A DNA stretch of 64,000 bases from positions 32,001 to 96,000 of the forward strand of contig JAPDJI010000017.1 of NCBI GenBank assembly GCA_029259155.1, read 5' to 3'. The position numbers and the translations under genes are program-made. Source of the DNA: Candidatus Methanomethylicia archaeon. Lineage in GTDB: Archaea > Thermoproteota > Methanomethylicia > Nezhaarchaeales > B40-G2. Numbering within the stretch: position 1 is the first letter of the stretch; every line of letters begins with the position of its first letter. Below, piece after piece: positions 1 through 64,000 of this stretch. A model generated the notes under the pieces. The model did not search any database. It was not told the origin of the DNA and saw nothing but the letters and a program-made list of their open reading frames with translations.

Positions 1-217
1 TGTGAGCTACAGTGACAGGAGGCTTCTACGTAAAGCCTTGAAAGCCGCTAACCTAGTTGAACGTTACGGTAAACCGGCTGCCTTTGTCTTAGCTGGGAGA
101 GGTGTAAGCCCAGAAGACGCTGAAGAAATTTTACGTGAAGTATCGGTTATAGGTGATAAACTAGCTGAACTAGTTATAGATGCTGAGCGAAATGCTCTTC
201 GAAGACGCTTCCTATGA
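1..217 (+). CDS. C-terminal end of a probable Lhr-like DEAD/DEAH helicase (gene starts before the window)
   Basis: Open frame from the window edge; 'ANLVERYGKPAAFVLAGRGVSPEDA' resembles the C-terminus of archaeal Lhr-family helicases. Confidence 0.6.
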   Translation, partial: VSYSDRRLLRKALKAANLVERYGKPAAFVLAGRGVSPEDAEEILREVSVIGDKLAELVIDAERNALRRRFL

Positions 218-662
218 TGAGACGCGAACAAAAACCCTCATGAGCCACGTTAAGTTAAAGTGTACGATACACGGCGACCGCCTCTCCTCCAGATAGGGCG
301 TGGCTTCTCTAAGCCTCAAACAGGTCAGTCGAAGCGTCTTAGCCTCCTATAAACAGCTAAGTTTTCCACTCGCGTCCAGGTTAGCCTCTTGCAACATAGA
401 GGCAGCTAAACTAGCTCGCGGTAGAGTTGGGTAACGAGTTCTAAGCCACATCACAGCCTATGCGCAGCTCGTTATTAACCCACCGCGGGCTCATCATCCA
501 CGTTGAAATGAAGAGCTATAGATAGCCGACCAGGCTAGGTTGCCATCCTAGGCACCCTAGACCCGAACCGCTTCTTAAGTCGGTGGCGTTCCGAGGCGGT
601 GGGCTCTTAGACCAACGCTGTGCTTTATTCCACTACTTAGCGAGCTCTGGTGCGTCTAAGCC

Positions 663-992
663 CTAGGAGAAAGGGTTTTGAGGCCAACCTGTGCAGCGGA
701 GACCTCTTATCACTTCGCTTAGCCCGACGACAATACCATGTGTTGCTATGCCTAGCCCTACGCCCCATATAGCTGGACTCAGGTCGTAAAGCAGTTGAGC
801 TAGGCTTAGGCCTAGAACGGAGAGGGCTAGACCAGTCGTAATAGAGGGTAGTGCTGCTAAGCCTAGCAGCCTCCACGCCCACTTAATGGTCGTTGAGGGG
901 GTGTTCATGAGGTACAAGATCGACCAGGCCTCAACGACGAACATAAGCGGCAGTGCTAGAGCTTCCCACAAGATGGGCACCCTACTATTCAC
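663..992 (-). pseudogene. Hydrophobic membrane-protein ORF, probably a decayed remnant
   Basis: About three hydrophobic segments from GTG 992 (ORF track starts at 1037). The frame turns non-protein-like after 'HGIVVGLSE', and 220-660 has no long ORF. Confidence 0.3.
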
Positions 993-1287
993 TCCGCTCT
1001 CCAAGCCCTTTAAGGGCTGGGAGTAGAAGTACGTCAAATACTCCTCGAGGATTTCAAGGGATTACATAGAGGGCCCACCTACATGGACTTAATGGACGGT
1101 ATGCGAGGCATACACCTAACTTCTTTTATGGCTCCTTGGAGGCTAGTTAAAGGGGAGGAGACCTTAAGTTTCATGAAGAGAATCAAGCACTTGGCGTCTT
1201 TCCATGGTGATCTTAGCTTCACTCCGCAGCGAAGCTTGGAAGCTATATAAGGATGTTTAGCGGTTCGTAGCACGGCGGGGAGCTGGC

Positions 1288-2406
1288 ATGAATGGTCTTC
1301 AAGAGTCGCCTGACTACATTAGGTTAAGCACCGCTGCCGACGTAACCTTAGGCTTCACTTCTGGACGCTTTTACCGAGGAGCTCAGCTATACTGCATAAA
1401 CCTACTTCTCTACTATAGCGAAGGCTGCAGGGCAAACTGCCTATACTGTGGACAAGCCAGAGAGGCGGCGGGCGAGTCTATGTGTAAGACCTTGATAAGG
1501 GTGGACTGGCCTTTACGCGAGCTTGACGACGTGATAGCGAGGATGCGTAGATTGATGGGTGGAGGCTGCTTTATGAGGCCTTACAGGGTGTGCGTGGCCT
1601 CCATAACAAATGCTAAGGCAATTAAAGGCGAGATCGAAGTGATTAAGAGGCTGTATAATTCCCTACGTCTCCCCATCTCGGCGTTAATCAGCCCAACGAT
1701 ATTTCCAAAGCATAGAATGGAGGAGTTGAAGGAAGCTGGAGCTGAAAGGATCGGGATAGCAATAGACTGTGCCACGCCGAGTATCTTCGACCTGCTAAGA
1801 GGCTCAAAGGCTAGAGGCCCTCATAGATGGGAGGTCTACCTGAAGGGAGTACACGACGCCGTCGAAGTGTTAGGTGAAGGAAAGGTCGGCATACATTTAA
1901 TAGTAGGTTTGGGAGAGACTGAAGAGGAGGCCGTTAAACTCATTCAGTGGGCTCATGATGCGGGGGCTGAAACTCACCTCTTCTCCTTCTACCCTGAGCC
2001 AGGCTCAATACTTGAAGGTTGGAGGAGACCTGACATAGGACAGTATAGGAGGGTTCAATTAGCGAGATACTTAATCGACTTGGAGTACGCTAACATCGAG
2101 GACTTCGAGTTCAATGAGTATGGCCAGATCGTAGACTTTAAGGTTCCACCGGGTCTTTTCAACGAACTGGTTAAGAGTGGTAGGCCTTTCATGACCTCAG
2201 GCTGCCCAGGATGTAATAGGCCTTATTCTAATGAAAGGCCTGGTGAAGAGATAAGAAACTACCCGTTTATGCCTTCACCTCTCGATGTAGCTAGGATTAG
2301 GAAACAGCTTTTCTCATACAAGAGACCTAGGAATCGGCTAGAGGATCTAATACAATACCTTGAAGGACTCTCCTCAGAGAAGCTTAAGCTCCACCAAGCT
2401 TTCTAA
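1288..2406 (+). CDS. lipS2: Radical SAM protein, LipS2-type lipoyl synthase subunit
   Basis: CxxxCxxC (CRANCLYC) plus C-terminal TSGCPGCNRP matching the LipS2 TxGCPxC(N/D)RP signature; lipoate ligase two genes away. Confidence 0.8.
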   Translation: MNGLQESPDYIRLSTAADVTLGFTSGRFYRGAQLYCINLLLYYSEGCRANCLYCGQAREAAGESMCKTLIRVDWPLRELDDVIARMRRLMGGGCFMRPYRVCVASITNAKAIKGEIEVIKRLYNSLRLPISALISPTIFPKHRMEELKEAGAERIGIAIDCATPSIFDLLRGSKARGPHRWEVYLKGVHDAVEVLGEGKVGIHLIVGLGETEEEAVKLIQWAHDAGAETHLFSFYPEPGSILEGWRRPDIGQYRRVQLARYLIDLEYANIEDFEFNEYGQIVDFKVPPGLFNELVKSGRPFMTSGCPGCNRPYSNERPGEEIRNYPFMPSPLDVARIRKQLFSYKRPRNRLEDLIQYLEGLSSEKLKLHQAF

Positions 2407-3445
2407 CCCTATCTATGAACGCCTCGGCCTCCTCAACGCTTAACAAAGCTTCATGAACCTCCGTTAAACCATATAGTTGCAGCATGCCGCGTTCGTCGAG
2501 CTTTTTCACGTATAAATCCTTCAAGCTTCCTCCCTGAGCTAGGTAATCGTAGATGGCCTCAGCAGCTGCCAGCCCTGAATGCATTGCGTAGTAGACGCCT
2601 TCACCCGTATCGCTCCTTACGAACCCGCCGGCATCGCCAACGAATATTGTTTTCCCCTTTACGAGTTGGCTATCTTTCCTAGGACCTTTAAAGGGGAGCA
2701 TGTAAGCTTCCTCTTTTAATACCTTAGGTTCCTTGAATCTATGCTTAAGAAAAGACGTAAGTCTTTGTTTGAGCTTAAGGGGATGGTTGAGATAGTTGAG
2801 AGAAGAGCCTATACCTACGAGTACATCTCTAGCCCTCCCAGCAACCCAGATCCATCCACCTAGGATCTTAGATGGGTCGTAGTAAACTTCGAAGATACCT
2901 TCAACGCTACGTCTAGCTTCCTCTGATACCCTCACGTATGTTTGCATCGTTAATGCTAGGTCCTCCTTGCGCCAGGGTAAGTTTAAGCTCCGAGCGATCG
3001 TGGAGTATACGCCGTCAGCAGCTACAAGGAACTTCGCCTCAACAACCCCTAGGCCTTCAACGTATACTTGATAGCTAGTCCCCCTTACTTCCACCTTGCG
3101 TACCCTGGCTTCCTCGACTAGCTCAGCTCCTACCTTTACGGCCTCCTGAACTAAGAGGTAGTCAAAGACCTGCCTATCAACTATGGCTCCGGGAGGGTCT
3201 AACTTAATGAATGCTTGCTTACCGCTTGGAGCTATTAACCTTATTCCTTGAAGCGTTGATAGAACAGCTTCTCTAGGAACCTGAAAGTCTTCAAGTACCC
3301 TGGGGTAGAGGATGCCTGCACAGGGCTTTGGTCTAGGAAGCTTATATTTCTCAACACCTAGCGATCTGAGCCCTAATTCAGCACAACGCCTCAGGGCTGA
3401 GGCGCCGGAGGGGCCGCAGCCCACCACAACAACATCATATCTCAA
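2384..3445 (-). CDS. FAD-dependent oxidoreductase, geranylgeranyl reductase family (LipT-like by context)
   Basis: VVVGCGPSG Rossmann motif, KPCAG, AADG and VGDAGG...GEG motifs. Confidence 0.8.
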   Translation of the reverse strand: MRYDVVVVGCGPSGASALRRCAELGLRSLGVEKYKLPRPKPCAGILYPRVLEDFQVPREAVLSTLQGIRLIAPSGKQAFIKLDPPGAIVDRQVFDYLLVQEAVKVGAELVEEARVRKVEVRGTSYQVYVEGLGVVEAKFLVAADGVYSTIARSLNLPWRKEDLALTMQTYVRVSEEARRSVEGIFEVYYDPSKILGGWIWVAGRARDVLVGIGSSLNYLNHPLKLKQRLTSFLKHRFKEPKVLKEEAYMLPFKGPRKDSQLVKGKTIFVGDAGGFVRSDTGEGVYYAMHSGLAAAEAIYDYLAQGGSLKDLYVKKLDERGMLQLYGLTEVHEALLSVEEAEAFIDRVRKLGGA

Positions 3446-3500
3446 GGTTCCCCCCTCTCACTTCTTAAATAGGTGTCTCCTTATCTGGGCTTAGGTTGAA

Positions 3501-5084
3501 ATGAACAGAGCATGGCGTCTTCTCGATACAGGCCTGCGAAGCGCTGCTGAAAATATGGCTTTAGATGACGTGGTACTTGAAGCTGTAGCCTCAGGCCTCG
3601 CCCCTAATACTATTAGGTTTCTTCGTTTCTCTAAGCCTTGTGTATTAGTAGGATACCACCAGGATGTGGATCAGGAAGTCCGCCTAGAGTACTGCGCTGA
3701 GAAAGCTGTGGAGGTGAATAGGAGACTTACAGGTGGAGGAGCGGTGTACTTTGAGCCTCATCATCTAGGCTGGGAAGTTATAGCTAGATGGGCTCCTCCT
3801 TTTCCCACCAATGTAGAGGAGCTTTACGGCTTTGTCTGCGAGCCTGTGGCGAGGGCGCTTAGGAGGCTAGGCGTAAACGCTAGGTTTAGGCCTAAGAACG
3901 ATATCGAAGTGGGAAGCAAGAAGATATCGGGTACAGGGGGCACTGTTCGGGGGACGGCCTTTCTTTTCCAAGGCACCCTTTTAACGGACCTAAACCTACA
4001 TGAAATGCTACGTTGCCTTAGAATACCTATCAAGAAGCTCAGCGATAAAGAAGTGGAATCGTTAAAGGACAGAGTCACCACTTTAAGGTGGGAGCTCGGC
4101 TACCTACCGGGCTTAGAGTCTATAAAACAGTTGATCCTTGAGGAGATGTCCTCCTGGTTTGGTATTGAGACCGTTAAAGGCAAGCTTAACCCAATAGAAT
4201 TCTCCTTGCTTAGAGAGAGGCAAGCTTACTTCAGCTCTAAGGAATGGATTTACATGGTTAAGGTGCCTGTGGGAGGTCTTTTCCACTCGAGCATTAAGGC
4301 TCCCGGAGGCTTGGTGAGAGCAGCGGTAAGCGTTAGGGACGATATTATACAGGCTGCCTACATAACTGGAGATTTTTTCGCTCATCCTCAAACTCTAATC
4401 TACGATCTTGAAGCTAAGCTTAAGCACATCCCCATCGATAGATATGAAATACTGAGAGCTATCGAATCAGCGTTTAACCAAGGCGGGATTTTAGGTGTAC
4501 ATCCCAAGGATATAGCAAAGGTAGTCTTAGAGGCTGCGGGTAAGTCACGTTTCTTGAGCTTAGGCTTAACCCCTGATGAGGCTGACTGTTTAATAGAGGT
4601 GCTTAAGCCAGCTGAGTATGTGCTTTCCACTGCTCGTTACCTCCTGCTTCCTTACTGCGCTAAGCCTCTAAGCTGTGAGCTGAGATGGGACGTAAGCTGT
4701 TCGCTATGTGGAGGCTGCGATTTTAAAGAGGTTTACGAAAAGGCTTACGCCTTAGGCTTTGAGCCTCTCACTATCGTAAGCTACGAGCATCTTGAAGAGA
4801 CCTTAACTAACCTTAAAGCCGTAGGAGAGAAGGCGTGGATAGGTAGTTGTTGCGAAGCTTTCTATGAAAAACACTACGAGGATTTCGAGAAGATAGGTCT
4901 ACCTGGCCTCATAGTTACGACTGAGGGGTTAACGTGCTATGATCTAGGTGTAGAGAAGCTAGCTTACGAAGGGAAGTATGAAGGTGTATCCAAGCTAAGG
5001 ACAAACCTTCTACTTAAAGTACTTCAAATCGCCAGCTCTTATAGAGGAAGACGGGTTGAGGCTTCGCTTCATTTAAAACTTTGA
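3501..5084 (+). CDS. Lipoate-protein ligase (A+B domains) fused to a Cys-rich DUF116-like C-terminal domain
   Basis: NMALD, RRLTGGGAVY, NDI...KKISGTG, then KAPGGLVRA..ITGDFF, then LLLPYCAK..C..CSLCGGC..GSCC. Confidence 0.85.
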   Translation: MNRAWRLLDTGLRSAAENMALDDVVLEAVASGLAPNTIRFLRFSKPCVLVGYHQDVDQEVRLEYCAEKAVEVNRRLTGGGAVYFEPHHLGWEVIARWAPPFPTNVEELYGFVCEPVARALRRLGVNARFRPKNDIEVGSKKISGTGGTVRGTAFLFQGTLLTDLNLHEMLRCLRIPIKKLSDKEVESLKDRVTTLRWELGYLPGLESIKQLILEEMSSWFGIETVKGKLNPIEFSLLRERQAYFSSKEWIYMVKVPVGGLFHSSIKAPGGLVRAAVSVRDDIIQAAYITGDFFAHPQTLIYDLEAKLKHIPIDRYEILRAIESAFNQGGILGVHPKDIAKVVLEAAGKSRFLSLGLTPDEADCLIEVLKPAEYVLSTARYLLLPYCAKPLSCELRWDVSCSLCGGCDFKEVYEKAYALGFEPLTIVSYEHLEETLTNLKAVGEKAWIGSCCEAFYEKHYEDFEKIGLPGLIVTTEGLTCYDLGVEKLAYEGKYEGVSKLRTNLLLKVLQIASSYRGRRVEASLHLKL

Positions 5085-5157
5085 CAGCGAGGCCTTAAAG
5101 GATAAGGCCAACCTCTAGAATAATGTAGGTCCGCAAGAGAGGGCTGTGTGAGGAATT

Positions 5158-5730
5158 ATGCTTGGCAAAGTGTTGTTCCTAGATGTTGAATCCACGGGGC
5201 TTGAAGCTGAGTCATCGTTCGTGGTTGGGGTAGGAATAATGTTTGAGGATGGCTCCTGGAACCATCTTTTCGCATCCTCCATCAACGACGAAGCAAAGAT
5301 ACTCTCAGACACGATATCTACAGTTTCAGGCTTCGATACCGTAGTGACTTGGAATGGCCTAGGCTTCGACATACCCATCTTGATCGCTAGGGCCCTCAAG
5401 AACGGCTTAGACCCTAGCCCTCTACTAACACCTAGACATATAGATCTGTTCAGGATTTTCAGGGAGTTGGTTAGGCTTGGGCGTTACAGCTTAGATGACG
5501 TGTCCAAGTTCCTTGATATACCTAAGAAAGTGCAGATTAAAGGCAGTGACATGCCTCCACTATACTTGAAAGCGCTGAGTGGTGATCAAGAGGCTATGCG
5601 GGTTATCGAGGAACACTGCTATGATGACCTACAGGCCTTGAGAGAAATATTCTTTAAATCTAGGAGACTGGTGGAGGCCTATATCCTATTAACCGAAAAA
5701 ATTAAGCAGAGCTCTGCCTCCCCACCATAA
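5158..5730 (+). CDS. RNase H-like DEDD 3'-5' exonuclease domain protein (YprB-like)
   Basis: FLDVESTG, TWNG..FD, HIDL and HCYDDL motifs. Confidence 0.8.
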   Translation: MLGKVLFLDVESTGLEAESSFVVGVGIMFEDGSWNHLFASSINDEAKILSDTISTVSGFDTVVTWNGLGFDIPILIARALKNGLDPSPLLTPRHIDLFRIFRELVRLGRYSLDDVSKFLDIPKKVQIKGSDMPPLYLKALSGDQEAMRVIEEHCYDDLQALREIFFKSRRLVEAYILLTEKIKQSSASPP

Positions 5731-5746
5731 GACAAGGTGACTCTAA

Positions 5747-5959
5747 GTGTACGCTGACCCCTCTAAGCTAACCGAGGAGATGGAGAAAAAGAGCATCGAT
5801 GAGCTCAGAAGGACAACCAGGCGTATCTTTAACTTAGCTACGTTGGGTTTCAGGCAGACCTTAGGTAATGATCAGGCTCTCAACTGGATCTTCCTTCGGG
5901 TCCTCGTGGAGACCAATAAGTTACGTAATGAGCTCTCTAAGCTGACAAGGGAAAGCTAA
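5747..5959 (+). CDS. Small hypothetical helical protein
   Basis: GTG start after AGGTGA; fills the gap between co-oriented genes. Confidence 0.6.
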   Translation: MYADPSKLTEEMEKKSIDELRRTTRRIFNLATLGFRQTLGNDQALNWIFLRVLVETNKLRNELSKLTRES

Positions 5960-5974
5960 CACGGGGCTTAGAAG

Positions 5975-7129
5975 GTGTCCCCTGTTAATCTCCCTCCTCA
6001 AGCCAGGGCGAAATGGGCCAAAACCTTAGAGGCTAGAACTCCTGAGGAGAGGCTTAGAGCTCTACAGGAGTTTCTGTCAAGCATACCTGACCATAAAGGG
6101 GCCTCTAAGCTTAGGGCTCACGTTAAACACCAGATAGCAGTGTTAAGGAGGACGATCGAGGAGCAGAGGGCTCGAAGAAGAGGAGGTGGAGGTCCCTCTT
6201 TCTCAGTAGAGAAGGAGGGGGCAGCGCAGATAGTGTTGCTTGGCTTTACTAATGCTGGTAAGAGCAGCTTGCTTCAAGCTCTTACCAACGCTAAGCCTGA
6301 GGTATCAGAGCAGCCGTACACCACGAAGTACCCAGCGCCCGGGATGATGGACTACGAGGACTTAAAGTTTCAGCTCGTCGAGGCTCCTCCACTGAGGGGC
6401 CTTGAACGTGATGCTCCGACGCTGAGCTTAGCTAGGAACGCTGACGCCTTGATGCTCGTAGTAGACCTAGCTGAAGACCCAGTAGCTCAGCTCTCGGCTA
6501 TGGTGGAGGAGCTACGAGACGTAGGAATAGTGGTCGAGAAACCAAAAGCCTCGATTGAGATTGAAAGGCAGACCTCCGGAGGTGTAAAGATAGTGGTGAT
6601 GGGTAGATTAATGCACTGCACGGAACAAGACGTAGCTAAGCTGTTAACAAGCTACGGTATGCGCCATGCTCTCATTAAGATAACCGGTGAAGCGACTCTC
6701 GACGATGTAGAGGACGCCTTACTAAGGAAGCCTGTTTATAAGCCTACGATGGTCTTAGCTAATAAGGCTGATCTCCCAGGGTCTAAGGATAAGTTAAAGA
6801 AGTTGGAAGCCTACTTGGCCGGCAAGATACCGTTAATTGCTACTTCAGCTGTGCAAGGTGTAGGTCGAGAAGACTTAGGTAAAGAGGTGTTCAGGGTTTT
6901 AGATTTAATACGTGTTTACACAAAGGAACCCGGCGAGCCTCCAAGTAATGAGCCCCTAGTGGTTAGAAGGGGATCGACAGTGTTGGAGGTGGCTAAGCGT
7001 ATCCATAAGCAGCTGGGTCGAAGCTTTAAGTACGCTAAGGTTTGGTCAAAAAGACTTCCTTTCAGCCCTCAGAGAGTTGGTCCCTCCTTTATCTTAGAGG
7101 ACAGGGACGTTGTAGAGATTAAAGCTTAA
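5975..7129 (+). CDS. DRG/OBG-family GTP-binding protein with TGS domain
   Basis: GFTNAGKS, PYTT, NKAD and C-terminal IRVYTK...TGS. Confidence 0.92.
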   Translation: MSPVNLPPQARAKWAKTLEARTPEERLRALQEFLSSIPDHKGASKLRAHVKHQIAVLRRTIEEQRARRRGGGGPSFSVEKEGAAQIVLLGFTNAGKSSLLQALTNAKPEVSEQPYTTKYPAPGMMDYEDLKFQLVEAPPLRGLERDAPTLSLARNADALMLVVDLAEDPVAQLSAMVEELRDVGIVVEKPKASIEIERQTSGGVKIVVMGRLMHCTEQDVAKLLTSYGMRHALIKITGEATLDDVEDALLRKPVYKPTMVLANKADLPGSKDKLKKLEAYLAGKIPLIATSAVQGVGREDLGKEVFRVLDLIRVYTKEPGEPPSNEPLVVRRGSTVLEVAKRIHKQLGRSFKYAKVWSKRLPFSPQRVGPSFILEDRDVVEIKA

Positions 7130-7198
7130 GGGGATAGACGTAGCCTTATGCTTAAAAGTACGAGTTGTGTGGATGACTAAGCATACAACATTATATGG

Positions 7199-8509
7199 AT
7201 GGTGCTCAGCTTGTGGGAAGGAAGGCTTTTCTCCTCTCAAGCCTTAACGGTACATGAAGGTGCCCGTGTCAAGCTCTACGGATGGGTACACAGCATAAGA
7301 GACCTAGGTAAAGTATGCTTCTTTCTGTTGAGGGACAAGGAAGGCATAATACAGGTGGTGGCATCAGCCTCAGCCCTTAGCCCTGCCGTCTTTAACGCTG
7401 TCAAGGAGCTGAAGAGAGAGTACGTGGTGGAGGTTGAAGGGATCGTAAGGCGCACTGAGAAGGCTCCTGGCGGGGTAGAGCTTCACTTAGAGAAGTTGAA
7501 GGTGTTGAACGAAGCCAATGTCCCTCCTCACCTCGAGCCTGATAGGAGGGTTAAGCTGGAACTCGATGTTAGGCTGGATGAAAGGATGCTCGACCTTAGG
7601 AGGCTGGAGAACCAAGCTCTATTCAGAATAGGCCACGTTGTATTAAGCTCAGCTAGGCGCTTCCTTGAAGAGCGAGGCTTCATAGAAGTTCATACACCTA
7701 AATTAATAGCAACCGCCACTGAGGGTGGAGCTGCACTTTTCCCGATAGCCTACTTTGACCGTGAAGCTTTCTTGGCTCAGAGCCCTCAATTATACAAGGA
7801 ACAACTCTCAGCGGTGTTCGAGAGGGTTTATGAAGTAGGCCCACTCTTTAGGGCTGAAGAATCGCACACTAATCGACACCTCTCAGAATACGTGGGCGTT
7901 GATGTTGAAGCAGCCTTTGCTGACGAAGAAGACGTTATGCAGGTATTAGAGGATATGGTGACCTTCACGGTCCGTGAAGTAGTAAGCAGATGCGGTCGGG
8001 AACTCCAACTTCTTGGGAGAAAACTCGAAGTACCTCCTACTCCTTATAGGAGGCTGACTTACTCAGAGGCTATAGATCTGCTTAGGGAGCGTGGGATGTC
8101 TATTGAGTGGGGGCACGACTTATCCACGGAGGCTGAACGTGTATTGGGAAGAATATTCAATGAGCCCTTCTTCATCGTTGATTGGCCTACTCATCTTAAG
8201 CCTTTCTATATTATGCCTAGGGAGGATGATCCTAAGCTTTCCTATAGCTTCGACTTAATGTACGGCTGGCTCGAGATAGCCTCCGGCGGGCGACGCATAC
8301 ACCGCAAAGACCAGTTAATAAAACGCCTAGAAGAACAAGGACTAAACCCAGAAAACTTCAAACACCACCTTAAATGCTACGACTACGGCATGCCACCCCA
8401 CGCAGGATGGGGACTAGGACTAGCAAGACTACTAATGATAATAACTGGGAAGGACGATATAAGGGAGGTAGTCCTATACCCAAGGGATCGATGGAGACTG
8501 ACGCCTTAG
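7199..8509 (+). CDS. aspS: Aspartyl-tRNA synthetase, archaeal (likely non-discriminating given gatCAB)
   Basis: N-terminal OB fold, LAQSPQLYK, FRAE and YGMPPHAGWGLG motifs. Confidence 0.95.
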   Translation: MVLSLWEGRLFSSQALTVHEGARVKLYGWVHSIRDLGKVCFFLLRDKEGIIQVVASASALSPAVFNAVKELKREYVVEVEGIVRRTEKAPGGVELHLEKLKVLNEANVPPHLEPDRRVKLELDVRLDERMLDLRRLENQALFRIGHVVLSSARRFLEERGFIEVHTPKLIATATEGGAALFPIAYFDREAFLAQSPQLYKEQLSAVFERVYEVGPLFRAEESHTNRHLSEYVGVDVEAAFADEEDVMQVLEDMVTFTVREVVSRCGRELQLLGRKLEVPPTPYRRLTYSEAIDLLRERGMSIEWGHDLSTEAERVLGRIFNEPFFIVDWPTHLKPFYIMPREDDPKLSYSFDLMYGWLEIASGGRRIHRKDQLIKRLEEQGLNPENFKHHLKCYDYGMPPHAGWGLGLARLLMIITGKDDIREVVLYPRDRWRLTP

Positions 8510-9756
8510 ACCGTGAGCTGGATAGACCTATCCTCTTGGTAGAGTATTTTGTCGGTGGAGGGCTTCCTAACCTAACTTCCTCCTTGATTCTTGAAGGTTA
8601 CGCTATGTTGAAGGCGGCAGCAGAGGCTCTTACCGAAGCTGGCTTCAAGTTGATAGTTGCGGTGGATAGAAGGGTTGAGCCTTTTCTTAAGCTTCCTAGG
8701 CTACGTAGGATCAAGGCGGGGCCAGGGGGGCTACTAAAGACACTAAAAAAGGAGGCTTCTGCTTCCTATGCCCTCCTTATAGCTCCTCCTATGGATGGAG
8801 CTCATGCTAACTTGACCTCCTTAATGGAGGAGCTGGGCATCGAGGTTCTAGGGCCCTCAACGAACAAGTTGATAAAGGTTCTCGATAAGGCGGAGCTCGC
8901 TCGCTCATTAAATGCCCTGGGCGTTAGGTATCCAAAAACCATTGAGCTCGACCCAATTATCGAAGAAAGTGTCCATGAAGCCGGAGAGAAGCTGGGTTAT
9001 CCGTTAGTTATTAAACCTGTGGATGGTGCAGGCTGTGAAGGCTTAATGATCGTAGGGTCTTCTCGCCAAATAAAGGAGGCTGTGAAGGAAGCAAAGACCT
9101 ATGCAAGGCGATACATTGCTCAGGAGATGGTTAAGGGAGTACATGCTAGCGTTAGCTTAATAGCTGATGGTAGGAGGGCTAAAGCTCTAGCTCTCAACGC
9201 GCAGCAACTGCTATGGAAAAAGCTACCTTCGCATCCAAGCTATGAAGGAGGGTATACCCCACTTATTCATCGTAGTTCAGACGAAGCTTTAAAGGAAGCC
9301 GAAAAGGTGGTAGAGTACTTCGGCCTTAAAGGGTACGTGGGGATAGACCTAGTTCTATCGGATGAAGGTCCCTTCATAGTGGAAGTCAACCCCAGGCTAA
9401 CCACTTCTTTCATAGCTCTAACTTCGACCATTTCACCCTCACACCTCGGAAGGTGTTTAGTTAACGTCACCCTAGGGCGCCTTGACCCCTCACAAGCACC
9501 CCTCATGACGAGACATGTATGTGCTTTACGTAAGCTTAAAACTCCTATTGACCTAACCTTAACACCGCTCCTTATAGAACGCCTTTCTAGCACTCCAGGG
9601 GTTTATGTTACCACGCCTCTCACGGGGAGAGTTCCTAGAGGTGAGAGTATAGCTCTGCTTAAGGCAGAGGCATCTAATCTACGCTCAGCTGTAGCTCGCC
9701 TAGGAGGCATTACCCGCAAGGTTGAGAGTATAATTAAGGCCAAGGAATTTAGTTGA
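8491..9756 (+). CDS. mfnD: ATP-grasp ligase, tyramine--L-glutamate ligase (methanofuran biosynthesis)
   Basis: EYFVGGG..EGYAML N-terminus, KPVDGAGC, GYVGIDL and EVNPRLTTS; mfnB/E/F nearby. Start moved to ATG 8491 to avoid a long aspS overlap. Confidence 0.75.
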   Translation: METDALDRELDRPILLVEYFVGGGLPNLTSSLILEGYAMLKAAAEALTEAGFKLIVAVDRRVEPFLKLPRLRRIKAGPGGLLKTLKKEASASYALLIAPPMDGAHANLTSLMEELGIEVLGPSTNKLIKVLDKAELARSLNALGVRYPKTIELDPIIEESVHEAGEKLGYPLVIKPVDGAGCEGLMIVGSSRQIKEAVKEAKTYARRYIAQEMVKGVHASVSLIADGRRAKALALNAQQLLWKKLPSHPSYEGGYTPLIHRSSDEALKEAEKVVEYFGLKGYVGIDLVLSDEGPFIVEVNPRLTTSFIALTSTISPSHLGRCLVNVTLGRLDPSQAPLMTRHVCALRKLKTPIDLTLTPLLIERLSSTPGVYVTTPLTGRVPRGESIALLKAEASNLRSAVARLGGITRKVESIIKAKEFS

Positions 9757-9886
9757 GATTTTTCTCATCAGTAATCCTGAAGGCTACTTTTAAAGGGTTA
9801 TAGAAGGAGGAGTCGGTCCATTTTTTAGCTAGCATTTGCTCCAGCTTTCTTAATCTAAGTAGTTATGTTATCGTATCCACCTGGGC

Positions 9887-10615
9887 TTAACCATGACATA
9901 CCAGGCCTCTTCTTCTAGCTTCTTCCACGTCTATCAATCCGGTATGTAGCGCTGTGGCTATGAGCACTCCGGTTATACCTAGATCTCTAAGCCTCTGTGA
10001 ATCCTCCAAGCTACGTACTCCTCCTACCAGTAGACTGAGCTTCGACCTCTCCTTGATCCTTTTTATTAACTCCAAATCGACACCCTTAAGCGTACCTACA
10101 TTATCTAAGCTAAGCAGGATAGCCTCGCGTACCCCAGCCTTCTCAGCTTCAAGGGCAGCTTCAAGAGGATCGCTTACTTCCTCAATTTTAGAGAGTAGCT
10201 TACCTCCATAAAGGTCCAAGCTTAAGACCACATTGCTAGCTCCTACCTCCCTAACTATATCACGTAGGGCTTTGAAGCTGGTTAAGGTCTCTGTTCCAAC
10301 AACCACTACTACCCCTGTCTCCATAAGCCTCCTCGCCGTTGCAGCGTTATTGACCCCGGCATCTATCATCGCCCTCAGCCCAAGCTCGCTAAGCTCGGTG
10401 TAAAGCTTCAGGTTGAGTCTTGTTCCAGCGATGGCATCGAGGTCAGCTACGTAGAGCTCCTTCACCTTCAGGGCTTCTTTATACGCTTTAGCTACCTCTA
10501 AAGGGTTAGTGGATGAACATATGAGGCTTTTCAGAGGTTTGTAAAGTTCACGTTTACCTTGGACTGCATGTACAGCTATACCTCCCTTGATATCCAATAC
10601 AGGTATGAGCCTCAA
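9887..10615 (-). CDS. HisA/HisF-related TIM-barrel protein of the type found with methanofuran/H4MPT genes
   Basis: IPVLDIKGGIAVHAVQG.RE.YKP, LYVADLDAI, DAGV, GTET and VGT..G motifs. Confidence 0.85.
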   Translation of the reverse strand: MRLIPVLDIKGGIAVHAVQGKRELYKPLKSLICSSTNPLEVAKAYKEALKVKELYVADLDAIAGTRLNLKLYTELSELGLRAMIDAGVNNAATARRLMETGVVVVVGTETLTSFKALRDIVREVGASNVVLSLDLYGGKLLSKIEEVSDPLEAALEAEKAGVREAILLSLDNVGTLKGVDLELIKRIKERSKLSLLVGGVRSLEDSQRLRDLGITGVLIATALHTGLIDVEEARRRGLVCHG

Positions 10616-12069
10616 ACTTCACTCATCCCCTCCAGCAGTTTTCTTCCTTTTTCCGTAAGGTCGTAGAGCCTCCTCCACCTTCCCTTAACCACCTCTACCC
10701 CAGCCTCTCTAATGAATCCCAACTCTTTTAACTCCTCAAGGTGTTGATAGAGGCTAGGCAACTTCAGGGATATACCACGCTCCTTTTCAAGCAGCGCTCT
10801 AAGTCCATAGCCATGTAGCGTACCATTCGAGAGTATCTTCAATATCTCTAGCTTAGCTTTCCCGAGCTTTGAATGAGGTTTAATGCTTACTATGAAGCTT
10901 CCTACCTTAAGTTTGTCTTCAGCTAAGCTAAGGACAGCTTTAGGATCCTTCAATCCTTCCCCAGTAATTATACATACTATTTTCTCCCCACGATCTATCT
11001 CTCCTTCACTGAGGAGTTTCAGAAGCCCTGCCACTGTAGAGCTAGCGGCAGGCTCCGAAAAGACCCCTTCAAGCCTAGCTAAGAGTTTCATGGCTTCCAA
11101 GGCTTCCTGATCTGATACAGCTATAGCGGCTCCACGGCTTTCTTTCATGGCTTTTAAGGCTTCATTCCCGTAGGGAGGCTCCTTCATACCTATGTCAAGG
11201 ATACCTGTTTCAGCCTTATCGATAGGCTCCACTTCGCTCTTTCCTTCCTTGAACGATTTAACTATCGGGGCACATCCTTCAGGTTGAACTCCTATTATTC
11301 TCGTCTTAGCTCTGTCTATGATCCCTAAGACCTCCATCTCTTTCAAGGCTTTCCAAGCCATAGATAAGTGCCCTCCACTTCCCATTGGGATGACTAGAAC
11401 GTCGGGGGCGTCCCAGTTAAGCTGGTCACATATCTCCCAGGCCGTGATCTTCACGCCTTCAAGAAAGAAGGGGTCTATGGAGGAGGCTAAATACCCTGTA
11501 TTCTCCATCCTAGCCTTCATGTCAGCCTCCTCTAAGTCTTTCGTTAACCTTAAGTCCGCACCGTAAGCCGTCATCTGGTAGAGTTTACCTAGATCAAGTT
11601 TCGAAGGAGCGTAGACTATGCATTTAATCCCGGCCTTAGCGGCGTAGGCAGCTAGAGAGGCTCCTAAGTTACCGGCGGAAGCACATGTTAAGGTTTCAGC
11701 TTTAAGCCAAAGCGCTCTTGTAACAAGCACTGAAGCGCCGCGGTCTAGGAAGGAACCTGTGGGATTAGTGGTTTCATCCTTCACGTAAAGCTCCTTAACC
11801 CTTAGTCTTTCAGCTAGTTTGAAGCTTCTATGTAGATATGTCCCCCCTTCACCTAGCGACACTATCCTCCAACTTGGAAGTACAGGTAATACTTCATAGT
11901 ACCTCCATAAGTTGAACCCTCTCGAACGTAATGTGTCGCGACTTACTTTACCCCTAACCTCTTCATAGTCATAAACTACGTTTAACTTTCCCCTACATAT
12001 AGGGCACGTAATGAATGGCTGCTCTAGAGCATAGTTCTTTAGGCATGTGGGACACTTAAGGCTAGGCAC
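10612..12069 (-). CDS. Threonine-synthase-like (fold type II) protein lacking the catalytic Lys, fused to a C-terminal PadR-type wHTH; putative transcription regulator
   Basis: Zn ribbon, LGEGGT, NPTGSFLDRG (Leu codon CTA at the Lys position) and TGEGLKDP, then ILKILSNGTLHGYGL..SLYQHLEEL..G..RRLYDLTEKG. Confidence 0.85.
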   Translation of the reverse strand: MPSLKCPTCLKNYALEQPFITCPICRGKLNVVYDYEEVRGKVSRDTLRSRGFNLWRYYEVLPVLPSWRIVSLGEGGTYLHRSFKLAERLRVKELYVKDETTNPTGSFLDRGASVLVTRALWLKAETLTCASAGNLGASLAAYAAKAGIKCIVYAPSKLDLGKLYQMTAYGADLRLTKDLEEADMKARMENTGYLASSIDPFFLEGVKITAWEICDQLNWDAPDVLVIPMGSGGHLSMAWKALKEMEVLGIIDRAKTRIIGVQPEGCAPIVKSFKEGKSEVEPIDKAETGILDIGMKEPPYGNEALKAMKESRGAAIAVSDQEALEAMKLLARLEGVFSEPAASSTVAGLLKLLSEGEIDRGEKIVCIITGEGLKDPKAVLSLAEDKLKVGSFIVSIKPHSKLGKAKLEILKILSNGTLHGYGLRALLEKERGISLKLPSLYQHLEELKELGFIREAGVEVVKGRWRRLYDLTEKGRKLLEGMSEV

Positions 12070-12070
12070 A

Positions 12071-12098
12071 AGCCTATATATAGGCTAAAACTTAAATA
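12071..12098. promoter_or_regulatory. Perfect 16-bp palindrome AGCCTATATATAGGCT beside a shared TATA element of a divergent promoter
   Basis: Palindrome at 12071-12086; CTTAAATA at 12091-12098 lies about 22-25 nt from both start codons (12069 on -, 12123 on +). Confidence 0.6.
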
Positions 12099-12122
12099 TG
12101 TTTCTCGGGCCTACATCGCAAT

Positions 12123-12866
12123 ATGTCTAAGGCCGAGCAGATCAGCTTAACAGGGCTTTTTACCGCTCTCGTATGTGCCTTCACCATCTCCTTTCAGCTC
12201 TACATTCCGGCTACTCGAGGCTACTTCAACATAGGTGAGGTCATGGTCTATACCGCCGCTCTCATAGGAGGGCCGTTGATAGGCGGCTTTGCTGGTGGAG
12301 TAGGTTCAATGTTAGCTGACGTGTTAACAGGCTATGCCCACTATGCTCCAGCTACCTTAGTAATCAAAGGAGTGGAAGGTTGCCTTGTAGGCTGGCTATG
12401 TAGGGTCAAGCTTTTTAAGGATCCTAAAGCTTGGAGGGCGCTTTCATTAAGCTCAGCCTTTTTCGTAGGTTTCTTGTTGTTAGCCATAGCTCCTTATTAT
12501 GTTGGTGAAGCTGAGGCTACACTAGGTCCTTCTGCAATAACCTTGGCTGGCTATGAGCTAACTCTACCATCATTAACCTTGAGCTTTGCACTTCCGAGTT
12601 TTATATGGCCTATCTTGGCCGTTGCAGCTTTCACCGGTATAGCTTACGTAGGGCTTAAGGCTTCTCCTGAGCTTGGATGGACGGTGCTCTCTGTGGCGGC
12701 AGGGGGGATATTGATGGTAATAGGCTATTACCTATATGAGCAGCTCTTTATGGGTGTAGCTGCGCTGGCTGAGGTACCCTTTAACACAGCTCAGTTCCTC
12801 ATAGGCCTTCTAGTTTCAGTTCCCCTATACAAGAGTCTTAAGAGAGCCTTACCAGGTTTGTTTTAA
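12123..12866 (+). CDS. ECF transporter S component (PdxU2/HmpT-like)
   Basis: Polytopic membrane protein with IPATRGYFNIGE..GGVGSMLADVLTGY.HYAPATLVIKGVEG. Confidence 0.85.
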   Translation: MSKAEQISLTGLFTALVCAFTISFQLYIPATRGYFNIGEVMVYTAALIGGPLIGGFAGGVGSMLADVLTGYAHYAPATLVIKGVEGCLVGWLCRVKLFKDPKAWRALSLSSAFFVGFLLLAIAPYYVGEAEATLGPSAITLAGYELTLPSLTLSFALPSFIWPILAVAAFTGIAYVGLKASPELGWTVLSVAAGGILMVIGYYLYEQLFMGVAALAEVPFNTAQFLIGLLVSVPLYKSLKRALPGLF

Positions 12867-12901
12867 GGAAAATCCTTAAATAAACCTTCATATCCTGCCC
12901 A

Positions 12902-12986
12902 GATAGCGGCCGGTTTTGGGATAAGCGCAGCCATCGTTCTGCGCCTCCTTTTAACTGGCCAGCTACGTAAAGGAGGTAAAGGAAGA
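12902..12986 (+). promoter_or_regulatory. Structured 5' leader of the TRAM gene
   Basis: TATA-like TTAAATAA at 12876; stems 12904-12915/12953-12965 and 12925-12930/12939-12944; anti-SD at 12944-12951. Confidence 0.55.
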
Positions 12987-13202
12987 ATGTATGGTAGAAG
13001 GGAACCCCGCTACGCGCGCAAGCCCGTTAGCTTAGGCGGCGAGTACGACGTGGAGATAACAGAGGTTAGCAGAAGAGGCGACGGTTTAGCTAGAGTGCAA
13101 GGCTTTGTGGTCTTCGTGCCTGGAGCTAGACCTGGACAGCGAATAAAGGTTAGGGTTACTAAGATGGGCAACCGGTACGCGGTAGCGGAGATGGTTCGGT
13201 GA
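12987..13202 (+). CDS. Stand-alone TRAM-domain RNA-binding protein
   Basis: KPV..G.EYDVEI....RRGDGLARVQGFVVFVPGA..G with a strong SD (AGGAGGT). Confidence 0.92.
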   Translation: MYGRREPRYARKPVSLGGEYDVEITEVSRRGDGLARVQGFVVFVPGARPGQRIKVRVTKMGNRYAVAEMVR

Positions 13203-13302
13203 AGTGGGGTTAAGGCATAAGCTTTCCATGTAACCTTAAAAGCCTAGTCTTGTTTTTTATGCATGACCTCCTTAAGCCCTAGGGCCTAGGAGGTTTCAGC
13301 TA

Positions 13303-14016
13303 TTGAAGCTCCTCATCAGCGTAGTGGATGCCCAGGAGGCTAAGGAAGCCTTCCTAGGGGGTGCTGACATCGTAGATGTTAAAAGGCCTTCTGAAGGCTC
13401 CTTGGGGGCTTGCCCCCCAAACATCATAAGGAGTGTTAGGGAGGCTCTTCCTCAAAAGGTTGAAGTTAGCGCAGCAGTAGGTGATGTACCAGACCTACCT
13501 GGCACGGTTTCGTTGGCAGCATTAGGTGCCGCGGTAAGTGGTGTGGATTACGTCAAGGTTGGTGTTTATGGACCTAAATCTCTTGAGAGAGCCGTGGTAT
13601 TGCTTAAGGAGGTTAAGGAGGCTGTTAAGTCTTACGATAGCTCGATCAAAGTGGTGGCAGCGAGCTATGCTGACTACGGGAGGGCAGGGTGCCTTGAACC
13701 AAACATGGTGTTGGAGGCAGCCCGTAAAGCGGAGGTGGATGTATGGATGATCGACACTAAGGTGAAGGATGGTTCCCCTCTTCTAAGCTTCTTATCACCT
13801 AGCAGCTTAATATCGCTGATCGAAAGGGCTCACGGCTACGGTATGATAGCTGCAGTGGCTGGGTCCTTGAAGCTTGACGATCTTGAAGCTATTGGTTCAT
13901 TGGGAGCTGATGTAGTTGGTTTTCGAGGGGCAGCGTGTGGAGGAGATAGAGTAAAGGGTAGGGTTAGGAGAGAGTTTGTGGAGGAGTTAAAGAGGAGGCT
14001 TAGCTTAGTAAGGTAG
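13303..14016 (+). CDS. mfnB: (5-formylfuran-3-yl)methyl phosphate synthase
   Basis: LLISV, GADIVDVK.PSEGSLGA, DYVKVG, MIDTKVKDG and GFRGAACGGDR. Confidence 0.92.
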   Translation: MKLLISVVDAQEAKEAFLGGADIVDVKRPSEGSLGACPPNIIRSVREALPQKVEVSAAVGDVPDLPGTVSLAALGAAVSGVDYVKVGVYGPKSLERAVVLLKEVKEAVKSYDSSIKVVAASYADYGRAGCLEPNMVLEAARKAEVDVWMIDTKVKDGSPLLSFLSPSSLISLIERAHGYGMIAAVAGSLKLDDLEAIGSLGADVVGFRGAACGGDRVKGRVRREFVEELKRRLSLVR

Positions 14017-14832
14017 GTGACTTTGGAGTTTTCGAGTAAGGCCAAGAAGCCCAAGAGTTTTAAGGACCATGAACTCTTTTCCCAACTAAAGATACCTCCA
14101 GGGGTTTTCTTCGTAATTAGGTGTGATGGTAGATCGTTCAAGGAGGTCTGCAGTAAGGTGGGGTTTAAGAAGCCTTTCGATAAAGCCTTTGCCGAACTGA
14201 TGGTTTCCTCGAGCAAAGCGGTGTTTGAGGGAGGTCTCAACCCTCTTTTCACCTTCATTCATTCCGATGAAGCTAGCTTCCTCTTTAACGGCGAATCTAC
14301 CTTTAAGCGTAGAGTAGAGAAGCTGCTATCCATCGTCCCTAGCCTTATGAGCAGTAAGGCTTCCCTAGGCCTTCACTCAATTTTCAACTATAATGGCCCT
14401 GTTTCCTTCGACGCTAGAGTGGTTCTGCTCGATAAAGCTGAGATAGCCGATTACTTTGCTTGGAGGCAGATGGAGGCTTGGAGAAACCACATCAATTCCT
14501 ATGCTTACTACACTCTACTCTCTAAGGGTTTAACTCCACGTGAAGCTTCACTTAAGCTAAAGGGGTTGAAGGCTCCTCAACTACATGAGCTGGTATTTAA
14601 AGAAGCTGGCGTAAACCTGGCTACCACCCCGCCTTGGCAGAGGAGAGGAATAGCCCTCATATGGGAGGAAGAAGTTAAGGAGGGCTTCGACCCGGTTAAA
14701 GGGGCTAAGGTAAAGGCTTTAAGACTACAGTTGAAGGAGGACTGGAGCCCTCCTATCTTTGCCAGTTCTGAGGGAAGGGGCTACATCGAGAGGTCTATGG
14801 AAGCTAGGCTTAGGGGAGTTACTCGGCCGTAA
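14017..14832 (+). CDS. thg1: tRNA(His) guanylyltransferase Thg1-family protein
   Basis: IRCDGRSF, SDEASF, FDAR and YFAWRQ.EAWRNH; no internal stop codon. Confidence 0.92.
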   Translation: MTLEFSSKAKKPKSFKDHELFSQLKIPPGVFFVIRCDGRSFKEVCSKVGFKKPFDKAFAELMVSSSKAVFEGGLNPLFTFIHSDEASFLFNGESTFKRRVEKLLSIVPSLMSSKASLGLHSIFNYNGPVSFDARVVLLDKAEIADYFAWRQMEAWRNHINSYAYYTLLSKGLTPREASLKLKGLKAPQLHELVFKEAGVNLATTPPWQRRGIALIWEEEVKEGFDPVKGAKVKALRLQLKEDWSPPIFASSEGRGYIERSMEARLRGVTRP

Positions 14833-14836
14833 TGGG

Positions 14837-15481
14837 TCACCGAGGATCAATCCTTGTACAAGGTACTTTCTCGCCTCGAAGCAGCTTAGTTAGATAGTTT
14901 TCTGTAAGCCCATTAACTAGGTAGCAGGTTATACCAGCTCTCAATATTATCTTAGGCGCTACGCTATCTATGCATGTAGGCTTTGAAGACTGAAGCAGTC
15001 TTGAAGCCTCGATGCTCTCGATGAGGCGCCCCTCATCATTCAATAAACCATCCACGTCCTTGACCAACACGAGTAAGCCTACACCCAGCCTTTCAGCTAA
15101 CCTCGCGGCTACGGCATCTCCCGTGGTTTCCCATGAAGCCGGTAGGGCATCATCGTCCTTCACCTCCCTGAACGGGAGGAGGATGCATGATTCTTCTTTC
15201 ACTTCGCCGAGTTTCTCCTTCACCTTCATGTTCGGCATCAAGTCTGCCAGCAACATGCCGTACTGGTCCATGGACATTAAGGCCATGATGTGAGAGGCTT
15301 TAGATGATAGCTTTAGTTCCTCATCTACCTTCCTCACCACGTCAGCGAAAACCCCTCCACCAGGTACTATTACGAACTTTAACCTACGTGAGGCCTCTTC
15401 AAGTTCGCGACAAAATCTCTTGAGGCCTCGAAGGTCTCTTAATAGGCTTCCTCCCACTTTCACTACGGCGTCTAAACCCAT
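14837..15481 (-). CDS. mfnE: Amino-acid-kinase family protein, [5-(aminomethyl)furan-3-yl]methyl phosphate kinase
   Basis: VVKVGGSL, VPGGGVFADVVR, SWETTGD and KDVDG; overlaps mfnF. Confidence 0.82.
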   Translation of the reverse strand: MGLDAVVKVGGSLLRDLRGLKRFCRELEEASRRLKFVIVPGGGVFADVVRKVDEELKLSSKASHIMALMSMDQYGMLLADLMPNMKVKEKLGEVKEESCILLPFREVKDDDALPASWETTGDAVAARLAERLGVGLLVLVKDVDGLLNDEGRLIESIEASRLLQSSKPTCIDSVAPKIILRAGITCYLVNGLTENYLTKLLRGEKVPCTRIDPR

Positions 15482-16548
15482 CCTTCCACTACCTCTAGGT
15501 GCTTAATATCCACCTCAATGCCGGTTGCCATGAGTCCGGCTCCCAGCGCGGGAACCATTCTAGAGGCAGCCCCTATTACTTCGCTTAAACTAAACACTCT
15601 CTCCACACCTATCTTCCTTAGAGCTGGCTCAGCAAGGAACTTTGCCCCTATGCCGGCGGTGTAAGCTGGTGGAGTGATGTTTTTCTCAGTTCTGAGCCTG
15701 CTGTATACTTGGAGTAAGCCTTCAGCAACTGCTTCAAGCTGTCTATGGTAAATGAAGCTAGCCATACTTATGACTTCTTCCTCGCTGATGAGCTCAAGGT
15801 CGGCGCAGACCACCCTAGCCAGCCTAGCGAGAGCTTCCCTCCTCGTAGCTTCTCTCCCGTCAGCAGTGTCCACCGTATATTCATGTTCTCTTATGTGACC
15901 TAAAATAAGATGTACATCACCTGAAGTAGCAAAGAGCTCAGAAGACACTCGAATTAATCCCCCTCTCAAGGGGACTTTGTCTACTATGGCCGCTACGTTA
16001 GTTCTTAAGGCACCTGTATACACCAGCTCTCCGCACATAAGCTTCTCAAGATCGTTAAGCCCTTTGACTGCCAGCTCACCTTCGATGACGGGGACGATGC
16101 TCGTGGTCGTGCTACCTACGTCTACTACTACGCAGGTTTTTTCAAGCTTAGAAGCCACCCAACCAGTCGCCGCCCAGTTAGCGGCAGCTACCTCTAAAGG
16201 ATGTTTCTTGGCATCTTCAACGCTTACAAGTTTCCCTTTAACGCTTACAACCTTCACCTCGGTGTCCTTAAAACATCTTTCCACAGTGTTGAGTACGTGA
16301 TGTACTCCTTCACGCTTACACCAATACACGTCTGAGAGCTCAGCAGTCATCGTAAGCCCTACAGCTTTAAGCTCACCAGCTTTAGAGGCGAGCTCATTTA
16401 AGGCCTCCATAAGCTTCTCTTTCCCCACTTTCCATAGGGGGAGGTACAGGCTCCGCGTATATGCCTTCGCTATTCCTTTACTTAGCTCTATGAGCACTGC
16501 TTTGAGATTAGCTCCTCCCACGTCTAGGCCTAGGTAGTTCACGTTCAC
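15472..16548 (-). CDS. mfnF: Hydantoinase A-like methanofuran biosynthesis enzyme
   Basis: GLDVGGANLK, TMTAELSD, AAANWAA, DVGSTTT, ELVYTGALRT and TADG. Confidence 0.88.
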   Translation of the reverse strand: MNVNYLGLDVGGANLKAVLIELSKGIAKAYTRSLYLPLWKVGKEKLMEALNELASKAGELKAVGLTMTAELSDVYWCKREGVHHVLNTVERCFKDTEVKVVSVKGKLVSVEDAKKHPLEVAAANWAATGWVASKLEKTCVVVDVGSTTTSIVPVIEGELAVKGLNDLEKLMCGELVYTGALRTNVAAIVDKVPLRGGLIRVSSELFATSGDVHLILGHIREHEYTVDTADGREATRREALARLARVVCADLELISEEEVISMASFIYHRQLEAVAEGLLQVYSRLRTEKNITPPAYTAGIGAKFLAEPALRKIGVERVFSLSEVIGAASRMVPALGAGLMATGIEVDIKHLEVVEGWV

Positions 16549-16556
16549 TCCCGCTT

Positions 16557-18005
16557 CTAAGCGGAGGCGTAGGAAGTTTTTAGCCTCTCAATCCTCTCCT
16601 TCAACATTTCATATACCATTTTAGGGTCAGTCCTCATTTTTGTTAGCTTCAATACGTGGCCTACAAGATGATGTATCACTTTCTCGTCTTTCATAGCGGC
16701 CTCTACATCCTCTTTTTCCTCCTCTAGTACGCGTTCCACGGCTTCCTCCAATACCGCGCTATCGGCTATCTTCTGTAAGCCTTCTTCATCAACCATCCTT
16801 CGAGGACTTCTACCGCTTACCACTATGTCTCTTAACATGTACTTAGCGGTCTTCTCGGTGACCACCCCTTCCTCGACCATGTTCACCAGCTCAGCCAAGT
16901 GGCTGGGAGTTATCTTAGATTCTGGAAGGTCGAGACCATAGTAATTCAACACACCCAATAAGGTGTGTACCACGAACTTAGCTGCTTTAACTGGGTCTTT
17001 ACACATGGAGGCTGCTTCCTCGAAGAAATCAGCGAGCGGCTTACTACTTACGAGAACCGCTGCTTCTGCCTCAGCTATGCCGTACTGCCTAGTAAGCCTA
17101 TCTTTCCTAGCGTCTGGCAGCTCAGGTAAAGTACGCTTGACAGCATCGATGAACTCTGGGGTCAGCTCTATCGGCACTAAGTCAGGCTCAGGGAAGTATC
17201 TATAGTCCATCTCCTCCTCCTTAACCCTAAGCGTTACCGTAACTCCTCTAACCTCATCCCAGTGCCTCGTTTCGCGCTCAATTTTACGCCCCATTTTCAT
17301 CAAGTTGCGCTGTCTAAGTAATTCAAAAGTTAAGGCGCGCTCCACTTCCTTAAAAGAAGAAATGTTCTTAACCTCTATCCTAGCACCTCCAGCCACGGAG
17401 ATGTTACTATCGCACCTCATGGCTCCTTCTAGGCTGCCGTCAAATACACCTAGGTGCTCGAGTATAGAGCGGAGTCTTTGGAGGAATAGCCTAGCTTCTT
17501 TTGGTGAGCTTAAGTCAGGCTCCGTCACTATCTCTATTAAAGCTACACCAGCTCGGTTGTAGTCTACGAGAGTGTAGGGAGATTCCGTGATACTCCCCTT
17601 ATAGACAAGTTTGCCTGGATCTTCCTCTAAGTGCACTCTTCTAATTCTGATCTCCTTTTTTCTTCCGCCAACATCTAAGTATACCTTTCCGTTAACCCCC
17701 ACGGGGTAGTCGTACTGAGAGATCTGAAAGTTCTTAGGCAGGTCAGGGTAAAAATAGTTTTTACGGTAAAACACGATGCGATTCGCTACTTGACAGTTTA
17801 GGGCAAGCGCTACCTTAACAGCCTCCTCCACCGCCTTCTTGTTCACTACGGGTAGAGATCCTGGTAAGCCGAGACACGTGGGACAGACATGAGTGTTGGG
17901 CTGCTTACCTCTATAGTCAGCCGGGCATGAGCAGAACAGCTTGGTCTTGAGGCTAGTGACTTGGCAGTGGACCTCTAAGCCTATCTTCACCTCTGGCTCT
18001 TCCAT
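16557..18005 (-). CDS. gatB: Asp-tRNA(Asn)/Glu-tRNA(Gln) amidotransferase subunit B
   Basis: IGLEVHCQ, RKNYFYPDLPKNFQISQY and YRYFPEPDL. Confidence 0.97.
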   Translation of the reverse strand: MEEPEVKIGLEVHCQVTSLKTKLFCSCPADYRGKQPNTHVCPTCLGLPGSLPVVNKKAVEEAVKVALALNCQVANRIVFYRKNYFYPDLPKNFQISQYDYPVGVNGKVYLDVGGRKKEIRIRRVHLEEDPGKLVYKGSITESPYTLVDYNRAGVALIEIVTEPDLSSPKEARLFLQRLRSILEHLGVFDGSLEGAMRCDSNISVAGGARIEVKNISSFKEVERALTFELLRQRNLMKMGRKIERETRHWDEVRGVTVTLRVKEEEMDYRYFPEPDLVPIELTPEFIDAVKRTLPELPDARKDRLTRQYGIAEAEAAVLVSSKPLADFFEEAASMCKDPVKAAKFVVHTLLGVLNYYGLDLPESKITPSHLAELVNMVEEGVVTEKTAKYMLRDIVVSGRSPRRMVDEEGLQKIADSAVLEEAVERVLEEEKEDVEAAMKDEKVIHHLVGHVLKLTKMRTDPKMVYEMLKERIERLKTSYASA

Positions 18006-18006
18006 G

Positions 18007-19461
18007 CTACGCCACCTCTGGCTCTTTACTGTACAGTTTAAGCTCCGTCTCGATAGCTAAGGCTACGTTAAGGATGGCTGCTTCCTCAAAAAATCTTCCC
18101 GCCACTTGCAGCCCTACGGGGAGGCCGTCTATGAAGCCGCAAGGCACCGATACAGCTGGTACCCCAGCTAGGTTTACAGGTACTGTGTCGACGTCCATCA
18201 TATACATGGATAATGGATCCTCCACCTTTTCCCCTATCTCGAAGGGGGGCGTGGGCATGGTAGGGGAAATAATCACGTCAAACTTCTTGAGCATCGATAA
18301 GTATTCATTCCTGATGAGAGACCTGACCTTTAAGGCTTTAAGGTAGTATCGTCCATAGTAGCCAGCCGACAACGCGAAGGTACCGAGTATTATCCTCCTT
18401 TTCACTTCCGGCCCGAAGCCCTCCTCTCTGGTCTTGGAATACACCTTTGACCAGTCGCCCTCCGCGTTAGCCCTAAAACCATACCTTACGCCGTCGTACC
18501 TAGCTAGGTTAGAGCTAGCCTCCGACATGGCTATTACGTAGTAGGCCGCCAGTGCGTACTTTAAGCTAGGCATGGAGACTTCTTCGTATTTTGCTCCTAG
18601 TTCCTCTAGGAGGTGGATGGCCTTCCAAACCTCCTCAGCTACTCTAGGCTCTGTGCCTTCACCGAAAAGCTCCTTAGGGACCGCTATTCTGACCCCCTTG
18701 ACCTCTCCTTTGACCTCGCTCAGGTTAAAGGGCCTTGGAGGGTTTACGGTGGTAGAGTCTTTGGGGTCTCTCCCAGCTATTATGCTTAGTAATAATGCAC
18801 AGTCTTCGACGGTCCTAGCCATGGGGCCTATCTGTTCAAGGCTACATGCATAGGCTATGAGCCCGTACCTGCTTACATGTCCATAGGTGGGCTTTAAGCC
18901 GACAATGAAGCAGAATGCAGCTGGACACCTGATAGATCCTCCAGTATCGGAACCTAGAGCTAGGGGGGCCATCCTAGCTGCTACAGCTGCTGCGGATCCA
19001 CCAGAAGATCCTCCAGGTACGCGGTCTAAGCTCCAAGGATTCCTCGTAGGACCGTAAGCACTATTCTCCGTGGAGCTACCCATAGCGAACTCGTCCATGT
19101 TGGTCAGCCCCATGATTATCCCGTCTTCAGCTTTTATCCTAGCCACTACGGTCGCGTCGTAAGGTGGTCTATAACCGGCGAGGATCTTTGAGGCACAAGT
19201 AACCTCTACGCCTTTGATGCAAATGTTGTCTTTAATCGCTATGGGTACACCTGCTAGCTTTCCAAGCCTACCCCTCTTAGCTACGGTTTGATCTATCCTT
19301 CTTGCCTCTTCTAAGGCTCTCTCTTTGATTAGTCTTACAAAGGCTCTGACCTTACCGTCCACCTTAGCAACTCTCTCATAGAAAGCCTCAATCACCTCCT
19401 CTGCTTTAACCTCTCCTTCCCTAACCATCCTTGCCAGCTCAACTGCTCTAAGCCTTAACAT
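18007..19461 (-). CDS. gatA: Amidotransferase subunit A
   Basis: Amidase signature GGSSGGSAAAVA, GSDTGGSIR and SNLARYDG. Confidence 0.97.
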   Translation of the reverse strand: MLRLRAVELARMVREGEVKAEEVIEAFYERVAKVDGKVRAFVRLIKERALEEARRIDQTVAKRGRLGKLAGVPIAIKDNICIKGVEVTCASKILAGYRPPYDATVVARIKAEDGIIMGLTNMDEFAMGSSTENSAYGPTRNPWSLDRVPGGSSGGSAAAVAARMAPLALGSDTGGSIRCPAAFCFIVGLKPTYGHVSRYGLIAYACSLEQIGPMARTVEDCALLLSIIAGRDPKDSTTVNPPRPFNLSEVKGEVKGVRIAVPKELFGEGTEPRVAEEVWKAIHLLEELGAKYEEVSMPSLKYALAAYYVIAMSEASSNLARYDGVRYGFRANAEGDWSKVYSKTREEGFGPEVKRRIILGTFALSAGYYGRYYLKALKVRSLIRNEYLSMLKKFDVIISPTMPTPPFEIGEKVEDPLSMYMMDVDTVPVNLAGVPAVSVPCGFIDGLPVGLQVAGRFFEEAAILNVALAIETELKLYSKEPEVA

Positions 19462-19476
19462 CTTAGTTGACGTGAC

Positions 19477-19767
19477 TCACACCATCCGTGGAGCCTCTAT
19501 ATATTCTCCTTCCTTCAAGGGGGCGTTGGCTAAGGCCTCCTCAGGACTTAATGTTGGTCCAGGCTCGTCTTCCCGCATGACGTTGCTTAGCTCCAAGACA
19601 TTGAAGGCTGGCTCTATGCCCTCGGTCTCGGCCTCGTCCAAGATCTTAAAGTAATCAAGCACCTTTGAAAGCTGCTCAGTGAAGGACTTAACTTCAGCCT
19701 CGTCTAGCTCTAATCTTGCAAGCCATGCTAGATGTTTTACAAGCTCCTCGGTAAGCTTCTCTTCCAT
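19477..19767 (-). CDS. gatC: Amidotransferase subunit C
   Basis: LAWLARL...NVMRED...ALANAP...PR; directly upstream of gatA. Confidence 0.93.
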   Translation of the reverse strand: MEEKLTEELVKHLAWLARLELDEAEVKSFTEQLSKVLDYFKILDEAETEGIEPAFNVLELSNVMREDEPGPTLSPEEALANAPLKEGEYIEAPRMV

Positions 19768-19860
19768 AATTTTCCCACACCGCTGAATAGTTAGGCTAGT
19801 TTTAAACCGTTATGGTTAGCTTGTAAGGTTATTAGGAGCTTGATTGATCTTTAAGCTAGG

Positions 19861-20886
19861 ATGGGTGTTAAGTTAGCCTCTTTAGTCGTCAAAAAAGTTG
19901 TAGAGCTGGAGAAGCTAAGGGGTAGAAGCCTTGCCGTTGACGCTAACAACGTCTTACACCAGTTCTTAGCTCTAGTTAGGAAACCTGATGGTACTCCCTT
20001 AACCGATCCTTCCGGTAAAGTTACTTCACACTTAGTAGGCTTAGCTTTTAGGTCCACGAGACTGCTCTACGACTACGATATTGGTTTAGTTTTTGTTTTC
20101 GACGGTGAACCTCCAAGGCTTAAAATGGACGAGGTAGCTAAGCGTAGAGAAGCTAAAGAGAAAGCTGAGAAGGAGTGGCTTGAAGCATTAAGGAGGGGGG
20201 ACTACGCTGCAGCTTTCTCTAAAGCTGTAGTTACAGGTAGATTAACGAGAGAGATGTTAGAGGACGCTAAAAAGCTCCTTAAACTTCTAGGTATTCCTTA
20301 CGTGGAAGCGCCCAGCGAAGCAGAGGCACAGGCAGCTTTCATGGCGGCTAGAGGGGATGTGTGGGCTAGCAATAGTAGAGACTACGATTCGCTTCTTTTT
20401 GGGAGTCCTAGGCTAGTGCGGTACGTAACCATTTCCGGCACCGATTTCTTACCTAGTAAAGGGGTGGTTAAGCCTCTTAAGCCTGAGATCATCGAGCTTA
20501 AGGCTACCTTAGATCATCTAGGGCTTTCCAGGGAGCAGCTCATCGACCTAGCTATTCTACTCGGAACCGACTTTAATGAAGGAGTTAAAGGGATAGGTCC
20601 AGTGAAGGCTTTAAGGCTCATTAAGGCCTACGGTAAACTTGAAGCTTTACCGCCTACTGTCAAATCTAAGTTACCTAGCAACTATGAGGAGATCAGGGAT
20701 TTTTTCCTTAACCCTCCGGTGCTGGATCGTTACACCTTAAACTATGGGGTGCTGGATGAGGAGGGGTTGAAGAGGTTTCTATGCGATGATAAAGGTTTTT
20801 CAGAGGAAAGGGTTGAAAAGTTGGTGGAAAGAATAAAGGCCTTCTATTCACGGCGCTTACAAACAAGGCTTGAAGAATGGGCTTGA
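19861..20886 (+). CDS. fen: Flap endonuclease 1
   Basis: MGVKL, VFVFDGEPP, APSEAEAQAA, GTDFN.GVKGIGP and C-terminal PIP-like QTRLEEW. Confidence 0.97.
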   Translation: MGVKLASLVVKKVVELEKLRGRSLAVDANNVLHQFLALVRKPDGTPLTDPSGKVTSHLVGLAFRSTRLLYDYDIGLVFVFDGEPPRLKMDEVAKRREAKEKAEKEWLEALRRGDYAAAFSKAVVTGRLTREMLEDAKKLLKLLGIPYVEAPSEAEAQAAFMAARGDVWASNSRDYDSLLFGSPRLVRYVTISGTDFLPSKGVVKPLKPEIIELKATLDHLGLSREQLIDLAILLGTDFNEGVKGIGPVKALRLIKAYGKLEALPPTVKSKLPSNYEEIRDFFLNPPVLDRYTLNYGVLDEEGLKRFLCDDKGFSEERVEKLVERIKAFYSRRLQTRLEEWA

Positions 20887-20932
20887 AGCAAAAACCTAAA
20901 CCTACCCTTCTCTTCTATAGGTTTGACCGATC

Positions 20933-22132
20933 TTGGTGACCATTCGTCTTGGAACTTCAGGATGGTCCTACACCGACTGGGTTGGCCCTTTCTATACTGA
21001 AGATAAGAGAATGCTTTTCCAGTACTCTCAGGTCTTCAACACTGCAGAAATAGACTCCACTTTCTACAGCTATCCCTCACCAGGTGCGGTTAAGGCTTGG
21101 GTTAAGCTAACCCCTCGTAACTTCGTCTTCTCCGCTAAGATACCTAGAGTCGTGACCCATGAAAAGGAGCTAGACGTCAATTTAGGCGTGGAGGATGATC
21201 TTAAACGATTCTTAGGTTTAATGGAACCTCTACGTGAAGCTGGTAAGCTAGGTCCTCTCCTTTTCCAGCTTCCTCCTTCTCTTAGGCTTAACCTAGAGAG
21301 GCTTGAGGATTTGTTGGATGTGCTGCCTGATGGTTACATGTTCGCTATTGAGTTTAGGGACTTTTCATGGCTCACGGAGGACGTATACAAATTACTGGAG
21401 AGCAGGGAGGTAGCCTTCGTCGTTGTGGATGAACCTTTACTGCCACCTATATGTCTGGCTACCGCTAGGTTTGCGTATGTGAGGTGGCATGGTAGAGGCT
21501 CAAGACCATGGTATAACTACCACTACAGGCCTGAGGAACTTGAGCCTTGGGTCGACAGGATCAATGAGCTTTCCTCCAAGGTGGATGAGCTTTACGGGTA
21601 CTTTAACAACCACTTCCACGGATATGCTGTCAGCAACTGCTTATCGATGTTAAGGATGCTTAACCTTTTAACTCCGAAGCAGGCTGAGGCTCTGAGGAGA
21701 GTGGAGGAGTACTTCACTAGCCGCAAAGCCGTAGTACCACCTCCAGCAGCTCTAGCTAAACGGGGAGGCATGGAGCTTTACGCGATATTGGCTAGTAATG
21801 ATCCCTCACGCTTACTGGAGCTGTTCATGGATAACCGTAGGTTAAGAAGGATAACTGAAATACCAGACCATGAGGTGTCGGTGGAGGAACTTTCCGAGAG
21901 CTTAGTTAAGGCTAAGGTTAAGGAGTATACTGTAGTGATAGACACTGAAGCCAAGCTGGTCTTGCACGACTGCGCCGATTGGAGTAGGGTGTCGCCTTTG
22001 AGGCAGTTCTGTAAACATTTGGGCAAGCTCTTCTTGGTATTACCTAGACAAAAAGCTGTAGACTTACTTAAACGGATTTACGAGGAAAAGGAAGAGTGGA
22101 TGTTTAGGCCTCTTGTGGAGGAGGTTAGCTAG
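20933..22132 (+). CDS. DUF72 (YecE-like) protein with C-terminal SWIM-like Zn finger
   Basis: GTSGWSY.DW.G.FY, EIDSTFY, YVRWHGR and YFNN, then HDCADW...FCKH. Confidence 0.85.
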   Translation: MVTIRLGTSGWSYTDWVGPFYTEDKRMLFQYSQVFNTAEIDSTFYSYPSPGAVKAWVKLTPRNFVFSAKIPRVVTHEKELDVNLGVEDDLKRFLGLMEPLREAGKLGPLLFQLPPSLRLNLERLEDLLDVLPDGYMFAIEFRDFSWLTEDVYKLLESREVAFVVVDEPLLPPICLATARFAYVRWHGRGSRPWYNYHYRPEELEPWVDRINELSSKVDELYGYFNNHFHGYAVSNCLSMLRMLNLLTPKQAEALRRVEEYFTSRKAVVPPPAALAKRGGMELYAILASNDPSRLLELFMDNRRLRRITEIPDHEVSVEELSESLVKAKVKEYTVVIDTEAKLVLHDCADWSRVSPLRQFCKHLGKLFLVLPRQKAVDLLKRIYEEKEEWMFRPLVEEVS

Positions 22133-22928
22133 CCAAAAGTTCCTTTGACCTTGAGGTAGCCTTCATCACAGCGTTGATGATGGTGGTCCTTATCTTACCC
22201 TCTTCGAGCTCGATAATGCCTTCTATGGTAACCCCTGCAGGCGTTGTGACCATTTCCCTCAGCCTAGCGGGATGTTCCCCTGTCTCCAGAAGCATCTTGG
22301 CAGCCCCTAACGTTGTCTGGGAAGATAGGTAACTGGCCACGTCTCTAGGTAAGCCAACTTTGACCCCCGCATCGGTCATGGCCTCTATGATGAGAAACAC
22401 GTACGCAGGACCGCTACCGCTTAGAGCTGTAACTGCGTCGAAATACTCCTCGTTTAGCCTTAGAGTCTTACCTACTGCTTGAAAGAGCTTTTCTGCCACT
22501 TCAAGATGTTTTTCGTTAGCGTTAGGCCCAGCAGTCACCACAGTCATTCCTTCCCTCGCAAGTACTGCTACATTAGGCATGGCTCTAACTATGGGCACCG
22601 GTTTCGTTAAGTGTCTGGCTATATAGCTTGTGGCTACACCAGCGGCTACAGAAATGAGTAGGTGGCTAGGGGTTAGATGGTTGTTTATTTCCTCGAGTAC
22701 TTTCTTGATGTCCTTAGGCTTAACTGAGAGGATCACCACCTCGCTCTTCTCGACCACCTCTACGTTGCTTCTATGACAATTTATGCCGTAGGTGGAGGAT
22801 AGGTGCTTTAGCCTCTGATGGTTAATGTCGCTTGCGTAGATCTCCTCAGGCTTAGCGAACCCTCCTTTAATCAGACCAGAAATTAATGCTTCTCCTATGC
22901 GTCCGGCCCCTATGATGCCTACTTTCAT
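22125..22928 (-). CDS. proC: Pyrroline-5-carboxylate reductase
   Basis: GIIGAGRIG, VRAMPN, ALSGSGPAY and VTTPAGVT. Confidence 0.95.
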   Translation of the reverse strand: MKVGIIGAGRIGEALISGLIKGGFAKPEEIYASDINHQRLKHLSSTYGINCHRSNVEVVEKSEVVILSVKPKDIKKVLEEINNHLTPSHLLISVAAGVATSYIARHLTKPVPIVRAMPNVAVLAREGMTVVTAGPNANEKHLEVAEKLFQAVGKTLRLNEEYFDAVTALSGSGPAYVFLIIEAMTDAGVKVGLPRDVASYLSSQTTLGAAKMLLETGEHPARLREMVTTPAGVTIEGIIELEEGKIRTTIINAVMKATSRSKELLAS

Positions 22929-22930
22929 GT

Positions 22931-24766
22931 TTAGCCGCCTCCATGAAGCTTATCAGAGACATCTTTTAACTCGAGAGCTTCAAGTTTCTGGCGTGATGGA
23001 AGTCCACTTTTAGGATCCCAGCCGCGAGCTTCATAGTACATGGATAACATTTCCTCAAACAACTCCCTATTTAGCACAGCTCCCTTCAATGGCCCTTCAG
23101 GCAAGGGATCGCTGAAGAACCTTTCAGGTAAACGGTCTTTTTCTTTGGTCAATCCTCTGACAGCACCTATTGCTCTAGTCAAGTTATAGATCCTCTCCGA
23201 TCTTTTGAGTAGATCATCGAGCGTTGCATGGACCCCAGTCGCAGCTTGGTAAAGCTTAGCATACAGCTTTAGGTCTAGTCCGAGCTCAACCCAAGGCAAC
23301 CTACATACTCCTAGACAGTCGAAGAGAGGTCTTACGTGTTGCAAGTAAATAACCCACTCAACTTTATCCTTTGTATACTTCTCTCTCCCGACCTTTAAAT
23401 CGTAGGTTATGGCCCAGGCCCTATTATGATGAGCCCCTATATCGGCCGTGGCGTAGGCTAAGGCCATGGCTGGAGCCGCCCTTACATCGTATCCTGAAAC
23501 CTCAAGGCCCTTTACATGTATTGCAAGCTTCTCGGAACCTCTACCTAGTTTCTCGGCTGCTTTTTCCACTCCTTCAGCCAAGATAGCTCCTAACCCTCTC
23601 CTCCAGGCTATCATGTTAAGCAGCTCGAAGACCGCCTTGCTGCTACCGAAGCTTAAGTCTAGCCCGTCGACTTCGTTACTCGATAAGAGGTTTTTCTCGA
23701 AGCATTCCATGGCGAAGGCTATCACTGCTCCTGCTGAGATGGTGTCTAGGCCTAGCTCATCGCATAGCCAGTTGGCGTAGGCTACATCCTCTAGTGAAGA
23801 GACTCCTACGTTAGAGCCTAAGAAGACCGCTGTTTCATACTCAGGGCCTATGACAAGCTTCCCTCTAGCCTCTAGCAGCTTCTTACACGCCATGGGGCAT
23901 AGGTAGCAAGCAACGCTTCTTTTCTTCATCTTAGCTATGGCTTTACCTCCTATTAGATCAGCGTGCTCAAAAACTCCTGACTGGAAGTTACGTGTAGGTA
24001 GACAGGAGGCTTCTTGAGCCCACTCTATGACCTGCATTAACCCTTGTTCCCACCAAACCTTAAGGTCCTCCTTGCTAACCATATAACTTATGGCTTCTTT
24101 GTAAAGTTTCTTCATGGTATCTAGGTCAGCTACAGGTATGCTTCGTCCTCCTTTAGCTACGATGGCCTTAAGCTTCTTAAAACCCATTACGGCTCCCATA
24201 CCGGTCCTGCCGGCTTGGTTGCCGTAGTCGCAGGTTACGCAGGCAAAGCTAACGAGGTTCTCTCCACCTGGTCCTATGGACATGATGCTTACATCGTTTC
24301 CTAGCTCCTTCTTTAACTCCGCCTCCGTGGTTAAGGAACCTAGCCCCCAAAGATGATCGGCGCTGCGCAGCTCTGCGCCTTTATCACTTACCCATAGATA
24401 AACCGGCTTCTCGGTAGCCCCTTCTATGATGATGCCGTCGAACCCTGCTTGCTTAAGCTCTATCCCTAGCATTCCTCCTACGTTGCTATCACCGTAGAGG
24501 TTTGTGGCTGGACTGATGGAAGCCAGCGTGACCTTACAGGAACCTGGTGTAAGCGTGCCTGTGAGAGGTCCGGTCATGACCACTAGTTTATTGTTTGGGT
24601 CGAAGGCTCCTGGGACCTCTAGGACCTCATCCCAGATGATTCGAGCTGCCCATCCGCGTCCTCCCACATATCTGACCATAAACTCCTCGTCTACTTCTTG
24701 AACCCGTACCTCCTTCTTTGAGAGATCAACTCTAAGTATCCTTCCCAGGTATCCTCCCTTCACCAT
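22931..24766 (-). CDS. aor: Aldehyde:ferredoxin oxidoreductase family (W/Mo-pterin)
   Basis: ILRVDLS, AGRTGMGAVMG.KKLKA, CYLCPMAC, GPEYET and DELGLDTIS. Confidence 0.92.
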   Translation of the reverse strand: MVKGGYLGRILRVDLSKKEVRVQEVDEEFMVRYVGGRGWAARIIWDEVLEVPGAFDPNNKLVVMTGPLTGTLTPGSCKVTLASISPATNLYGDSNVGGMLGIELKQAGFDGIIIEGATEKPVYLWVSDKGAELRSADHLWGLGSLTTEAELKKELGNDVSIMSIGPGGENLVSFACVTCDYGNQAGRTGMGAVMGFKKLKAIVAKGGRSIPVADLDTMKKLYKEAISYMVSKEDLKVWWEQGLMQVIEWAQEASCLPTRNFQSGVFEHADLIGGKAIAKMKKRSVACYLCPMACKKLLEARGKLVIGPEYETAVFLGSNVGVSSLEDVAYANWLCDELGLDTISAGAVIAFAMECFEKNLLSSNEVDGLDLSFGSSKAVFELLNMIAWRRGLGAILAEGVEKAAEKLGRGSEKLAIHVKGLEVSGYDVRAAPAMALAYATADIGAHHNRAWAITYDLKVGREKYTKDKVEWVIYLQHVRPLFDCLGVCRLPWVELGLDLKLYAKLYQAATGVHATLDDLLKRSERIYNLTRAIGAVRGLTKEKDRLPERFFSDPLPEGPLKGAVLNRELFEEMLSMYYEARGWDPKSGLPSRQKLEALELKDVSDKLHGGG

Positions 24767-25194
24767 TCCTCTTCAACCTCCAAGGCGTGGGTGGGACAGA
24801 CCTCCACGCAGCGAGGGTTTCCGTTGCATAGGTTACATTTAATGGGTAGGTTCTTCTCCTCGTGCCAAAACATGGCGTCGTATGGACAGGCCTTGACACA
24901 TACTTTGCATCCTGCACAGCTATCGTAGTCTATCATCACTACCCCTCCACTCAGGTAGATCGCGTTTAGGTCACAGTGGTCCATACAGGCAGGCTCTCGG
25001 CACTGTTTACAGAAACTGGCGTTAGAGTTAAAGGGTAAGCCATTTACTCTAATGCCGCTTTCTCGCAAGTTTAGTGAGGAGAAGAGCTGGGTTGCACAGG
25101 CGATTTGGCAGGCTCTACAGCCTAAACACTTAGAGGCATCGAATGTTAGCTTCAAGTGCTTCCCTGACTGGAACGTAACCACCCATATTTCCAC
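24760..25194 (-). CDS. Multi-[4Fe-4S] ferredoxin-like partner of AOR
   Basis: Several CxxCxxCxxxC(P) motifs; overlaps the aor start. Confidence 0.9.
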   Translation of the reverse strand: MEIWVVTFQSGKHLKLTFDASKCLGCRACQIACATQLFSSLNLRESGIRVNGLPFNSNASFCKQCREPACMDHCDLNAIYLSGGVVMIDYDSCAGCKVCVKACPYDAMFWHEEKNLPIKCNLCNGNPRCVEVCPTHALEVEEEW

Positions 25195-25435
25195 CCTGCC
25201 TCTAATGGCTGAGCTAGCAGCCTCAGCTCAAATATAACTTTTTTCCTCACCCATCGTGCTTAGCCCAGAAGGCACTATAACACAGCGCTTCTTTCAAGGG
25301 GCGACATTTTTCCGGTCGTGATGGCAGGTACGTGAAACGCTCCATGTATTGAAGAGATAGAATCGGCATTAGTTATCGAGTTGAATTTATGGGAGAAGCT
25401 AAAGCATATTTGTTCCTTTATCCTAGTCCCAGTCA

Positions 25436-25615
25436 ATGAGGACTACTAAAGATAATGAGGCTCAACCTCGAAGGAACTTATCTGTTCGTTTAACGAGGAA
25501 TGACTTCAATGCAATAGATCTGCTGATCAAGGAGGGTCGCTATAAGAATAGGAGCGAGGTGGTCGAGAAAGCTCTCGAAGCCTTATTAAGAACGTATTTC
25601 ATTGGGCTTGACTAG
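25436..25615 (+). CDS. Ribbon-helix-helix (CopG/Arc/MetJ) protein, 59 aa, not in the ORF track
   Basis: Hand translation MRTTKDNEAQPRRNLSVRLTRNDFNAIDLLIKEGRYKNRSEVVEKALEALLRTYFIGLD shows the RHH pattern SVRL..IDxL..GxYxNRSEVV..AL. Confidence 0.75.
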   Translation: MRTTKDNEAQPRRNLSVRLTRNDFNAIDLLIKEGRYKNRSEVVEKALEALLRTYFIGLD

Positions 25616-25721
25616 ACTCTGAGCCTAGCTCCCTCAAGAAGGCAGCTTGACTGCTAGCCAGCTCCTTCATCTAGGAAGGCAAGAGACATATTTATCTTAG
25701 TGCGTTTTAGTTAGCATGTGA

Positions 25722-29079
<3,358 letters not shown>

Positions 29080-29101
29080 GCGGCCTCTCCTATGTCGAAG
29101 G

Positions 29102-30166
29102 CTAAATGAAGCCTTCCCTAGCCAGCAACTCAGCGTTCAATACAGCGTTTCCGGCAGCTCCTCTAATGGTGTTGTGTCCTAGTACTACGAACTTAATTCC
29201 GTTGTCGAGAGCAGGGTCTTCCCTTATCCTTCCTACGACTACCGACATACCTCTTCCTTCGTACCTATCAAACCTTGGCTGTGGTCTATCGGGCTCCTCT
29301 CTGACTACTACGGGGTTCTCGGGTGCCGTAGGCAGTTTAAGCTCCTGTGGCCTTCCTTTAAACTCCCTCATGGCTTCAGCTACTTCTTCTGGACTAGCTT
29401 TCTTAGCCAATTCGACAAATACTGCTTCGGTATGTCCATCTAATACGTGGACTCTATGACAGCTCGCCGAGATCTTAAAGCCCGCTGGCTTAACTTCTTC
29501 TCCAGTGAGGCTGCCCATGATCTTCAGGACTTCTGCTTGTACCTTCTCCTCCTCCTTAGCTATGTAGGGTATGACGTTGTCGAGTATAGCCATTGACGGT
29601 ACGCCTCCCCACCCTGCTCCCGAGACAGCCTGCATGGTAGATACGAAGACTCTCTTTATTCCAAAGACGTTGTCGATGGGCTTTAATGCCATAACCAATA
29701 CCGTGGTTGTACAGTTGGGGTTGGTTACTATGAAGCTCTTCCACCCTCTCCTCGACTGTAATTTAACTAAGTTGAGGTGGTCTGGATTAACCTCGGCTAT
29801 AAGGATGGGTACGTCGGGCTCCATCCTGTAGCTACTGGCATCACTAACTACAGGTATTCCTGCCTTAGCGAACTCTGCTTCAACTTTTAGCGCGACTTCG
29901 GCTGGTAGAGCGGAGAAAGCTATGTCGGCGCCTCCTGCCTTTCTAACATTCTCCACGGTGGTCTCCACTACTGTGGTCTCGGCTGTTTCCTTAGGCATAT
30001 GTCCTTCAATATACCAGTGGGCCACTTCACCATACTTTTTTCCTGCTGAAGCAGGTGAGGCAGCTAGCACGGATAACTCGAATAGCTCGTGGTTTGCCAG
30101 TAGCTTTACGAAGCGCTGGCCCACCATTCCAGTAGCTCCTAGGATTACAGCTCTCAGCTTATCCAT
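29102..30166 (-). CDS. asd: Aspartate-semialdehyde dehydrogenase
   Basis: GATGMVGQRF, NPNCTT and HNTIRGAAG. Confidence 0.97.
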   Translation of the reverse strand: MDKLRAVILGATGMVGQRFVKLLANHELFELSVLAASPASAGKKYGEVAHWYIEGHMPKETAETTVVETTVENVRKAGGADIAFSALPAEVALKVEAEFAKAGIPVVSDASSYRMEPDVPILIAEVNPDHLNLVKLQSRRGWKSFIVTNPNCTTTVLVMALKPIDNVFGIKRVFVSTMQAVSGAGWGGVPSMAILDNVIPYIAKEEEKVQAEVLKIMGSLTGEEVKPAGFKISASCHRVHVLDGHTEAVFVELAKKASPEEVAEAMREFKGRPQELKLPTAPENPVVVREEPDRPQPRFDRYEGRGMSVVVGRIREDPALDNGIKFVVLGHNTIRGAAGNAVLNAELLAREGFI

Positions 30167-30224
30167 GTTCCACCAGCCCCTCTTAGAGTGGGGTTAAGCT
30201 TTTTAAAATTACAGCTCCGCGGCT

Positions 30225-31616
30225 TCAACCTTCAGATAGGCCGAACTCTCTATGTAGAGCTTTCAGGGCTTTCATTCCGTCGCTCTCCTTAACCACGAAG
30301 GAGATGTTTAACTCTGAGGAGCCTTGAGCTATCATGCGTATGTTGACGTTCTCCTCAGCCACTGCGCCAAACACTCTCGCCGCTACTCCTGGCGTCCCCT
30401 TCATTCCTGCTCCTATCACAGCTATGACGCACGCATCATCTTCATACTCTATACGGTACCCCTCGCCCCCAAGCCTCCTCTTAATGCTCTTCACTGCCTT
30501 ATCTAGCATCGCTCTTGGTATAGCGAGCGAGATGCTGGCTTGGGAGGAGCCTTGCGACACCATTATAGCTTGCACTCCTACTTCGCTTAGTGACCTCAGT
30601 ACTTCGACGTTTATGGTGGGGGCTTCTACCATGCTAGCTCCGCTCACAGTCACTATAGCTGCATCCTTAATCATCGTAACTGCCTTAACCACGCCTTCAC
30701 TTTCCACCTTAGTTATCAGCGTTCCTTTCTCGCTGGGCTTGTAGATGTTCTTGACTCTTAGCGGAATACCTTCCTTCATGGCAGGGTCCAAGGCCAAGGG
30801 ATGCATTACTTTAGCTCCGAAGTAAGCTAGCTCTGTCACCTCTTCATAGGACATAATGGGGATCGTCCTGGCTTCGGGGACCAGCTTAGGGTCAGCGGTC
30901 ATAACACCATCTACGTCCTTCCAAACCACTACTTCATCCACCTTTAAAGCAGCTCCTATAATCGTAGCGGTGTAGTCAGATCCTCCCCTACCTAATGTGG
31001 TAACTATGCCGTCTGAAGTTGCGGCTATGAAACCTGTTACCGTGGGTACTATGTCTTCTTCCAGGAGGGGGAGGAGGCGTTCACGGAGGAGTCTCGAGGT
31101 CAACGCCATGATAGGCCTAGCCGACCCGAAGCAATCATCAGTTACGATACCTGCCTCCCACCCAGTTAAGTACGTAGATTTTAATCCTTGGTCTCTGAGG
31201 GAGCCCCAGAAGATCCTAGTAGATAACCTCTCACCAAAGGATAGTGCGTAGTCCCTGGTTCTCGGTGTTACCTCCCTGAGGTACGCTACTACTGCCAATA
31301 GTCTTTCAAGCTCCTTTTCTTCTTTCTCGAGTTCTTCTTCTACCTCGCGTTTAATAGAGGGGTCCTTAACAGCTTCTTTTAGCGCGTCAGCGTGTCTGAC
31401 CTTTAGCTTTTCGATGAACTTGAAAACATGTTCCATATCCCCTTTCTCAGCCCTATTCAGGCTCTCTAGCAAGGAGTCTGTCACGCCAGCCATGGCGGAG
31501 ACTACAGCTACGATCTTCCAACCCTTGGTTACGTAATCTCTAACTACCTTCGCCGATCTCCTAATCATGGCTCCGTCCTCTACGCATCTACCCCCGAATT
31601 TCATCACAGCCTTCAT
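30225..31616 (-). CDS. lysC: Aspartate kinase with ACT domains
   Basis: VMKFGG, VVSAMAGVTD, TTLGRGGSDYTA and QGSSE. Confidence 0.95.
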   Translation of the reverse strand: MKAVMKFGGRCVEDGAMIRRSAKVVRDYVTKGWKIVAVVSAMAGVTDSLLESLNRAEKGDMEHVFKFIEKLKVRHADALKEAVKDPSIKREVEEELEKEEKELERLLAVVAYLREVTPRTRDYALSFGERLSTRIFWGSLRDQGLKSTYLTGWEAGIVTDDCFGSARPIMALTSRLLRERLLPLLEEDIVPTVTGFIAATSDGIVTTLGRGGSDYTATIIGAALKVDEVVVWKDVDGVMTADPKLVPEARTIPIMSYEEVTELAYFGAKVMHPLALDPAMKEGIPLRVKNIYKPSEKGTLITKVESEGVVKAVTMIKDAAIVTVSGASMVEAPTINVEVLRSLSEVGVQAIMVSQGSSQASISLAIPRAMLDKAVKSIKRRLGGEGYRIEYEDDACVIAVIGAGMKGTPGVAARVFGAVAEENVNIRMIAQGSSELNISFVVKESDGMKALKALHREFGLSEG

Positions 31617-32608
31617 CGATACCCCCCTGACATTGGTAGGCTGAGTAAATCATTAATTATGGCTGAGACCGTCTCCTCGCCTGCTCCTGGCCCTACAATG
31701 GTGATCCCTCCCGCTAGGTCGGTTTCTAGATGGACAGCGTTAAGGGTGCCGTGAACGCAGATGGGATGGTTCAGAGCCACAAGCCTAGGTCCTACCTCGA
31801 GTCTATCACCTACGACAGCTACCAGCTTTATCGCATACCCGGCTTTTCTCGCCAATCTCACAGCTTCTCTACTAACCCTCTTTATCCCTTCTCTTTTCAC
31901 GTCGTTTATCTTCGCATCTTTACCTAAGATAGCGTTTGCCAAGATCACTACTTTACAAGCCGCATCTATACCCTCTACATCATATGTGGGGTCTCTTTCA
32001 GCTATACCTCTCTCCTGTGCTTCTCGCAGGGCTACTTCGAAGCTGACGTCGTCAAAATGCATTCTTGAAAGGATATAATTTGTGGTTCCGTTAAGTATAC
32101 CGTATATTTTTCTTACATGATTGCCTCTTAAACAATCTCTCACCAGTGAAAAGATAGGTATGGCTCCGGCAACGGTTGCCTCATACTTGAGCTCTACACC
32201 TTTACGTTTAGCTAAGTCCATTAACCTCTTGAAGGCTATGACGAGAGGTCCTTTATTTGAAGTAACTACGTGCATACCTAAGTTAAGTGCTTTCTCGATG
32301 TGTGAAAGGCCTGGCTGCCCATCTACCACGTTCGTCGGTGTGGCCTCGATTAGTACGTCAGCCTCGCTGCGCTCTATAAGTTCGATCGACGATCCTTCAT
32401 GTATTTTTTCAAAATACTCCGTTATTTTCGAGATTGAGGATGCTCTCTCAAGGTCTAAGCCTTCCTCATCAAATAAGAAGCCCTCAACATCAGAGATCCC
32501 TACTAACTTAAACTGGGGGTGGAAGCTCTTAATGACAGCGAGTTTATCGCGAATTGACTTAACCAGGTTTCTCCCTATAAAGCCGAAGCCTACCAATATG
32601 GCCCTCAT
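31613..32608 (-). CDS. hom: Homoserine dehydrogenase
   Basis: GFGFIG, VVTSNKGP, YEATVAGAIP and GILNGTTNYIL. Confidence 0.95.
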   Translation of the reverse strand: MRAILVGFGFIGRNLVKSIRDKLAVIKSFHPQFKLVGISDVEGFLFDEEGLDLERASSISKITEYFEKIHEGSSIELIERSEADVLIEATPTNVVDGQPGLSHIEKALNLGMHVVTSNKGPLVIAFKRLMDLAKRKGVELKYEATVAGAIPIFSLVRDCLRGNHVRKIYGILNGTTNYILSRMHFDDVSFEVALREAQERGIAERDPTYDVEGIDAACKVVILANAILGKDAKINDVKREGIKRVSREAVRLARKAGYAIKLVAVVGDRLEVGPRLVALNHPICVHGTLNAVHLETDLAGGITIVGPGAGEETVSAIINDLLSLPMSGGYR

Positions 32609-33087
32609 TTCTTAGCCTCCTCTATGGGTAAGATGAGGAGGCCGCCCTCCTTCTCCACGGCCTCCTTGACCTTAGCCAAGGTACTTTCCAAGGCGCTGAG
32701 AGGCCCTTCAAACGTGATCTTTAGAGCTCCTCCACTCTCTGGCCTAGTTTCTCCTTCAAAGCCAACTACCTTCACTTCCTTGTCAAACTCAGATAAGATT
32801 GAGGTATCAGTTTTTCCTACCGCAACCACTGTCACCCTAGCTTTTTCGACGGCTTCCTCGAACTTCATTATCATTACATCCTTGGCCTCAAGCAGCTCCT
32901 TGACCCTGAGCGGTGATGAGGTAGAAGGCAGCTCAACAACTAGGTCCACCGGAACTACACCTTCCACCACCTTCTCCCGTTCATGTACTATGGATACCAC
33001 GTTTCCACCTTCTCCCGCTAAGACTTCAAGTACCTTTAATAGCTCCCCTGGCCTATCAGGTAGCATTACGGTGAGCTCTAACCGCAA
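32605..33087 (-). CDS. ACT-domain protein, probable allosteric partner of homoserine dehydrogenase
   Basis: LPDRPGELLKVL...GGNVVSIVHER; translationally coupled to hom. Confidence 0.85.
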   Translation of the reverse strand: MRLELTVMLPDRPGELLKVLEVLAGEGGNVVSIVHEREKVVEGVVPVDLVVELPSTSSPLRVKELLEAKDVMIMKFEEAVEKARVTVVAVGKTDTSILSEFDKEVKVVGFEGETRPESGGALKITFEGPLSALESTLAKVKEAVEKEGGLLILPIEEAKK

Positions 33088-34310
33088 CCTAAAACCCTCC
33101 CAACAACCTCCTCTACCCTACTTGATTCAACCTCGAAGGGTTCTTCATAGAACCTCACCACTATATCTGGGTCTTTAAGTCCATGGCCCGTGGCTACGCA
33201 TACTATAGTCTCGTCTCGACTAATGACACCTTGTTCAAGCATCTTGACTAACCCAGCTATGGAAGCTGCGCTTGCAGGTTCAACGAAGAGGCCTTCAAGC
33301 CTAGCTAACTCTCGCTGAGCATCGACGATTTCTTCGTCGCTCACCACAGTTACCCCTCCCTTTGACTCTACTACAGCAGCTTTAGCTTTAGACCAGTTAA
33401 CTGGGGCCCCTATCCTGATGGCGGAGGCAACGGTCTCAGGCTTATCAAGAGGGGTTAACTTATCTAGGTTCTGCAGTATCATGTGGGCGAAGGGGGCAGC
33501 GCCTTCGGCCTGAACCCCCATCATTTTAGGGGTCTCACGTGTAATTCCTAGTTCACGTAGCTCCTTAAACCCCTTCCATATAGCACTTATGTTACCTGCA
33601 TTGCCCACCGGCAGCACTATACGGTCTGGAACGCGTCGCCCTAACTGCTCGCATACCTCGTAAGCCAGAGTTTTCTGTCCTTCAAGTCTAAAGGGGTTAA
33701 CTGAATTTAGAAGATAAAGCCCTCTTTTTTCGCAAAGCTTCCTAACTTCCCTCAATGCGTCGTCGAAGCTCCCCTTTATCGCTAGCACCTTAGCTCCATG
33801 AGCTACTGCCTGCACAAGCTTTCCTCTCGCTATCTTACCGCTGGGCACTATTACGAGGCAAGGAAGCCCAGCTTTTGCTGAGTAGGCAGCTAATGAAGCG
33901 GAAGTATTACCAGTAGAAGCGCAGGCTGTGGCTTTAGCGCCAAGCTCCACTGCCTTTGTAACTCCAATGGTCATCCCCCTATCCTTGAAGGACCCAGTGG
34001 GGTTCTCTCCTTCATTCTTTACATAGAGCTCCTTAACTCCTAGCTTAGAAGCAAGCCGAGAACACCTATGCAGCCCAGTACCTCCCTCTCCAAGCGAGAC
34101 CTTTCTTGAAGAATCGGCGGGAAGTAGTTCCTGATACTTCCAGACCGAGAGAGGCCTCCTACTCCAGATCTCCAATAGCTGAGAGGCCTCAAGCCGAGAG
34201 TAGTCATAGGTTACATCGAGCAGCCCGCCACAAGCCTCACATGTATACACTATGGCATTGGGGGCATATTCCCGTCCACACTCAATACACTTAAGAGACT
34301 CTACGAACAT
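33078..34310 (-). CDS. thrC: Threonine synthase (intact PLP lysine)
   Basis: NPTGSFKDRG, ASTGNTSAS, PVGNAGN and TGHGLKDP. Confidence 0.95.
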   Translation of the reverse strand: MFVESLKCIECGREYAPNAIVYTCEACGGLLDVTYDYSRLEASQLLEIWSRRPLSVWKYQELLPADSSRKVSLGEGGTGLHRCSRLASKLGVKELYVKNEGENPTGSFKDRGMTIGVTKAVELGAKATACASTGNTSASLAAYSAKAGLPCLVIVPSGKIARGKLVQAVAHGAKVLAIKGSFDDALREVRKLCEKRGLYLLNSVNPFRLEGQKTLAYEVCEQLGRRVPDRIVLPVGNAGNISAIWKGFKELRELGITRETPKMMGVQAEGAAPFAHMILQNLDKLTPLDKPETVASAIRIGAPVNWSKAKAAVVESKGGVTVVSDEEIVDAQRELARLEGLFVEPASAASIAGLVKMLEQGVISRDETIVCVATGHGLKDPDIVVRFYEEPFEVESSRVEEVVGRVLGCG

Positions 34311-34452
34311 GGCCTACGCACGCCGCGACCTACGCTAGCCCTTCTCGCCCTTATAGTTAGCGCTATTCATTTATTATAGTCATCTCTGTGCGTAACCGTT
34401 TTATACAAAATGTACAGTTTTCTTCTGTTCGGTATTTGAGCGGGTGGTTGCA

Positions 34453-35775
34453 ATGTCCACCGAACCGAAGTTTTGGGAACCGAACATCGAAACCATGTCT
34501 CTTGAAGAAATGAAGAAGCTTCAGTTAACTAGGTTGAAGGCACAGCTAAAGTACGTCTATGAGCGCAGCCCCTTCTACCGCAAGAAGTTTGATGAAGCTG
34601 GGGTTAAGCCAGAAGACCTTAAGACTCTAGAGGATCTTAAGAAGTTCCCCTTCACCACTAAGATGGACCTTAGACAGTACGCTTATCCTCATGGAGGCGA
34701 ACTACGATGCGTACCGTTAAGTGAAACCCCCTACTTCCACTGCACGTCTGGTACTACCGGTAAGCCCACTGTCATGTACTACACTAGGAATGATCAAGAA
34801 AAATGGGCCAACGTTATGGCTAGAGCGCTCTATGGTACCGGAATCAGGAAAGGAGATATTATGTTGAATAACTATGGATACGGCCTCTTCACAGGAGGAT
34901 TAGGCTTTCACTATGGCGCCATTAAGATAGGTGCTACTGTAATCCCATGGGGTGTTGGAAGGACGGAGGCGCTCATAGAAGCGCTGAGAGATTACAAGTG
35001 CACGGTTATAACTGGTACGCCGTCCTATGACTATTTCATAGGTGAACTCATTCAGAAGAAGGGCTTAGACCCTGAAAAAGAACTTAACCTTAAGATAGCG
35101 GTGCCTGGAGCTGAAACTTGGACCGAAGAGATGCGTAGGCGCATCGAGGAATGGTTAGGTTTGAAGGCCCATGGAGGCGGCGCTAGGATGATGTACGGCT
35201 TAACGGAGATGTTCGGTCCTGGGGTAGCTACGGAATGCGAGTACCAGAACGGTATGCATGTCTGGGTGGATCAATACTATGCGGAAATCATAGATCCTGA
35301 CACTGGGGAACCGTTAGAACCAGGTGAGCAAGGAGAACTCGTGCTCACGAACTTAGTTGCTGAAGCTATGCCGTTAATAAGGTATAGGACAAGGGACATT
35401 ACTAAGCTAATCTACGATCCCTGCGAATGTGGTAGAGTAGCTTTTCCGCGTATGCCAGGCGTATTAGGTAGAGTGGACGATGCTTTCTCGTACAAGGGTA
35501 CGAAAATCTATCCAAGCGCTATAGCTGAACGTATCATGAAGTTTAATGAAGTACAGGAGTTCCAAATTGTCTTCGACAAGACCGTGATGCCCTATAGACT
35601 AACCGTTAGGATAGAGGTACCTCCCGAGAAACGGTCTCCAGCACTTAAAGAGGCCATCCTCTCTGAGATCGATAAAGCAGTGTTCGTTAGGCCAGAGCTG
35701 GAATTCGTTGATGTAGGGTCACTGCCCCGCTGGGAAGGAAAAGCGAAAAGAGTCGTTACCCTAGAACCTAAGTAA
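34453..35775 (+). CDS. Phenylacetate--CoA ligase family protein
   Basis: TSGTTGKPT, YGYGLFTGGLG, YGLTEMFGPGVA and RYRTRD; ATG 34453 preferred over GTG 34444. Confidence 0.9.
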   Translation: MSTEPKFWEPNIETMSLEEMKKLQLTRLKAQLKYVYERSPFYRKKFDEAGVKPEDLKTLEDLKKFPFTTKMDLRQYAYPHGGELRCVPLSETPYFHCTSGTTGKPTVMYYTRNDQEKWANVMARALYGTGIRKGDIMLNNYGYGLFTGGLGFHYGAIKIGATVIPWGVGRTEALIEALRDYKCTVITGTPSYDYFIGELIQKKGLDPEKELNLKIAVPGAETWTEEMRRRIEEWLGLKAHGGGARMMYGLTEMFGPGVATECEYQNGMHVWVDQYYAEIIDPDTGEPLEPGEQGELVLTNLVAEAMPLIRYRTRDITKLIYDPCECGRVAFPRMPGVLGRVDDAFSYKGTKIYPSAIAERIMKFNEVQEFQIVFDKTVMPYRLTVRIEVPPEKRSPALKEAILSEIDKAVFVRPELEFVDVGSLPRWEGKAKRVVTLEPK

Positions 35776-35868
35776 ATGTAGCCTTCGTTTCATCACTTTT
35801 TCTATATTTTTGATGCATTCCGTGCGAGCTAAAGATCTTAGCTCTAATAGGCTGCAATGCTGTGAGGA

Positions 35869-38800
35869 TTACCATATTTTGAGGGGGGCTCTTTCATGAT
35901 ATTCGTTGAGGGAGTTGACGGTCAGTTCGTTCCACCTCATCCATGCGAGAGCCTTAACTAGTGCTATAGCGCCCTCTATGGTAGTTATGACGGGTACCCC
36001 TAACTCTGTAGCTTTTCTTCTTATAACATATTCATCCTCCAGAACTTCACGTTGTCTTTCGGAAGCCGTAGAAGGTACGTTTATCACCAGATGTATGGCT
36101 CTCTCACCAAGTAGGTCGGCAATGTTGGGCTTACGGTCTTTTTCCCTTATTTTATATACAACTTTGACGTTGTTCACTCCCGACTTAACTAAGTGCTCTG
36201 CGGTGTGCTCGGTGGCATAGATATTGTAGCCTAAACTTCGCAGTGTTTTAGCAATAGGAACTGCTTCCTCTTTTTCGCGGTCTCCTCCGATGGTTATTAA
36301 AATGTTATCGTTAGGTTGAGGTATCCTAAAGCCGGCAGCTATCAATGATTTTAGGAAGGCATCAAAGAAGTTTTCGCCGAGGCAGGCCACTTCGCCTGTT
36401 GACCTCATCTCCACCCCGAGTGTGGGGTCGGCGCCCTCCACTTGCATGAAGGAGAACTGGGGAGTCTTGATACCTACGCATGGAGCTGGAGGCTCCTCAA
36501 AGGGGAGGGGCTCCATGGGTTTGCCCAGCAGGATGGGAGCAGATAGCTTCATTAGGTTGATGGCCTTTACCTTGGACACGAAGGGCATGGACCTTGAGGC
36601 CCTTAGGTTACACTCTATCACGTATACTTCATCGTTCTTTACCACGAACTGTATGTTGAAGGGGCCTTTAATCCGGAGGGCTCTGGCTATTTTACATGCA
36701 TAGTCTTTCACCTTCTCCATTATCTCTTCAGAAAGTCTCTGAGGAGGTATCACCATGGTGGCGTCTCCTGAGTGGACTCCTGCCCTCTCGACGTGTTCTA
36801 TGACGGCGCCTATCAACACCTTTTCCCCATCAGATACTCCGTCCACCTCCACCTCAAGTGCGCCCTCAATAAACTTGCTTATCACGACGGGGTGCTCAGG
36901 ACTGACCTTAGCCGCCTTAATCAGGTAGTCCTTCAACTGTTCTTTGGACCAAGCTACCCTCATGGCTGCTCCGCTAAGCACGTAAGAGGGCCTGACTAAA
37001 ACAGGGTAACTTACTTGTTCAGCGAATTTTTCGGCTTCTTCAATTGAAGTGAATTTGCTCCACTTAGGTTGAGGTATACTGAGTTCGTCGAGAAGCTTAC
37101 TGAACTTAGACCTATCTTCTGCTCTATCAACATCTTCCCCAGCCGTTCCTAGTATCCTTACCCCTGCCTTGGCTAGCTTGGGAGCTAGATTATTAGGGGT
37201 TTGACCACCAACGCAGGTTATAACGCCCAAAGGCTTCTCCTTCTCATAGATATCGAGAACCCTCTCATAGGTAAGTTCGTCGAAGTATAGTTTATCACTC
37301 ATGTCATAGTCTGTTGAGACTGTTTCAGGGTTGCAGTTTATCACTATGACCTGGTCTATTCCCTGTTCCTTAAGTGACCATACCATGTTCATAGTGCACC
37401 AGTCAAATTCCACCGAGCTACCTATTCGGTAGGTTCCAGCCCCAAGCACTATGACTTTACGCTTACCCTTGGTGAAGTCCACATCATCATCATCGCCACC
37501 ATAGGTGACGTATAGATAGTTAGTTTGAGCAGGCCACTCGGCAGCTAAAGTATCTATTTGTTTCACTACAGGCTTTATGCCTAGCTTTAGCCTTAGCTTT
37601 CTAACCTCCTCCTCGTCAACTCCCCAGAGCACCGCTATTTGCCTATCTGAGAAACCAAGCCTCTTGGCCTCCTTAAGTAGCTCCTTTAACTCTTCCCCGC
37701 GTTGTCCCTTAACCTTCCTGAGCTTCTCCTCCATATCTAGCAGGTTTTTGATCTTTCTGATGAACCATTCATCTATGTTGGATAGCTTACTAACCCTTTC
37801 AATAGGTAACCCGGCTCTCAGGGCTCTAACTACGTTGAAGAGATGGTCGTCGTTGGTCATTAACAGCAGGTGCTCTAGCTCTTCTATGGAGCCTACAGGC
37901 TCTTCATCTGGATTGGCAACCAGCCCTAGCTTGCCTTTATCAAGCATCCTTATCGCTTTCTGTAAAGCTTCCTCGAAGCATCGACCTACTGCCATCACTT
38001 CGCCTACAGATTTCATCTGTGTACCGATTCTTCTAGTGGCTCTCTCAAACTTATCCAGGTCCCATCTGGGTATCTTGACCACCACGTAGTCTAGGGCTGG
38101 CTCGAAACATGCAGTCGTGATCCTTGTAACCTTGTTTATCAGCTCAGGTAATGTATAGCCAAGTGCCAGCTTAGCTGCCATATAGGCTAATGGATAACCA
38201 GTAGCTTTCGATGCTAAAGCTGAAGACCTCGAAAGCCTGGGGTTAATCTCTATGGCATAAAACCTTTCAGAGTTAGGGTCTAAGGCGAACTGTATATTAC
38301 ACTCACCTACTATCCCACAGGCTCTGACTGCCCTTATGGAGGCTGAGCGAAGAATATGATATTCCCTGTTGGTTAAGGTTTGAGAAGGGGCAACCACCAC
38401 GTTATCGCCAGTGTGAATACGCATACCAAACACGTTTTCCATGTTACAGACTATGATGCAGTTGTCGTCGTAATCCCTCATTACCTCGTATTCCACTTGT
38501 TTCCAATGCCCTACGTATTCTTCTATCAATACTTGCCCTATCATGCTATTAGCTATCCCACGTCTAACTATCTCGTCGAGCTCGTACTCATTGTAAGCTA
38601 CTCCAGAGCCTCTACCACCTAGGTTGTAAGCTACTCTCACCATAACCGGGTACCCTAACTTCTCGGCCTCCTCTCGTGCCTCCTCTACAGAAGTCACGGC
38701 TCGGCTACGCGGCGTCGGTATGTCTGCCTTCTCCATGGCCTTGCAGAAGAGGTCCCTGTCCTCCGTCACCTCGATACCATGAAGCGAGGTACCTATGATC

Positions 38801-39141
38801 TGTACCCCGTACTTCTCCAATACTCCTGATTTAGCTAGCTGTACACCGCAGTTAAGGGCTGTCTGTCCTCCGAAGCCTAGAAGAATGCTGTCAGGCCTTT
38901 CCTTAGCTATGACCTTCTCTACGAAGTAAGGGGTAACTGGGAGGAGATACACCTTATCGGCTAATTGCGGGTCGGTCTGGATAGTGGCTATATTAGGGTT
39001 CACTAAGATAGTTTTGACGCCTTCTTCCTTCAACGCCTTGATGGCTTGAGACCCGCTGTAATCGAACTCTCCAGCTTCCGCTATCTTGATGGCTCCTGAA
39101 CCCAGTATAATGGTTTTCTTAATCCAGTCGAACTTGGGCAC
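35869..39141 (-). CDS. carB: Carbamoyl-phosphate synthase large subunit
   Basis: GEFDYSGSQA, two ATP-grasp halves, EINPRLSRSSALASKATG and an MGS domain. Confidence 0.97.
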   Translation of the reverse strand: MPKFDWIKKTIILGSGAIKIAEAGEFDYSGSQAIKALKEEGVKTILVNPNIATIQTDPQLADKVYLLPVTPYFVEKVIAKERPDSILLGFGGQTALNCGVQLAKSGVLEKYGVQIIGTSLHGIEVTEDRDLFCKAMEKADIPTPRSRAVTSVEEAREEAEKLGYPVMVRVAYNLGGRGSGVAYNEYELDEIVRRGIANSMIGQVLIEEYVGHWKQVEYEVMRDYDDNCIIVCNMENVFGMRIHTGDNVVVAPSQTLTNREYHILRSASIRAVRACGIVGECNIQFALDPNSERFYAIEINPRLSRSSALASKATGYPLAYMAAKLALGYTLPELINKVTRITTACFEPALDYVVVKIPRWDLDKFERATRRIGTQMKSVGEVMAVGRCFEEALQKAIRMLDKGKLGLVANPDEEPVGSIEELEHLLLMTNDDHLFNVVRALRAGLPIERVSKLSNIDEWFIRKIKNLLDMEEKLRKVKGQRGEELKELLKEAKRLGFSDRQIAVLWGVDEEEVRKLRLKLGIKPVVKQIDTLAAEWPAQTNYLYVTYGGDDDDVDFTKGKRKVIVLGAGTYRIGSSVEFDWCTMNMVWSLKEQGIDQVIVINCNPETVSTDYDMSDKLYFDELTYERVLDIYEKEKPLGVITCVGGQTPNNLAPKLAKAGVRILGTAGEDVDRAEDRSKFSKLLDELSIPQPKWSKFTSIEEAEKFAEQVSYPVLVRPSYVLSGAAMRVAWSKEQLKDYLIKAAKVSPEHPVVISKFIEGALEVEVDGVSDGEKVLIGAVIEHVERAGVHSGDATMVIPPQRLSEEIMEKVKDYACKIARALRIKGPFNIQFVVKNDEVYVIECNLRASRSMPFVSKVKAINLMKLSAPILLGKPMEPLPFEEPPAPCVGIKTPQFSFMQVEGADPTLGVEMRSTGEVACLGENFFDAFLKSLIAAGFRIPQPNDNILITIGGDREKEEAVPIAKTLRSLGYNIYATEHTAEHLVKSGVNNVKVVYKIREKDRKPNIADLLGERAIHLVINVPSTASERQREVLEDEYVIRRKATELGVPVITTIEGAIALVKALAWMRWNELTVNSLNEYHERAPLKIW

Positions 39142-40277
39142 TAGCCTCCCCTCATCGTCTTGATGAATAGGTCAAAAATCCACTCTGTGTCGTATGGACC
39201 AGGCCTAGCTTCTGGATGAAATTGTACTGCAAAGCAGGGTTTTTCTTTATGGCGTACTCCTTCCACGGTTTTATCGTCAGCATTTACGAACCAAACTTCT
39301 AAACCTGTGTCTCTTAGAGATGATTGGTCAACGGCATAGCCATGGTTCTGGCTAGTTATATAACATAGCCCAGTTTCTAGGTTGATACAGGGCTTATTCT
39401 GTCCTCTATGTCCATACTTCAACTTGTAAGTATCTCCTCCTAGCGCTAGCGAGATAATCTGATTGCCTAAACATATTCCAAGCAGCGGGATACCTATTTC
39501 GTAAAGCTCCTTTACAGTTTTCACCGTGGCTATGCATTGCTTAGGGTCTCCAGGTCCATTACTTACGAGTACTCCTTTAGGTTCATAGCTTAGGACCTCG
39601 TCGACCGCAGCGTTGTAGGGAAGTCTAATTACCGTAACCCCTCTTTGAAGAAGCCCTCTGACGATTCCTACTTTAACGCCACAGTCTAAGACTACTACCG
39701 TTGGTTTTCCTCCCTGGTGTACCAAGGGCTCCTTGACCGTAACTTGCTCCACGTAATTAATTTCCCCATATTTAGGGGCTCTCTCTAGGGCTTTGAAGGC
39801 ATCATCAATAGAGGGCTCCTCAGATACCTGAAGGGCCCCCATCATGACTCCTTGAACTCTAAGCTTTTTCGTTAACCGCCTGGTGTCTACGCCTGTGATA
39901 CCAGGTATGCCTTCCTCAGCAAGCCAGGAATGGAAGGTTTTGCTCATAGCCCAGTGTTTAGGCTCCTCGCAAAGCTCATGTATTATGACACCAGCCACCT
40001 GAATCCTATGTGATTCAAAGTGTACAGGGAGCCCAAACTCGTCAACTTGAGCATAAGGTGGAACACCATAGTTACCTATCAATGGGTAAGTGAAGCATAG
40101 GATCTGGCCTTTATAGGAAGGATCAGTTAAGGCTTCAGGGTAACCTACCATACCTGTGTTAAAGACGACTTCACCGACTACAAGTCCAGGTGCGCCGCAA
40201 CCTCTACCTTCTACGAAGGTACCATCTTCCAGTGCTAAAACAGCCTTAAGGTTCTTACTTGTCCTCTTGCTCTGGAT
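39141..40277 (-). CDS. carA: Carbamoyl-phosphate synthase small subunit; true start lies upstream of the ORF-track ATG and is non-canonical
   Basis: GICLG and QFHPEA; conserved KAVLALEDG..GEVVFNTG is in frame upstream of ATG 40151. Start placed provisionally at ATC 40277. Confidence 0.9.
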   Translation of the reverse strand: MQSKRTSKNLKAVLALEDGTFVEGRGCGAPGLVVGEVVFNTGMVGYPEALTDPSYKGQILCFTYPLIGNYGVPPYAQVDEFGLPVHFESHRIQVAGVIIHELCEEPKHWAMSKTFHSWLAEEGIPGITGVDTRRLTKKLRVQGVMMGALQVSEEPSIDDAFKALERAPKYGEINYVEQVTVKEPLVHQGGKPTVVVLDCGVKVGIVRGLLQRGVTVIRLPYNAAVDEVLSYEPKGVLVSNGPGDPKQCIATVKTVKELYEIGIPLLGICLGNQIISLALGGDTYKLKYGHRGQNKPCINLETGLCYITSQNHGYAVDQSSLRDTGLEVWFVNADDKTVEGVRHKEKPCFAVQFHPEARPGPYDTEWIFDLFIKTMRGG

Positions 40278-40476
40278 GGCGAGAACCCAGCTTTAAACGC
40301 TGCCTGTCCCCCTCTAATAAGGCTTACTCTAAAATGGTTTAATCAGTGATCAAAACGGCCTTTTCTAGGTCTTACTGCATCGCCACGCGACCAACCTTTG
40401 ACTTCTCACCTGGACCGAGCTTACAACAAAGGGTTCTTGGGCCTATTTTATAGGTGGAATGGATAGTGCAACTAAC

Positions 40477-40782
40477 TCATGGAGGGTAAGGGAAGCCTTC
40501 CATGAATCTTGATAGATCGCAAAGCCTCTCGACCTTAACCCTAAACTCTGCTCTCTCTGAAAACTTTTCAATGATTTGCCTAACAATTATTTTAGAGGCT
40601 TCGCCAAATATTTCATATAGGCAGTCCTCGAACAATTCGAGCTTAAACGGAATCTCAGTTTCATTTATTCCATATTTAGTTTTAGCATAGAACAACACTA
40701 CTTCCTTTACCGTATGGCCGAACATGGACAGGGCATCATCCACTGCTTGGATGAATAACCTAGCCCAGTCGGCCACGCTCAT
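40477..40782 (-). CDS. Small conserved-type archaeal hypothetical protein (DUF3227-like)
   Basis: Pattern AVDDALS.FG..VK.V..F....YGI...EIP...E.F...L..IFG.AS.II. Confidence 0.65.
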   Translation of the reverse strand: MSVADWARLFIQAVDDALSMFGHTVKEVVLFYAKTKYGINETEIPFKLELFEDCLYEIFGEASKIIVRQIIEKFSERAEFRVKVERLCDLSRFMEGFPYPP

Positions 40783-40850
40783 TCGTAATACCTACGTAAT
40801 ACCTCTGTAAGGTTACATTTAAATATTTATCTAGAATTGTATGTACTGGT

Positions 40851-41021
40851 ATGGAGTTAGCGCAGAACGCCATTACTTACGCCCTAATCCAGGCCGCTAC
40901 TCTAGAATTTCTAGTACCTGGTGAGAAGCAGTACCCATTGATGTTAAGGGCTATAGGTCAAGAACTAGAACACCACGTGGAGCTTCTTCGAAGTCTTGCT
41001 TCGCTCCTCGAAAACACTTAG
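40851..41021 (+). CDS. Putative leaderless 56-aa protein, not in the ORF track
   Basis: ATG about 26 nt after TTTAAATA (40818-40825); helical sequence containing ELEHH. Confidence 0.35.
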   Translation: MELAQNAITYALIQAATLEFLVPGEKQYPLMLRAIGQELEHHVELLRSLASLLENT

Positions 41022-41214
41022 TTCAGGCATCTAACGTAGAAGCTAGCAGCTTTTGTCTTAGTTCCTTAATGGAGGATCAAGTTGTGAATGTAACACGTGA
41101 TTTAAACTGCTCGTAAGTTTACGGACCATTTAACCTAGTATTCTCCGCTATGGAGAGGAAAGCAAACTATTTATCCTCAAGGGGAGGCTTACCAAAGCAC
41201 ATCTAGGGGTATCG

Positions 41215-41877
41215 ATGTCCATGGAACCAGCCCCACCACTGATTGAGCGGAAGGTTAGAGATCTCGTACTCGAACACGTGAGAAGAGTTTGTGAAGCTGT
41301 TAGGAACATGGTACTTACTATAGAAAGTTACGTCTCCATGGATCAAAGAGGTGTGGCTCTTCACCTTACACGAACTAAGCAAATGGAGGGGGAAGCTGAT
41401 GACTACAGGAGGAACATCTATGAGTATCTAGCTAAAGCTTCTCCAGCTTTACTCAACAGAGAGGATTGGGTTAGACTTTCCATAGATCTTGATAAGATGG
41501 CTGACCTAGCTTACAGCGTAGCTTACCGCATATCCATAGCTTGCGATAAAGCTTGGTTCCCTCCAAGTGAAGTGGTCTCTAAGCTAGGAGAGATGGCAGA
41601 GGCTACGCTACAGCTCTGTGAGAAGTTGAAAGAAGCTTTGTTCACGTATACGTTTAACGTTGAACATGCCTTAAACGTGTGTCGTGAGATAGAAGGTATG
41701 GAGGAAGATATAGATAGAATCCACCGTGACTTAGCGATGATGATCTTAGAGGTGGCTGCTCCTCTACCCTTAACCTTACTGTTGAGGGATATTTGCGAAC
41801 GTATGGAGAGTATTTCTGACTTTATTCTTGATGCTGTACAAGACTTACGCCTCTTAGCCTTCTACCGGTTCTCCTAG
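41215..41877 (+). CDS. DUF47 / PhoU-like protein
   Basis: Repeated ExxxD motifs (EGEADD, EEDIDR) and REDW..L...LDKMAD. Confidence 0.85.
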   Translation: MSMEPAPPLIERKVRDLVLEHVRRVCEAVRNMVLTIESYVSMDQRGVALHLTRTKQMEGEADDYRRNIYEYLAKASPALLNREDWVRLSIDLDKMADLAYSVAYRISIACDKAWFPPSEVVSKLGEMAEATLQLCEKLKEALFTYTFNVEHALNVCREIEGMEEDIDRIHRDLAMMILEVAAPLPLTLLLRDICERMESISDFILDAVQDLRLLAFYRFS

Positions 41878-41924
41878 CTCAGCTTTAATATTAACCCCCC
41901 TCCTTAGTTTAGCTTAGATCTACC

Positions 41925-42476
41925 ATGGAGTCGAAGCCGACCGTTGTCCTTTCAGGACCTCGAGCTATTGTATGGAACTTGAAAGATGCAGCTAGGCTAT
42001 ATAAGGAGGGTTTTTACGGCAAGTTCGTAGGTGTAAATAAGCCTAAGACACCTGACCTGGAAAAACCTCTTGAACTCTCACTAATAGAGACCATCTATCT
42101 TCTTGAAAAAGGAAGGATAAAGGTGGTAGATGAGGAAGGAAAAGAGCTGAGCCTAGATGAGGTAAGGAGAATAGCTGAGAAGGAGGAGTCTTTTAATGAC
42201 CACTATAGGGTCTATAAGGATCTTAGAGAGAAAGGCTACGTGGTTAGGCCAGGACTCAAGTTTGGGGCTACCTTCGCGGTATATAAGTATGGACCAGGTA
42301 TAGATCATGCCCCCTTCCTCGTCCACGTAGTCCCTCCTAGCGTAAAGATGGATCCAATTGAAGTCGTGAGAGCGGGAAGACTTTCCCATAGTGTTAGAAA
42401 GAGGTTTATTCTGGCTACGACTAACCCCTCCACGAAAGAACTAAACTATTATATGTTCTCGTGGTGGAGGCCTTGA
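41925..42476 (+). CDS. endA: tRNA-intron endonuclease catalytic subunit
   Basis: LSLIETIYL, VYKDLREKGYVVRPGLKFG, catalytic Tyr/His in VY..GPGIDHA, and GRLSHSVRK. Confidence 0.93.
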   Translation: MESKPTVVLSGPRAIVWNLKDAARLYKEGFYGKFVGVNKPKTPDLEKPLELSLIETIYLLEKGRIKVVDEEGKELSLDEVRRIAEKEESFNDHYRVYKDLREKGYVVRPGLKFGATFAVYKYGPGIDHAPFLVHVVPPSVKMDPIEVVRAGRLSHSVRKRFILATTNPSTKELNYYMFSWWRP

Positions 42477-42533
42477 AGCGGAGCTAGGACTAAACTTAAA
42501 TATTTCCCCCCTTTTAAGCGTCGGGCTCGTTGC

Positions 42534-42836
42534 ATGAGATTGAAATTCGAGATATACAACGATAAGGATGAATGCGCAGGTTACATGTTACTCGAAGCCT
42601 ACCCTGAAGAACTACATATAGTGTGGATCAATGTGCATGAAACGGAAAGAGGGAAGGGCTTCGGCTCTAAACTTATTGAGCTCGCCAAATCTTACGCTAA
42701 GTTAAAGGGCTTAAGCCGAATAACAGGCTTCGTTGATACGAGCGCTGAGGGATATATTCAACGTAAACGATTCTTTGAGAGGTTTGGAAAGTTAACCTTT
42801 TCTAACAGAGCCCTTTCCTTCATTATCTTGCCTTAA
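42534..42836 (+). CDS. GNAT-family N-acetyltransferase
   Basis: INV...ERGKGFGSKLI acetyl-CoA motif; TATA about 30 nt upstream. Confidence 0.75.
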   Translation: MRLKFEIYNDKDECAGYMLLEAYPEELHIVWINVHETERGKGFGSKLIELAKSYAKLKGLSRITGFVDTSAEGYIQRKRFFERFGKLTFSNRALSFIILP

Positions 42837-43235
42837 ACTGCCAGGGGTCTCGAAGAAGCTAGATACATCCTCTACTATCAGGGTGTCCAGTCCTCTCTTG
42901 ATCTCGAGAGCCTTAACCCTTTTAGGACGTAAGGCTTCAACCATTACCTTACAGGCTTTCCAGGGATCTTTGCCTCCACATACAAAGATGTCGACTGCAG
43001 CGTATCCATATTCAGGCCAAGTATGGATGGATAGATGCGACTCGCCTATTATAACCATCGACGTTGCTCCAGGGTTGAAGAAGTGGGTTTTAACTTCCAT
43101 AATTGTTAGCTCAGAACTCCGAGCAGCCTCGAGCAATATTTTCTCAACTTCCTCTGCCCTCGTCAGCTTCTCAGGGTCACAGCCCTGAAACTCTATTATG
43201 AGATGCCTGCCTAATTCCACCCCCACAACCCCCAC
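42792..43235 (-). CDS. speD: S-adenosylmethionine decarboxylase proenzyme (could be the paralogous arginine decarboxylase)
   Basis: GRHLI and self-cleavage site E/SHLSIHTWPEYGYAAVDIFVCG; exact GTG start (43235, 43226 or 43220) uncertain. Confidence 0.88.
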   Translation of the reverse strand: MGVVGVELGRHLIIEFQGCDPEKLTRAEEVEKILLEAARSSELTIMEVKTHFFNPGATSMVIIGESHLSIHTWPEYGYAAVDIFVCGGKDPWKACKVMVEALRPKRVKALEIKRGLDTLIVEDVSSFFETPGSLRQDNEGKGSVRKG

Positions 43236-43688
43236 CTTTTTTTCCCGGTGAAGGCGGTGGGATAACCCTATGGGGTTGAGGGCCCCTACAAAATAAATAT
43301 TTCGTATGGAATGAAAGGGGTGTCGAAGGTGTTAACCAGGTTCTTTTTGTGGTCTTTATGTCATCACCTCTTGCTTGGCTCAAAATTTAATAGTTCTTTT
43401 TAATTTCTTGTTCATGAATATTTTCATCAAGCTTATCCTTTTTTAACTCCTCAAGTCTTCTCCCCTAGCTAGGTGTGTGTCTAAGCTGAGTTTCTTACTC
43501 GCAGGATTGATGAGCTAAGCCTATGCATAGGTTTATAGGATGCCTTAACGCTCTTCGTCGAGCTCCTCCATAATGGAGGAGGCGAAGGATTATCTGGGTT
43601 TAAGGGAGAGCTGGGCTCCAGGAGGGCTTTAAAGGTTTTTTTGTTTACCTTATACGTGTAATGCCATTTAGGTGATGGGTGAGGTTTT

Positions 43689-44396
43689 TCATGAGGGCTT
43701 AAATCCAATTAATCTGGGCAGCTTTCCCATCAAGCCTATGTGTCTTCCCCTTATTATCAAGGCTCCTCTAATGTATGGCTTCAAATCATCAGCAGCTTCA
43801 AGCCCCCGCTTTATAGAGCCTTCTTCGTCTTCACCTATGACAGCGTTACATACAGCCTTAGCTGCAGCATCAGCTATGGCGGCTTCCTCGGCCACAACAA
43901 CTGCGGCGTCAGCCAAACCTAGATTTATGGCTTTGCTTACGCTGGCTGAGCTGGTGGCTATCCCTATTGGGAAATCGCTTTCAGAGACCTCAAAGCCCAC
44001 CTTACCTGATAGGGGGGAGGGACCAGCATGCACAGCTATGTTTAATCTTTTGGGGGATATGGCTGAGATTTCTCCTCCATTCTCAACGACGCTTAGCTTA
44101 GCTCCAGCCCTAACCATATCCCACATTACCACTTCGGCTAAAGCCCCAGCCACCGCTGCCATAGGTCCAACTCCAGCGATCTCAGCAGCCTCCGCAGCTA
44201 ATTTAGCTGCGTGTGGTGCCCAGTCCTCTACTTTAACTGGTGATAAAGCTAGCTTGAACCAGGGCCTTTTCTCGACGTATTCATCCAATAAGGCTCGATG
44301 TACCAGGAGAGACCTATATGCTGCTTCTAGGGCTAGAGGGGTGTCGGTTAAGACCAAGATGTTACTTTGTTTAACTGTAAACCTAGCCTTAAACAC
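43689..44396 (-). CDS. UPF0280 (COG2122, ApbE-like) protein
   Basis: GVGPMAAVAGA, VENGGEI, GIATSS and G.ADA. Confidence 0.9.
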   Translation of the reverse strand: MFKARFTVKQSNILVLTDTPLALEAAYRSLLVHRALLDEYVEKRPWFKLALSPVKVEDWAPHAAKLAAEAAEIAGVGPMAAVAGALAEVVMWDMVRAGAKLSVVENGGEISAISPKRLNIAVHAGPSPLSGKVGFEVSESDFPIGIATSSASVSKAINLGLADAAVVVAEEAAIADAAAKAVCNAVIGEDEEGSIKRGLEAADDLKPYIRGALIIRGRHIGLMGKLPRLIGFKPS

Positions 44397-44406
44397 GCGT
44401 CTCCCT

Positions 44407-44790
44407 CTATAGCAGCTTTATGGCCCTCATAGGACAGGCATGTACGCAGGCCTGGCATCTTACACACTTACCTTCATCCACTTCAATAGCCTGCCCTGTC
44501 AACTTTATTGCGTCGACTGGGCATGGCGACACGCAGGCTCCACAAGCTACGCATCTAGATATATCTAATTCAAAATGTTTGGTTAGTTCCTTTACCGTCA
44601 CCCCTTCCTCTTTAAATGCCTCTATTACTTTTCCTACGTACTCGGCTTTTGGTACATCGACAAGGATCTCTCCTCCTCCAGGGGACATCTTGGCTTCAAG
44701 GATATTTACAAGAGTACCTGTCTTCAACACCACGCTGGCCAACACTGGCTTGTCTACGTGTTTTTTCTCGTATATTACCTTCAGCTTCAA
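44407..44790 (-). CDS. NIL domain plus 2x[4Fe-4S] protein (homocysteine synthesis partner)
   Basis: VNILEA motif, CVACGACVSPCP and CVRCQACVHACP. Confidence 0.9.
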   Translation of the reverse strand: MKLKVIYEKKHVDKPVLASVVLKTGTLVNILEAKMSPGGGEILVDVPKAEYVGKVIEAFKEEGVTVKELTKHFELDISRCVACGACVSPCPVDAIKLTGQAIEVDEGKCVRCQACVHACPMRAIKLL

Positions 44791-46307
44791 AGCACTCTCC
44801 TCCTTAATAGCCTCGCGATATCATCACTAGTCACTATGCCAACCAACTTCTCTTCTTCATCGACTACAGGCATTCCTGATATCCTATATTGTTGTAGCCT
44901 AGCAATTACTAGGTCAAGGGCTTCGTCAGGTCTTGCTGTGACTACCTTGGCGGTCATTATCTCCTTGAGGCTTTTCTTATCTTGGGCCACTGCTCTGGCT
45001 AAATCCCAAGAGGTGACTATGCCCACGAGTTTTCCTTCAGGACCTATGATAGGCACATGGTCGATACCATAGGTTACTATGAGCTTTGCCACTTTCTTTA
45101 TATCGTCCTCTGGCTTAGCGCTAACCACTTTAGTGGTCATTACGTCCTTTACCCTTGGCTCATATCGCCTTACTTCAAGAGGTTTAAACTCCTTATGTAT
45201 AGGTAAGAGCTCAGCAGGTCTGTTTAACGTGAATCTTCCTTCTTGGATCCATCTTTTTAGCGTTTCAGCTATCTCACGTGCGTAGGCTAAGCTTGACATG
45301 GAGGAGGTAGGCGCTTCACGGTCGCCAAGCAACACCTTCCCTGATTTCAGTTCAGCGTAGCTGACTTTCCTTAAAACAGGCCTAGCTCTTGAAGGGACGC
45401 CGTAATCCAATATTTCTGTAAAGATCTCTTCGTCTGGAGTAGCAGCGGTCTTAGCTACTTTCATGTTAATTATCGGTATAGGTATACCTATTCCTACGTA
45501 AAGTGTTGAACCATACCTATGGATGGTGGCCCCCCTTAAGTACCTTGGGTTCATTTGTTTTAGATCGCCCTTCACCATCAACGTGGCCAGGTAGTCTTGA
45601 GGTTTATGCTGAGTACCTTCACCTATAACGTATCCTATTCCTCCTCCGAGAAAAATTCGAGTTCCTATACCTATGGTCTCCAAGCCCCTATCCTTATAAA
45701 GTGGGCTCAACTGTCCGGAGCCACTATACATCACGTTTCCGTATCTTGGAAGCAGTGTGCCCATGTATGTGTATAGTACTCTGTCGGTGCTGTTGGTGGC
45801 AGCGTTGTATCTCTGATAGGCATTTCTAGGATTGACGAGAACCGCTTGATTTAGGTCATCTATGGTTATGACGGTTTCAAGGTATCTTCTCGGATAACAA
45901 TCGGTAGGAAAGCCTTCAGCTCTAAGCTCTACTTCTTTATGACTTACTAAGTCCTCTATGACATGTCCTCCACCATACTCTATGCCTCGACTCTCGCTTA
46001 TGGCTGTAGCTCCTATGTAAGCATCGACTGCAGCTAGCCCTTTATAGGCTGGAACATCATTAAGCCAGCACTTAAACATCTTTATGGGCGGATCGCTATG
46101 ACCAAAATTCAGGAAGGCACCTGAGCTACACATTGCCCCAAAGGTGCCTGTGGTAACTACATCTACCTCCTTAGCGGCTTTTTCCACTCCATAGCGGCGG
46201 ACATACTCCACATATTCGTCAGCGGTCATTACAACTACGTCGCCTTTCCTTATCTTCTCGTTGACCTCCTCATATTTCCTAAGAACCTCCACCCCCCTAG
46301 GTTCCAT
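44787..46307 (-). CDS. L-aspartate-semialdehyde sulfurtransferase (DUF39 plus CBS pair), homocysteine biosynthesis
   Basis: VDVVTTGTFGAMCSSGA, GLAAVDAYIGAT, GTRIFLGG and two C-terminal CBS domains. Confidence 0.92.
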   Translation of the reverse strand: MEPRGVEVLRKYEEVNEKIRKGDVVVMTADEYVEYVRRYGVEKAAKEVDVVTTGTFGAMCSSGAFLNFGHSDPPIKMFKCWLNDVPAYKGLAAVDAYIGATAISESRGIEYGGGHVIEDLVSHKEVELRAEGFPTDCYPRRYLETVITIDDLNQAVLVNPRNAYQRYNAATNSTDRVLYTYMGTLLPRYGNVMYSGSGQLSPLYKDRGLETIGIGTRIFLGGGIGYVIGEGTQHKPQDYLATLMVKGDLKQMNPRYLRGATIHRYGSTLYVGIGIPIPIINMKVAKTAATPDEEIFTEILDYGVPSRARPVLRKVSYAELKSGKVLLGDREAPTSSMSSLAYAREIAETLKRWIQEGRFTLNRPAELLPIHKEFKPLEVRRYEPRVKDVMTTKVVSAKPEDDIKKVAKLIVTYGIDHVPIIGPEGKLVGIVTSWDLARAVAQDKKSLKEIMTAKVVTARPDEALDLVIARLQQYRISGMPVVDEEEKLVGIVTSDDIARLLRRRVL

Positions 46308-46360
46308 ACGGCTCGCCGCGCCTAGGTTTGATATCTACTATTTAAAACTTATCCTTGGAA

Positions 46361-46381
46361 TTAATTACTGCTAGTAATTAA
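46361..46381. promoter_or_regulatory. Inverted repeat TTAATTACT-GCT-AGTAATTAA upstream of the TATA box of the homocysteine operon
   Basis: Perfect 9-bp arms with a 3-nt spacer; minus-strand TTTTAAATA at about 46339-46347. Confidence 0.5.
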
Positions 46382-46512
46382 GCCTCGACCATCTTGGCAC
46401 GCTTACACCTAGGACAAATGATACCTCCGGCCTCTTCAAGTTCCAGCATCCAGTCGTAAGGTCCTGTGGGAAGGACGTAGCCGCAAGAAGGACATTTATA
46501 TGCTTTAGGCAA
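46378..46512 (-). CDS. 44-aa zinc-ribbon microprotein, not in the ORF track
   Basis: TTG start after a G-rich SD; MPKAYKCPSCGYVLPTGPYDWMLELEEAGGIICPRCKRAKMVEA. Confidence 0.75.
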   Translation of the reverse strand: MPKAYKCPSCGYVLPTGPYDWMLELEEAGGIICPRCKRAKMVEA

Positions 46513-46566
46513 ACATAACCCCCCGCCGCCTTTTAAGGCGCTAGCTTATAAACCGTTTTCGCTCTT

Positions 46567-47028
46567 CTATTTACTTCGACTTAGGGGAGGCCTGAAGTCT
46601 TCCTTTACCACGTTGAGGACCATGCTAGTTGAAGTACGCTTTACATGAGGTATCTTGAGCAAGCTTTTTATGAACCTGTTGAGGGTATCTCTACTCTTGA
46701 ACCTTGCTATAACAGCTATGTCGAATTCTCCTGTCACGTCGTACACGGCGCAGGTATCTTCAAGCTTGGCTACCTCATTCTCTACCTCGACCAAGTGGCT
46801 TCCATCAGCTTGCAGCAGTATAAGCGCAGTTAAGTCATAGCCCAGCTTAGAAAAGTCTATGATGGGAGCAAAACCCTTAATCACGCCTTCAGCCATAAGC
46901 TTCTTTACCCTATTATGAACCGTGGCTACCGAGAGCTCTAACTCCTTAGCTATCTCTCTAAAGCTCTTTCTCGCGTCTTTCGAAAGAAGCTCCAGTATTT
47001 TTAAGTCTATTTCGTCCAAGGCTATCAC
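46567..47028 (-). CDS. Lrp/AsnC-family transcriptional regulator
   Basis: LDEIDLKILELL.KDAR.SF.EIA.EL..S.ATV..RV helix-turn-helix and VYDVTGEFD. Confidence 0.95.
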   Translation of the reverse strand: MIALDEIDLKILELLSKDARKSFREIAKELELSVATVHNRVKKLMAEGVIKGFAPIIDFSKLGYDLTALILLQADGSHLVEVENEVAKLEDTCAVYDVTGEFDIAVIARFKSRDTLNRFIKSLLKIPHVKRTSTSMVLNVVKEDFRPPLSRSK

Positions 47029-47050
47029 TAAGAGGAGGGCGGCTTAGGTT

Positions 47051-47959
47051 TTAAAGCTGGCTGTCCTCCTCGAGTAATTTACGCAAGCTCCTAGTTATCG
47101 CTTCATCAAGCTTAGCATACTTCCTCGTCCTTTTCCTACTTGTTCTGATGGGGTACCCCCCTATAATATCGTGAGCTTTTAAAGCCAACTCATCGGCCTC
47201 ACCTTCTTCATACCTCTTCCACTCATCGCTATGCTTAAAGGAGGAGGGCTCAGCCCAACCCGGTGTAAACTGGTCCAACTTATTGACGGGTATGCAAATA
47301 CATACCAGGTCCAACTCTCTATGTAGACTCAAGGGGCAAGTGAATACTCTTTGAGGATCCATTTTATTCTCTATCTTGAGTCGGCCACCCCTTCCTGTAC
47401 TGTACTTTTCAACAATATGTGGCTCTATTTTCCGCAAAACATACTCAACGGTCGCAAACGCTATGTCAAGAGGATTCATCTTTCTCCTTAACTCTCGGGA
47501 GAAGGCTTCATGATGTATCCTCACATGGGCTCCTCTCCCACTCCAGAATACTGACACCGACTTACATACTCCTTCCTTATCGAGTAAGGATACTAATTCT
47601 TGGCAAACCTTCACCGTGTCTTTCCAACCCTCTAGGTCATTATCTATGTCCCAGCAGGGGGTGCAGGCATATACGTTGTTCATTGAAGCTACATCGTACT
47701 CTGAGGACAATCTTCTATAGAGGTTAGAGGAAGCATAGAGAGCTCTAGGTCTAAGCTTAGCCAACCTTTTAACCAAGCCAACTACGTCTTCAGGGGCGTT
47801 TAAGGTTAAAGGTCTTTTATTTCTATCATACCGCACAAGGAGATATCTTCCTTTGCTGTCCTTTTGCGAGCAATGAACACTAACCCACCTATTTTTAGCG
47901 TAGTCAACAATCTCCTTTGCGACTTCTGGCTTCATGTAGTACTCCTGAGCCAGATCCAT
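47051..47959 (-). CDS. Archaeo-eukaryotic primase (AEP) superfamily protein
   Basis: Motif I WDIDN, motif II WSGRGAHV and motif III MDPQRVF..PLSLH. Confidence 0.7.
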   Translation of the reverse strand: MDLAQEYYMKPEVAKEIVDYAKNRWVSVHCSQKDSKGRYLLVRYDRNKRPLTLNAPEDVVGLVKRLAKLRPRALYASSNLYRRLSSEYDVASMNNVYACTPCWDIDNDLEGWKDTVKVCQELVSLLDKEGVCKSVSVFWSGRGAHVRIHHEAFSRELRRKMNPLDIAFATVEYVLRKIEPHIVEKYSTGRGGRLKIENKMDPQRVFTCPLSLHRELDLVCICIPVNKLDQFTPGWAEPSSFKHSDEWKRYEEGEADELALKAHDIIGGYPIRTSRKRTRKYAKLDEAITRSLRKLLEEDSQL

Positions 47960-47990
47960 GAGAAATCCCTAATCGTTTGAAACTAGATAA

Positions 47991-48743
47991 CTAGTAGATG
48001 TACCCCAAACCTTTCTCTGCTTCTTTAGCTCGCTTCAGCTGTTCATATTGTCTGTGAAGGTCTTCATCAAACTTCTTAGCTAACTCCTCTATCCTAGAAG
48101 TATCGATCTTAATGGCTAGGATCTCCTTAAGCGCCTTCACTAAGGTGGCGGCTGCCTTAATGTCTGGAGCATCGATGATATATGTTTCACTAAGCAAGCA
48201 GACTCCTTTAACTCCTCGCTGAGCCATATATTCGAGCAAGAGCCCGTTCATGCCACTTATACTGCTTCTACCTGGCATCACAGATACTCCCTTACTTACG
48301 AGTTCCTCAAGCAGTGAGCTATGCGTCGCTACGGCGTAGATTTTAGGTTCTTCCACATGTCTAGGTACGGGGTAGGCGGCCATCGTGAAGAGCTTTTTGA
48401 CTCCTAGTTCAGCAGAGGCTTCGGCTACCTTATCTGCAAGCATACGCTGTCCTTCAGCTGAGGAAGGCTGAGCATCACCGGTGAAAAGTAGTATGTCTTT
48501 CTCTTCAGCGTGTGCTAGATAGAACCTATAGAACTTCTTGTCTAGGAAGGACTCCATAACTCCATCATTAAATACCACCAATGAAGGATAGAGGTGAGGC
48601 GAAGTTACCTCGCCAATAAGAGAAGCTTTAGCCTCCTCTATAAGATAATCAACAGCTTGCTTAGCTACATATCCCATTCCTGGAAGTCCGGCTACCATTA
48701 TCAACTCATCAGCTTTAATCTTGCCGTAAAACTTGACCTCCAA
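47991..48743 (-). CDS. PAC2-family proteasome assembly chaperone-like protein
   Basis: GLPGMGYVAK.A..YL, GDAQP, ISGMNGLLL and CLLSET; C-terminal YIY. Confidence 0.88.
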   Translation of the reverse strand: MEVKFYGKIKADELIMVAGLPGMGYVAKQAVDYLIEEAKASLIGEVTSPHLYPSLVVFNDGVMESFLDKKFYRFYLAHAEEKDILLFTGDAQPSSAEGQRMLADKVAEASAELGVKKLFTMAAYPVPRHVEEPKIYAVATHSSLLEELVSKGVSVMPGRSSISGMNGLLLEYMAQRGVKGVCLLSETYIIDAPDIKAAATLVKALKEILAIKIDTSRIEELAKKFDEDLHRQYEQLKRAKEAEKGLGYIY

Positions 48744-48785
48744 CTTAACGCGCCTATGAAACCTAGGCTGCCGTAGATAAAAAAC

Positions 48786-49601
48786 TTAAGCATCTACATC
48801 AGGGTTTTCTAGCTCTGAGGTTTTCTTGGCCTCTAACATCCTCCTTACTACGCTCCACGGCAAAGCCACGTCCTCTCTCCTAAGCTCGACAGGACCAAGT
48901 ATTACTAATCCTTCACCGCCACGTATCTCTATTTCGTGTAGCCTAAGGTCGTGCGGGGTCTGCCTCATCTTCTCGATTAGTAAAAACCTCCTCAGCCTTC
49001 CTCCCCTCACCATTCTTCTAAACCTTATTATTCCATCACTTATGTGTTCTACGCCGAAGCCGAAGGCTTCGCTTGTAGTTATAGCGTATTGGGAGGTAAG
49101 CAGTATCGTGAAGCCCCACTGTGACAACACTTTCTTTACATAGTACGAGTGCCTTCTAGCCATGGCTGGTGCATCAAGCCAGAAAGCCGACATGCTATCG
49201 ACCACGAGCCTACCATCACCGTAACCCAGATGCTTCTTAGCCTCTATCACCTTGCTAACAAGCTCCTCGGGGTTTAACGTTTGTAATGACCAAGGCTCTC
49301 CTCCGGGCCTCATTAATGCGTCTATGACTATTAGTCGTCGATCCAGTATGGCTTTCCTAAAATCGAAGCCGAACTGGGCAGCTTGCTTAATAATGGACTC
49401 TCTACTTTCCTCAGTGGTTACGTAGATGCACTTATCTCCTTCCTCAACGCCCTTGGCTATGAAGTGTATGCAAAGCACAGTCTTACCTGTCCCAGGCTCA
49501 CCTGTCACAGCTACTACGAAGCCTTTAGGTATGCCTCCATGAAGCATCTCATCTAACTTAAGTACTCCTGTCGATACTATTTCTACCGCGCTTTCCATCA
49601 A
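48786..49601 (-). CDS. Single-domain KaiC/RecA-superfamily ATPase
   Basis: GEPGTGKT, YVTTEE, VVDS and EKMRQT.H. Confidence 0.9.
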   Translation of the reverse strand: MMESAVEIVSTGVLKLDEMLHGGIPKGFVVAVTGEPGTGKTVLCIHFIAKGVEEGDKCIYVTTEESRESIIKQAAQFGFDFRKAILDRRLIVIDALMRPGGEPWSLQTLNPEELVSKVIEAKKHLGYGDGRLVVDSMSAFWLDAPAMARRHSYYVKKVLSQWGFTILLTSQYAITTSEAFGFGVEHISDGIIRFRRMVRGGRLRRFLLIEKMRQTPHDLRLHEIEIRGGEGLVILGPVELRREDVALPWSVVRRMLEAKKTSELENPDVDA

Positions 49602-49635
49602 CCTAACCTCTGGGGAAAAAAGGTCTTCCTTACGT

Positions 49636-50034
49636 TTAAAGATACCTTCTTATCAGCTCTTCGAGCTGGGGTAGAGGCCTATAGCCTATAATCTTGCCCA
49701 TGTAGTTCCCATTCTTGAACACGAGAAGGGTGGGTACCTCCATGATTGCGTACTTTTCTACAGTGGCTGGATTGACATCTACGTCAAGCTTGCCAAACAC
49801 AACCTTCCCGGCATACCTCTTTGCTAGTTCATCTATTACTGGTGCTAAGAGCCTACATGGAGGACACCAAACAGCCCAGCAATCCACGATGACTAGAGGG
49901 TTCTTCTTAACCACCTCTTCTATGTTATGGTCACCGACTTCTATGGGCTTATCGAGCACCTCCTTTCTCCCCTCCATTAGTTCTCTAAGCATCCTTTTCT
50001 TAATGACCTCCAGCTCCTTATCCTCTTCACTCAT
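49636..50034 (-). CDS. trxA: Thioredoxin
   Basis: WAVWCPPC and the cis-Pro motif VPT; ATG 50034 preferred. Confidence 0.92.
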   Translation of the reverse strand: MSEEDKELEVIKKRMLRELMEGRKEVLDKPIEVGDHNIEEVVKKNPLVIVDCWAVWCPPCRLLAPVIDELAKRYAGKVVFGKLDVDVNPATVEKYAIMEVPTLLVFKNGNYMGKIIGYRPLPQLEELIRRYL

Positions 50035-50317
50035 CTTTCTCACCTTTCACGAAGAGCCCGCAATGACACCTACCTTTAGTTTTTACATCTTCCTCCATCC
50101 AGATGCAAGGGCAGATCTTAGGCTTATCCTTTTCAGGATCTCCTGTAACTACTCTGCAGGGGCAGTACCTTACACCATACTTCTCCTCGTTTCTCATTAA
50201 TCCCCTAAGTATGGCGTCAACCAGCTTCTCGTCGGGGTTCAGCTCAAATCCTTTATGTCTAGCGTATTCTTCAGCCCATCTCCTCAAATCTGCCAGTTTA
50301 TTTTCTACCTCTGTCAT
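50027..50317 (-). CDS. Ferredoxin:thioredoxin reductase catalytic subunit
   Basis: YCPCR...ICPC...CHCGLF; overlaps the thioredoxin gene. Confidence 0.93.
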   Translation of the reverse strand: MTEVENKLADLRRWAEEYARHKGFELNPDEKLVDAILRGLMRNEEKYGVRYCPCRVVTGDPEKDKPKICPCIWMEEDVKTKGRCHCGLFVKGEKDE

Positions 50318-50343
50318 ACAACCGACCTTGACCTGAACAACGA

Positions 50344-51702
50344 CTACTTAGATATAATGTTTTCCAGCTCGCTAGCTATTTTCCTTGCTTTCTTCACGAC
50401 CTCAAGGGCACTACGTCCAAGAAGCCTTATCATAGGCTCCTTTCCGACGCCTCCTTCGTCGTATATAGCGTCAGGGTCTCCCTCAAAATTCTTTAACGCC
50501 TCCTGCACACCCCACGTTAAGCTTCTTCCCTCTATACTTTGAACGTTTTCAGGTTCCATTCTTCTGTCAAAACATGCTAGCTTGAAACCAAGCCTACGGC
50601 AAGCCTCTAAGGTTTCAGGGCTATACTTTACGTTGAGCGCTGCTCTAAGGTGCGGTTTATGCTTCATGACCTCTATGACCAACCTAGCTAAATGGCTTGA
50701 AGCTCCAAAGGAAGGACAGCCTGCTGCTCTCGGTTTGCCAGCCACCTCGGTGACTCTGCCTTCGACCCCACATACGTCATCTATCTCCTTGGCTCCAGGT
50801 ATGCCTACCACTAAGTTCATCCTAACTTCGGGTATGAGCTTAACTAACTCAGGGCTCTCTTCCAAGACCCTGAGCCCTTTACGAACTTCGTATAGAGCTT
50901 CGAGCTTAGCTGAGGCTTTCTCTATCTCCTTTAGCGGCTCGATAACCTTGAACCCTAACCCCACGGGCTCGCTCGACCTTATAGCTCTCCATGTAAACCA
51001 GCCAGCTTCCTCTACGGCTTCAGGTAAAGGATAGCCTTTTGCTAGAAGAGCTGCTATAGCGGAGGAAAAGGTACATCCAGAACCTCTTACATCCTCTACG
51101 GCTTCTCGCTTAAACATGTATATATTGCCTTCATGTAGTAGGAGGTCGATCACTTTCTCTCCGCGGCGCCACCCCTTTATTACAGGGTTCTTTACTCCAA
51201 GCTCTTTTAAGTTTTCTAAAGCTGCTTTCAGGTCTTCCTCTGACCTGACCTTCACGCCGGTTAGCGTTTCAGCCTCTTTCACGTTGGGGGTAACGACGGT
51301 AGCTAATGGTAGAAGCTTGTCGGTAAGCACCTTGATGCCTTCCTTCTCTATGAGAGGCTCTCCTTCCTTGGCTTCCACTACAGGGTCTACCACTAAAGGC
51401 GCTTCTCTATGTTTATCGAGGAGTTCAGCTACGGCCTCAACATTATCCTTAGACCAAAGCATACCTACCTTCACTGCCACTACTTTAAGGTCGCTGAACA
51501 AAGCCTCAGCTTGGGACTTGACACAAAGCGGAGGCAGTGGGTAAACTCCCTTGACGTTTTTCGTGTCCTGGTAGGTTATGGCAGATATCACGCAAGCCGG
51601 ATGGAAGCCTAATGCCATGAAGGTTTTTGCGTCTGCTAATACTCCTGCTCCACCTGCAGGGTCTAGTCCAGCTATGGAGAGACATGAAGGGTGTTTAAGC
51701 GT
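50344..51702 (-). CDS. thiD: Bifunctional HMP/HMP-P kinase and thiamine-phosphate synthase (ThiDN); probable ACG start
   Basis: SIAGLDPAGGAGVLAD in frame upstream of the ORF-track ATG; VTPN..EA and GSGCTFSSA; ThiN domain with IPEVRMN, FGASSHLAR and GKEPM. Confidence 0.9.
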   Translation of the reverse strand, partial: TLKHPSCLSIAGLDPAGGAGVLADAKTFMALGFHPACVISAITYQDTKNVKGVYPLPPLCVKSQAEALFSDLKVVAVKVGMLWSKDNVEAVAELLDKHREAPLVVDPVVEAKEGEPLIEKEGIKVLTDKLLPLATVVTPNVKEAETLTGVKVRSEEDLKAALENLKELGVKNPVIKGWRRGEKVIDLLLHEGNIYMFKREAVEDVRGSGCTFSSAIAALLAKGYPLPEAVEEAGWFTWRAIRSSEPVGLGFKVIEPLKEIEKASAKLEALYEVRKGLRVLEESPELVKLIPEVRMNLVVGIPGAKEIDDVCGVEGRVTEVAGKPRAAGCPSFGASSHLARLVIEVMKHKPHLRAALNVKYSPETLEACRRLGFKLACFDRRMEPENVQSIEGRSLTWGVQEALKNFEGDPDAIYDEGGVGKEPMIRLLGRSALEVVKKARKIASELENIISK

Positions 51703-51754
51703 AGCTCAACCCTCCGTTAAGCTTAAGCTTAAGCTTTTGAAAAAGCTTAGCTCC

Positions 51755-52720
51755 TTAGTACCACCATGTAGTTACTTCAGGCTCCTTTAATGTTCTCTTC
51801 GCCGGGTCATGTAATCCTTCACAGACTTCCTCAAAAGGACAGCGATGCCACTTACCTTTCACTAAGGCCTGAAGCTTGCGCGGACTTTTATGTTTATGAA
51901 CGCAGGTAGCTCCTTGCCTTAAGCATATAGTCCTACCCGTTAACCATAGAAGGTCGTCGAGGATGGAGGGTTTGACCTCTGCTATGTCGGCTACCCGTTT
52001 AAAGGCGGAGCGGGTCTGCATCCTAAGCATTACGTCGAATGATAAGTCCACCTTCCCACTCCTTAAAGTTTCAAGGTCACTCCTCGATAGTTCTATGAGC
52101 CCTATCCTTAAAGCTAGCCTAGTCAAATGGTTGTCTACAGGGACGTGTAGATTTTCAGGATCTTCTACCTGGAAGAGCCCTCCTCTCTCTAGGAACTTGA
52201 TCAGGAGGTAGGGTTTCTTGGCCACAGGGTCGCTAAAAGCTTTGAATGGCCTCAAGAGCTCCACTAGCCTCATGCAGCTTCCCTGCGCAGCCTCGATGAG
52301 CTTGAAAGCTTCTCCTTTGAAGAGCTTCATTAACCACTTGGCGGTATCTCTCAGGAGCAGGGCTCTAAGCCCAGGTTTTTTAACAACCTTACCTGAGAAA
52401 GGGGCTGTAAGCCAGGAAACTACCTCTCCCATGTTAATCTTAAGCATCTCGGTGGTGGTGAAGAAGGAAGGCTGCTTCCTCCACTTAATTTCACCGAGCT
52501 TCCAGAGGAGGTCTGAACCCTTATAGAACCGGCCTTCCATCTTGGCCTTGAACCCTCTGCCGGTTCTATGGTCTATGGAAACCATGAAGATAAGGTAGTT
52601 TGCCAAAGCTTCAGGGCTAGCTTGGCGAGGAAGATACTGTGTATCGAGTGGGATCTGTTTAAGGCTGAGTTTAATAAGGTAGTTCCCTAAAGCCTCGATG
52701 AGACCTTGATTTAGCTTCAA
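51755..52720 (-). CDS. HhH-GPD/EndoIII-superfamily-like N-glycosylase with a Cys-rich tail
   Basis: PVDNHLTRLALRIG, LDDLLW..GR.IC-x6-C and CPFEEVC. Confidence 0.55.
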   Translation of the reverse strand: MKLNQGLIEALGNYLIKLSLKQIPLDTQYLPRQASPEALANYLIFMVSIDHRTGRGFKAKMEGRFYKGSDLLWKLGEIKWRKQPSFFTTTEMLKINMGEVVSWLTAPFSGKVVKKPGLRALLLRDTAKWLMKLFKGEAFKLIEAAQGSCMRLVELLRPFKAFSDPVAKKPYLLIKFLERGGLFQVEDPENLHVPVDNHLTRLALRIGLIELSRSDLETLRSGKVDLSFDVMLRMQTRSAFKRVADIAEVKPSILDDLLWLTGRTICLRQGATCVHKHKSPRKLQALVKGKWHRCPFEEVCEGLHDPAKRTLKEPEVTTWWY

Positions 52721-52817
52721 GTCCGAGAAATTTATCTCAGGCTTTCCCTAAAGCCTTTAGGGGGCCTCTGATGAGTGAGCTCGAAAAGGTCGACGCTTAA
52801 GCGGTGGGAGACTTCGC

Positions 52818-53558
52818 ATGGGATCGAAGAGGCCCCTTGAAATTAAAGCAGTGCTCTTCGACCTGGGTAATACCTTAGCGGGAGGGTCTGACACCTACGA
52901 AGCATTTAAGGCCTCCATCCTCGCTGTGGCCTCAAAATTAAGAGAGCTAGGCTTTAGGGTAGACGCTAAGCGATTAGCTGAGGTTAGGCTTAGAAACAGG
53001 GCTTTCTTCACTGAGCTTCGAAAGAAGACTTTGAAGGAGGTTTTAGGAGAGATCTGGATGCGTCGAGACTTAGAGGATGCAGGGCTTAAGCCTGACGACT
53101 CTTTAGTAAAGGAAGCTCTTAGAGCTCACTGCGAAGCTATAGTGAATCTACGCTATGTCTACGACGATGTCCTTGAAGCCCTGGAGAAGCTCATGGAGCT
53201 AGGCTATAGGATGGCTGTGGTGTCTAACGTGAGCGTCCACTGGATGGCGGAGGAGACCTTAAGGAGGCTCGGCTTAATGCATTTCTTCGAATTTCTTGTC
53301 ACTTCCGCCTCGGTAGGTTGGCGTAAACCCCACCCAGCTATCTTCAATGAAGCTCTACGCCTACTTGGCCTTACGTCTAAGGAGGCGGTTTTCGTTGGTG
53401 ATGACCTGTGGGCCGATATATATGGAGCTAAGTCTATTGGTATGAGAACGGTGTGGATTAAGAGGAAAGAGAAGGTCCAGGAGCCTATCATAAACCCTGA
53501 TGCTGAGGTTAACTCCCTTAAAGAGTTAATGGAGGTGATACTTTCTTTTTCAGAGTAG
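52818..53558 (+). CDS. HAD-superfamily hydrolase
   Basis: FDLGNTL, VSN, KPHP and VGDDLWADI.GA. Confidence 0.92.
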   Translation: MGSKRPLEIKAVLFDLGNTLAGGSDTYEAFKASILAVASKLRELGFRVDAKRLAEVRLRNRAFFTELRKKTLKEVLGEIWMRRDLEDAGLKPDDSLVKEALRAHCEAIVNLRYVYDDVLEALEKLMELGYRMAVVSNVSVHWMAEETLRRLGLMHFFEFLVTSASVGWRKPHPAIFNEALRLLGLTSKEAVFVGDDLWADIYGAKSIGMRTVWIKRKEKVQEPIINPDAEVNSLKELMEVILSFSE

Positions 53559-53599
53559 TCTTTATGCGTCTCCTCTCTTATGGAGGCTACCGGGGGTGA

Positions 53600-54955
53600 G
53601 TGGTCCTGAGCAGAGTGGTAGAGGTCAGAAGGTTCGAGAGAGTAGGTGCTCACAGCCATATTAAGGGGCTTGGGCTTAAGGACGGTAAAGCCTTACCCAT
53701 AGCTGCGGGCATGGTCGGACAGGTTGAAGCTAGGGAAGCTGCAGGCGTCATCGTCAGCATGGTCAGGGAAGGAAAGATGGCGGGTAGAGCTGTTCTACTA
53801 GCAGGTCCTCCAGGTACTGGTAAGACAGCGTTGGCGTCAGCGATAGCTAAGGAGCTGGGTGAAGACGTGCCTTTCATGATGATAACTGCCTCTGAAGTAT
53901 ACTCGGCTGAGGTTAAGAAGACCGAGGTACTTATGCAAGCGATGAGAAAGGCCATAGGGGTTAGGATAAAAGAGGTCAGGAAGATCTATGAAGGAATGAT
54001 AACCGAGCTTGAGATTAAGGCAGGCCGCCACCCTTACAACCCCTACCAGCAGATACCCATTGGAGCTAAGATAAAGCTGAAGACGAACGTTGATGAGAGG
54101 AGCTTCAACGTGGACGAGGCGGTGGCTCAAGAACTTATAGCAAGAGGAGTTTCAAAAGGCGATGTAATATGGATAGACGCTGAGACGGGAAGGGTCACTA
54201 AGCTAGGTAAGTGTATTGAGGCCCCTGCAGAGGCGCGTTATGACATCGAGGCCTCACCTAGGATACCTTTACCTCAAGGGCCTATAGCCAAGGAGAGAGA
54301 GTTCGTACATACCGTGACTCTTCACGATTTAGATGAGATGCACGCTCGACGTGGCAGCGTTTTCACCTTGCTTTTTGGTGGAAGAGAAGAACGCGAGATA
54401 CCGCCTGAAGTGAGGCAGGAGGTCGATGAAACTGTGAAGAGATGGGTAGATGAAGGAAGAGCTGAAGTTATACCTGGAGTTCTCTTCATAGATGAGGTTT
54501 CTGCCCTCGATATCGAGGCTTTCTCCTTCCTAGGAAGAGCTATGGAGGGCGAGCTTGCTCCGGTAATAATATTAGCCACTAACCGAGGGGTAACGAAGGT
54601 CAGAGGGACAGACATAGTTTCTCCTCACGGTATACCGCTGGACCTGCTTGATAGGCTCCTGATAATTACTACGCGCGAATATACTGCCGACGAAGTGAAG
54701 GAGATCCTTAAGATAAGGGCAGCAGAGGAAGGAGTAGACTTGGAGGAAGATGCCTTATCCGTCTTAATAAAAGTAGGGGTAGAGAACTCTTTAAGATATG
54801 CGGTACAACTGCTTTCACCATCATTTGAAATAGCTAAACGCTCAGGAAGAAGCAAGGTGACTGCTGTAGACGTGGAGCAAGCAAAGAAGTTGTTCGTCGA
54901 CGTCAAGCAGTCAATGGCTTACCTTAAAGAGTATGAGGAAAAGTTGTTGAGATAA
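53600..54955 (+). CDS. TIP49/RuvB-like AAA+ helicase
   Basis: [26 protein letters not shown] and HGIPLDLLDRL. Confidence 0.95.
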   Translation: MVLSRVVEVRRFERVGAHSHIKGLGLKDGKALPIAAGMVGQVEAREAAGVIVSMVREGKMAGRAVLLAGPPGTGKTALASAIAKELGEDVPFMMITASEVYSAEVKKTEVLMQAMRKAIGVRIKEVRKIYEGMITELEIKAGRHPYNPYQQIPIGAKIKLKTNVDERSFNVDEAVAQELIARGVSKGDVIWIDAETGRVTKLGKCIEAPAEARYDIEASPRIPLPQGPIAKEREFVHTVTLHDLDEMHARRGSVFTLLFGGREEREIPPEVRQEVDETVKRWVDEGRAEVIPGVLFIDEVSALDIEAFSFLGRAMEGELAPVIILATNRGVTKVRGTDIVSPHGIPLDLLDRLLIITTREYTADEVKEILKIRAAEEGVDLEEDALSVLIKVGVENSLRYAVQLLSPSFEIAKRSGRSKVTAVDVEQAKKLFVDVKQSMAYLKEYEEKLLR

Positions 54956-54960
54956 CTTCA

Positions 54961-54990
54961 AGAAAAATTTTTATAGAAGCGCTCTTATTG
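54961..54990 (+). promoter_or_regulatory. Promoter of the first thermosome gene (BRE/TATA plus conserved downstream box)
   Basis: AGAAAAATTTTTATAGAAGCGCTCTTATTG, near-identical to 56743-56771. Confidence 0.65.
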
Positions 54991-55019
54991 AGCTTCGCTG
55001 AACCTAGAGGTGTTATGCT

Positions 55020-56651
55020 ATGTCGCAGGCAGTACCTGTACTTCTACTAAAAGAAGGCACATCCAGAACGGTTGGCAGAGACGCGCAGAGAGCTAACATC
55101 ATGGCTGTTAAGGTAATAGCAGAGGCCGTTAAGTCCTCGCTCGGTCCCATGGGTATGGATAAGATGCTCGTAAGCAGTTTTGGCGACGTGACTATAACTA
55201 ACGATGGTGCTACCATACTCAAGGAGATGGATATTCAGCATCCAGCTGCTAAGATGATGGTGGAGGTAGCTAAAGCCCAGGACAGCGAGGTCGGCGACGG
55301 CACCACTACTGCTGTGGTCTTAACAGGTGAGCTATTGAAGAATGCGGAGGGGCTTCTCGAGCAAGATGTCCATGCTACTGTCATAATGGACGGTTATAGG
55401 AAGGCCATGAACAAGGCTCTAGAACTTCTCGACGAAATCTCTAAGCCGGTCAACCCTCTTGATAAAGAAATATTGAAGAAGTGCGCCCTAACTACGCTCT
55501 CAGGGAAAGCCGCGGTAGCTTCAGCTAAAGAATTACTTGCTGAGCTTAGCGTTGAAGCGGTTCTCCAGGTAGCGAGGGAGGTAGACGGCATGTATGTGGT
55601 CGACGTTGACGATGTAAAAGTGGAGAAGAAGCGAGGAGAATCGCTAACTGAAACCCAGCTAATAAGAGGTTTAGTCATCGACAAGGAAGTTGTTCATCCA
55701 GGCATGCCTAAGAGGGTCGAGAAGGCCAAGATCGCCCTCCTAGAATGTCCACTCGAAATAGAAAAGACGGAGATGACCGCTAAGATCAGGATAACCAGCC
55801 CTGAACAAATGAAAGCCTTCCTAGACGAAGAGATAAAGATGCTCAAGAACATGGTAGATAAGATAGCTTCAGTCGGCGCTAACGTAGTGTTATGTGAGAA
55901 GGGTATCGATGATGCAGCTCAACATTTCCTAGCCAAGAAGGGTATCTTGGCAGCTAGGAGGATCAAGCACTCTGACATGGAGAAGCTAGCTAAGGCTACA
56001 GGTGGTAGAACAGTGACTAGCATAGATGACCTTAAGCCCAGTGATCTTGGTGAGGCTGAGCTGGTGGAGGAGCGTAAGATTGCTGATGAGAAGATGATTT
56101 TCGTGGAGGGTTGTAAGAATCCAAGAGCCTTGTCCATCCTTGTCAGAGGCAGCAGCGATATGATGATTAAGGAAGCTGAGCGCTCAATGCATGACGCTCT
56201 CTGCGTAGTCCGAAACGTAGTCCAAGAACCTAAGATAGTTGCTGGAGGAGGAGCTGTTGAAGTAGAGTTAGCGCTTAGATTGAAGGATTGGGCTAGGTCG
56301 CTAGCTGGACGTGAACAACTGGCGGCATTGAAGTTCGCTGAGGCCCTAGAAGCCATACCCAGCATATTAGCTGAGAACTCAGGCCTAGACCCTATAGACA
56401 TCATGGTCAAGCTGAGGGCTGAACATGAAAAAGGGTTTTTCAGCGCAGGAATTAATGTAAAAGAGGGCAAGGTCGCTGATATGTATGAACTCAACGTCAT
56501 TGAACCGACGCTTGTAAAGAAGCAGGTAGTTAAATCCGCGACAGAGGCTGCATTAATGATACTGAAGATAGACGACGTTATCGCTGCTTCTGCTCTAAAG
56601 AAAGAGGAGAAGGAAAAGAAAGAGGGAGGCCCTAGGTTTAGCGAATTTTAA
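55020..56651 (+). CDS. thsA: Thermosome (group II chaperonin) subunit
   Basis: [18 protein letters not shown] and GDGTTT; alpha/beta assignment is by gene order only. Confidence 0.93.
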
Positions 56652-56715
56652 GATATCAACATAATTTTTCCCGTCCACATATTCTCAAAATGTCCTTCAT
56701 CCAAGTACTTAGAGG

Positions 56716-56737
56716 AAGAGGTAGAAGACCTCTTTTT
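56716..56737 (+). terminator. Hairpin plus T tract downstream of the first thermosome gene
   Basis: AAGAGGT-agaag-ACCTCTT followed by TTT. Confidence 0.4.
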
Positions 56738-56742
56738 CATGT

Positions 56743-56771
56743 AGAAAAATATATATAGAAGCGACTTATTG
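56743..56771 (+). promoter_or_regulatory. Promoter of the second thermosome gene
   Basis: AGAAAAATATATATAGAAGCGACTTATTG. Confidence 0.65.
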
Positions 56772-56798
56772 TGCCCTCTGAAAACAAGGGGTGGTTCT

Positions 56799-58460
56799 AT
56801 GGCGATTGCTCAGCTAGGTGGAGTACCTGTCCTCATCTTAAAGGAAGGCTCTACTAGAACCGTGGGGAGGGAAGCGCAGCGGGCTAACATTGCCGCGGCT
56901 AAAGCCATAGCGGAGGCCGTTAGATCGACGTTAGGCCCTCGAGGCATGGATAAGATGCTGGTCGATAGCCTAGGAGACGTAACTGTTACTAATGATGGTG
57001 CTACAATACTCGATGAAATAGAGGTTCAGCATCCAGCTGCTAAGATGATGGTGGAGGTAGCTAAAGCCCAGGACGATGAAGTCGGCGACGGCACCACTAC
57101 TAGCGTGGTTCTTGCAGGAGAGTTGTTAAAGAAAGCTGAAGAGTTGATGGCTAAAAACATACATCCCACCGTGATCATAAGCGGATACAGTAAAGCCCTA
57201 GACTTCTGTAACAAGGTGTTGGATGAGCTGGCCAAGCCTGTGTCTATGGATGACAAGGAGACCTTGCGTAAGATAGCCATGACATCCATGGCGGCTAAGA
57301 CCGTGGCGGGCTCTAAGGAAATGCTAGCTGACATGGCTGTCAAGGCAGTCATGCAGGTCGCGGAGAAGCGAGATGATAAGGTAATTGCCGACACTGATTA
57401 CATACAGCTGATCAAGCGTCAAGGTGCCAGCTTAGCCGAATCCAAGTTGATCAACGGCGTCATTATCGACAAAGAAGTGGTCCACTCTGGCATGCCCAGG
57501 AAGGTCGAGAAGGCCAAGATCGCCCTTCTGGACTGTCCACTCGAAATAGAAAAGACAGAGATGGATGCGGAGATCAGAATCTCGAGCCCTGAACAAATGA
57601 AAGCTTTCCTAGAGGAAGAAGAGCGCATGTTAAAGAACATGGTGGATAAGATTAAGGCTTCTGGCGCCAACGTAGTGTTTTGCCAGAAAGGCATAGATGA
57701 CGTGGCTCAACACTTCTTAGCTAAAGAAGGTATCCTAGCGGCTAGGAGAGTCAAGAAGTCGGACATGGAGAAACTGGCAAGAGCTACTGGAGGCAGAATA
57801 GTAACTAACATCGAGGATCTTTCGCCCAGTGATCTTGGTGAGGCTGAGCTGGTGGAGGAGCGTAAGATTGCTGATGAGAAGATGATTTTCGTGGAGGGTT
57901 GTAAGAATCCAAGAGCTGTAGCCATATTAATAAGGGGTGGCCTAGAGAAGTTTATCGACGAGGCTGAACGAGCTTTAACCGATGCTCTGTCGACAGTGTC
58001 CGATGCCATCGAATGTGGTAAGATTGTGACTGGCGGTGGATCGATTGAGATGGAGTTAGCGAGAAGGCTTCGTGAATTTGCACCTACCGTTGGAGGTAAG
58101 GAACAACTAGCTATTGAAGCGTTTGCTAATGCCTTAGAGATTATTCCTAAAACGCTGGCTGAGAATGCAGGCTTGGACCCGCTTGACATGATAATGGAGC
58201 TAAGAGCGCTTCACGAAAAAGCAGGTAATGAGACCATAGGCGTAGACGTGTTCTCTGGTAAACCAGCTGACATGTATGGCTTGGGTGTTATAGAGCCTCA
58301 GAATGTTAAGGGTATGGCTATTAAATCAGCTACCGAAGCAGCCTCTATGATACTAAGAATAGACGACATCATAGCTGCAGCTAAGACTGAGACTAAGGCA
58401 AGCGAAACGCCCAGCAAGACCGGTGGAGAGGAAGAAGGAGAAAAGTCGGAGTTTGATTAA
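56799..58460 (+). CDS. thsB: Thermosome (group II chaperonin) subunit
   Basis: [10 protein letters not shown] and GDGTTT; ATG 56799 follows SD GGGGTGG (the ORF-track start falls in the promoter). Confidence 0.93.
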
Positions 58461-58471
58461 TCTTTAGATCT

Positions 58472-59248
58472 TTATTTAGATAGTTTTTCCCTCACTATTT
58501 CTTGGAACCTGTTTGCGTCTTCAGCCATGGATGTATTGTTAAACAATACGTATATCTCCTTTCCTTCTTCGTGGTATGGCTTAACCCAGTCCTCATATAA
58601 TCTCAGGTGTTCTTCATCGTTATAATCATAGACGTACATTCGTTTACCCAAACCGTGAAGCCTGTAGTAAATGATTTCTCTCTCTTTCGTCACGGTTTGG
58701 GCCCTGAAGGGGTCTACTATGTGAATTAAATCATACTCCAAGCATACTTGACTTATCCTTTCAGGGGTCCAGCTTTCATGTCTAAATTCTATGGCTAATT
58801 TCATCTCCTTCCTATCTATGGAGGATAGAAAGTCGCGCATATTTCTCAGGTTTTCATGAGAGGCATCAAGCGAAGGAGGACATTGGATAACCATTATCTT
58901 GGCTTTTAGTGCCTTGGCTATTTCCATGGTTTTGTTCCAAGCCTCAAAGTTTTCCTCTGTAGGCTTTAAAAGTCCATACCTATCTGCTTTTTCTGGAGGT
59001 ATTTTTATTCCTGCTTTCTTCCACGTGGGGCTTGAGGTTGGATGAGTAATAGCTTGCCAGCTTTTCAACGTAAACTCGAAGTCTAAAGGAGCCTTAGTTC
59101 TCCAACCTTCTGCCGTAGAGGGGTTAGGTAGCTTGTAGAAAGTGCTTTGTATTTCTATGAGTTTAAAGGTCTTAAAATAAGCCTCCATTCCACCTTTAAT
59201 CGCCCATCCACAGCAACCTACTTTAATACTCAAAGCTTCCCCCTTCAC
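58472..59248 (-). CDS. DUF72 protein
   Basis: VGCCGW, EIQSTFY, QCPPS, EFRH.SW, YYRLHG and VLFNN. Confidence 0.9.
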   Translation of the reverse strand: MKGEALSIKVGCCGWAIKGGMEAYFKTFKLIEIQSTFYKLPNPSTAEGWRTKAPLDFEFTLKSWQAITHPTSSPTWKKAGIKIPPEKADRYGLLKPTEENFEAWNKTMEIAKALKAKIMVIQCPPSLDASHENLRNMRDFLSSIDRKEMKLAIEFRHESWTPERISQVCLEYDLIHIVDPFRAQTVTKEREIIYYRLHGLGKRMYVYDYNDEEHLRLYEDWVKPYHEEGKEIYVLFNNTSMAEDANRFQEIVREKLSK

Positions 59249-60563
59249 ATTTACGATAACCCTCCTTCATAAGGCTTAATCCCTTCAAAACCAAGGGGAT
59301 TGCGGAGGCTCCGACCAAGAGGACGAGAAGGTCTAAAGGTAGGGTTACATAGCCTAAGATAGGTCTATCGTAAAGTACCAAGAGTAATCCTCCTAAATTG
59401 ATGATGGAAAAGAAGGCTACTATCAACCACGCGACTACCTTCATGTAACCCTTAATTTCAAAGCCTTTCATGATCCTAGAGTCGCAGCATAGCTTAGCTA
59501 GGAGCACGAATGGAGGTACGGTGGCTAAGCTTGAGAGTACAGAAGACACTATCGCCACCTTGACGGGTTTGGTGATCAATATTAGTGGTAGCACGCTTGC
59601 TATGGTTATGACTGCCACCCATATAGGCCATACCTTATTATCTTTCTTAGGCCCGACCCCTCTCCACCCATAGGTTTCAGATAGGAGAGCTACCGTGGAA
59701 TGTAGAGTTATCACTGCTGCTAGTAAGGAACCTGCGAAGAGTCCCAGAGAAAACAGGAAGATGGAGGCTTCGCCAAATACTTGTTTGAAGGCTTCTATAG
59801 CTTCAATCATGTTTTCAGAAACCGTGCCTAAACCGGCTCCACACACCACTATTGCTATACATATGGCTAAGCTTATCAGTGATCCTACGACGGCACTCAG
59901 CATGGCTTGTATAAGCGAGTTTTCTTTAACTCCTTTCTCAGCTAGGTCGCTGGCTTCGTAGAACAAGACATTGGGCCCCACCGCCATACCCATGACTGCC
60001 AGTACTGCGATCCAGTAGCCTCCATCGAAGGTGGCTGCGGGTTTAATGAACCCCTCTACGACCTTTAAGGGGTTTGGATTGGCGGCGAACGCGAGGATGA
60101 CGTAAGCTATGAAGGTTAAGCTTAACGCTATTAGTACTTCATCGATCAAATCGAGGGATCTTGTGCACGCTACGGCCAATAATATTAAAGCTGAAACTAT
60201 AGCTGCCGTTACTAAGGAGAGGTTGAAGAGGGCTGATAAGGCTATTGCCATACCCGCCAGCTCAGCTGAAATAAGGGAGATGTTAGCGGCTACTGAGGTG
60301 AAGACTGTAAGTGATACGTGTTTTTCACTAAACCTCTCCTTCATGTTCTCGGCTAATCCCTTCCCTGTAACGAGGGCTACCTCGGAGGCTACTTGAAGAA
60401 TGAAAGTGTAGAGGAGGAAACCTAGGACAACAGCCCATAGTAAGGAGTATCTATATGCAGCTCCAATCGATAAAAGACATAGAATTGCGCAAGCATCTAC
60501 GTTTTGAATCCCAGCTAGCACTCCTGGGGCCATTATCTTAAATAGCCTCAGCCCCTCGCTCAT
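59223..60563 (-). CDS. Nramp-family-like divalent cation transporter
   Basis: About 11-12 TM segments, PG.LA....VDA, GA.Y.YSLLW and VTGKGLAE; the canonical DPGN motif is divergent. Confidence 0.75.
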   Translation of the reverse strand: MSEGLRLFKIMAPGVLAGIQNVDACAILCLLSIGAAYRYSLLWAVVLGFLLYTFILQVASEVALVTGKGLAENMKERFSEKHVSLTVFTSVAANISLISAELAGMAIALSALFNLSLVTAAIVSALILLAVACTRSLDLIDEVLIALSLTFIAYVILAFAANPNPLKVVEGFIKPAATFDGGYWIAVLAVMGMAVGPNVLFYEASDLAEKGVKENSLIQAMLSAVVGSLISLAICIAIVVCGAGLGTVSENMIEAIEAFKQVFGEASIFLFSLGLFAGSLLAAVITLHSTVALLSETYGWRGVGPKKDNKVWPIWVAVITIASVLPLILITKPVKVAIVSSVLSSLATVPPFVLLAKLCCDSRIMKGFEIKGYMKVVAWLIVAFFSIINLGGLLLVLYDRPILGYVTLPLDLLVLLVGASAIPLVLKGLSLMKEGYRKCEGGSFEY

Positions 60564-60590
60564 CCACCCTCACATCCAGAGGGTGGAGTT

Positions 60591-60902
60591 TTAACCTTGA
60601 TGTAAGACTCTCTTCACGTGGGAGAGGGGGAGTGGATGGATTGATTTTACGCTTAGATGTATGGCTTGGCCATAATCGTTAGAGTGTATAAGCGTTATGC
60701 TGCACGGTACAGTTAGGGTGAAGCCCTTTACAGCTTCCTCTCCATTTAGATTGATGGGCTGCTCTTCCTCCTTGTCCTTGTTTAACTCTTTTTCTTCAAG
60801 GTTTTTCTTCTTCAAAGCCTTCCTAGCCGTAAGCATGTTGTATATAATCGGTGTTAATCCCATGGTGACGTATGTAGCTATGAGGCCAGCTTCTTCAATC
60901 AT
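60591..60902 (-). CDS. Hypothetical protein with an N-terminal hydrophobic segment (possibly degenerate)
   Basis: SD-like GGTGG before the ATG; one TM-like stretch then a K/E-rich region. Confidence 0.4.
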   Translation of the reverse strand: MIEEAGLIATYVTMGLTPIIYNMLTARKALKKKNLEEKELNKDKEEEQPINLNGEEAVKGFTLTVPCSITLIHSNDYGQAIHLSVKSIHPLPLSHVKRVLHQG

Positions 60903-61103
60903 CTATGCCACCTATCAAAGAGTTTTCTGAAGGTTGATTAATAAGGGTGGTGAGGTTAACTACGTCAAATACTTCTCTGGAATATCAGAGGAATACAATA
61001 GGAGTTGTACATGAGCCTCTCCTTATCGCTCTCCTCTCAGTCTAGTTGAACTATATCCATAAACTCCACAAAGCTAAAACCTGTCACGAGTTAACTTTAC
61101 TCG

Positions 61104-62225
61104 ATGATTGGTAGGTATTCGAGACCCTTCGTCGTGCGCCTGCTTCTTTTAATTTTAATCACTGTATTCTCTCTAACAGCTCTTTTACTCCTGCGCGCCC
61201 CTCCTACAAGCCATGAAGCATCTACTTTTCTTTATAAATTAAACGTTACGTTGACCAACAACGGCACGCAGCCTATGCCCCTAGAAGGCTTAACCTTGAT
61301 TACCATCTTCCCTAATAGTTCTCGACAGCGTGTTTTAGTTGAACGTGTAAGTTATTACCTTAACGGAGATGAACTTAACGGTTATAGCTTCCAAAAAAGC
61401 CCAGAAGGTAACACAATATTGAACCTGACAGGGGCACCTGCGTTCCTTCCCCCTAGGTCTTGTCTAAGAGTATACCTTGAACTGTCCATTAATCTTCAAA
61501 CAACAATTATGAACTTAACCACCCCTCTAATCCCTGAAGAGTCCCAGCTCCTTGACGATATTCCAGCTGAGCTCAAAGAAAAGTTCTGTAACTCCACAGA
61601 TCTATGGAATACTCAAGACCCTGAATTAAGCCGCTTAGCTTCTTTCTTGAGCGGCGATGAAAGGGTGTTAAATGTAATATATAACTTCCTAACATGGATT
61701 GACGATAATATCAAGTACCCTTCTGAGCGTGAAGATACCGAACACATAGTATGGTATCCTAACCAGACATATGTGGAGCGCGAAGGAGATTGTGATGATA
61801 GGGCTAATCTCTTCATAACTCTATGTCGATGCGTGGGAATACCGAGCTATCTGCAGTATGGCGCCATATATGAACCAGGTTCTATGTCCTTTAGTGAATA
61901 TTTTGGTTCAAGGTATAGACACATTATGTACGGGATGGGTAGACATGGCTGGGCTATGTCTTATGTTCCACCATGGGGTTGGCTACCTATCGATTTTACT
62001 TACTTTGAAGGGCTGTCTCTGGTGGGGATTAATGGATCTCTATATTTGAAGGCCTCTAAACCCTCAGACCATATCATTGGCTCCGCTTTATTCACGGACT
62101 CGGTTATAGTAGAGGGTAATATAACTGTAAGTGACTATATGGCTTCAAACCTTAAGATCGCCGAGCTCCTCGCTAACTATGATGCTTATATGATTGAGGA
62201 AGAAGCCTTACTTCCTCATCCCTAA
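61104..62225 (+). CDS. Membrane-anchored/secreted transglutaminase-like protein
   Basis: N-terminal TM, GDCDD (Cys), HGW (His) and WLPIDFT (Asp) triad; many N-x-S/T sequons. Confidence 0.85.
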   Translation: MIGRYSRPFVVRLLLLILITVFSLTALLLLRAPPTSHEASTFLYKLNVTLTNNGTQPMPLEGLTLITIFPNSSRQRVLVERVSYYLNGDELNGYSFQKSPEGNTILNLTGAPAFLPPRSCLRVYLELSINLQTTIMNLTTPLIPEESQLLDDIPAELKEKFCNSTDLWNTQDPELSRLASFLSGDERVLNVIYNFLTWIDDNIKYPSEREDTEHIVWYPNQTYVEREGDCDDRANLFITLCRCVGIPSYLQYGAIYEPGSMSFSEYFGSRYRHIMYGMGRHGWAMSYVPPWGWLPIDFTYFEGLSLVGINGSLYLKASKPSDHIIGSALFTDSVIVEGNITVSDYMASNLKIAELLANYDAYMIEEEALLPHP

Positions 62226-62301
62226 GGTTTTTTTATGATTTTGGACGATGGAAAAGCAGTTTTTAAACTAGGAAGTAGGTTGTAAGTATCTTTGAGGATC
62301 T

Positions 62302-62823
62302 ATGCACGTACTAGACGCAATAAAGACGAGGAGAAGTGTAAGGGCTTTTAGGCCTGAGCCCATACCTGATGATCTTCTTACAAAGGTGCTCGAGGCTGGG
62401 ACATGGGCTCCTTCAGCAGGAAATCTACAGCCGTGGGAGTTTATAGTGGTTAAGAGTCAGGAGATGAAGGTTAAAATAGCTAGGGCTGCTCTACATCAAA
62501 TGTGGATAACTGAGGCTCCGGTTGTTGTGGTGGCGTGTGCTAATGAGAAAAGATCTGAAATGGGATATGGGGAGAGAGGTAGAGCTTTCTACTGTATATG
62601 TGATGTCTCTGCGGCGGTTCAGAACATGCTTTTGGCTATACATGCTCTCGGCTTGGCTTCGTGTTGGATTGGAGCTTTCGATGACTATGAGCTCTCAGAA
62701 GTACTCAAGCTACCTCCTGGTGTAAGGCCTATAGCAATTCTTCCTATAGGCTATGGAAGAGAAGCTCCGCGTTCACCGCCTAGAAGACCTTTAAGCTCTG
62801 TTATTCATCTTGAACACTACTAG
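62302..62823 (+). CDS. Nitroreductase family protein
   Basis: RRSVRAF, WAPSAGNLQPW, QNMLLA and GLASCWIG. Confidence 0.93.
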   Translation: MHVLDAIKTRRSVRAFRPEPIPDDLLTKVLEAGTWAPSAGNLQPWEFIVVKSQEMKVKIARAALHQMWITEAPVVVVACANEKRSEMGYGERGRAFYCICDVSAAVQNMLLAIHALGLASCWIGAFDDYELSEVLKLPPGVRPIAILPIGYGREAPRSPPRRPLSSVIHLEHY

Positions 62824-62849
62824 TTTCCTTAGAGTTGGGGGTTTGTCTT

Positions 62850-63380
62850 TTGTCTGATGAAGCTAAGGAGCTTGCCGAATTAAAGAGGTATTTGGAAGAA
62901 AAACTCTCGTCTCTTCAGAGAGAAGTTGAAAACTTAAAAGCGATAATAAAGCTTGTAGACGAAGCTCTTTCAAAGACGAGTTTTAAGCCAGCCTTGGAGT
63001 TAATGGAGCTTCCACCCTCAACCGAGGAAAATGTTATGTTAATAACCACAAGGGATGGCAAGGTATTGGGGAAGGTATATGTAGGTGAAGATTATATGAG
63101 GGTTGAACCATCACCTGATCTGGATCTAGACATCAACATTTCCCCCTTCAAGCCTTTTCTCATCGATAAGGTCTTGGAGTCCATGAAGGCTAAGGATAGA
63201 GAAGCTGCTGAGAGAGGTTTGATAGATCCTGATAAAGTGATGGATTATCGCGTGCATACTGAAGGAGACAAGCTGAAGTACATCTTGGTAAAGAATGTAG
63301 TTGACGAACGTAGGGTAAGGGAGATTAGAAGCGCCGTCAGATGGACCTTTGAACGTATGCTTGAAAGGATGCGAAGATAA
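62850..63380 (+). CDS. Hypothetical protein with N-terminal coiled coil
   Basis: Heptad-rich N-terminus, SFKPA and C-terminal R..EI..AVRWTFERM; typical codon usage. Confidence 0.75.
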   Translation: MSDEAKELAELKRYLEEKLSSLQREVENLKAIIKLVDEALSKTSFKPALELMELPPSTEENVMLITTRDGKVLGKVYVGEDYMRVEPSPDLDLDINISPFKPFLIDKVLESMKAKDREAAERGLIDPDKVMDYRVHTEGDKLKYILVKNVVDERRVREIRSAVRWTFERMLERMRR

Positions 63381-63474
63381 GCCTCTTAGATTACCTGCTT
63401 TATCCATTTATTGAATCGAGGAACCGCTGGGATTAAAAGGCTTTTTTGGTGGGTGCAGATGGTGATGTAGCCGA

Positions 63475-63903
63475 ATGCAGCGGTGTGAAAAACGAAGAGC
63501 AGTATCTCCTGTGATAGCTACACTTATCATGGTGGCTGTTGCGATATCGTTAGGCTCCTTCGCCTACTGGTACACCGTAAGTTACACTAAGACCTCCACG
63601 CAAACAGTCTCCTTGGTTATCGACGCAACGGCCACCAATAGTTCATCAGGCAGCTCACTCCAAGTTATCTTGAGAAATATAGGAGCTACCCCTATAATGG
63701 TGGAGAAACTTCTAGTATTCCATGAACATGGTAACCACATAGTCGACGTTAATGCTGCGCTCAATGCAGGCAGTACCCTATCCTTGTCTTTCACGGAAGA
63801 CGATGTGCCCGACATGACCTTCATAGCTGGCAAGAGCTATACTATATTAGTCAAGACAGATGTAGGCAATTTCTCCTCCACCACTTACTGTGTGAGCGGG
63901 TGA
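63475..63903 (+). CDS. Archaeal type IV pilin-like protein
   Basis: Class III signal peptide KRRA/VSPVIATLIMVAVAI. Confidence 0.88.
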   Translation: MQRCEKRRAVSPVIATLIMVAVAISLGSFAYWYTVSYTKTSTQTVSLVIDATATNSSSGSSLQVILRNIGATPIMVEKLLVFHEHGNHIVDVNAALNAGSTLSLSFTEDDVPDMTFIAGKSYTILVKTDVGNFSSTTYCVSG

Positions 63904-63910
63904 AGACTTC

Positions 63911-64000
63911 GTGACTCGTCAATCCTTTATTTTTACTCTAAGAGGAGTCTCACCTATAGTTTCGGTTTTATTAATGGTTGGCGTAGCTCTAGCTTTAGGT
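63911..64000 (+). CDS. Second type IV pilin-like protein (runs off the window)
   Basis: Hand translation MTRQSFIFTLRG/VSPIVSVLLMVGVALALG. Confidence 0.8.
   Translation, partial: MTRQSFIFTLRGVSPIVSVLLMVGVALALG

Follow-up and report, generated by a model that had tools for sequence, protein, structure and literature searches.

Computational analysis of the window, a stretch of 64,000 nucleotides from a Candidatus Methanomethylicia archaeon, reveals two genes standing head-to-head: a putative regulator (GTG start, 485 aa plus stop) and an ECF S-component, with a palindrome and a TATA-like element between their start codons. The features of the locus, and the paralogue used for comparison, are as follows:

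10612..12069, minus strand: regulator gene, putative ThrC-fold pseudoenzyme with a PadR-type wHTH (ORF, Pfam, AF2 model)
11995..12054, minus strand: N-terminal Cys4 zinc ribbon, C6, C9, C22 and C25 (cysteine conservation)
11746..11748, minus strand: CTA codon of Leu108, which stands where ThrC has its PLP Schiff-base lysine (alignment to the NPTGSFKDRG motif)
10960..11862, minus strand: PALP (fold-type II) putative sensor domain, residues 70-370 (Pfam PF00291, E 1.2e-72)
10870..10956, minus strand: low-confidence linker, residues 372-400 (pLDDT <50 in the AF2 model)
10615..10869, minus strand: C-terminal PadR-type wHTH, residues 401-485 (Pfam and AF2 model)
12071..12086, no strand: perfect 16-bp palindrome AGCCTATATATAGGCT with core CCTATATATAGG (12073-12084), candidate operator (repeats across loci)
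12091..12099, no strand: TATA-like element, ATATTTAAG on the minus strand (from sequence; putative promoter role)
12123..12866, plus strand: divergent S-component, ECF-type, HmpT/PdxU2-like, 247 aa, candidate target (PF07155, E 7e-30)
9887..10615, minus strand: HisA/HisF-related gene whose start overlaps the regulator stop by 4 nt (TIGR00734, 155.8 bits)
33078..34310, minus strand: genuine threonine synthase paralogue, for comparison (Lys present, operon, tree position)

From the N to the C terminus, the regulator consists of a Zn ribbon, a complete threonine-synthase (ThrC) fold, a flexible linker of ~30 aa and a PadR-type wHTH. The PadR match (PF03551, residues 409-480) reaches E 2e-10, with 41 bits versus a cut-off of 27, and the AF2 model resolves the domain into three helices, a two-strand wing and one terminal helix (H-H-H-E-E-H: H404-413, H420-431, H437-449, E453-461, E464-471, H473-484) at a pLDDT of 81-91. 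The whole model has a mean pLDDT of 87.7 and a pTM of 0.76; its best Foldseek matches are the ThrC structures 6cgq and 2zsj (TM 0.86 by target, rmsd 2.1-2.6 A, 39-40% identity). The reading frame is unbroken, hundreds of related sequences share 40-60% identity with its product, and residues Y421, Y441, R466 and Y469 of the wHTH are kept in 119-120 of 120 homologue rows. In PadR of Bacillus subtilis, Tyr20, Tyr42 and Lys67 are described as contacting DNA (PMC5728393); judged by motif position rather than by alignment to PadR, Y421, Y441 and R466 would be their equivalents.

Two copies of the regulator are predicted to associate, with an ipSAE of 0.82 versus 0.00 for the best of three controls (20 of 30 solved pairs attain the ipSAE mark, as does 1 of 23 single chains); the dimer runs agree in at least 68% of contacts, with a partner pLDDT of at least 84. 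Because ThrC dimers have already been solved, the predicted dimer may reflect likeness to them and not constitute evidence. The predicted interface lies in the enzyme fold only, with no confident wHTH contacts. In having a single wHTH followed by one C-terminal helix the regulator resembles PadR subfamily 2 (LmrR type), but its dimerization is predicted through the enzyme fold instead of the PadR helix, and its effector site would be the ThrC pocket instead of the inter-subunit PadR pocket. PadR dimers bind palindromes, as described in PMC5728393.

The regulator is 46% identical to the ThrC of its own genome, a protein of 410 aa with the motifs NPTGSFKDRG and PVGNAGN, whose gene shares an operon with those for an ACT-domain protein and homoserine dehydrogenase. 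In a quick LG+G4 tree of the enzyme domain, the unfused proteins (46 rows), fused clade A (27) and fused clade B (9) each form one side of a branch, with supports of 96, 100 and 99, respectively, and the paralogue branches inside the unfused group; the fused proteins may be one branch of the ThrC tree with a single origin. Of clade-A rows, 86-90% retain the zinc-ribbon cysteines, as do 98% of unfused ThrC rows; the true ThrC of the window has them too. The regulator thus resembles ThrC in its fold, zinc ribbon and most scaffold residues, and differs from it by the absence of the Schiff-base lysine, the replacement of substrate-side residues and the added wHTH.

The lysine motif of the regulator reads NPTGSFLDRG, and its phosphate loop PMGSGGH versus PVGNAGN. 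An initial annotation of the DNA had described both changes on a full ThrC scaffold, together with a PadR-like C-terminal wHTH and an intact thrC elsewhere in the window; domain searches and alignment bear out all four descriptions. Contigs from 4/4 other public runs, belonging to four studies, cover the gene and are identical at the Leu108 codon and in the upstream palindrome (cover over the palindrome is thin in run X6), and an assembly slip is rejected because these contigs agree. The loss extends across the family: a first search gave 120 fused rows (the query and 119 homologues), all without Lys, its place being taken by I in 79, L in 19, V in 14, M in 4, T in 2, S in 1 and N in 1. A second search found it missing from 119 of 120 rows, bringing the two combined to 239/240. 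At genome loci, Lys is lost in 33 of 35 fused proteins and kept in 45 of 45 unfused ThrC, the co-segregation with the wHTH that the initial annotation had envisaged. Two clade-B loci (L032, L034) and one homologue (P0194) are the Lys-bearing exceptions. By these alignments, lysine loss is an old trait of the whole fused family, not a recent two-base change in this gene. Neither this family-wide age nor the Cys4 zinc ribbon had featured in the initial annotation.

Among the 147 positions conserved in ThrC, 80 are kept here, 42 partly so, and 25 are replaced. Clade A keeps N134, S138, G230, G233, T369 and G370 at 86% or more, and the positions that contact PLP in ThrC are presumably among those staying conserved. 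New conserved residues stand in place of K108, T135 (L, 93%), R202 (F, 73%) and N234 (H, 70%), as well as A159 (D, 95%) and A292 (D, 92%), and Q206 has become E. What we take to be the substrate positions of ThrC—the GNT loop, the Arg of NPxRxEGQK and the Asn of GNAGN—are replaced in clade A, R202 being presumably the substrate-phosphate arginine. Comparison of the ThrC-conserved positions found no compensating conserved Lys among those replaced.

Curated models still score the regulator as a threonine synthase: it exceeds the NCBIfam cut-offs of TIGR00260 (213 versus 167.1) and PRK08197 (306.2 versus 303), which explains its database name. Taken with the 80 kept positions and the Lys of L032, L034 and P0194, which suggests that some relatives may be active, this would fit a protein that is still an enzyme—a threonine synthase or another PLP activity with a non-canonical mechanism—and doubles as a regulator, in the manner of RbkR, an archaeal enzyme-wHTH fusion reported to retain activity (PMC5397151). 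We regard such a dual role as very unlikely, as Ile, Leu, Val or Met replaces Lys in nearly every clade-A member with no Lys to compensate, the substrate side is altered, and the genome has a canonical ThrC of its own, in an operon with hom. At least one unfused ThrC-like match is likewise present in each of the 12 genomes of the class that carry the regulator. A third model named 'threonine synthase', PRK05638, scores the regulator below its cut-off (292.5 versus 421) and runs through the wHTH too (query 4-482 on profile 2-441/442), so the curated name appears to cover regulators.

The palindrome ends 3 nt before the regulator GTG, and the TATA-like element is centred 26 nt from that GTG and 28 nt from the S-component ATG; a consensus, ATATATAAG, is conserved ~6 nt from the palindrome across loci. 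The inner 14-mer has a single perfect copy in the 1.55-Mb genome, the nine two-mismatch sites of that genome all lie inside ORFs, and the window holds only two other palindrome-like sites, with three mismatches each and neither at thrC. As no second site was found in the genome, the regulon would be tiny. Of 24 clade-A regulators that could be assessed, spread over several phyla, 21 have the core (up to two mismatches) directly upstream and three have no palindrome; the core precedes 1 of 44 unfused thrC controls. Clade B has the core in 0/9 loci, with no recognisable operator there. In loci L017, L018 and L033 the core sits between the regulator and pdxS, and in genome G063 an operator-like site with three mismatches and the same layout precedes pdxS on another contig. 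The more distant S orthologues of genomes G009, G008, G001 and G006 have no core motif.

The palindrome is TA-rich and may act as a TATA box, additionally or solely. Its TATA-like centre and its distance of ~34 nt from the pdxS start in L018 (hand count), a plausible TATA position, could be read as a shared core promoter beside a decaying or structural paralogue with no regulatory function, and the gene pairs as a co-transferred cassette, which could move whole between phyla. This reading is most improbable given an intact ORF conserved over so many sequences with its four wHTH residues, and a palindrome whose GC flanks are conserved and which is rare both in the genome and in control promoters. 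The partner of the regulator, moreover, switches between S-component and pdxS in step with the B6 status of the genome.

The sole PDB sequence match of the S-component at E<=10 is 4hzu_S (E 5e-13), and RibU is not matched. The S subunit of 4HZU is HmpT/PdxU2, originally linked to hydroxymethylpyrimidine, with pyridoxamine as its preferred substrate according to PMC4860826; PdxU and PdxU2/HmpT are the PF07155 transporters of B6 named in PMC9997740. By hand count on the alignment, Glu41 of the HmpT contact residues is kept, Trp76 is replaced by Tyr and His84 by Lys, the alignment being unreliable for the contacts beyond His84 (residues as named in PMC4860826). The protein is a candidate importer of B6 vitamers; of an energising ECF module, one EcfT/CbiQ gene was found in the genome, on contig C8. 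An S-component directly adjoins the regulator in 26 of 35 fused loci and in the window (27/36); as three of the nine loci without it end at a contig edge, the pairing holds for 27 of 33 assessable loci, spread over Thermoproteota, Nitrososphaeria, Bathyarchaeia and Asgard. Unfused thrC loci have an adjacent S-component in 0/45 cases, and in five of them one lies at least 1.7 kb away. The divergent neighbour in L017, L018 and L033 is pdxS instead, with pdxT confirmed beside it in L018 and L033, and three of the 33 assessable loci (L021, L024, L057) have neither partner. No thr genes are found near the regulator, where the S-component stands instead; the true thrC operon is 21 kb away.

The HisA/HisF-related gene, whose TIGR00734 score is below the cut-off of 179.85, is probably co-transcribed with the regulator here. 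It is rejected as a conserved partner: the closest locus, L001, has no same-strand gene directly downstream. Several loci have, after the S-component, a gene of the AIR-synthase family that weakly resembles ThiL. Its identity as ThiL is rejected, as a separate ThiL scores above cut-off in 5/5 genomes tested.

The host genome (94% complete) has neither PdxS nor PdxJ among the matches found, and its SNO matches are sub-threshold. S-component and PdxS show complementary distributions in the 46 genomes compared from the class: both are present in 4, S-component alone in 26, PdxS alone in 12 and neither in 4, with the qualification that these are MAGs, in which apparent absence of PdxS is not proof, and that Fisher values overstate the case because related genomes are not independent. 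Controls in the same genomes and order give 11/19/10/6 for ThiC and 2/28/4/12 for RibH. PdxS is missing from 11 of 12 regulator-positive genomes of the class; genome G001 combines a clade-B regulator, S-component and PdxS. In 15 further genomes, of unknown completeness and so with provisional counts, PdxS occurs in 0/11 with an adjacent S-component and 3/4 without.

The same regulator, site and targets could answer to a signal other than a plain B6 vitamer. One candidate is the aldimine of PLP with an amino acid (threonine or O-phosphohomoserine, for instance); another is a pyrimidine/thiamine precursor resembling pyridoxine, HMP and HMP-P being examples. A PLP pocket without lysine holds external aldimines tightly, and an aldimine signal would suit the regulator in this respect. 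Substitution of the presumed phosphate arginine by Phe in most of clade A and the absence of thr genes nearby, with no palindrome at the distant thrC operon, argue in the other direction. For a precursor speak the name HmpT, given to the closest solved S-component after hydroxymethylpyrimidine (PMC4860826), the weakly ThiL-like gene beside the S-component, and the confinement of the regulator in the class to ThiC-positive genomes (12/12, versus 0/25 ThiC-negative genomes), a pattern that may be phylogenetic because most ThiC-negative genomes belong to one family. In its distribution, however, the S-component complements PdxS and not ThiC; pdxS is the partner in three loci, with pdxT in two; the neighbour is not ThiL; and the host has ThiC and a ThiD-ThiN fusion, so HMP import is not needed. 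We consider a signal of either kind improbable. Among the three ligand classes put forward in the initial annotation, B6 vitamers are favoured by the S-component and pdxS partners; no link to thr genes is seen.

Several known systems offer parallels. MocR/PdxR regulators likewise fuse a domain derived from a PLP enzyme, in our case a putative sensor, to a wHTH, and the divergent pdxR-pdxST layouts of bacteria are mirrored by L017, L018 and L033. MocR differs in having an N-terminal GntR-type wHTH and a C-terminal fold-type-I aminotransferase domain, whereas the regulator combines a fold-type-II ThrC domain with a C-terminal PadR wHTH; MocR also keeps the PLP lysine, which the archaeal regulator has lost. 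Membership in the MocR/GabR/PdxR group is rejected, the domain search having given PALP and PadR and no GntR or aminotransferase family. In ThiR, the thiamine regulator of Archaea, a DNA-binding domain is joined to a thiamine-phosphate-synthase (ThiN) domain that is inactive; fold and vitamin are different there. In the CymR-CysK pair of Bacillus subtilis a fold-type-II PLP enzyme serves as co-regulator, but CysK is active, retains its lysine and works in trans with an Rrf2-type repressor, without fusion. RbkR is an archaeal vitamin regulator built from a vitamin-pathway enzyme domain and a wHTH, with autoregulation and 16-20-bp palindromic operators; its reported targets are the biosynthesis genes of prototrophs and, in auxotrophs, ECF-type ribU (PMC5397151). 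RbkR differs in its retained kinase activity, its N-terminal wHTH and the variation of its operators by lineage; the palindrome described here is almost identical across phyla. PdxR regulons include pdxST and pdxK along with pdxU, a transporter gene, and Archaea reportedly have no MocR regulators (both in PMC5320631). 'Independent fold-type-II analogue', the phrase of the initial annotation, is a fair one. The interpretation given there is supported by the comparative analysis; the protein is no rarity of one genome but belongs to a large family named 'threonine synthase' in databases.

The protein is likely to lack catalytic activity and to act as a one-component transcription factor in vitamin B6 homeostasis. 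Because it adjoins genes of B6 uptake or synthesis, B6 is probably what it senses, and it is these neighbours and the phyletic patterns that suggest a B6-type ligand. Its ThrC-fold domain appears to have kept the cofactor pocket and lost the lysine that fixes PLP covalently, and a free B6 vitamer could therefore bind reversibly. The vitamer, most likely PLP or PMP, would then be a signal instead of a prosthetic group. The enzyme-fold domains would pair as a ThrC-like dimer carrying two PadR-type wHTH domains on flexible linkers, and the paired wHTH domains would bind the palindrome, placed between the TATA-like element and the regulator start, beside the promoter that drives the divergent gene. 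DNA binding would depend on whether the pocket is occupied, and through it the regulator would govern both its own transcription and that of the adjacent B6 gene, presumably by repression when B6 is plentiful. Genomes lacking PLP synthase, this one included, would have the HmpT/PdxU2-like S-component in that place, serving uptake; genomes that make PLP would have pdxS with pdxT.

The best reading is of a regulator that does in Archaea what PdxR does in bacteria and that is wrongly labelled threonine synthase in databases; our search found no publication on this family. A broader proposal, to which we give even odds, holds that this is the long-missing archaeal B6 regulator, and that in it a fold-type-II PLP enzyme serves for the first time as the frame of a transcription factor, lysine loss having made it a reversible sensor of free PLP/PMP. 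Regulator, nearly constant palindrome and target switch (uptake gene in auxotrophs, pdxS with pdxT in prototrophs) would then form one ancient circuit, common to TACK, Thermoplasmatota and Asgard. Control of B6 in Archaea is a gap, MocR/PdxR being reported absent there (PMC5320631), and B6 transporters are described as a major gap with only PdxU, PdxU2/HmpT and P5PA known (PMC9997740). The family offers a testable regulator, a defined 16-bp candidate operator and a candidate archaeal B6 importer together. It also corrects a systematic misnaming. Hundreds of database entries labelled 'threonine synthase' or 'PLP-dependent enzyme' are probably regulators, as apparently are proteins covered by one curated NCBIfam model spanning the wHTH; the error distorts metabolic reconstructions of uncultured archaea, Asgard lineages among them. 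The complementarity of S-component and PdxS provides a simple marker of B6 auxotrophy in MAGs. If the proposal is true, the circuit marks a family of archaeal B6 importers, with perhaps a new salvage enzyme of AIR-synthase type beside them, and shows cleanly how losing one key residue, the Schiff-base lysine, can recruit a pseudoenzyme for sensing; relatives keeping Lys or carrying Arg are candidate intermediate states.

The gene at 10612-12069 encodes the complete fold of threonine synthase (ThrC) joined to a PadR winged helix-turn-helix (wHTH) and lacks the lysine codon of the enzyme. The relevant features are:

10612-12069, minus strand: putative regulator ORF, intact, GTG start, 485 aa
regulator residues 70-370: full PALP domain (Pfam, E 1.2e-72)
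regulator residues 409-480: PadR wHTH (Pfam, 41 bits against a gathering score of 27)
11746-11748: codon CTA, Leu108, at the place of the Schiff-base lysine in the motif NPTGSFLDRG
33078-34310, minus strand: ordinary ThrC paralogue with NPTGSFKDRG and PVGNAGN, sharing an operon with genes for an ACT-domain protein and homoserine dehydrogenase

The glycine loop of the regulator reads PMGSGGH. The leucine codon and the palindrome upstream of the gene are unchanged in gene-covering contigs from four other public runs, which belong to four studies. These contigs differ at five other positions of the ORF, two synonymous and three nonsynonymous, too few for any statement on selection. On the strength of the run contigs, Pfam and motif checks, every element of the initial annotation's sequence observation stands: the ORF, Leu108 with its CTA codon, the PMGSGGH loop, the PadR wHTH and the intact thrC. 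An N-terminal Cys4 zinc ribbon, which that annotation did not mention, is present in the regulator and in the window's true ThrC.

Curated models score the regulator as ThrC, although it lacks the chemical feature that defines this enzyme. NCBIfam NF004170 (PRK05638), a curated 'equivalog' named threonine synthase, covers regulator residues 4-482, wHTH included, and its last 80 positions also match a stand-alone 119-aa frame in the same genome (G000:C7:6925-7182); what this model captures thus seems to be regulators rather than enzymes. Its cut-off was reached in none of 14 control genomes.

Both PF03551 and PF00291 occur in all of the best 120 matches to the regulator in a large protein collection, with source labels from Thermoprotei, Bathyarchaeia, Nitrososphaerales and several Asgard groups. 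All named entries among these 120 are called 'threonine synthase', and no cultured organism appears among the named matches listed in the homologue searches. We aligned the query with 119 matches and the window's ThrC. The lysine column of the 120 fused rows holds I79 L19 V14 M4 T2 S1 N1, and the sole lysine belongs to the window's true ThrC. A second search with a Nitrosopumilales query added 120 further rows (I59 M40 L15 F3 T1 V1 and a single K); the lysine row is P0194, a fused Nitrososphaeria-type homologue with NPTGSIKDRG. It had been proposed to check whether loss of the lysine co-segregates with the wHTH, and among 80 loci fetched at one genome per species it does: lysine is found in 45 of 45 unfused ThrC loci versus 2 of 35 fused loci, where the position reads L10 I10 R7 M4 K2 N1 F1.

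The fused proteins form two groups. Clade A, which includes the window regulator, carries NPTGSF[ILMV]DRG, and the smaller clade B (~462 aa; Bathyarchaeia and one Odinarchaeota record) carries NPTNS[FY][RK]DR[AS], with arginine at the lysine position in seven members and lysine in two (loci L032 and L034, both Bathyarchaeia with NPTNSFKDRS). On a quick maximum-likelihood tree built from the enzyme domain alone (82 rows, LG+G4), a single branch separates each of three sets, the unfused enzymes, clade A and clade B, from all other rows (SH-aLRT 96, 100 and 99, respectively); clade B adjoins the unfused enzymes in this unrooted tree. A single fusion with later loss of the lysine would fit this picture, and the lysine-bearing L032, L034 and P0194 and the seven arginine-bearing clade-B loci may represent intermediate or bifunctional states. 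Two rows that fall among archaeal ones in the tree have bacterial labels: L035, a fused regulator from a 'bacterium isolate', and L051, an unfused ThrC from 'Dormiibacterota'. Their genes are of archaeal type, and both are probably mis-binned or mislabelled MAG contigs.

The changes in clade A extend beyond the lysine. We took 147 alignment positions conserved in at least 85% of 46 unfused ThrC rows and checked them in 146 clade-A rows: 80 are retained, 42 are retained in part and 25 have changed to other residues. The kept positions include N134, S138, K162, Q165, G230, G233, E339, T369 and G370, among which, going by structural work on ThrC and fold-type-II enzymes, we assume the holders of the PLP ring and phosphate to be. 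Replaced are K108, G100 (to T), T135 (to L, 93%), A159 (to D, 95%), R202 (to F, 73%), Q206 (to E), N234 (to H, 70%), A237 (to M, 90%) and A292 (to D, 92%), a set that presumably includes residues holding O-phosphohomoserine in ThrC. The lost positions mostly hold a new conserved residue, and no new conserved lysine is found among these replaced positions.

The AF2 model of the regulator (mean pLDDT 87.7, pTM 0.76) shows a confident ThrC fold, a linker at residues 372-400 with pLDDT below 50, and then the wHTH with one terminal helix. ThrC structures are its top Foldseek matches (TM 0.86 by target, rmsd 2.1-2.6 A), and no structure of the fused family was found in the PDB. When two copies are predicted together they pair through the enzyme fold, with an ipSAE of 0.82 versus 0.00 for the best of three controls; of the reference cases, 20 of 30 solved pairs and 1 of 23 single chains attained the pass mark, and since ThrC dimers are solved, the score may reflect only likeness to ThrC. 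At least 68% of contacts are common between runs, partner pLDDT is at least 84, and the predicted interface involves residues 51-52, 72-84, 98-104, 141-147, 161-170, 327-337 and 371-383 and no part of the wHTH. Within the wHTH, Y421, Y441, R466 and Y469 are kept in 119-120 of 120 rows. PadR dimers are described as binding palindromes (PMC5728393), and a palindromic site would suit a ThrC-like dimer that carries two tethered PadR wHTHs.

Such a site lies between the regulator and its divergent neighbour, a gene for an ECF-type substrate-binding membrane protein (S-component):

12071-12086: perfect 16-bp palindrome AGCCTATATATAGGCT, ending 3 nt before the regulator GTG
12091-12099, minus strand: TATA-like element ATATTTAAG, its centre 26 nt from the regulator GTG and 28 nt from the S-component ATG
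12123-12866, divergent from the regulator: ECF-type S-component, 247 aa, PF07155, spacer 53 nt

The window and 26 of 35 fused loci have an S-like gene directly beside the regulator; clade A carries it upstream in divergent orientation, clade B directly downstream. In three of the nine loci without one, the regulator is at a contig edge. None of the 45 unfused thrC loci has an adjacent S-like gene; five related Bathyarchaeia loci have one at least 1.7 kb away. The window S-component has a single PDB sequence match at E≤10, 4HZU chain S (E 5e-13). That chain is HmpT/PdxU2, with pyridoxamine reported as its preferred substrate (PMC4860826), and PdxU and PdxU2/HmpT are PF07155 proteins that, with P5PA, are presented as the only described B6 transporters (PMC9997740). 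The ESM Atlas gives the S-component only the generic name 'ECF S component'.

PLP synthase takes the place next to the regulator in three of the six assessable fused loci without an adjacent S-like gene. In L018 a divergent pdxS (PF01680, E 7e-102), 61 nt from the regulator, is followed by pdxT (PF01174, E 1e-52); L033 likewise has divergent pdxS and then pdxT, and L017 has divergent pdxS. The 33 assessable fused loci thus comprise 27 with an S-component, three with PLP synthase and three with neither (L021, L024, L057).

In clade-B loci and in two from Nitrososphaeria, an AIR-synthase-family protein of ~336 aa recurs beside the S-component, after it in L030, L054, L065 and L076 and before it in L035 and L019. 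It scores under the cut-offs for HypE, ThiL and SelD. A thiamine link through this neighbour as ThiL was rejected, a separate ThiL scoring above cut-off in all five genomes tested. The window genome has an orthologue outside the window (G000:C5:74121-75125, 40-44% identity); speculatively, the protein might be an enzyme missing so far from B6 salvage. In the window, the regulator lies within a cluster of cofactor-type genes at 8374-16548, interspersed with Thg1 and a TRAM protein, which we take to resemble methanofuran/methanopterin biosynthesis gene sets:

8374-9756: MfnD-like ATP-grasp
9887-10615: HisA/F-related gene
13303-14016: MfnB 4-HFC-P synthase
14837-15481: amino-acid-kinase fold gene
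15472-16548: hydantoinase_A fold gene

Neither PdxS nor PdxJ was found in the window genome, which is 94% complete by marker genes; SNO matches were sub-threshold only, and its only Phos_pyr_kin protein is a ThiD-ThiN fusion. The genome holds one EcfT and ThiC. It also gave no match to DMRL synthase (riboflavin) and carries a second PF07155 S-component, which suggests that this archaeon of ~1.55 Mb, from metagenomes of hydrothermal sites or sediments, is auxotrophic for several vitamins. Across 46 genomes of the class at least 80% complete, with S-component orthologues called at E≤1e-38, S and PdxS occur together in 4 genomes, S only in 26, PdxS only in 12 and neither in 4 (Fisher p 5e-5, overstated because the genomes are related). 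The switch between the two recurs within families: in that of the window genome, two genera have the regulator and S without PdxS, and a third (two genomes) has PdxS without regulator and S. Counting only matches that extend to at least residue 478, 12 of the 46 genomes have the regulator. All 12 show a further unfused ThrC-like match, and 11 have no PdxS; the exception, genome G001, has a clade-B regulator. In 15 regulator-bearing genomes of other phyla, of unstated completeness, none of the 11 with an adjacent S has PdxS, against 3 of the 4 without one.

The corresponding counts (both, S only, other only, neither) are 11/19/10/6 for ThiC and 2/28/4/12 for DMRL synthase. Riboflavin was rejected as the substrate: the PDB search gave no RibU match, the 12 S-negative genomes in the last class also lack DMRL synthase, and a second PF07155 S-component gene exists in the window genome (contig C19:503-967). 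Within the class the regulator is confined to ThiC-positive families, which speaks against a simple B6 reading; although this confinement probably reflects phylogeny, it sustains a pyrimidine ligand as a rival to a B6 vitamer.

The inner 14-mer of the palindrome, the candidate operator, has a single copy in the 1.55-Mb genome; its nine two-mismatch copies all lie within ORFs, and a reversed control pattern has none. Across loci, ATATATAAG is followed after ~6 nt by (A/G)CCTATATATAGG(C). This arrangement closely precedes 21 of 24 assessable clade-A regulators, in loci labelled Thermoproteota, Nitrososphaerota, Bathyarchaeia, Thermoplasmata and Asgard lineages. It precedes 1 of 44 unfused thrC genes and none of nine clade-B regulators, for which we recognised no operator. 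L033 has the window's layout with pdxS in place of the S-component: regulator, palindrome, TATA-like element, ~25 nt, pdxS ATG. In the L057 genome the regulator and pdxS are on different contigs, and the pdxS promoter repeats this order of elements, its site being degenerate (3 mismatches). The palindrome is TA-rich and therefore may overlap or even be a TATA box; competition with TBP/TFB would be one common mode of repression in Archaea. The core motif was not found before the distant S orthologues of genomes G009, G008, G001 and G006, before PdxS of G001 or before the S genes of four regulator-free genomes, and Rfam gave no match at gathering threshold in the whole window.

Two further sites deserve mention. 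Within AGCCTATGCATAGGTT at window positions 43518-43533, the 12 bp CCTATGCATAGG form a perfect palindrome and match the core variant of one site before the L017 regulator; the palindrome lies in a ~450-nt stretch without a convincing ORF (43236-43688, no RNA family by Rfam), 283 nt upstream of an AdoMet decarboxylase gene. L107 (G009:C1, upstream of the regulator at 177982), from an NPTGSFMDRG sub-branch without the CCTATATATAGG core, has another long inverted repeat before the gene, TTAGACTTAAATA ... TATTTAAGTCTAA, with arms ~30 nt apart, which may be a diverged operator; a shorter S-like gene adjoins.

The functionally closest system is bacterial PdxR of the MocR subfamily, whose regulons are described as holding pdxST, pdxK and pdxU and whose family is reported absent from Archaea (PMC5320631). 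Archaeal RbkR is closest in design: it is described as an enzyme with a wHTH that acts on palindromic operators and controls ribU in auxotrophs (PMC5397151). The regulator belongs to neither, as sensor fold, wHTH family, domain order and lysine status all differ. The initial annotation knew of no characterised example, and our search of open full-text literature, with subscription journals largely outside it, likewise found no description of a ThrC/PALP-PadR fusion or of an archaeal pdxS/B6 regulator; in the main text of an archaeal fusion survey (PMC11237513), the only thrC fusion mentioned is cysH-thrC.

Loss of the lysine would make vitamer binding reversible, and the vitamer-occupied form would bind the palindrome, shutting down the regulator's own promoter together with the gene for B6 uptake or synthesis. 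The support for a B6 regulator is computational throughout; we rate the protein as a putative enzyme-derived one-component vitamin regulator.
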